40,814 bases of DNA, from positions 682,001-722,814 of the forward strand of contig RSEE01000029.1 of NCBI GenBank assembly GCA_003971905.1, in the 5' to 3' direction. Under the pieces are notes generated by a model. That model did not search any database and had not been told where the DNA came from. It saw nothing but the letters and a program-made list of their open reading frames with translations. Below are positions 1-40,814 of the stretch, piece after piece; position 1 is the stretch's first letter; each line of letters starts with the position of its first letter. The position numbers and the translations under genes were made by a program. The stretch comes from Moniliella sp. 'wahieum' (lineage: Eukaryota).

Positions 1-133
1 GAAGCTCACCCCCACCATCCCATTTTCTCACTTTCCTTTAGCAGCTTGAGCCCACACTTGACTTGTGGACAGACGTGTGGGCCACTCGCCTGCTGCCGCG
101 CCACCCTCCCACACGCTACCCCTTCCGTATCTG

Positions 134-2246
134 ATGCGCGTACCCAAGCCGTCTATAATGCCTGCCGTCCCCGCCGCCCCGGCTGCCCTCACGGTGGACG
201 ATGGCGCCCTGGCTCTTCCGCCGGCCCACGTGCACTTGTGCCGTCCATGTCGCGGCCAACAACACACACCCACTCGAGCTTGCCTTTGCAGGCTCTATGC
301 GGACCAAAGTCCTCTCCCTGGCAGATGCCGCGGCCCAGATCCAGAGCCCGGCGCACGCCAAGGCCTTGATTCACTTCTTGACCGAGGAACGTGGGTACAC
401 CCTCGCGGAGGTCCTTGCCGAGGTGCCGAATGGCTGTGTGCCCGTCACCCCCCGATCTACCCGGATTCCACGCGCTCGCCACGGACCCGCCTACCGTACC
501 TTGACCATGATGGCGCCCGCCCCAGCGGACAAACCGTGGAAGCTCATTGACCGTATCATCTCCTCCCAGGTGTTCCCTCCTGGCCTGCCTGCCCTGCCTT
601 GGGCTCCAGCAAGTGGTACATGCTCATGAAGAAGGGGTTACTGCAGTGTGTGGTCTGTGGCACATTCTCGAGAACGGTCCTGCGACAGCCGACGAGGTGG
701 CACTCGATTATGAATTGCCCGCCTGCCTCGCCGTGGGCATGGATGACGAGACCAGGTACATGGTACAGGACCGATCGGGACACGTGTGCGTGTTCCTACG
801 CAACCTGCACCGCCAGTACGGCGACGGGCACGACTTAGCCATGCGGGAAGTGTACCTGCGGCAGTTACTAGTTACTAGTTACTGCAGCTCCAGCCCAAGC
901 GCGGAGAGATGTTGCAGGAAATTTGTCGCGCATTGAGGTGTGAGCCCGCGATGCGTCTTGCTCGTCGAGAGCGATTCGGTGGCTTGTATGACCCTCCGCT
1001 CCGCTCGCTCTCTCGTCCACCCCCTCGGCATGATCAACCTCGCCTCGCGCACCGCACACACACACGCATCCAAGCTGTGCACCTCAGTGGCCTCGCGCTC
1101 GAGCTCCAGCCAACTACCGTTCCAGCCAGGCGGGATCGCGCCTGCCGCCGTGTGGCCAGCGGTCCGGCCAGGCCCGCGCAAGCGACCACCGTCCAACGGG
1201 GGACCGCCTGTCCATCCACCGCTCCCGCTACGCCTCCCACAGCCCTGCGGCACGCGCGTCCTCCACCCTTTCTCCCTCCTGCACCTCCACAGTCCCTGTC
1301 CCGCGCCACGGCGGGGGGACCGAGGTACGCGCTGACCGTGACAGATGCCTGTACGCAGTACGCCTGGACGCAGCCGTTGGTGCGGCAGCAAGATGCGACG
1401 GCGGCGGTGCAGGCGCTGATCTGGCGGGACCTTGCTCGTCCTGACCGGCGCCTTGAGACCGTGCGGTGCGACCATGTCCCCCCGCTCTCTACGGCTTTGG
1501 AGACGTTTTGTGCTGAGCTGGGCGTGGTGCGGCAGCGTGCGGATGCGCATGCGCATCCGGACCAAAAGGCGTCCGGGGGGAATGACACGGCCGGCGCACA
1601 CCGTCCATCATCCAATCTACCTTGCACTCTTGCACCGTGCCTGGAGCATGGTACGGTCCAACGGCTTGGTCTGGGACCAGTGGTCCACCACAACTCTCCT
1701 GGCCGCCACGTAAGCTGCCAACCAGGCCCGGCCCCGGTCCGCCCCACGGCCCCAACCCGGGCACCGGGAACGGCACCAGGAGACTGTGGGACAGACAGTC
1801 GGTTTGTGGCGTACCATGGGTTCCACCCCTTGGCTCGGCATGCCAGCGGCCCAGTTTGGCACGCCTCGCGTACCTGCCCGTGCGCCCGCGCATCAGCCCC
1901 ACGAGAAGACCGACACGCGTCCCCCTCCGCGTGCCAAGTCGAAATCGAATCCCGATCCGAATCTGAGCTCCAAGCCGAACGGCGGGCGCGTGCCATAATG
2001 CTGGTTGGGTACGGCCCCGGTCGGGGCGGGTTCCAGCGCTGGATATTTGTCGTCCCCCTACTGACGCAGGGCCAGGGGCAGGACCAAGTTGGGTCCCGGT
2101 GGCACCAGCCGTCGCACGCCAGCTTGACCCGCCTCCGGTACACTGACAAGTGCCCTGCTCACTTTCGGCCCCGCCCCGCCTCGCCTGGTGGTAACTGCGG
2201 CATGGGAGCTGATGCGCGGGAGACGAAGAGTTTGTCTGTGGTGTGA
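134..2246 (+). pseudogene. Ty1/copia integrase-derived gene or pseudogene with an unrecognised ~250-aa N-terminal domain
   Basis: Stitched across frames: RLAH...C-R-x-C (GAG-pre-integrase/HHCC-like, ~1040-1160; the CxxC needs one added base); PFSLLHLH (cf. copia PLELxHxD); GGPRYALTVTDACTQYAWTQPL; VRCD; FCAELGV; ALLHRAWSMVRSNGLVWDQWSTTTLLAAT (cf. TLLERARSMLxxxGLxxxFWxEAxxxAxY); RARAIMLVGY (copia SH3-like region). No YVDD RT, RNase H, protease or LTR seen. In-frame TAA at 1711-1713 and frame-breaking repeat at 863-883. Confidence 0.72.
863..883 (+). repeat. (AGTTACT)x3 perfect tandem heptamer inside coding sequence
   Basis: agttact agttact agttact read directly; AT-rich island in a GC-rich ORF. 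Confidence 0.97.
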
Positions 2247-3968
2247 TATGTGACGGGTTGCTTGTTGCTTGTGGCTTGTTATGGCTACACACGCACACTC
2301 TGTCCCCTGGCTGTGATCTTATATGAAAAAACTTATATGACCCTGTTTTTCCTCTTTCTTCAAACTTGAAGCTTGAACAGCTTGTCACCGCGAGTTGTGG
2401 TAGACGTCGCATGGTTGCTTGCCTCTCCTTCTCTCGGGTTAGTACATAACGCACAACACCATTCCATGCATTGAGCCAACGAATACGGATCATCGATTAT
2501 CATCCCCATTCAAAGCAATATTGAAGGCGCCCTCCAGCTTCAAGCATCACTAGCATTAGCCACCGCTCCTTGTCCCACTTCGGTCGCACTGCAAGGGAGA
2601 AAAAGAAGGCAGCAAGCCAGCGGCACAGGGATCCCACCCCACAAAAGAAAAGGCGCGCGGCGAAATGAACGATAATCGAGATGATCCATCATTTTGTCCC
2701 GAGGCGTGCCTGTGGGCCCACCCCGCGATGGAAGTTTGAAGCCGTTGGCCATCTCCGCAACACATTATGGCACCGCGTTCCATCAGTACTATCCGTTGAA
2801 CGTTGACCTTAGTTGGCCCAGTACTGCTGCCTGCTGGGGATACCCTTCTTCGACATCGACGAACGAAACAGCACTCTGATCCTCTTCCTCCCTTCCTCCC
2901 TGAGATGCAGTCTAGAACAATTGTTAATTGTTAGACACTACATGGTTTCAGGAGCTCAAACAAGAACCTTGGTATCTCTGACAGTTGGTTCTTCTCTCGT
3001 TATGCATAGACAAGGACGGTAGATAGATTATTGATTTTGACTGTTTGTATTTCTCTGTGTTGTGCTCTTTCAGTATACTTGTTTCTTTCCTCACTTCCCT
3101 CCGCCTCTCTGACGCTTTTTGTTACGCGGCGCTCCATTTATCTCCGGACCGTATGTCGTAAACATTATCTCATCCGAACACGCTTCAGCCTCGTTAGATT
3201 AGCGAGAGCGAGCCAGAAGGAACCTTATCCATGCTGCGGATACTTTCAGTATAGCGCCTGCTCTTCTTTAGGACTCCATCTGATCCCGCTTACTACAGCG
3301 CGTCGAGTATGGTGACGCTGCAGGGAACAGCGTTACCGGTAAGGTTACCCGGACTCCTGGACGCCTTCAACTGGTCCGACAGCCTACGCACGCGTCTCCT
3401 GCTTCAGAGGGTCTGTCTGAGTTGCGGCCTTTGCACCCAGGCACCTCCCAAACTAGAGGGTCTCCCTCGCCTCTACACCCGCTGGGTTCAACCAGGATCT
3501 GAGGCAGGACCTGACGTACGAGACTCCGATTGGACTGTACAACGGTTTATACCCCCAAACTACAGAGGTGGGCCCCACCTCGCCCCCCCCATGATGCTTT
3601 TGTCCCTTTGCATTTGGCCAATTTCCAAGCATACACACATATGTGGGGTTTTGGGGCCAGAAGCGTACAAGAATCTATGCAGTCAGACTCTTCTCTCGTG
3701 TCGCAGTGCACACAACTCTTCTTGCTGATCCCTTACCTGGCAGGAAGCGGGGTGCCATCTTGGTGGTGGCGCCGTGGCAAGCGGGCATTGCGGATGAGAG
3801 GGTGTAAAAGGGTACGAAGACCGTTTTTCCAGCGCCTTGTGATGAGGATGCTGCGCTGAAATCGGTGCAATTGCGATGTGGCTCTCACGCTCCAGGCGGG
3901 ACGCAACCACACCCAGCCAGACCCAGCGCACCCAACCCACCGCTCGTCCTCTCTCCGCCCGCCCCGCC

Positions 3969-6469
3969 ATGTCTGCGCCCCCCATCCCGCCCCGCCCCAC
4001 CCGCACCCGCAGCAGCAGCACCACACCACCACCACCACCACCGCCGCCGCCTCCTCCGCCCTCCACAAACCACCACCCCACCCCCGCCCGTCGGGGCACT
4101 GCCTTGCCGTACCAGCCGCGCCAGCGCCCCCCGCGTCCTCCGCCTCCTCCGCGCCCCCCCGCCCCGTCCGCCGACCCACATCCCCCCGCCCAGTCCCCCT
4201 CCGTCCCGCACCTGCCCACACGCCCTTCCTCCGCCTCTCGCCCGCCCCTCTCCCTCCCGGCCACCCCAGCCGGCCGCGAGGAGGCGGTGCCGCTACGCGA
4301 GCGGACAGGCCGCCTGCTCGCACGCGGCGAGAACTACCTCGCCACCCGCGACTGGCGTGGCCTCGGCTCCAGTGCCAAGTCGCGTCTCGGAGGCCTCCTC
4401 CATGGCGACGGCGCGCGCGATGCCAGCCCCCCCGGGGGGATGCGGCCATGGCGGACGAGGTGACGCCCATTTTACTCCCTGGCTTTGCGCTGGCCCACCC
4501 AGACGCCGCGGCTACCGACACTGCGCTCAGCGTCTATTGCCATGGCATCGTCTTTCGCCTGCCCCAGACACCCGGTACCAGGCAGAAGCTCTTCAACACT
4601 ATGGCTCGCCAGGTATGCCATGCCCCCCCCCCCCCCCTAGAACCCGTTCGCCTCGCTTCTTCGCTTGGTGCCTCGCTGACCCCGCCGCCTCCCTTCGCAG
4701 CTCGCCGGTATTCCCAAGGCCCCACAGCCTACTCGTTCCGTTACCCTTTCTACCCCTGCCTCTCCACAATCGAGCCGGAGTAGCCTGGCGCAATCCCGTG
4801 ACCTCTTCGATGCGCCATTAGCTGACGAACCCGAGTCGGAGCTCGAAGCCGACTGGGACGAGGGCGTGCCAGACGCTGCGTCCGCCCATCCCGGCCTGCC
4901 CACTTCCAACGGTGTATCTGCTGCCCCGTCTTCACCCGGGCCGCGAGGGACGCCATCCAAGCGCCTCTCCACACTCCAACGACTCTCCACCTTACCCGCC
5001 AAAGCGGAAGCAGCGTGGCTCGGCGGCGGCGCCGGTACCCACACTGGTCTTGTCCCGGGCCCGCTACCGGCCCCCATTCTCCTGGCTCGGGCTCCATCTG
5101 GGCCGGCCGTTCGGCCGAAGAGTTGGAGGTGCTGCGGTTTAACCTCGAATCCCGCTTGCACGAGTTTGGTCGTACAGGGTGGAATGGTGTCCTATGACCA
5201 TCGAGGTGCAACCTCTCCTGCGCCGGCCCCCCTCCCCCGGGCGCCCCCATCCTCCCGCCACCTCGCCCGCACGGGTCCCCCTTGTTGGCCGTAACTTCGA
5301 CCCGGGCCGGCAAGGGAGGCGTGTTTGATGTGACGCTTTCGGTTTCGCGGACCAAACGGGACGAGTTTATGAACAAGGTTTACCCGGGCCACAGCTGGGA
5401 CGAGGAGGAGGCACTCCGGGTGCGTGCGGTACTTGGATCGGTCGAAGGGGCTGGGGTGACCCAGCCCTCGTTTGCTGGCAAGGCGACAGGCTGGATGCGG
5501 GTAGACATCACGCATGACGGGCCGGGCCAGGTACGGGTCGTGTCGGACATTGACGATACGCTCAAGGTGACCGAAGTGACTGCGGGGATGCGAACCGTGT
5601 TCCAAAATGTGTTTGTGCGCAACTACACTGAGGTACTGGTGCCTGGGATGTGCGAGTGGCTCACCGCCATGGCCAAGGAAAACGTTGGCATCCATTACCT
5701 GTCCAATGCACCCAATGAGCTCCATTCCGTCGTCCAAGACTTTTTGACCGCCAACCAATTCCCATCCGGCCATGTCCACTTGAAAGACTACCCCAGCGGG
5801 CCGTTTGACCTGCTCAATTCCTGGCTCGAGCCCGCCGGCGAACGCAAACGACCTGCCTTGAACCGCATCCTCTCTGCCTTCCCCAACAGCCGCTTTGTCT
5901 TGCTCGGCGACTCGGGCGAACTGGACCTCGACATTTACACTTCTCTCGCCATGGAACACCCCCATCGCATTTGCGCCATCTATATCCGTGACGTGCATTC
6001 TCCACGGGCGCTGGACAACCCCGACTCGATCCGTGTGGCACGCTTGTTGGCGCAGCGCAATCGCCGGATCGGCTTTGCTACCTCGTACGATGCCCAAGCC
6101 CTGGCGCAGGACCTGCCCTTTGACCCGGACCGCCGCCAAGGCCAGGGCCAAGGCCGAGCCCAAGCACAGCCGCACCCCGACGATAGCGATGAAGGCTGGC
6201 CGCCGTTGGTGGAAGGCTACCCGTTTCCTGGGAGCAAGTTTAGCAACTTACTCTTCACCCTGCCTCCGCCATATGGAAGCGCGCCTCCGCTTCTGCCTGA
6301 AGGCGATGTGCCCGGGGACGATAGCGTGCCCAACACCCCCCGTAAACGCTCCCCCCACGAACTATTTACATCCGTGTCCGCCGCGCCGTCGAACTTCTCC
6401 CTCCCACCACCCTCCTCACCGTCTTTGGCCGCCAAGACCCCACCCCCGTCGCCGAGGCGCTCAGCGTGA
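3969..6469 (+). CDS. APP1: App1-family phosphatidate phosphatase (actin patch protein 1-like)
   Basis: Pro-rich N-terminus from ATG 3969. Intron 4613-4700 (GTATGC...CTGAC...CAG). Catalytic VVSDIDDTLKVT (DxDxT), HYLSNAP, FVLLGDSGELDLDIY and IYIRDV in ORF 5282-6469. Several frameshifts upstream; 3' end approximate. Confidence 0.9.
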
Positions 6470-6801
6470 TCCACCGCGGCCGGCAGCATCGCTCTTGACC
6501 CGGCAAGAAGAATAGCACTTGAGCAGAGGATTGGTCCAAATCAAGTGGTGCGTGCGACGGGGTGTGTGGGGCGAGACAAGGGAGAAGGAAGAAGGAGAGG
6601 GGAGAGGGATGAAGTCTATCTGATCTGTATGATCACAGTTGTATGTATGTGAAGTCCGCTTGGTACGGCACGTGTCTAGGGTATGCAATGCAGACGGGCT
6701 CCGAGGGCAAGGAGAACAACAATCCTACTAGGCGGGCTGGATTCAAGCAAGGGGCGGAGCACGGCAGGGGAGAGGTTAGAGCATCCTTGCCGAGACAGTA
6801 T

Positions 6802-9800
6802 CTAGATCCCCCACTTGGCCACTGCGCTCTGGACGATGACTGCGTTCCAATCGGGTTCGCTGCGTGGGTCGTCGACGGATCGGCGAAGCAGGCCCTCCTG
6901 GGCAGTGCGTTTGCGAGTAAGGATGTGCCGTAGCTGGGCGCGGAACTGGCGGAGACATGCGTCGGGGTGGGCCAGGCCGCCTTCGGGCGCGGCCGGTGGC
7001 CCAGCAGCCACAAGCGCATCCAGGCCGGCCGAGATGAGTTCGACGAGGCTGTTGAGGAAGCGCGCTTGGATCTGTTCGACGCCATGCTCAAAGTAGTACA
7101 GGTACTGGTCCAGCGCCGAGCAAAAGATCTCGACCGTCGAGCGCTCGTCAATGCAGCTGTTGGCGATCCGCAGTGCCTTTTGCAGACACTCCAACACCCG
7201 CTTCCCATCCCGCAACAAGGGCTGCGGGCCATGCGGCCGCCGGTCCCACGTCCCATTCGACCCGGCCTCCAGCGTGTGCAGCGCCGCCTCGGCCACCGCC
7301 GCTCCCATCCGCTCTCCCGACGGCGCCAGCGTCTTTCCCACCTCGGCGCCGCCATACGCTTCGGTCTGCCACCACAGGTGCGAGGCCATGAGCACGGCCG
7401 TGGCCTGGTGCGGCTTTTTGAGTAACTTGGCCCCATGCAGCGTCGCCTTGGTGATCAGCCGATCGTAGTTCTCCTCCCCGAACCCACGCGCCGTGTGGAG
7501 GGTGGAGATGACGAGGCCAATCGCCTGCAACTGCGCACGCGACTCACTGATCGATTCCTCGTACACAGTGAACGCCTGCACATAAAACTCATACGCTTGC
7601 TCCTCAAACCCACACGCATCCGCACTCTGCGCCACTAGCAGGTACAACCGCAAGCACAGATCCGACACGAGTTGGACTCGATCCGGTGTAGAGGAGACCA
7701 ATGATTTGGTGCACAAACTTGTACAGCGCCTCCATCTTGCGTGCCCACGCACTCCATCCACTGCCACTGCCACTGCCACTGTCACTGCCCTGCGTGCCGG
7801 CCGTCTCGGTCGCCGCCACGTTCTCCCGCAACTTGAACCGGCGCGCCAGTTGGACCGTGGCAAAGACAAGCGTGGGCAGCGTAAAGCGGATCCGGTCGCC
7901 GCCCTGGATAAAGTGCGTGCGTGCCGTTTGGAGCAAGACGAATTGTGTCTCCACATCTTCCGCCCGGAACAGGTGGACCAAGCGCGCCAGCCAGCCTTGC
8001 TCTTCCTTCACCTCTTCCGCCTCGGCGGCCGTGACGGGCGCAGACAGGCGCGTCGTCCCCGTCGCCACAGCTTGGCTCTCCCGCGGCGGCACCACCAACG
8101 TCCCACACAGCGACAAGATCCCTTCCACATCTTCCGCCGTCGCTAGCACCGTCTCGTTCTTGAGGGTGGAGCGGACAATGGCTTGGGCAATGTGTTTGTG
8201 CGTCGCGAACGGCTGGAGAGCCAGAGCGTAGGGTAGTGCGGCAGCGCAAGCAAGGTGAGGGTGGAGGTGTAGGCTTCGATCGGCAAGGCCAGTACTTGGT
8301 CAAGTTCTTTGTGTCTCATCGGCCAAAAGGAGCGGGTCGTTGGCTTGCGCATGCGCTTCCACATGGGCCGCAGCAAAGCCCAGCACTTGGTCCACATACT
8401 CCAATCGGTCCGGATAACACGACAAGCTCAGCTGCAACAGCGATACCAGCAGCGCCGTCACATCGGGCAAGGATAGGTCCGGCCGGGCCTGGATCAGGTT
8501 CACCACCTGGGCCCAAAATACCTCGAACAACGGCACGTTCACCGGTACCCCGCGGAATTTTTCCACATTCTCGTCCAGCTCATCCAGCTCCTCAATCGCA
8601 GGCGCCGGTGCTGGCGTTGGTGGTACAGGTGCCACCGCCCCCGATGGCAGCCCGGACCGCATCTCCTGTCCTCCTGCCGAGACGGTCGATCCCGATCGCG
8701 GACGGGCGTCTGTCCGTTCGCGTTCCCATCCCCTTCCCAGCCACTTGCGTTGTCGGGATGAGAGGGCGGCTGGGCCGAGGATGGGCTTGCGGCGGCAACG
8801 GCGGCGGCACCAGATTGTTCAAATAGGCTCTCCGCGTCCCCTCCCTCTTGCTTGGCATGAGCAGCGAAGCGGGGTTGGGTCGAGCTCGAGCCATCGGGCA
8901 CAGCAGCGCCCTTGGTGGCGAAAGCGGCCCCCGGAGATCCTGGCATAGCTCCAGCTTGGCGGGCCGCAAGGCGCAATTGACGTGTCTTTTCGGCCAAGCG
9001 CTGGGTTGCCAGCTGTTCTTGCCTTCGGATCTCGTCTGCATTGTCGTTCTCCGCTTCACGCTGGGCGTAGGCGGCAATGCGGTTGATCAGTGCAATCACA
9101 ATTCCTTGATGTTGACCTTGGGATGGAGCTTGGAACAGGCCTGGAGGAAAGGACTGAGGGTGCGGATGTGAAAGTCGTCGGGGAAGACTTGGATCACCAC
9201 CTCCATCAGGTACTCTTGCGCAATCACATCTTTGCAGTTGACCACCTGCTCCAGAATGGCAGGCAGGATGACTTGGCGGTACAGCGGGAGCCCCACGCCT
9301 TCCAGCTCGGACAGACGCACAAGGTTGGTCCCGATGAGGATGCGCAGTTCGCGGCGCTCCGACTCGCGGCGCTCCCGTTCGCGCGACGGGCCCTGGTGCT
9401 GCAACCGCACCCAGAGCTTGTTCATCTCAATAAAGTTGGTCAGCACAAACCCGATCGAGTCCTGCAGGCTGCCCTCGGGCCGAGGCTCGTGCCGGTGGGC
9501 AAGTGGTCCCGCGTCACGCCGGACAGGTAGTTGCGCAAGAACAGGCCCCGGGTCGGGTGCTGCACGCCCCGACTCATCTCCATCATGTCGCGCATGATCT
9601 CCTGCACGGGCGCATCGGGAATCGACATGTACACGCCGCCCACTGTGATCATCAGGTAGAGGCGCGGGACGATGCTGCCGCAGTACTGCACCAGCTCGTA
9701 CAGCTCGGCCAGGTGGTGGCGGCCATCGAGGTGGGCGTCGCGGAGGTAGGCGGCGAGGTGGCGCAGCGCATCAAACACAGGCACATCTGCAGGCACGAGC

Positions 9801-10049
9801 ACGAGCACGCGCACAGGCACACAGGTCAGCGACACGGCAGCAGCGCAGCAGCCAGCTGTGGACGGCAGGGGACATACACAGGTCGTAGTACGCCTTGGGC
9901 GACAGGGCCGAGGTGCGCAGCTCGGCCAGCATGGTCGCGGCCTTGAGTGCGTCCATGAGCTGGTCGGCGTCGAGGCAGTGCACCATCTGGGCCAGCTGGA
10001 TGCGGATGGAGTGGGTGGCCTCGGCGATGACCTTGGCGGCATCGTCCAT
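6802..10049 (-). CDS. VPS35: Retromer subunit Vps35
   Basis: [47 protein letters not shown] (PRLYL motif); [54 protein letters not shown]. Intron 9787-9877 (GTATGT...CTGAC...CAG). Multiple frameshifts. Confidence 0.96.
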
Positions 10050-10253
10050 GGCGGCGGAGGCGGATGGGGAGGGGGAGGCGAGGCGGGGCGGCGATGAGAT
10101 GGGTTGCGTCGGGCGGGTTATCTTGATGCTACGCGCTTCATCCGCCCTGCAACACATGGGGCGCACTGCTAGGGTTGCCCCTCCCTCCGACCAGTGCGCC
10201 GTCGGCCTCATGACGTCGGCGCCCCATCCCACCTCGTCCCCACCGCCACCGCC

Positions 10254-13145
10254 ATGAGCGACGCGTCCGCTGCGCTGCAGCAGCTCCTCGCCATCGTCGA
10301 CGCCCAGGACGCCGCCTCGGTTGCCCGCGCATCCCACATCCTCGCCGCCCACAACACAACCTCCCGGCCGCCATCGATGCCTGGTTTGCCCCGGCGGCGG
10401 AGGCCGCCGTGCCCCTCGCGCTCCAGCCTGCGCCCCAACCAGCGCCTCAGCCCGCGCCCCAACCTGAGCAACCGCAACCGCAAGCGCACCCGCAACCGCA
10501 ACCCCCTCCCGCCGCGCTCTCCGCCCCCGCCCCTTCTCCCACCGACACGGTCTCGGCGCCCGAGACGGCTGGCGCCCTGCTTCCGCTCCACCCGGCTCCG
10601 GGCGACGACAAGCCCGGCCCCGGCAGTCTGCGTCGCTCGGCACGCCTCAGCCAGCCTCCTGGCCCGCAGCCAGGCCCCATCCCGGCCTCTTCGGCGCCCA
10701 CACACACCCGCACCTGCACCCGCACCCGCACCCGCACCCTCGCCTCCTGCGCCTGCGCCTGCGCTCTCCCCCGCCCCCTGCACCGCACCGGCCCGAGATT
10801 ATTGATCTGTCCGGCCCCGACCCCCTCCGGCCTATGCTGCGGCCAACGGCGGCGTCGACGACGACGACGCCTTGGCCCAGGCCCTCGCCGCCAGCCTTGC
10901 CGATGCCGAGGGCACCGCCCACCTCTCCGCTCCTCCGCCCCCCTCTGAGACCGAGCCTTCCGCCTCCTCGCCCTACTCCCGGCCACCCCCCTGCCTGTCC
11001 GGCCCGAGCGGCCGCTCCGGCCAGAAGTCTCCTCGGTCGCCTGGCGCGACCCTGCCCATCCCCCGGCCCTGGTCGCATCCCATTCGTTTTTCCAGCCGCT
11101 GGCAGCGCTGCTGCAGGCGCTGTACGCCGTGCCTTCCGTACGCCATCTCGTCCTCTCCATGCACCTCCCTCCCCTCCCATCCCTGTGGCAAACACCGAGG
11201 AGCTGGTGATCGATGTGCATGATATGTGGCGGGGCAAGCGCCCTGTTTGGTCCGCCCGCCCGCGCTCTGGACGGGACACTGCTATGCCTGATCTTCTCGG
11301 TCCGGAAACAGATGCCGAGCCCGGCCTGATACAGGACGATCCGCAACAACTTTCGCAACCGGTGGAAGCCTACATCACCGCCGAGGTTGCCAGGACCATC
11401 TCCGCGCCTGAGCTTGCTCTGCTGCGCAACACCCAAGTCCTGTTCGCCTACCTTTTCTCCACCCAACGGGCGTGGGTCCAAGTTCCCGATTCGTTGTTGG
11501 GACTGACAGAGGGGGATGTGGCGAGTCCTTGGAGTCGGCGGTGGGACCCCGTAGGTCAATCGGTCTGGAGCCTCTATGGCCGTTTGTCCCGCGCATTGGA
11601 CAAGTACGCGGAACTGGTGCAACGTGTCACAACCGATGCATCTACCGTCCCCTCCCCCACCGGGGCAGGAAATTCAAATTCGGCGGCTGGATCAGAACAC
11701 CAACCTCTTTGCTCTCTCCACCCGCCCGGCCGATGGGGAGGTAGACGACGCATCGGTTCTGGCAGTCGGTGTTACGGGTATCTCTGTCCCGCCTGTGTCG
11801 AACGAGATGGGGGAGGCAGCCAAGACGGTGGCCGAGTGGGCAACCCAACGGCCCATCTCCTATGCCCTGTACCAGTTCCTCCAGCGCAGCACTCGACGCC
11901 TCGTCACGCCCCCGCGGTTCTTGCCCTGTTTTCAGCCAGCAATGGGGTGGCAGGCATGGGTGCCAGTGGAGGCGGCGCCACGGCACGGCTGATCCCTTCG
12001 TTCGGATTGGCTTTGCTCGACGACCCACAAGAGGAGGAACGTAAGGCGATCGAATCGGATCTTCTGCCGCTCAGCGATGCGCCTGTTCCCCTGCCAGACC
12101 TGAGCGCTACTCCCGCCTCGTTTGTCTCGGAACCAGTACTGAACATTGGACCTCTTGCCCACCCCCATCGCCAGCCAGCCGCGAGGAGCGAGAGAAGCAC
12201 ATGGCCCAACTCGTCTCCCAGCTGGGAAACCTGCGCAAGTGGAAGACGGAAGATCCCAAGATCTTGCTTGACCAAGCCATCGCCTACTTTGAGCGCATTG
12301 CTGCTCCAGTCGGATCGGGCGCAGCTACAGTCGCGGCCGCCGCAGCTGGCACTCACACGTTGCCACCTGCTAGCCAAGTGGCCCGGGCAGAAGCCGCACA
12401 ACAAACGCTCCTCCACCTCCGAACCGCCGCCCGAGTTGGGTTCTTGAACGCGGTCGAGAAGCGACAGGCAGCGCTCGCGCGCGCCAAACAAGCTAGCGCT
12501 CACGAGGCCATGGAAGCAGCAAAGCAAGTGGCCCTAGACACGGTGGCGTGGCCTAGGTACCGTCTTGCCGCCCTGGTCGTACCGCGCGGGCCGGGCTTGT
12601 TCCCGCCCTCGGCATCGGCTGTCGTCCGCTTGCCCCCCTCTCCACCCACCTTGCCCAGCAGGGGCGAGTGGGCACACATCCGTCCCGCACTGGACCAAGT
12701 GGAGCAAGAAACGGATACGGCTGGCATCTCGGTGCTGTCGGATAACCAAGTCCCCGAGGCGGGCACAGCGGCCGTGCTGGCACTATACGAGATGGAAATG
12801 CCACCGCCGCAGGGAAGTTCGGAGGCTGCGACAACGCTGCCCGACACGGACGAGCGGGCTGGTACTGCGACGGTGACGGCTACTACGACGCCGCCTCTGG
12901 TCGCGGCCGTCGAACGGGCGACGGTGGCAGACAATGCGGGGATCATTGCGGCGCTAGCGGCGCAGCTGGGGCCATTGCCCGAGGAGGATGCGGCAACTGC
13001 AGCGGCGGCGGCGGCGGCGGCGGCGGCGGCAGTCGTAGCGGCCGCCCAACAGATGGGCCCGCCGACCTACCCGCCGCCCGAGGGCGAGCCCCCCGACGAT
13101 ATCGAGATGCGCGATGCGTCGCAGCCGTACAGCAGCTACAGCTAG
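10254..13145 (+). CDS. Rup1/Ucp6-like ubiquitin-binding protein (UBA-like + UIM + inactive USP-like region)
   Basis: N-terminal LQQLLAIV...ASHILAAHNNNLPAAIDAWFA (UBA-like, after one frameshift); UIM-like DDDDALAQALAASLAD at ~10857-10904; LAALLQALYAVPSVRHLV and LLRNTQVLFAYLFSTQRAWV resemble blocks in fungal Rup1-like proteins. Stop at 13145. Family call is from memory of motifs. Confidence 0.6.
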
Positions 13146-13491
13146 TCGAACGCGTCTTTTGGGGGCACCATTGCATATTGGAGGGCCTATTGAATGCGAG
13201 GGGTTATGGCAGAGGGAAGGGGGGCGATTGTGGCCGCTTCGGACTGGGATGTGCGATGGCCTCCTCGGATAGTTCTGTGGTGGGGGCGGGCGTAACGGGC
13301 TGTAGTATTCTAGAGAAACGGCGGGAACGACGATCAGGACGGGGGGGGGAAAGCATCGTTCATCCCAGGCTGGCCCCAGCGGTCTACGGCTGCGACCGAC
13401 TGCGGCTGGGAGGGACTGGCTTGGCTGTGCTGCTCCTCTGGTGGCCTCACCTAGAGCCCACAGCAATCGACCGCATGCGCGCTGATCTGTG

Positions 13492-13531
13492 GCCATTCCT
13501 CGCCATTCCTCGCCATTCCTCGCCATTCCTC
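13492..13531 (+). repeat. (GCCATTCCTC)x4 perfect tandem decamer upstream of GPD1
   Basis: Four exact copies read directly; each contains CATTCC. Confidence 0.97.
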
Positions 13532-14098
13532 TTGTACTGCTTCCAATTGCCAGAAAAGCCAGTCACAAGTCAGGTCCTCCGCCCCATCTCTGCCCCGCTC
13601 TGCCGCAATCAACAAAAAATCCCACACTGGCGCCGCTCCCCTCCAAAAAGGGGGGCAAAAGCGTATTTCGCTTCAAGCCAATACTCACAGCATCCCTTTT
13701 GTGCGGCCATCATTATAATCACACTCATGCCAGGAGCTGTCGCATGCCACATGGATTGGCGACTAGGCGGGGGCAAGTGTTAACGTTTAACTGCGGCGCA
13801 GGCGTAGGGACCCCTGGCTACTCAGCTGAGCCTCAGCACTCAGTGGACTCAGTTCTGCCCCGCCTCCGTCCCTTCCGACCGCCCGGGTGTCCGGGTGCGT
13901 GGCCCCGCTCGCTTCACTTGTCGCGTTTTCACCGCGTGGCATCGGAGTGACAACCAAGAGCGTGTACGTTTATGGTCCTGCTTCTGCGCAGCACCACCTG
14001 CTTCATTACACCCACTCTGTCTTTACGCCATAACACGTCCGTCGCCCCCCACCCCCCCCCCACTCAATCGCTTTTCCCGTCTCTTTTTCCCAGACATC

Positions 14099-15460
14099 AT
14101 GCCCTCTTCCCCAGCCCCGATTACCAACGCCGTCGCCCGCGTCTTCCAGCAAGACAAGCTTCTACGTGGCCCCGCCCCTCCGCCCCCACCAACGCGCAAC
14201 CTGGCCACCTCGGCCCTGGAGGCGGCACCCAAGGGCGCTCAATCCCCCTCTCATATTCCTTCCCCAGTCGCACAGGACGGGCCTCAGCCCGTTGACCTAG
14301 ACCATCCCCCTGTGCAGCATCGCGTGGCCATCATTGGCTCAGGCAACTGGGGCACAGCCATTGCCAGTGTTGTAGGCGACAATGTGCGGCGGTACGAGGT
14401 GGACTTTTCCCCCGTCGTGCCCATGTACGTCTTTGAAGAGAGGTACGCTACCGTCTCACCTCGCCCATTCCTTCCGTGTTTTGTTCTGCTCGAGGGATAC
14501 TGTGTTTTCTAACGGCACCTTGTATATACCATCAACAAAACAGTTCCATGGCCGTCCCTTGACGGAACTCATCAACGAGTTGCACGAAAACATCAAATAC
14601 CTTCCTGGGACCAAACTTTCCCCAGGCATCGTCGCTACTCCCAATGTAGTCGACGCAGCGGGGACGCCGACTTGCTCATCTTTGTTCTGCCCCACCAATT
14701 TACCCGGACGATCTGCAGCACATTGAAGGGCACGCTCAAGCCAGGTGCGCGTGCCATCTCGCTCATCAAGGGCCTCGACGTTTCGGAGGATGCCCACATT
14801 CGCGTGTTTCCCCAAGTGATCGAGGAATGCTGGGCATCCCCTGTTGTTCCTTGAGCGGGGCCAACATTGCCAACGAAGTCGCCGCAGGCAAATTCTCCGA
14901 AACGACAATTGGGTGTCAGCCGGGCGAATTGGAGACCACTGCGCGGCTCTTTCAAAAACTGTTTCACTGCGCTCACTTTCGCACCCAACTGATTGACGAC
15001 GTGATTGGTGTCAGCCTCGGGGGCGCACTGAAGAACGTGGTAGCCATCGCGGCGGGATTGTGGATGGGCTCGAATGGGGAAGCAACAGTAAGGCGGCTAT
15101 AATGCGGATTGGGTTGTTGGAGATGAAGCAGTTTGCCATGAGTTTTTCCCTGGGGTACGGGCGGAAACGTTTTTGGAATCGTCGGCGGGCGTGGCGGATT
15201 TGATCACCACGTGCTATGCCGGACGCAATAGGCTGTGTGCCGAGGCGTTTATTCGGTCGGGCAAAAGCTTTGACGTGTTGGAGAAGGAGTTGCTCAATGG
15301 CCAAAAGTTACAGGGCGTTCAGACCGCTCTTGAAGTTCACCATTTCCTTCGGCTTCGGAAGCGCGTGGAAGCCTTTCCGCTTTTTACCGAGATTTACGAA
15401 ATCGCGTTCAATGGTCGTCCAGCTTGGCTCTTGACAGAGAACCTGAACGGATGCCAATAA
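14099..15460 (+). CDS. GPD1: NAD-dependent glycerol-3-phosphate dehydrogenase
   Basis: [85 protein letters not shown]. Intron 14443-14543 (GTACGC...CTAAC...CAG). Possible extra 5' UTR intron 13964-14093. Confidence 0.96.
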
Positions 15461-15982
15461 GGCTGTTGGGCGGAGAGGAGAGGAAGACCCAGTTGAAATT
15501 CAAAAAGTGTGTGATCACAAGAGCACCGTATCCTCTCCCTCTCCCATTGGTGTTGCCCCCCCTCTGGCTACACCTTTCATCCCACATCCTCTGCACTTTT
15601 TGTCCCCGCCAAAAGACTGGGGGTAGTACCGTTTGTTTCTTCTGTGCGGGCTTGTCTTTCTTTGGTTCCAAGTTCTTCTTCTGTTTTCACGAGCCTGTCA
15701 TTCTCCCTCCCACGACTGCTTAAGGAACGCCATTCTGTGGTGTTCTGGTGCGCTGAAGAGTTACCACCCGTCCTCACATCACGACAAGACCGGGTTGGAA
15801 GAGCAGACTTATTAGCCTGCCTCCTACACTCTTCCCCTTCGTTTCTCTCTGTAACGCACTGTCACGTTTGTTCTCTCACCACCGACGCATCAACTGTGCG
15901 TTTTGACTGTCATATATATAGGTGGCAGGTTCGATCACGGCTCATGCTCTCTGCTGCACCTTCTTCCAACACCTGCTTGGAC

Positions 15983-16008
15983 GGGCGGTTGGGGGTTGGG
16001 GGTTGGGG
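15983..16008 (+). repeat. (TTGGGGG)-type short repeat / G-quadruplex consensus motif
   Basis: GGG-cggtt-GGGGG-tt-GGGGG-tt-GGGG: four G-tracts with short loops. Confidence 0.7.
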
Positions 16009-16170
16009 AGGCATTCATTTGAGATGTGAAGAGCAATTTGGCTTAGCGGCCTTTGCACCGCCAACACAAGCTCTATTATACTTGGCAGTAGGAACGGAGT
16101 AGTTTCACCATACCACAAGCTTTCAACGTAGGAGATAAGATGATACCTAAGGCTTGAAGCCACAACAACA

Positions 16171-16242
16171 GGGCGGATAGCTCAGGGGTAGAGCGCTTGC
16201 TTAGCATGCATGAGGTCCGGGGTTCAATTCCCTGTTCGTCCA
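16171..16242 (+). tRNA. tRNA-Ala (anticodon AGC), intronless
   Basis: Cloverleaf GGGCGGA/TTCGTCC with G3:U70 alanine identity pair; D-arm GCTC/GAGC; anticodon loop TTAGCAT; T-loop TTCAATT; T-run terminator immediately downstream. Confidence 0.96.
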
Positions 16243-16855
16243 AGTTTTTTGGTTTTTGTGGTTGTCAATATTCAATGCGGGAAAGGCAACGCGCAAGACT
16301 GTTGTTTTCCATGTGGATAACTTGATCGCTTACCAGGGACGCGATGCCGATCGCTAGTTGACGTTAAATGTTGACGACGTTGACGGGAGGAGTTGCGCTT
16401 GCCGGCTATGCGCAGCCCCCGCGACCTGCCCGCTTCAGTTCTGCATCAGTCTTTCTTTCAAGTAAGCTCCCCTGCTGATTCTGACGCCTCTCTCCTTTCC
16501 TTTTTCGTCGTGTTGGAAGAGTTGGTGGCTTAGCGCTTACCACGTTTGTGCTTCTCAACTGGCCCGAATCTCTGAATTAAGGTCTCGGAGTTTGAGTTCG
16601 AGTTCGCCAGCCGACCCGTAGGATCCCAAAGTGCTCCCCGAGTCGCATCACTAGCACCCTAGCAAGCGAAGTGGACAAGCTAGGGAATGTCTGCCCCTTT
16701 TGGGGCCAGCTCAAAATGTTCTTTTTTTTTGCGCAGAGCGGATGAGTTCTGCCCCGATCCAGATCGGGCCGACCCACAGGAAGTCGTCCGCGCCAGCCCG
16801 CACTTACCCGCACTTGCCCGAAATGGATTGGCAATGGGACTAGCGTTTGAATAAG

Positions 16856-16890
16856 CTAGTGACTAGTGACATGTGACATGTGACAAGCGA
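16856..16890 (+). repeat. Degenerate 7-bp tandem repeat (CTAGTGA)2(CATGTGA)2CAAGCGA
   Basis: Read directly; GTGAC recurs four times at 7-bp spacing. Confidence 0.85.
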
Positions 16891-17988
16891 ACCTGGTCTG
16901 TGTACTCGTCGGGATGAATGTCCAGGGCCACACTTTTAAAGTGGTTCGACGGCATGCCAGGCCTGTGACATGAGACACAAGTCGACGCATTTGATGCGTG
17001 ATGGGCGCGAGTACTTGCCACTGGAAGCAAGGAACAGGCATTGGTGAAAGCAGCTTCTCTCCAACAGCAGACAGGGCCTGCCAGGGCGGGGTACGGAAGG
17101 GTACGAACACGAACACGCCCCACGACGTGGAACGCCCATTGAGTACTGCGTATTGACACACCCACTTCCACTTCCACTTCACCCGGTCTCGGGGCAATGG
17201 GTGTTGGCTTAGAGCGATGATCGACGGGATGGATGCCAGAGCGCAGCTGGCCGGGGCGGGCGGCTGCCCTGGGCTGGCGCAGGCTGGCGCCGTGCACCGT
17301 GCCTGCGCAGCCACCGAATTGCTGCAACAGGCAGGTGGGCGGCTGCGATGCGGGGGGCACTGGCTGGCCCAGCTAGGGACAGTGCCCCCGCGCCCGACAT
17401 TTGGCCCAAACGCACAGGAAGCTTAAAGCGCAAGCGGCAGAATCGCGCCACGCTCCACGCGCCACGCCGCTCCCGATCGACGCGATGCATATGCATGATG
17501 CAGGAGTGCATCAGCCGGCTGGCATGCCCAGCACAGCGGCAGTGTCCCGCGCGAAAGAAGGGTGTGATAGTGGTGTGACGCATGGCGCCGGCAGCAGGGG
17601 ACTCTCTGTGAGTTCTGAGTGCGTCACGGCAGGCAGCACACCACACAGCGCTGGCGCTGGGCGATGTTGAATCGCTGCGTTTTTCCTGTTTGGGCGAGAG
17701 CAGCGTGTTGGCTTGTTTGTCTCCCCGGGCGTCGAGCGCCAGGCTTCAGCCGCTGCCTCTATCATCTACTGGCGTCCACCAGCTGTTCCCTCCCCACCTC
17801 CACCTCCACCTCTTCCACCTCCTCCACCTCCATCTTCTCCACCTCCACTCGTCGTCCCCCACGCGTCGTGCTGGCCACTGCGTACACTGGCCCGCGTGCT
17901 GCACGTTACTTGATCCCACCCACTGCAACTGCTGCACCCTGTCGCTGGCCGACGCACCCCAACGCCCCCACACCACCCCACCACCACC

Positions 17989-19137
17989 ATGTCTGCTACC
18001 GCTGCCGCCATGGGCTTCACCGCGTCCCAACTGCGGCGCCACCCCGCCAGCTTGCTCCCACGCATCGTGCACAACACGTCCCTCATGGACCTCATCAAGT
18101 GCCCCGTGTCCAAGGACATGGTTGTCTACCTCGCCCATCATGTCGCACATGTCATCCCCTGTGCCGAGGTGGACTCTGTCCTTCCTCCTTCCCTCGCCCT
18201 GCCCGGCGCCAACCCACTCGATGTGGCCCACGCCGACCCTGCGGTGCGTGCTGAGGTGGCTGGCCTTCCCAGTCTCGAGCTCTTCATCACCCGCCTCGTG
18301 GAACGGTCCAACGTCCAGGTCCCTACCCTGCTGTGCACCATCATCTACCTTGTCCGCCTCAAATCTCGCCTGCCTGGCGTCGCCAAGGGCATGCCCTGCA
18401 CCCGCCATCGCCTCTTCCTTGCGGCCTTGATCCTAGCAGCCAAGTACCTCAACGACTCGTCCCCCAAAACAAGCACTGGTGTCGGTATGCCGACCTTTTC
18501 TCACTCGCCGAGGTGAGCCTGATGGAGAAGCAGCTGCTGTACATTTTGGATTACGACCTGCGTATCGAAGAGTCTGAGCTGCTTTATCACTTTGCACCCT
18601 TTTTCCGCCATTTCGAACTCCCAGTCGATACGGGCCGGCGGGAAATGTACTTGCGCGGGGTGGATGCCGGGCGCGAAATGCACCGATACGCGCGGGCTTC
18701 AGAACGACGCGTGTACCTCCGTTCCTTACCCGCCGACGAGGTACCGTGCTGGAAGGAGAATGTCCCCCCAGCTTGCCTTCCTCAGCGAGTACCAGTGCCG
18801 CACGACACCCTGGCGCATCTATGGCCCGCGGCCAATCTTCCGGCAGCATCAACACAACTGCCTCTTCCCCTGACTTGGTTGATGACCATGCCAGTTCGTC
18901 CGGGGCATCGTCCATGTCGTCTCCAGCGGACGAAGCACTCGTGTCCCTAGCTCACCCACCAAGGCAAACCGGCCCTTGCCCCTTGCTTCCTCGGCCGCCC
19001 CGCTGGCGTCCAAACCAGATGCACCCCATCCCTACCCTCGGACGAGGTATACTCTGCCCTCCCTTACTGCCACTGCGCTTGCCCACCCGACCCTTCCACA
19101 TGCAAAGACGACGGCCTACCATGGCTACCGTCCATAA
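17989..19137 (+). CDS. Pho85/Cdk5-associated G1 cyclin, Pcl1/2 family
   Basis: [70 protein letters not shown]...[19 protein letters not shown] (one A missing at 18466-18469). Ser-rich tail; 3' end uncertain (18950-19140). Confidence 0.92.
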
Positions 19138-19525
19138 TCTTCCTCAATGCCCTGCCTGCTTTCTCGTGTCTTCATTTCTATTGTCTGTGTTTGCTCTATA
19201 CTCGCTCCCCCGTCACTCTCCCTCGCCTCGGCTTGTCTCCATCAATGTCATGATTATTCTTCTTGCATTTCTCTGCGGGTGTGCGCGTGCCTTGTGCGTT
19301 GGCTGGGCGCTTGCCCATATATTATCTTGGTCATCGGTAATTGGAAGATGGAACAATAGCATTGGCATGGAATCGGGCAGCCGCTTCCTTATCGTCCTTG
19401 GGGGACCTCGGGCAGGTGTTCGTTTCCTGCTTGTTGCGGCATAATCTTCTGTGGCAACGCTGGTCTGGATCCAACAAAACCAAGCAAGGAAATCTGAAAA
19501 AAAAAATTGGACGCCATAGTCGGCT

Positions 19526-19606
19526 CGAACGACGCAGGGGTCGAACCTGCAACCTCCTGATTACAACCAGTCGTAGTCAGACGCGCTACCACTGCGCCAG
19601 CCGTCC
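19526..19606 (-). tRNA. tRNA-Arg (anticodon ACG) with ~9-nt intron
   Basis: Minus strand: GGACGGC-TG-GCGC-AGTGGTA-GCGC-G-TCTGA-CTACGA-[CTGGTTGTA]-A-TCAGG-AGGTT-GCAGG-TTCGACC-CCTGC-GTCGTTC-G. Intron at the canonical 37/38 position; T-run terminator at 19497-19506. Confidence 0.95.
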
Positions 19607-20403
19607 AATGGTGGAGGTGGACGAGCTTTTCCATCTCCTTTGCGCATCATGGGGTAAGCCCCTGCAACACAGCTTCACGTGCTGATGGGCAATGTGTGGG
19701 GCCGATGTCAGAGCGGCCGGCGTCAGACACGTGTCCTGTTGGCCAGTGTCACATCATACAGCCCAAACCGCAGCCGCGTCGATCAGCTGCGGCGCCTCCT
19801 CTTGCGTCTGCTGCCAGGCCCTGCGTCGCCACAATCGGGCCAGGAAATGGGGGGAGGCCGCCAAGAGATCGGGGGGCGCGCGGCGCACACCCGCAAAAAA
19901 GGCCTGATGTTGACCAACTAGCAACTGGCCAGCAACGCCAGCGAAGAGCCGCAGGTGCTGCTCAACTGTGGCGACTCGGTAGTACTCAATGAATGACCGC
20001 TATGACCCGGTCGGCTCTGGCAATCTATTTTTGGGGCCCGGACACTCAGACAGATCAGATCGGCTGTCTTTTGTCCTGGCTTGCCCCCGGCCACTGTGGC
20101 GTCCATCAACGCGCGTTTTGTCCTGCTCTGTCTCATTGTGCAACACTAACCACCCCACTGTGCCTGCCCTGCCCACAGACTCCAACTTGGCTCTGACATC
20201 TGACACCCTTGCGACCGGGGTTTCAGCTGCTCGCGCATAGTATTTTGGGCAGTCGCATAAAAATACTCCCTCTCGCTGATGTCCATCCACTTAAACGCCC
20301 CCCTCTCTCTCGCCCCCCTTTGGAATCATCCCCAACCACCAGCCGAGTGCCCTGTCCCTCGTTTGCTCCCACCAGCACCCCCATTTCCCCCTGACTCCCC
20401 CTG

Positions 20404-22106
20404 ATGACGACGGCAAGTGCAGTTCGCTTTGCCAACGATCCTGATGTTCTCCACAAAAAGCTTCCTCCCACTCACGCCGCCGATATGGCGGTATCTCTCA
20501 GCATCCGCTCTCCCGAGGAACAGGGCGGCAGAGATGCTGATGGCAATCCGTCTGGGACAGATCTAAACGAACCAGAGGCTATTGCACGCCTTCAGGCCAA
20601 GCTTGTGGCATGCCCCGCCTCCCCTCCTTTCTGCGATACCTCCTCTCCCGAGCACTGTCTGCTTCCTGTCGGCTCGAGACTGATATGAGCGTATCCTTAT
20701 CCATTCGTCGGTTTAAGGCGTATCAGTGGACGCGGCAGGACAAGTTTAAGTACACAATCATGGCCGTCGTTGCCCTCTTTAGCTTGTATGTGATGGAGCG
20801 CCCTGGTTTCCCCTAAAGCTTTTTGCCTCTCCTTTACACCGTCGCCATCCTCATCCCTGCCACAAGCCAGTTCTTCCCGCATCTCCTATCTTCGCCTGGC
20901 TCATCCTCTTTTACTCGGCTCAGTTCATCCACCTTCGCAACGGCCCCATTTGGGTCTCGCTCTTGTCGACGTTGGAACGGGTATGGTACGGCGCAAGCAT
21001 TTCCGAACTGATGACCCGCCTTGGAACCCCATTCTTGACATTTGCGCCTGGATCCCGTACGGTCTGGTGCACTTTTGTGCACCCTTTTTTGTCGCAGCCT
21101 TCTTGTTCATCCTCGGGCCTCCAGCAAGCGTCAAATTTTTTGCTGCTGCCTTTGGCTTTCTCAACCTCATTGGCGTGATGGTACAGATCCTTCTGCCATG
21201 TGTCCCGCCCTGTATGTACCCCCCCCCCCTCCTGTTCCCTGCCTCTCAGCTGAATATGGCTGGAAACTAACCATCATCATGTGCATGCTTTTGCTCTAGG
21301 GTACGAGCTGCGCGATGGTCTTACGCCCGCCACACATGATATGAAGGGGTCACCGGCAGGGTTGGCCCGGATCGACCGGCTATTTGGAGGACATGGTTAC
21401 ACCAAAGCCTTACGAATGCGCCCGTGCCGTTCGGGGCGTTCCCTCGCTTCATGCCGGGTGTGCGACGATGGAGGCGTTGATGCTTTCGTACTTTTTCCCC
21501 GTTGGAATTACGCTCTACCACTCGGCCCACCGACACATTCGTCTGGACATGCGAATGGTCTATTGGCTCTACGCCGGCTGGCTGTACTGGTGCACCATGT
21601 ACCTGATGCACCATTTTCTCATTGACCTCGTGGCAGGCGGGTGCCTGGCAACCGCATGCTTCTACGTTTCCTCACGGACGAAATGCGCGACGCGATGGAA
21701 CTGCATTGGTACGCACCACGCACCTCGTCCCCCGCCCCGCTCAGCGCTGCCCGGGCCCACGTCGCCCCACCTCGGCCTTTGGCGTGCGGCGCGGCCCGCT
21801 CCCGCCGATCGAACACCAGACGACAGGTCTCTCTCGGTCAAATCCCTTGACCCCGAAGCCGGATCGCCCTTGCTCACCAACTACTCCAACGACTCGGCCA
21901 CGCACCACGATCCCGTCCCTCCTGCGGACTGGGATGCAGTAGAGATGCAGCCCTCACCTCTCCTGTCACAGCGGACTCCAGCGGGCATTATGTTGGTGGG
22001 GACTCGAAAAATTAGTAAGGAGATGCTTTTCCCCCTGCTATATATTCCTTCGGCGACCCCCTCGATTGCGCCTGCCAACGACCCCTCCTGCGCTGGACGG
22101 AAGTGA
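20404..22106 (+). CDS. AUR1: Inositol phosphorylceramide synthase catalytic subunit
   Basis: IPATSQFF; TLERVWYGASISELM; AWIPYGLVHFCAPF; PCVPPWYE (W split by intron 21212-21299); GSPAGLARIDRLFG; PVPFGAFPSLHAG; TMYLMHHFLIDLVAG (catalytic H, H, D). Stop may be earlier (~22015). Confidence 0.94.
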
Positions 22107-22276
22107 CACAGTCACGCTGAAAAGGGTGGGTGTGGGGATCTGATATAAAAGGTCCCCATGTGTGTGCCAGCTTCGGTCTCAGTCTGCCTTGGATCGGCTT
22201 TTGACCAGGCCCTTCTCACCTGTTTCTTTTCTTTTTCTTTTTCTTTCGCTTGCCTTGCCTCTCCTGTTCGTTGTAT

Positions 22277-22325
22277 ACGTTTCACGCTTTACGCTTACGC
22301 TTTACGCTTACGTTACGCGTCACGC
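22277..22325 (+). repeat. Degenerate (TTACGC/TTTACGC)n microsatellite downstream of AUR1
   Basis: ttcacgc tttacgc ttacgc tttacgc ttacg ttacgc gtcacgc read directly. Confidence 0.8.
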
Positions 22326-22953
22326 CCAGGCTTTTCATGCAGCACCTCGTGCTGAACGATGCTTGTGCGCACGAGTCTTGGCCATCGGTAACATTGCTTG
22401 CCGCTTCTATCCGATATCGAACCTCCCGGCCTCCCACTCTGATGGTGTGGGTACTATTCTCCAAATGCACTTTCTCCTCTGTCGCGCTTCACACTGCAGT
22501 CGTCTGGCTCGCATCGCTGGCCAGATCAACCAATCAATATCCAATTACATGATCATGGCGTACTAGTTGACCACACTGTAACATAGTCACTGAGTGCTTC
22601 TCCCTTCCGTACCACGCTGGGACAAAGGCTGGACTTGACCCCCTTTTCTTCGTGGCCTAGCCATCCGGGGCCCATACACACCCACCCCGTCGTAGCTTCG
22701 ATGCTGTGCTGCTTCAGTATCGTGGACCTGTCTTCCTCGTTTTGCAGCGGCCCTTCTCGGCATTCCGTGTGTTACCGCCGTCCAGGTTACGTGCTCGGTA
22801 CCAAACTCCTAAATGTTGTTAGCGTGGCCAGCGTTGCGTCCATCATCGCCTAGACGAGGAAAAGAGGCTAGGCACCCAAGGGGACCGGTCACAAGGAGGG
22901 GTCGCAATGCAGCTAATATACAAACACGAGAATATAGAGAACTTTCGCACGAG

Positions 22954-23388
22954 TTACTTGGGCATCACCCCCGCGTCCTTTAGGGCCTTGCGCAGCTCGC
23001 CGACTGGTACTGGTACGATGTCAATTGAGCCCGAGATACGGGAGGGGGAGTAAGCCACTGATAGGTTGACCGTAGTAGAAACAACAGCAAAAAACCCCCT
23101 TGAACCCGTTGTGAAAAGGACGAAGAGGAAACACGGCGCGGAGGACCGCCAGAGTACGCAATACCGAGTAGTGAGTGGGCCTCGTGAGCATTTGAGGAGC
23201 AGGGGTGCAGGTGGACCGACCATACAAGCGGGTACGAAATGATGAACAAGGTTGCACACCGCAAAGTAAAACACACCAGAAAGAGAAATCAGTGCCTCGA
23301 TCTGGAACGCTGGGAGGGGTAACTGCATCGACTCATGACAAGTGGAGCAAAAGGAAAATGCGACAAGAACGCCAACAGTACCAGACAC
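22954..23388 (-). CDS. Possible small hypothetical protein, structure unresolved
   Basis: 144-aa ORF whose end (IDIVPVPVGELRKALKDAGVMPK*) looks protein-like and is followed by an AT-rich tract; GTGCGT donor-like site near 23392. No family recognised. Confidence 0.2.
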   Translation of the reverse strand: MSGTVGVLVAFSFCSTCHESMQLPLPAFQIEALISLSGVFYFAVCNLVHHFVPACMVGPPAPLLLKCSRGPLTTRYCVLWRSSAPCFLFVLFTTGSRGFFAVVSTTVNLSVAYSPSRISGSIDIVPVPVGELRKALKDAGVMPK

Positions 23389-24048
23389 GCACTCAAGAGC
23401 ACCCCCCCCCCCTGGTCATGACGACACGACACGACACACGCAGACACTACACCTCTCCACCCATATATTAGATTGCCAATAAACGCGTTTGAATACTGGA
23501 AGGAGCTTACTGAAGAGTCTGCTGGGAGATGGTTCATCGTTTAGCGTTCATCGTTCAACGTCCGTCGCTCACTTGTCTGCTACGCTCATTCGTATCCACT
23601 CGCGCTACATCGGTTCGAAACGAATGACGGGAGCCAGGGGGTCCAGACTTCTTGACGACACTGTTGGGTTCCTGATTGGGCTGGCACGAGCTGACCGCAC
23701 CTCCCGGATGAACAAACCTGGTAGAAGCCCCATTTCTTTGTCCAACCCTTCTTACATTCAGTTGCAGACCTCGAACCGGGGCAGAGGAAACACTCCAACT
23801 GGGATGTGGCTTAGACCCCACCAACGCTTTACGGAATACCTAGCAAATCTCTTATACACATGCTCCACGCCTGCTCCACTCCTTTAGGAGCAGACGCAAG
23901 GTCGATGTATGCACTGCTAGCTTCATGCGTCGATTAGAAAGACGAGGACTAGGCCTACCAGTGCATTCAAGCGCTAGGCGTTCCCCGCGCCAAGGTTTTT
24001 TGGTATTGGCAGCGCCAGCGACGCCGAGGGACTCGGTTCCGCGCAACC

Positions 24049-24666
24049 TTAATGTCGCAGAAGATCCAGGAGAAGTTGGCCGTCTGGTACGAGGCAAGCT
24101 CCTCCGGCTTGAACCAGAGGCTAATCTCCTTTTCGGCGCTCTCGTTCGAGTCCGAGGCGTGGATGAGGTTGCGGCCGACCGAGATGGCGTACTTGCCACG
24201 GATGCTGCCGGGCTGGTCGGCAGCCACGAGCGGGTTGGTGGCACCCACCATCTTGCGGCCCTGCTTGACAATGTCGGTGCCTGCCAGACCATGGCGAAAC
24301 GGGGGTGCCGCAGGTGATGTACTCGACGAGCGAGGGGAAGAAGGGCTTGGAGGCGAGGTCGGCGTAGTGCCTGCCAGCGGAAGAAGAGGAGGAGAGGAGG
24401 GAGGGAGTCAGCTCGTGCCGGACGCGCAAGAAAGAAAGAAAGAAAAACAAAAGAAAGAGAGAGAGCGAGAGGGTAGGAGGGACACGTACTGCTTGGCCAG
24501 CTCCTGGCTGGGCACGACCATCTTGAGGCCAGCCAGCTGGTAGCCACGCTTCTCGAACGTGGCGATGACCTCGCCGATGAGCTGACGGGCCGTGCCGTCA
24601 GGCTTGATCATGATGTAGCTGCGCTCGGTGGGCGTGGGGGACACCAGCAATGGACTGGGACGACAT
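24049..24666 (-). CDS. NDK1: Nucleoside diphosphate kinase
   Basis: [74 protein letters not shown] (catalytic His); EISLWF. Intron 24371-24489 (GTACGT...CTGAC...CAG). Stop inferred at 24049-24051 assuming one missing base. Confidence 0.96.
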
Positions 24667-25269
24667 GGCGGATACAGAAGTAGGGAAGGAGGAGGCGGAG
24701 GTGGAGAGGCGGAGAGGCAGAGACAGGTGCGTGTTTTATACGCGGCGAGGACCGCAGGAAGAATTTTGGCCGCAGAACGGGGGCGGGCGGGGGCGCCGTG
24801 GGGCGGCACGCGGCGATCAGAAGCTTGCGACCGCGGGGGGGCACTGGCCCCGTGCCGCCGGGGGGTCCTGCCATCCGTCCGCTGTCACGCGTCACACGCT
24901 CGGGCACAGGAACACTGCTGGGGTGCCGCATAACTGCTACCGCTAGCCGCAGGCCGCTAACCGCCTCCGCCAGCCGACGGGGCCTGCAGGGTTAAGCTTT
25001 AAGCGCAGCCGAGCGGAATGGGGCTGGTGGTTACGTCAGCCGGCGGAATGCCTCGGCGCGGGGGCAATGGCCGCCGCAGGCAAGCGGCCAGAGTAGCGAG
25101 AGCAGCCCAGCAGCACCGCTTGCTAGACACCGCCCCTAGGGGCGCGGCCCCTTGCCGCCGCCGCCACCACCCTCGCCATCGCCACGCCCACCGCCTCCGC
25201 TGCCACCACCGCCACCCACGCCCGCACCGGCGTTGGCTGCCCCACCCGCCACCCTCGCCACCACCCGGC

Positions 25270-28200
25270 ATGGCTGCGCTTGCGCCACCGCCACCGCCGC
25301 CCGTCCATCCGCCCTCCTCTTCCTCTGCACCCCCCGGCGACTTGCGCCCCTACGACGACCCCGACGACGACCTCGACGGCCTCGACCCCCTTCTTCCCGA
25401 CCGCCCGTGCCTTCGCCACGATCACATCCCGTGCCGTCGCTTCCACAGAGAGCGCAAGTGTGGGCGGTCACATCGATCACATCCAGAACGGCCACGACGA
25501 CAATGGTAAAGAGCGTGATGACCCTGACGCGGCTCAGCCGACGACGTTATCCGGTGCGTTGCGCGCCTCGTACTTCGCGCGTCCCAGCCTACTGACCCTC
25601 TCTCTTTGTGCGCTTATTTGACCAGATGCATCTGCGGGATCAGCGACGACGATGGTTTCACTATCCAGTGCGATCGATGTCTTGTGTGGCAACACTGCGC
25701 CTGCATGGGTATGACATCGCCCTCGATGGTGCCGGACGACTACTTGTGCGAGCGCTGCGATCCCAATCTTGACCGACGTGTCGATGCTGCATATGCGCGC
25801 GCCATACAGACCCGCAAACGCGATCATGAGCGCCGCCGCAGTCAACTGTACCAGGCTGCCATCTCCCAGCAGTCTGCTCGCCAACGCCAACGCCAACGCG
25901 GCTCTCAATCCCATATCCAGTCCAGTCCCAGTCCCAGTCACCAGTCCCAGTCCCAGTCCCCGTCCCGCACCCAGGCACCAAAAGATGGGCCGGGCAAAGG
26001 GCGCCACAGGGACCGCCATCACATCCATCTCTCCCGTCGATGCTTCGCCTCTCGCCATGAGCCCTTCTACCTCTGCTACAGGTCTGGCTCCCGACAAATC
26101 TGCTATGCATACGCCACCCGCTTTCGGTCCTGAGACTCCGGGGTCACGCGCCGCCAATGCGTCCACCTTGCAGCGCCGCGCCCTCGCCGAAAGGACGATG
26201 AGCGCGGCTCCTCTGAGACCCTGCTGTGACTGAGGCTTGGCGGTGTTGAATTCACGCCCTAGCTCGCAATATCCTCGCCGACCCCACCCTCAAGCCACAG
26301 CTGGAATCGGCAATGCTTCCCTTTCAGCGCTGGGCTAGCCCTGGCGCGCCTGGGACCGAACCCCGCTGAGAGCAGTTCCCCACGCGGGGGGCAAATGGAT
26401 CGCTCCTGTTTTTAAACCCGGCCTCACGCTCCGGTTGGCCAACGCGCGCCTGCATCCGCGGCGGACTGTCCAGAGGACCAGGCTCAGCGATTCACGCACA
26501 CCTCTTGTCCCTATTCCCTCGCTTATGGAGGGGGATGTGTGCTGTGGGGAACGAGTGCATACCTGTGGCCATCAGCTCGCCCTCACCACTGGCCAAGTTG
26601 GGGATGCGGATCTATGTGAAACAGATCTCTGGTACTGCATCGGGGCGGTCTTCAAGGATGTGCTCTTCCCCCAAGGGGCCCCAACAGCCCACAGCCCCCC
26701 TGGTCTGCTTCCGCACCTTCAGCCGTCCCGTGATGCATGGCTTATTGCCAACCAGCATATCCCAAGCGGTTGCTTCATTATTGAGATGAAAGGGGTTTTG
26801 AAACGTGCCAGTGCCTACCGCGCCGATCCTAAGAACATGTACCCCAAAATCGGATGCACCAAGTCTCACGTTCACCTGTTCCATCCCCACCGATTTAGCG
26901 ATGGATATGCGCAGCTATGGGAATCCTGCCCGCTTTGCCCGTTTCTCCTGCCACCCAACGCAGTTTGCGCCGATACTCTACCGCCGTACGCCTTCCTCGC
27001 TCTCGAATAGCACTGAGCCAGATTGGGATTGCACCCCCATCGGCCTCCGACCCATTCGCCCATCTACCACAATGGCTTGTCACTGCCTGCCATACACCCC
27101 AGTATCGGACGCGGAAGTCGAACCTGAACTGGTATTTGGATATTGCTCTGACCGATATCAGCAAAACCCACGAGATCACTCTTGGGGGGAGTGGGACGAT
27201 GCCCACGTTGCAATCTTTTCCCAAGTGATTGAAAATCCTCTTTTTCCCGACTCGGCCTTGAACCTCTCGCCGCTCTCTCTGCCCAAGTGGCGGTCCCTTT
27301 GAGTACTGCCGAGCGTGTTGCTGCTCGCACAGCGCTTCTCGCCCGAGGGGACTTCCCTTATGCAGGTACCTCGCTCAGTCGGCGGATGAACGCAGCGAGC
27401 CGCGATTTGCTGTTCGACGCTTGTGTTGCATGGGAATGCTGTGGGGAAAACCAGGCGGTTGGGCTACAGCAGCCAACATGGCTCGGAGGCAAGATTGCGC
27501 CGTGGCTCAGATGTACGTGTCGGCAGGGGATGCCACTTCTTGACGCGGCGCTGCATCTGCCCTGGCACAGCCAAGCTTGGATCCCTTGGCCGATGCGCCT
27601 GAAGTGACACCGGGAAACGATCGAAAACGCCGACCTAAACTACCTGACTTTCGACCTTTGCTCGGCCAGTACCGCGGCTGGTTTGCTAACAAGGGCTGGA
27701 GTCCTCTCCCCATCCCTGCGTCGGACCCAGGTGATCCTGATACGTTGGACCCCTTCTGGATCGGCTTCGCGCGCCGCCTCTCGTTCTCGCTCCCGTATGC
27801 CGTCCCCCACGACGGAGCAAGCGTACGATACTGACCCGCTCTCGGGTCTAAGCGATGTGGACTACGATGGGGTCGCAACCGATCCTACCGCAAATGAGAC
27901 AATCCTGTCCTTGCCTAAGTTGGGGGATGCCCCACCGGTGGAAACGATGGTCATTGGGCCGTCAACGGTGACTGTGTTACCTCTCAAGAAGCGGGTGCAA
28001 GGAACGCGGATCAAAGCCTCCTTGTCTTCCTCGGATTCGGACGCCGATGCAGCTGGGGCAGCAATGCACCAGCAGCATATTGCTACCCGGGAAGCCTCCA
28101 TTGCCGCGGCCTCTACCTTCTCCTCTCACACCCGAGGCAAACGCAAAGCCCGTCACACAGACATGAACTTACCCCGCATGTTTGACTTTGGCGAAGAGGA

Positions 28201-30309
28201 AGAGGAGGAAGCACAGAAGAGCCGGTCCAAACGGCGCCCGACCGGCCGTTCGCGCGCCTTTGCTGACACGGACGGGGAGGAGGAGGAGGAGGAGGAGGAG
28301 GAGGAGAGAGGAGCGGAAAGCAGCTCGGGGGAGAGCGCTGCCTCCCCGTCGCGGCTCCGGGCAGAGAACACGCCCCGCCTACCAATCGGACGACGATCGG
28401 CGCAAACCCCGGGGCCACGACCCGGCGCCGACTGCGTCCCAGGCTCGTAAGTCCTCGGCAGCGATACGGGTGCGGCGGATGCTTCAAAAGTTGGCTGGGA
28501 GTGACGAAGACTCCAATTCTTCTCGGGCGGAGGAGAGGGGGATCGGTTCCCTCTCGGTACCTCGGACGAGCACAAGGCTGAGTCCGGCCCCCCTCGTTCC
28601 TTGGCCCGGAGGAGGAAGAAGGAACTTACACAAGAGGAGATTGAGGAGCGGAGGGAAAGGGAACGCGCACGAGACCGTAAGCGCAAACGGGAGGCGCGCG
28701 AACGGGCGCGTGCGGCCAAGTTGCAAGCCCAGGAACAAGGAGGTCAGGAAGGCAAGAAACCAGCCAAGTCACCAACCTCTCCCTCTTTAGCCTCTGCCTC
28801 GGCGGGAAAGCAGGGGGGGAAGAAGCCCTCGGAGCAGGGAGAGGCCGCGTCCCCTATGCGGACCAGTCACAAACGGTCTCGCGACTCTATCTCGCTTCAT
28901 GTACCTAAGAAGCGACGTGTCGTCGACTTTTCGGATGAGGACGAAGACGAGCCAAAGGGACCTGAGACCTCGCGTGTCGCAGTCGGTCCTGGCCCTGGCC
29001 CTGGCCCTGGCCCCGATCCCGGCCCTCCGCCCCTCCCACCCCACCCCGTTTCGGCCCCACCTGTGGATCAGGACCGGCCCCTTGGGGCGCCTGGAATGGA
29101 CGCAGTACCTCATGCACCCGCACCCGCACCACCCGTTGCCGATCCTGCTGCTGCTCCTGGGCCTGGTTCTGTTCCCGCTCCCACTCCCGCACCCGCTCCT
29201 GCTGCTGCTGCGCCGCCGCTTCTGTTTCTACACCTGCCTCGGCTTCTGTCTCGGCGCTCGATTCAGAGCCGCAACGGACCAAGCTCTCCTTAACCGCGTA
29301 CCGGCAACGTATGGCGCAGAAGCGTCAAGCGACGACAGATGGCCCAGCGGAAGGGGACGCACCTCACCGTACTGTGTCCGAGTCTGAACCCATGCCGGGG
29401 ACCAATGTGGATACGGCAGCTGCATCGACCGTGATGGCTTCGCTCGGGTCGGATCCTAGTTCCCCCGTTCCCAAGTCTCAAGTAGCACCGCCAAGTACCA
29501 GTCCCGAGCACGATCAGGAAGAAGGGGCGATTTCGGCTACGCCGCCCAAGAAGAAAACTCCGCTCAACTCGTTGCCTTCATTTACGATGCGCCGTCCGCC
29601 GTCGCCTTCCCTTCCGCCTGTGGCTCCGGCGCAGGAGGCGCGAGGGGGACTGCCAGTTCCTGCTTCCCCGGCCGTGCCATCCCGTTCTTCGCCGCTCTCT
29701 TTCCGTGCTTTGCCACCACGCCCACATGGCGCGTTCCCTCCAGCTAAGACGAGTCGGTCGCCATCATTGGGTTCTGCGGTGCTGTCAGAGCGCCGGCCTA
29801 GTATCTCGCCCACACTTGGCTCTGCGCCGCCCCCTGAAGCACCCTTTGGTCCCCGGCCAATGCGCCAAGGCAATGGCGCCTTTGATGCGCCCAAGGGTCC
29901 ACGCGCGTTGATGGGTGCGCCCTCCAACCCCCGGGACCGCCGCCTTCCCCCCCACCGCGTATGCTCCCCCTGGTCCTCGACGGGACGAAATGGGCTCCAG
30001 GGGGGAACGGCCAACAGGTTTGGCGGCTGCCGCCGAAACGCGTCGACTGCAGCGGGACCGCAACCCGCATTTCCCCCCCACCCGGCCGCCCACGCAGGCC
30101 TGCCCCCTTATCTACCTGGCCCGCCCCCTGGCCCGCCCTACTACCCTCCGCCCTGGGCTGCCAATGCACCGCGGCGCGACCCTCGCGACATGGGCGAACG
30201 GGACCCGGTGGGCTATCCTCCTCGTCCCGGTCGTCCTTGGGGCGCTCGCGCACGCGTGCGCGGCGGCCTTCCGCCGCCAGGACCACCGCGCCGGCCTAGT
30301 CGGTGGTAG
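25270..30309 (+). CDS. Set3/Set4-like PHD finger and SET domain chromatin protein
   Basis: [34 protein letters not shown]...YLCERC (intron 25554-25625). SET-like region ~26730-27210: [16 protein letters not shown]...[20 protein letters not shown]...[15 protein letters not shown]. Long acidic/basic/Pro-rich C-terminus; many frameshifts. Confidence 0.88.
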
Positions 30310-30799
30310 CTGTGTGAACCCATTGGGCTTGTCTGTGTTGTGCCATTGGGCGTCCTGCCCGTATCCTTATCTCATCCGCATCCCCACTTACCCATCCCAT
30401 CCTTCATCTTCCTATCCTCCCATCGTCCCATCCTAACCCCCGCTGTAAGAAGATGAAGGTGAAGGTAAGAAGGGGGTAAGGTTCCGTGGCCGAGGGCCAC
30501 CTCGGCTGCACCCTCTTGTACACCACTCTGTTTTTCCCGCCTGGTTTCGTGCCTCATCTTTTCCCTATCCTCGAAGAAATGTGGGGCCGCGCCTGTGATG
30601 TCGGCCTGCCTCCTGTTGTGTACGAATTGTATTCCATCGCTCCTGACGAAGATGCCACAGGGCGTGCGGGGGGGACGGGGCGGGGGAGAAGTACTACTTT
30701 AATTACCAGTGAGAGCGGCCGAGATTCAGTTGGACTGAAGAAGCAGGACTCAAGAGAGGACATGATACTGTAGTATCAGTGGGACGGGCATCGTGCTTC

Positions 30800-30825
30800 G
30801 TCTCATGGATCTCATGGATCTCATG
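30800..30825 (+). repeat. (ATCTCATGG) 9-bp tandem repeat, about 2.7 copies
   Basis: tctcatgg atctcatgg atctcatg read directly. Confidence 0.85.
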
Positions 30826-30969
30826 TACGCTAACTGCCACATTACTCTCTCGCCTCTCGCGTATCGAGTATCGTATATCAACTGAGAACATTAAAGGACT
30901 GTGTGGCCTGTGCACTAGTGTTGGGCGTTTTGACGGGTGGTAGGCGAGAGACATATAGGCTGCGTCCAT

Positions 30970-32335
30970 ATTATTATTGGTAGAGCTTAACTGGCTGGGA
31001 CAGGGAGACGCTACACCTAAACCGATCCGTTCATCTTGCGTGTGCTGCTTGGTAGCGCCAACCCCGCTTAAGGAACCAAGGGAATCGCCAGGAGATCAGG
31101 ACCCTCTGGTGCCCGCCATCCGTTCCCATCATGCCGGGAGGGGTAGCACGTGTGGATACGGATGAACGTGGTAGACATCCGAGCGAGAGGAATCTTTTCC
31201 ATTGAGATTCAAGTCAGTAGTCAAATCCTTCCAGTGCCCAGCATCTTGCCCGCTGCCTTGGTGCCGTAGTATCATCGCGTCGTCAAAACCAGGGGGAAAA
31301 CGGCTCTTGAGTGCGTCCTTGGTACTTGGCGTTCTGCTGTTGTCGCATTCTGCTTGCTCCAGCTGCCGAAGCAGCTCCTTCTCCCCCGGCGTTCCAAAGG
31401 CGTCGCGGTGCTCTCGTGCACCACCTCTGCACCTCCTGTGATCCCATGTCGCGCAGCGTGTGGTCCACCTCCATTCCTGATCCTCCGAGTGCACCGGGCC
31501 CCATCACGCGGTAGTCGGTGGGCAGTGCCTTCCTCCCGCGCCTCGACCCATCCTCTTCCACCACAGGAGGTTCGTTGTGGACGTGGGTGTCGGGAATGGC
31601 GCGCACGAGTTGGAGAATGGGCTCCCGCACTGCCTCCGACATGCAACGCACCAAACTTGGCCTGGGTGCGGGTGCAGGCTATGATGTGCTCCAGCGAGGA
31701 CATGACGCCGCACTTGCACATGCTGCGCGTAGAGCGGCACAGCGTGCGGGGCTGGAGAGACCAACCTGAACCTGCTTGTCCGAGAGTCGGAGGCACGGGG
31801 CTGATGGAATGGAGGAGAGCCATTTGTGGCTCAGCGGGTTGCTGTCTTAATCACATGGCGACCATCGGCATCGTCCAGCTTCTGGAGCAGTTCTTGTCGA
31901 CGCTGCTCCCACATCGCCCGGCAGCGTTGGCGTTGCTTTGTAAATGTGTTTACCGATGCCGTTTGCGGTCCCGTTTGCGGTCCCGATCGGTCAACATAAG
32001 TGGTATTAATAAGGAAGTCATTGACGGCTCGTTGGTCGCGGCACGGGCGTGGGGCGCAATATACTACGAGTAAAGCAGGCTGCTATATCCTCCTATCCGG
32101 AGAGGCAGGATCATGAGCATGTCGAAGTGGTCGTCCTTGGCATCTTGGGGGTCCTCGGCGCCCGGACCCGCCTGAACTCCGTACAGAATGAAGGCATCAA
32201 TCTCGGCCAGCACACATCTCGTCCAGCTCATCCTCCATCAGCATGGTGCGGAGCAAGTGGCGCAGCTTGGTTTGAGAGAGTACTGTACCACCATAGTAAG
32301 AGGCGTCCCTTGCGGACCTATACTGTATAGGCTGC
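30970..32335 (-). mobile_element. 5'-truncated, decayed CRE-clade (Cnl1/MoTeR-like) non-LTR retrotransposon
   Basis: Across frames on minus: QTKLRHLLRTML; LPLRIGGYS (LPxxxGGLG thumb motif); IAPHARAA; QRQRCRAMWEQ; KWLSSIPSAPCLRLSD; RTL..CKCGVMSSLEHIIAC (CCHC); VHNEP...TDYRVMG...EVDHTL (restriction-like endonuclease); PLVLT. (AAT)3 at 30970-30978 is a candidate 3' tail. RT core absent; internal stop codons. Confidence 0.85.
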
Positions 32336-34045
32336 TGTAAAAAAAAACGAGGCATTGCATGCGAGCAAAAACGAAACGCGGATCTGTCGCGCACACGCCT
32401 CTCCCTGCAGTCTCCGTCGGAGTTGAGGTTCAACGGTCAACGACCATGATTGTATTGCCACGTTTGGTATCCCCGGAGGGTCGTACACTGCGATGGAGTG
32501 AGTGCAAAACACAAAATGTTGGAAGAGCTTGGGCTACATCTAGTACTCTTTGGAGAGAATTCAAGGAGAAGCTGATGCAATGTACTACTATGTTGGGCAC
32601 AGCACACGATGAGATTGTGGGTACTCTTATAATACTGGTCACTGAGCATCTCCCACTAGTACTACTGGCTGTTGAGTCTCTCTCTCTATCCTTTAGGTGC
32701 TTCCCACAGTGTGCAAATCGGTGCCTCGAGTTGACCGCCAAGCAAGTCCAGATTGATCTCCCCTTTGCACCCGTGTCGCTCCTCTCGCCTGGACGGATAC
32801 CATCGTTGGAGGGAAGCCTACTCTGGCTTTGCACCAACCTGCACATCCGCACACAATCTATATAAAAACCTTGCGGCACTGTACTGTTAGGGGAGCGGAT
32901 GCTCAAGCTTGTGCCCTCCAGCTCCATTCGATATACACATGTATATCAACCTGAAGCGGTTGTGAAGGAAGACACTTAAGGTGACCCGGCGGGGGAACAG
33001 AAAGGCCAGGCGTATACGTGGACTGACTATATGCCGTGTGATGGCAGCAAAAGTGTATTTTTGGATGTGGATTAGTATGCAGGCACCAAGGTGAACATCA
33101 CACCCTGAGAGAGTCAGAAACCACAGGGAGGCCAGAGACAACCTCTTGGAAGGTGTTGCACACATGAGGCAGCCATGACTTTCTAGTTGGAATGCCTGGA
33201 GAAAACGTCGTGTATCGCCTTTTGTGCAGTGTGGACCACAGGCGCGGGTTGCCAAGCTTCAAGCGTCACTGATCCCTCTGTCTTCTGACCATGGGGAAGA
33301 CGCGGGGATCGTGCAACACCAAGCCTGCCAAGACGTTGGATCACCCTGGAACAAATGGCCAGCTGAAAAGAGTCTTGGTTATAGTTGGAGGGGATGTAGT
33401 AGCTCATCGACATCTTGCGCACGTGCCCACACTGGCAGCACATGCTCACTAACCCAGCACAGATGGATTTGATTCGGAAACGAAAAAGCCGCTGGGATGA
33501 GCCACAGGGGATCCTGTGAGGCCTCCCGGCTTGGCCTGCTGGTATGCAAATCTCCTCCTCCTGGGGACGGTGTTAGCGGGGAGAGCAAGTGTGGGCCAAG
33601 CATCTTTCTTCCCCTGGTCGCGGTCCAAGGGTTGGACATTGCAGATGCAGGGATTTGGCAGATCTCAGATATCAGATAAACACATCGATCATTGATCACG
33701 ACTCCTCACGCGTGTCAGGTGGAGCATCCCGGCACCGGGCATCTGGTCTGTGTGTTCTGCGTCTGCCCCTGGACTGCACTCGGCTGCACTGCGCTTCTGT
33801 CCCGTCTGCCCTCAGCATCCGGCCCGAGGACGGGCCAGGCACGGGAGCAGTGCTCTGCCTGCACGCCATCACGTGCATCACACCTGCCGTGCCGCCGGGC
33901 GTCAGTGTCGTTCGCGGAGCGGTGCACGGGCCGCCTGTCTGACGTGCTGCTGCGCCGGACCGCCCTACGCCGGAGCCGCTGGGTTATCTTATTGTGGCCT
34001 GCTGGCCTCGCCGTTCGTTGTGTTCCCACCCACCGTCTTGCTCTC

Positions 34046-36315
34046 ATGCTGCTTCCGCGCCTCGGACGCCCCGCCGCAGCGACTGCCTCCCCCTCCTCCA
34101 CGCGGCCCGCCGCGGCCTCGCTACCACCGCGGCCGATGCGACGGCCCATCGCCGTCGCTATGCCACCGAGGCCAAGTCCACCGGCAAGGAGGCTTCCCTG
34201 CCCGGAAGCAGCAGCAGCAGCCATACGGGCCCTCGCGCCGTGCCCGTCCGGCGCCCAATGCGTACGTGTCCGGTCCAGCCTCGGCCGAGCGCACGGTGCA
34301 CCCCAGCAACCCCCTGGCTCGCCGCCCCTGCCGGTGCTCTATGTCCACAAGCGCGGTGGGGAGGTGCTGGAAGACCCCATCAGCAACTATGGTGCCGCCC
34401 ACAGTCTGGCCGAGCGCGAGCTTCTTGGTCTCAGTCCCTTTCTTCCCAACAGCGTCCACACGCTGGCGACCAGGTCGACCGGGCCTACAACCAATTTAAG
34501 CTGCGCCAGCGCATCGCCAAGTATGGCAACGAGGACGACGGCGACATTATGCAATACACCTACCTCCGTTCTCTCAAGGACCAGAACGCGATCCTGTTCT
34601 ATGCGCTCCTGTGCCGCAACCTGAAGGAAACGCTGCGCATCATCTACACACCCGTGGTGGGTTGCTGCGATCACTAACTATTCGCGCATCTTCCGCCGTC
34701 CCGACGGCACTTATCTCTCCTACCCCGCGTACAAGACAGCCATTGACGAAGCAGGGGGCGACCGTGAGGCGGGACGCAAGTATCTGGAAGATGCAATCAC
34801 TCACTACGGTCACCTTGGACCGGATGATGTGGACTTGCTGACCTGCACGGATAGTGAAGGAATCCTCGGTATTGGCGACCAGGGTATGTCACCCCCCTTT
34901 CCCTTCGATGCTATTTGGGCATGTCGCGAGCCATTTTCCTAACTGTTTGTAAAATCAGGTGTTGGCGGCATCAACATTGCCATCGGCAAAAACACCATCT
35001 ACGCTGTTGGTGGTGGCTTTGACCCCAGCGCACACTCAGCATCGGACTCGATGTGGGTACCAATAATGCTAGCATGCTGGCTGACCCTTGTACCTGGGCT
35101 GGCGCAATCCTCGTTGCGTGGGGCCGAGTAATGATGCGTTCATGGACGATTACACTAGTGTTGCTAGCAAGTGCTTCCCCCATGCTTTGCTTACTATGAA
35201 GACTTTGGCACTCAGAACGCCCACCGTCTGCTGCTCAAGTACCGCCCAAAATACAATGTCTTTTGGGACGACGAGCAGGTTCGTTGGCAATCTCATTGAC
35301 CCTCCTATCACCTGGTTCGCGGCTAACTTTTTTTTTTCGTGCAGGGAACGGCTGCCGTGACACTCGCTGCAGTTCTGTCGGCCGTGAAGGTGACCAAGTC
35401 TACGTTGAAGGACCAGCGATACATTATTTTTGGGGCTGGTACCGCGGGTCTCGGCATTGCAGCTCAAATCCGGGATGCAATTTCCATCCGTCAAGGTCTG
35501 AGCAAGGAAGAGGCCGCCAAGCGTCTTTGGCTGATTGACGGGATGGTTTGTTGGTCAAGGGTGAGGTTGAGCTGCGCGAAGCGCAAGTGCCCTTGCCCGA
35601 GAGAAGGAAGAGGTGGCCAACTGGCCCCGCCCAAGGAGGGACACGGCTTCCCTCTGCTTGAAGTAGTCAAACAGGTCAAGCCTACGGTGCTGATTGGTGT
35701 TTCGGGTCAGGGGGGTGCGTTCACCGAAGCGGTGGTGAGGGAAATGTCGGCCCACTGTGAGCGCCCGCCATCTTGCCCCTCTCCAACCCGTCTCGTCTCT
35801 CCGAGGCTCGGCCGGACGAGATCAATGAATGGTAGCACGGCAAGGCTTTGATCGCGACCGGCTCGCCTTTCCTCCCGTTCCGATCCCCAACTCGACCAAG
35901 ATGTACACAGTGGCCGAATCCAACAATGCACTTGGCTTCCCTGGCTTGGGGGCGGTGTGATCCTAGCCAAGGCGAAGCACTTGACGGACAGCATGATTGT
36001 CGCAGGGGTGGATGCGATTGCGTCGCTCAGCCCGGCGCTCAACGACCCGGACGCGCCCTCTTGCCCGACCTGACGGACATGCGCAACGTTAGCATGAAGG
36101 TCTCTGCTGCCGTGGCGCTGGCAGCCAAGAAGGAGGGCATTGCGCGCGCCGAGAACTTGCCCGACACACTGGAGGAAATGGAGAAGCTTGCGCGGCACCG
36201 TGCCTGGGTGCCGCTGTACCGGGAGCTGCGCCCGGGCTGCGGAGCAGTGGTAAACTTTGCTAGCATTGCAACTCTTATCCTTGCCGTGCAGTCGCTGTGC
36301 TGCTGGCTCGTATGA
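34046..36315 (+). CDS. MAE1: Malic enzyme, probably mitochondrial (Mae1-like)
   Basis: Arg/Ala/Ser-rich presequence-like N-terminus; LRIIYTP; TDSEGILGIGDQGVGGINIAIGK; LDVGTNN; YEDFG; DDEQGTAAV; IFGAGTAGLGIA; KPTVLIGVSG.GGAFTE; IATGSPF; ALLPDL. Introns 34884-34958 and 35279-35344. 3' end approximate. Confidence 0.94.
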
Positions 36316-36760
36316 TTTTCTTTTGTCATTGCTGCTTTCATTGTCGCTGGCCCCTCCCTCGCTGTATGGTGTTTGCGATATACTCGTCGTGGTATTTTTC
36401 TTTGCGCCGCCACTAGTTACTGTTAATGCTTCAGGCCTGCTGTGGCTGTATCCATCGTGTGGCATCACAACATAATGCGGCACGGCCAGAGAAGGCGTGC
36501 TCTGCGCTAAAGACACGGTGAGGCATGTAGGCGTCTACCCAGACGCAGCTTCTCACCTGGGGGAGATCCATGGAGGGGTTTGAATGGACGGGACGGGGAC
36601 GGGCAGGAACCCTAGTGCTGCTGGGCCAACCCTACTGCGGCGGCAGCTGATGTGGTGCAGCTCCGCTGCAGCGGCCTCGTCCGGGTGGGAAGATGGGTTG
36701 ATTAATTCGGCGCTCCTCTGCGCGCCGCCCGCAGCCTCCATCGCCGGTCCCTCCTCTGCG

Positions 36761-37936
36761 ATGCTGATTGTGCCGGTGGGTGCAGCCTGTGCGGGCACAT
36801 CGGCGCTCGCCGCGTATCTGCAGCAGCACGAGCGCTTCCAGCCCGTCGCCATCCGCAGCGCCGCCCGCGACCCCGCCGCCCGCCGCCCCCCGTCCTCCCC
36901 TTCACCTCCCCCGCCCCCCTCCTCGTCTTCGCCACGCCGCCGCCCTGCTGACCACATCACCGCCCACTGGGACCAGCGCTTTGTATGGACCACCGACTGG
37001 CCCACGCCGGCGCCGCAGGCAGACCCCGCCTCTTCTCCGCTTTGACCAGCTCGACCCCCCCACCCAGGCCGCCTTCCGCAAACGGCCCTCCTTCCTCCTC
37101 GTCGCCGTCCAGGCCCCACGGGTGTCCGGTGGAGCGCCACGTCCAGCGCCTTCCCAGCCCACCCACATCCATGCAGGCATGGATCGAGGCTGATGACCAG
37201 CGCCTGTACGCCCACGCCCCCGACGTTCTTCCAACCTGGGGCGTCGTCCGTCCCGATGGCGCTGGCGTGCATACTCAAACACCATCTGGGCCGAGGACAC
37301 CGTGCGCAAGTGGCAGTGGCTCGGGGCTGCTGGCGCTGATGAGCAGCGCTGACGTTACGATGCTTAACCCGTATGCGACATTGGAAGAATTTGAGAGGGT
37401 CTGTGTCGAGGCCCAACTCACCTCGCCCCACCGCTTCCGCCCGCCGTGGGACAGCTACTTTTTGTCGCTGTGCACCTTGGCTGCCGCCCGGTCCAACTGC
37501 ATGAACACGACGGGTGGGATGTGTTTTGGTGCGCGATAAGCGGTCTTGTCCACCGGATACAACGGCACTCCGCGCGGTGTGCGCAACTGTGCCGAGGGCG
37601 GATGTGGCCGGTGCAACCAGTCGGCCAGCATGGGCGCCGGCCTGACCGAGTGCCTCTGCCTCCACGCAGAAGAGAATGCACTGTTAGAATGCGGACGGGA
37701 AAAGGGTGGGCGGTGGGCACGGTACTGTATTGCAACACGTACGTTGACCTTTCTGCTCGAAGTGGTGGTACTGACCGTAGAACAACAGCTGCCCTTGCCT
37801 CCTGTGTGCCGTCAAGATCGTCCAGTGGGTGTGAAGAGAGGTGGTGTACGAACAGGCCTACGGTATGGACGGACGCTCGGCTGCTCTCTTCAAAGAGGCT
37901 GGCATTGTGTTCCGGCAGTGCCAACTGGGTGTCTAG
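36761..37936 (+). CDS. DCD1: dCMP deaminase
   Basis: RPPWDSYFLSLCTLAAARSNCM; STGYNGTPRGVRNC; CLCLHAEENALLE; TCPCLLCAVKIVQ (intron 37739-37788); N-terminal P-loop-like domain with TAHW..RFV.T and RKRPSFLLVAV; stop TAG 37934-37936. Confidence 0.95.
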
Positions 37937-38180
37937 CTCGGACTTTTTTGGCTATACGGCAGAGAAAGGGGGCGGACAAACTCATTTTTTGTTTTATTGT
38001 TTCCTCCCCTCGAGCGTGAAGGAGTCGGGGAATGACAAATCATGCAACGAGGAGGTGGTTCCAGCTGAAGACCTTACCTGTTGAAACTGAGAAAGGGAAA
38101 CCAATTTTCCACCTCACTAACGCCCGCCAATAATCGTCGCCCCATCTGCGTAATAATACAGGACTGTCTCTGTCCCTTCT

Positions 38181-38220
38181 GGGATTAAGCCTTCGGTTAA
38201 GCCTTCGGGGATTAAGCTTT
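38181..38220 (+). repeat. Short direct repeats (TTAAGCCTTCGG)x2 flanked by GGGATTAAGC copies
   Basis: gggattaagccttcggttaagccttcggggattaagc read directly, between two convergent 3' ends. Confidence 0.8.
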
Positions 38221-38472
38221 AAAGAGAGGCAGGTGAAGCTTGAAGGAGAAGGTACTAGTAAAGCCGGCTGGTCGCTTGCTTCTAATGCATTCTATAGAGG
38301 AACACGCGGATCGATGTAGGTAAAAAGAAGGGTCGTGAGCAGTGTATTTTGACACACAAAAGCTGTGATCCGTTAAGAGACCACAAGAAACGAAAGCACT
38401 TTTTGCGGCCGGAGCCATAGGGGGGGGAAAGGGAAACAAAACCAGGAGATCGTAAAAGAGACGAAGCTGCGG

Positions 38473-40748
38473 TTAATGCATCAGCGCCACGTGACTGGTT
38501 GACGGAGAGTAGAAAGAAAGAGAAAAGTATCGACCAGAAGGATACTGTTGTTTTGTCCAAAAGAGGACGCGACAAGACGGTGTACGCGTTAGTAGTGTGT
38601 GGTGTACAAGAGGCGCGATCGTGTCCCATCCCTTGCCTTCGACCTGGGCAGAGCCATTCTCGACGAACACCTTCATACGGTGCTGGTTGGTGGCGGGGTA
38701 GATGCGCGAGGTAAGAGAGTGACGGCCGTTGACAAAGACTTGCAACACAGAGTGGTCAAGCAGCACCTTGAGGTCAAGGGTCTCCCAGCCGTCGGGGTGA
38801 GAGAAGAGCATCAGGGGACCGCGTCGGGCGAGGAGTCATAGTCAGCTTGCTGCTGGGCATGAAAGTCTCGTTCCATCCTTGAGTCATGTCCTTGGGAAGG
38901 TCATAGACATGGGACTTGCTGCGGTCGACGATGAGCTGCGAAGTGTTCATGTCGAGCTCAATGCGCGTCTCGCGAGGCTGATTCGGGTTACGGAGAAGTT
39001 CCTGGGGGCAGTCGAGCCAGGGTTGACATGCTCGATCACGAAGCCGACCTTGCAGGGAAGCTCCGAGCCGAACTTGAACGTGCTGTGGAAGAGGACGTTG
39101 GAAGGCAAGACGTGGGGCGCAAATGCCTTCTCGCCATTCAGCTGGGTCGAGGGAACTGCCAGTTGCGCTGCGCCTTCGACTTGAGACCCTTCCACACGCC
39201 CGGGTGCGGACGAACGGCGAGCAGGCTGAACTCGCCCTTCTCTGCAGAGGCACGACCAAGCCAGTAGCAGCAAACGTCCTTAGAGATGAGCGAGCCAGTC
39301 ACGTCACAACCACTTGCTGGTACACTCGGTCGCAAGGCCAAGAGTGCCCGCCCAGCCTTGAGCCCGACGCTGGGCAACCGTGAAGCTGTCGTCGTTGACC
39401 CTGTGGGGATAATTTGTCGTGGTCAATAAAAGAACAGCAAAAAGGACAGTCACGACGATCAAGGGAGAAAGTACGTACCCAAGAGAAGCTGCATCTGGGT
39501 GGCGTGTCGTAAAACGTGTTGAGCGCATAGAGACTTCCGAGATCGACCGGCCCGCTGGCGAGGGCTCCAAGAGGGACTTGCGGGGTAGTAACGTTGAAGC
39601 CGGCGGGAGGAACCTGAGGAAGAGAGGGTTTGAGCGCGAACAGCAGCGAGTGGCACAGTGTGGCGGGCACAGACGTAGGAAGCCAAGCAGAGTCCCTTCA
39701 GCGCCGAGCATCATGAAAGCCATGTCCTTTTCGACGCCCGTAGCGGGGTATTCCGTGCCATTCGCCCACCGCCGGTCCAAGCGAGGCAGCACCGACGGCA
39801 TCTCAAAGTTGGTGCCGAGACCAGCGTTGTGGGTGCCAATGGTAGCGTTGATGCTGACATGGGGCATCAGCCCGACGTAGGTCCAGTTGGTGATGACGGG
39901 CGCATCGCACTGCGGCTGGGTCGCCAGGGTGAAGAGGTAGCAAGCAGGACCGTCGTTGTGCAGACCACCGCAAAGGATGCCGAACCAGTTGCTCGAGAGG
40001 TTGAGGTGCTTGGCGAGCACAGGCCAGTCGAAGACGAATGGGTCGCGGAAGCCCGTGGCACGGGAAAGGCGCTCTCCACCGGGGGCCATGTGGTCCGGGT
40101 AGCCATAGTCAAGCTCCCGGGGCGGACCGGGCAGAATGGGGTTCATGTCGTGCTTGGTCCACGTTGCCTTGGTCATCACTCTCAGCCCAAACCAGAGTCT
40201 CGTGGCCGTAGGGGTAGGGCGCGATGTCCCAGTGGATGGGGTATTGAGCCGCACCGGTGTAGAGAGTGAGAATCTTCTGCGGGTCGCGCTGGCAGCCGTT
40301 GTTGGGGTCCAGGACCGGGAGAGCGGTACCGGTGAAGACACCCGAACGGTCCGTGCCCACCTTGGAGGGAGCGAGCGCAAGGTTGGCGCGGCGTACATGC
40401 CGGGAGGGGCAAGGCGCCACTCCAGCATGTCGTCAGAAATGCTGTGGCCCCAGCTTCGTTGGTGCCTCCTGCCTCCGTGTCGAGGGGCGACCACTCGTAG
40501 TAGGCATGGTAGGCCCGCCGGGAGGTGGATGAGGGTGGACGGGTCGTTCATCCACCCATAGGGAGCGGTGAGGACGGTGTCGGGCGGAAAGTGTGGAAAA
40601 GCGGGGCCTTGGGCAGCAAGGCCTCGGCTGCGAGCTGGGTGGCGGCAGTGATGTGCGTGGGCGGATGCCTGGTCTGGTTCGACAGCGGGAGAGCGGCGGC
40701 GGGCGCGGGCCGCCAGTAAGGCGATGGGAGCGAAGAGGCGGGGTGCAT
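38473..40748 (-). CDS. GH32 beta-fructofuranosidase/invertase (fungal fructosyltransferase-like), probably secreted
   Basis: FRP...GWMNDP (nucleophile Asp); WGHSISDDMLEW; VFTG; FRDP; NFEMP (acid/base Glu); YALNTFYD; C-terminal LDLKVLLDHSVLQVFVNGRHSLTSRIYP. Hydrophobic signal-like N-terminus after frame repair. Intron ~39401-39478. True stop may be near 38590. Confidence 0.93.
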
Positions 40749-40814
40749 GGTGGTGGTGGGGGTGAGGAGGGCCTGGGCAGCGCAGTGGTAGACGGGTGGG
40801 GCGGAGACTATTTA

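Follow-up and report, generated by a model that had tools for sequence, protein, structure and literature searches.

A copia-derived locus joining a probable capsid fragment to a degenerate integrase in a fungal genome: a candidate domesticated gene

Introduction

A copia-type integrase that ends at a stop codon, with no reverse transcriptase (RT) or RNase H behind it, raises the question of whether it belongs to a host gene, to an element of a new kind, or to the remains of an ordinary retrotransposon. Such a locus lies at positions 134–2246 of a 40,814-nt stretch of Moniliella sp. 'wahieum' DNA (contig RSEE01000029.1, positions 682,001–722,814; hereafter, the window). A preliminary description had proposed that the integrase was captured behind another domain, in either a host-domesticated gene, possibly decaying, or an undescribed integrase-only element family. 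The locus derives from copia and does not represent a new element family. As read from its sequence, it appears to be an internally deleted gag-pol in which the front half of the capsid is joined to the integrase, the integrase assignment being firm and the gag assignment moderate.

Genomic setting and quality of the assembly

The window is fungal: Pfam matches, from 101/138 long open reading frames (ORFs) scanned, identified APP1, VPS35, glycerol-3-phosphate dehydrogenase, a cyclin, PAP2, NDK, a PHD protein, and malic enzyme. Indels are frequent in the assembly. Six separate ORFs match the Vps35 family, and one junction alone was read as an intron. APP1 (positions 3970–6500, plus strand) and VPS35 (positions 6802–10049, minus strand), which lie tail to tail, each contain several frame breaks, and a codon model placed 8–11 frame switches in the 2531 nt of APP1, a region that may include an intron, and 6–9 in 2982 nt of VPS35. 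About 5–12 switches per 2110 nt were obtained for the locus, so that its frame-break density is near that of these two host genes; the breaks of the locus are therefore unreadable as decay without controls. Indel errors in VPS35 and APP1 amount to roughly one per 300–500 coding bases, and any claim of a frameshift or readthrough made from the assembly thus requires reads.

Three other parts of the window contain open frames without a Pfam match. A 157-codon open frame lies at positions 3255–3728 (plus strand) amid intergenic DNA of about 52% GC; long Pro/Ala-rich open frames of 659 and 366 codons at positions 10468–13145 (plus strand) are probably one unannotated gene; and a broken frame at positions 39304–40812 (minus strand), with no Pfam match at an E-value of 1e−4, has motifs that resemble an invertase (GH32) by eye.

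Identity of the copia-type integrase

Frameshift-aware alignment recovered the elements of a Ty1/copia integrase in the correct order over positions 1029–2045, namely, the pre-integrase His pair, the core, and the C-terminal GY/SH3-like part. The integrase profile score was 66.2 bits, which was reached by none of 60 shuffles (maximum, 25.8) and none of 55 other window chunks (maximum, 24.7), and both counts were unchanged under two other penalty sets. These results bear out the earlier statement that copia-like integrase motifs run in order over approximately 1030–2110. The profiles were built from 43 integrase, 23 protease, 19 RT, and 19 (later 29) gag sequences, which were taken from 63 copia-like loci and three proteins; near-duplicates, three weak matches, and short pieces were excluded.

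The pre-integrase zinc-binding region (positions 1029–1153, plus strand) has its His pair and has lost the conserved Trp, and its CxxC is readable only across a frame break. The integrase core (positions 1237–1722, plus strand) was located by a Pfam rve match, tblastn, and the frameshift-aware alignments, and the C-terminal SH3-like part, with the pattern L..RA....GY..G..R, was aligned at positions 1932–2045 (plus strand). The stop codon occupies positions 2244–2246 (plus strand), in agreement with the stop described at 2246. Taken alone, the rve match, which is carried by the frame-3 ORF at positions 879–2246, is weak (positions 1308–1541, E-value of 6.8e−4, 20.3 bits against a cut-off of 32.6). 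The top ESM Atlas match (0.91) bears gag_pre-integrs, SH3_retrovirus, and rve domains and has only 151 features in common with the query. A phmmer search of 1.84 billion representatives gave a single match, a plant copia protein with 27% identity, and tblastn with this protein (P0001) returned 26–27% identity at an E-value of 2e−8; the match runs through the copia-type repeats of P0001 (residues 352–436 and 496–583), not its C-terminal integrase-like part. Further homologue searches found nothing close beyond this plant match, and an APP1 relative at 61% identity is present in the same collections. Scans of viral contigs contained no copia.

Within the core, just before a degenerate PQQNG motif, there is a 26-nt near-perfect palindrome (positions 1537–1562, 13-nt arms, no loop), which overlaps a 6-nt tandem repeat. 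Separately, matches to a copia polyprotein were obtained in 59 stretches of species genomes from bacteria and archaea (L005–L063). Most are clearly eukaryotic copia elements, probably on contaminating contigs; two of them (L005 and L035) share one 2.77-Mb contig of a metagenome-assembled genome labelled Nitrospirales.

Catalytic state of the integrase

The first catalytic Asp is missing: a His stands at about positions 1288–1290, and no Asp codon occurs in any frame of positions 1261–1316. The second catalytic Asp is retained at positions 1470–1472. The catalytic Glu is missing on the best alignment paths, with ambiguity at a G-run near positions 1575–1582; on one other path it is present, but directly before a stop. 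There are 44 columns that ≥80% of the references conserve; the 43 reference elements keep 77–100% of them and the locus keeps 18/44 on the automated path, or about 21 by eye. A TAA at positions 1711–1713 was not counted as a nonsense change, since the aligner sets a frame switch exactly there.

The D-D-E triad is required for integration, and because it is damaged here, the integrase looks catalytically dead to judge from its residues, and the protein of the locus should be unable to integrate DNA. With such a triad, the locus could not be an autonomous transposase.

A probable capsid piece upstream of the integrase

The region upstream of the integrase, described earlier as about 250 amino acids without a gag zinc knuckle or a protease, is not one ORF in the assembly. 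The absence of those two parts stood, there being no signal above chance, and the single non-gag domain was not borne out, positions 614–909 (plus strand) being probably capsid. Forced alignment to gag profile columns 32–134 marks these positions as probably the N-terminal 60% or so of a Ty1/copia capsid; one member of the gag profile matches the Drosophila Copia virus-like particle protein (8s41) at residues 5–184, and the piece is therefore roughly the first 60% of the capsid. The piece is read mostly in frame 1 (positions 649–870) and in frame 3 after a perfect triple 7-nt tandem repeat (positions 863–883, plus strand; TRF period 7, 3.0 copies, 100%), which breaks the gag frame. By eye, a GLW motif near 650 is followed by a capsid-like helical core, and an LRNLHRQYG...LRQLL stretch aligns to the capsid core.

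As assembled, the forced alignment was equalled by 2 of 150 shuffles and 9 of 148 host chunks; when the triple repeat was collapsed to one unit, it was equalled by 0 of 150 shuffles and 0–2 of 148 host chunks. Both the column range and the collapse were picked after looking at the data. Among 31 profile segments of equal length, the best from the gag front half reached z-scores of 2.7–3.4 with the repeat collapsed (0 of 74 chunks as high) and 1.5–2.5 as assembled, while other gag segments reached at most 1.6 and 17 segments of RT, protease, and integrase at most 1.2. Local searches did not find gag. Pfam gave no match, hmmsearch gave −2.0 bits (a value reached by 196 of the 1366 shuffles that received a score among 2000), hhalign gave a probability of 0.3%, and the frameshift-aware local score was matched by 11–33 of 150 shuffles. 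Sequence searches of the PDB with the gag piece and the integrase core returned no matches, and an ESM Atlas query of positions 511–933 returned nothing usable. A match of the N-terminal part to gag, which the preliminary description had named as evidence against its own reading, was thus found at moderate strength, forced alignment passing where local searches fail. On this alignment evidence we consider a copia gag origin of positions 614–909 quite probable, and the idea that the integrase was captured behind some other domain is unsupported, since the adjoining part is most likely copia gag.

Of the lesions in the locus, the 7-nt repeat is the likeliest to be real and not an assembly error: a 14-nt tandem expansion is unlike a one-base assembly slip. 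The other period-7 arrays in the TRF table are mostly outside identified genes. An intron across the repeat, judged by eye, was unsupported. The same 10-mer occurs at two frame breaks of the gag part, positions 637–646 and 878–887, probably by chance. A CVVC motif, tried as the first half of a zinc knuckle, was at chance level (31 of 100 shuffles as high) and belongs to frame 2, where it overlaps the frame-1 GLW motif.

The junction at positions 910–1028 (plus strand) was defined by the alignment paths and leads from the capsid piece to a G.LY motif (positions 978–989) ahead of the pre-integrase region. Only about 40 codons separate the capsid piece from the G.LY/pre-integrase start, and the rest of gag and the protease must therefore have been deleted; judged from profile lengths, the missing capsid remainder, zinc knuckle, and protease amount to roughly 240 codons.

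In front of the capsid piece lies an unmatched, coding-like N-terminal segment of about 150 codons (positions 134–608, plus strand) with a GC3 of 0.74–0.77. The codon model follows its frames, which start in frame 2 with the ATG at 134, run to about 238, and continue in frame 3 at positions 240–608, the switch being placed at 242; a Met-Met at positions 507–512 is another possible start. Pfam gave nothing below an E-value of 0.27 for positions 134–608, and a low-confidence single-sequence fold of positions 240–608 (pLDDT 52) had no Foldseek match at an E-value ≤0.001. Three helices predicted at positions 318–422 (pLDDT 64–78) have, by eye, a faint likeness to what we take to be the starts of XRE-type helix-turn-helix proteins. 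Upstream of the locus, a pyrimidine tract ending in TAG CAG (positions 20–44) could be a 3' splice site, with a possible upstream exon beyond the window.

Apparent preservation of the reading frame

We next consider a plain old relic, that is, an internally deleted and 3'-truncated copia copy in neutral decay, in which stops accumulate slowly in GC-rich DNA. Gag plus integrase is the expected leftover of a deleted copia, the catalytic residues are lost, the 7-mer repeat breaks the frame, the homologue searches found no orthologue, and non-coding DNA in the window reaches 69% GC. All of these points favor a relic.

The frame itself argues against it. Neutral simulations required about 0.3 substitutions/site to halve the conserved columns, a depth that produces 6.5–14.4 stops per 657 codons. 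With the same aligner, lesions per codon were 0.0147 in the locus (0.019 on 268 profile columns, as the denominator includes 81 inserted codons), compared with 0.029–0.041 in neutral runs and 0.013–0.014 in frame-kept runs; a density as low as that of the locus occurred in 11 of 360 neutral runs and 63 of 120 frame-kept runs. Assembly errors at 1 per 250–400 nt were added in these simulations, and only runs scoring 55–90 bits were retained. A homology-free codon model gave −26 bits/kb for the locus, a value reached by 26 of 240 neutral runs at depth 0.2, by none of 240 at depth 0.3 or at depth 0.4, and by 86 of 120 frame-kept runs at depth 0.3. The rarity of these signals in neutral runs at the needed depth held even at an equilibrium GC of 0.60–0.72. 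The number of frame switches cuts both ways. The locus has 4.7 switches/kb, against means of 2.5–3.1 in frame-kept runs and 5.9–8.3 in neutral runs; this value exceeds about nine in ten frame-kept runs, as a relic would predict, and is as low in 16 of 240 neutral runs at depth 0.3. The two simulations, which were compared blind with the locus and used unrelated progenitors and assumed mutation spectra, favor a kept reading frame over neutral decay.

Composition was also compared. The GC contents at codon positions 1, 2, and 3 are 0.71/0.49/0.71 in the locus and 0.65/0.44/0.77 in host genes, and the fit of the synonymous codons of the locus to the host model is weak (−0.03 bits/codon relative to local composition, a measure on which 12 of 14 host pieces come out positive). 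A GC change point was placed at 2225 (interval, 2183–2245); at the in-frame stop codon, GC declines from 0.68 to 0.50, as it does at the APP1 3' end, a coincidence that speaks against a relic. The same test was uninformative at the VPS35 end because APP1 adjoins it.

Several apparent arguments were set aside. The GC richness of the locus (0.66) does resemble that of neighboring genes, as had been claimed, but was rejected as evidence of a gene, since one VPS35 intron is itself 69% GC. The absence of stops on a 657-codon path was rejected because the frames were picked by eye, and stop counts on automated paths were rejected because neutral runs, too, keep few stops once the aligner has stepped around them (0.2–0.9 per run). 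The statement that all breaks are one-base losses was likewise rejected, since the codon model calls switches in either direction, in the locus as in host genes.

This pattern is what a frame long kept and perhaps broken lately would give. A relic in neutral decay keeps a real but minority place among the explanations; if it is correct, the locus is ordinary. The reading that we lean towards, somewhat in preference to the others, is a lineage-restricted domesticated copia-derived gene, perhaps recently broken, and about half of the probability that we give to it falls to a gene that is still intact. The part of the preliminary description that spoke of a host-domesticated, possibly decaying gene thus gains support from frame preservation beyond that of the neutral runs and from the GC drop at the stop.

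Missing element parts and flanking sequences

Profile scores for RT and RNase H in positions 1700–3900 were at chance level (21–28 of 30 shuffles as high), in keeping with the earlier remark that neither follows the integrase, and so were those for protease in positions 1–1100 (12–91 of 100 shuffles as high). No pair of long terminal repeats (LTRs), primer-binding site, polypurine tract, or target-site duplication (TSD) was found in positions 1–4000, of which 133 nt lie upstream of the ATG.

These flanks bear on a second alternative, a non-autonomous copia derivative spread by helper enzymes, in which selection acting on the element, and not on its host, would keep the ORF open. Such a derivative would account for an open frame alongside a dead integrase, and a weak primer-binding-site-like word does occur at 511, after a CA at positions 506–507, at the level expected by chance in GC-rich DNA. 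Against it, no LTR pair was found, the one candidate (positions 472–505 and 2112–2147) being matched by 48 of 300 shuffles and rejected as chance, and the gag piece is without the parts required for packaging. We regard such a derivative as improbable.

A third alternative, either an integrase-only element that is still active or an integrase placed behind some entirely unrelated host domain, could account for the failure of local searches to detect gag and for the lack of a match at positions 134–600, but it is highly improbable: gag front-half segments score at the expected place where the 17 non-gag segments do not, the first catalytic Asp is missing in every frame, and no pair resembling terminal inverted repeats (TIRs) encloses the locus in the window (5' flank, 133 nt). 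With gag most likely adjoining the integrase and the triad damaged, the proposed integrase-only element family is unsupported.

Proposed origin and function

On the favored reading, the locus descended from one Ty1/copia insertion. An internal deletion would have removed the zinc knuckle and the protease together with most of the C-terminal part of the capsid, and RT and RNase H would have been lost from the 3' end. The remainder would be a frame of about 580–700 codons composed of the unmatched N-terminal piece, the capsid front, and the integrase. The simulations suggest that selection preserved this open frame even as half of the invariant residues of the integrase were replaced, and the combination of an open frame and changed residues points to a host use other than integration. 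The 7-mer repeat possibly broke the gene recently.

By analogy with known capsid and integrase derivatives, the likeliest job, which we propose tentatively, may be that of a dominant-negative brake on copia elements. The capsid piece would enter particles without closing the lattice, and the dead integrase would bind cDNA ends or poison the multimer, as an inactive subunit is able to do. Nearly as likely is a GIN2-like role, in which the protein would bind DNA or chromatin without catalysis. We think it doubtful, more so than either role, that the locus is now an intact, expressed host gene that would restrict the genome's copia elements at both particle assembly and integration. In that case, it would stand as a two-headed counterpart to DRT2 and as a domestication of a copia integrase in fungi that is undescribed as far as we searched; if real, it would be a testable form of transposon control built from the structural and enzymatic parts of its target.

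Comparison with known systems

Co-opted gag genes, including fungal copia-derived ones, and co-opted Gypsy/Ginger integrases are already known. In the literature covered, mostly open-access main texts, no host gene composed of a copia capsid piece and a dead copia integrase is described. The main text of PMC10799480 contains neither "copia" nor "rve"; its candidate tables, and those of PMC8321522, could hold a capsid-integrase case.

The closest relatives of the locus are the Ty1/copia elements (Pseudoviridae; L001 and the Drosophila Copia capsid, 8s41/8vvw), with which it shares copia-type motifs and the order of capsid (here a probable one), pre-integrase region, core, and SH3-like end. It differs from them in being without protease, zinc knuckle, RT, and RNase H, with no LTRs seen, in having its capsid front joined directly to the integrase, and in keeping only 18/44 invariant columns.

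Among co-opted genes, DRT2 of Saccharomyces cerevisiae is described in PMC13709905 as a fixed Ty1/copia-family relic with an ORF that was retained during the decay of the element. It is a gag of about 1 kb that acts via the capsid C-terminal domain, its product (Drt2) poisons Ty1', and its case is backed by dN/dS, transcript, and knockout data (PMC13709905). The locus resembles this account of DRT2 in being a putatively kept ORF from a copia-family insertion, and DRT2 is a model for a dominant-negative capsid piece; unlike DRT2, the locus keeps what is probably the capsid N-terminal part and adds a dead integrase. Crtg12 and Crtg13 are, in the main text of Wang and Han (2021, PMC8321522), single-copy co-opted fungal genes from Ty1/copia gag that are common to families of other fungi, and the word integrase is absent from that text. 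By that description, they are fungal like the locus and share its probable derivation from Ty1/copia gag.

On the integrase side, the vertebrate GIN1 and GIN2 are host genes derived from an integrase. In PMC3424704, HHCC is said to be kept, the conservation of DDE in GIN2 is doubtful, and a non-catalytic nucleic-acid-binding role is proposed for GIN2. Unlike the locus, they derive from Gypsy-like/Ginger integrases of animals and are without a capsid part. The Ginger1 and Ginger2 DNA transposons, as outlined in PMC2836005, have a Gypsy-like integrase, and Ginger1 has TIRs and 4-bp TSDs. On that outline, they resemble the locus in having an integrase-like protein without RT, whereas the locus has an integrase of the copia type with a damaged triad and no TIR pair seen around it, its 5' flank in the window being short.
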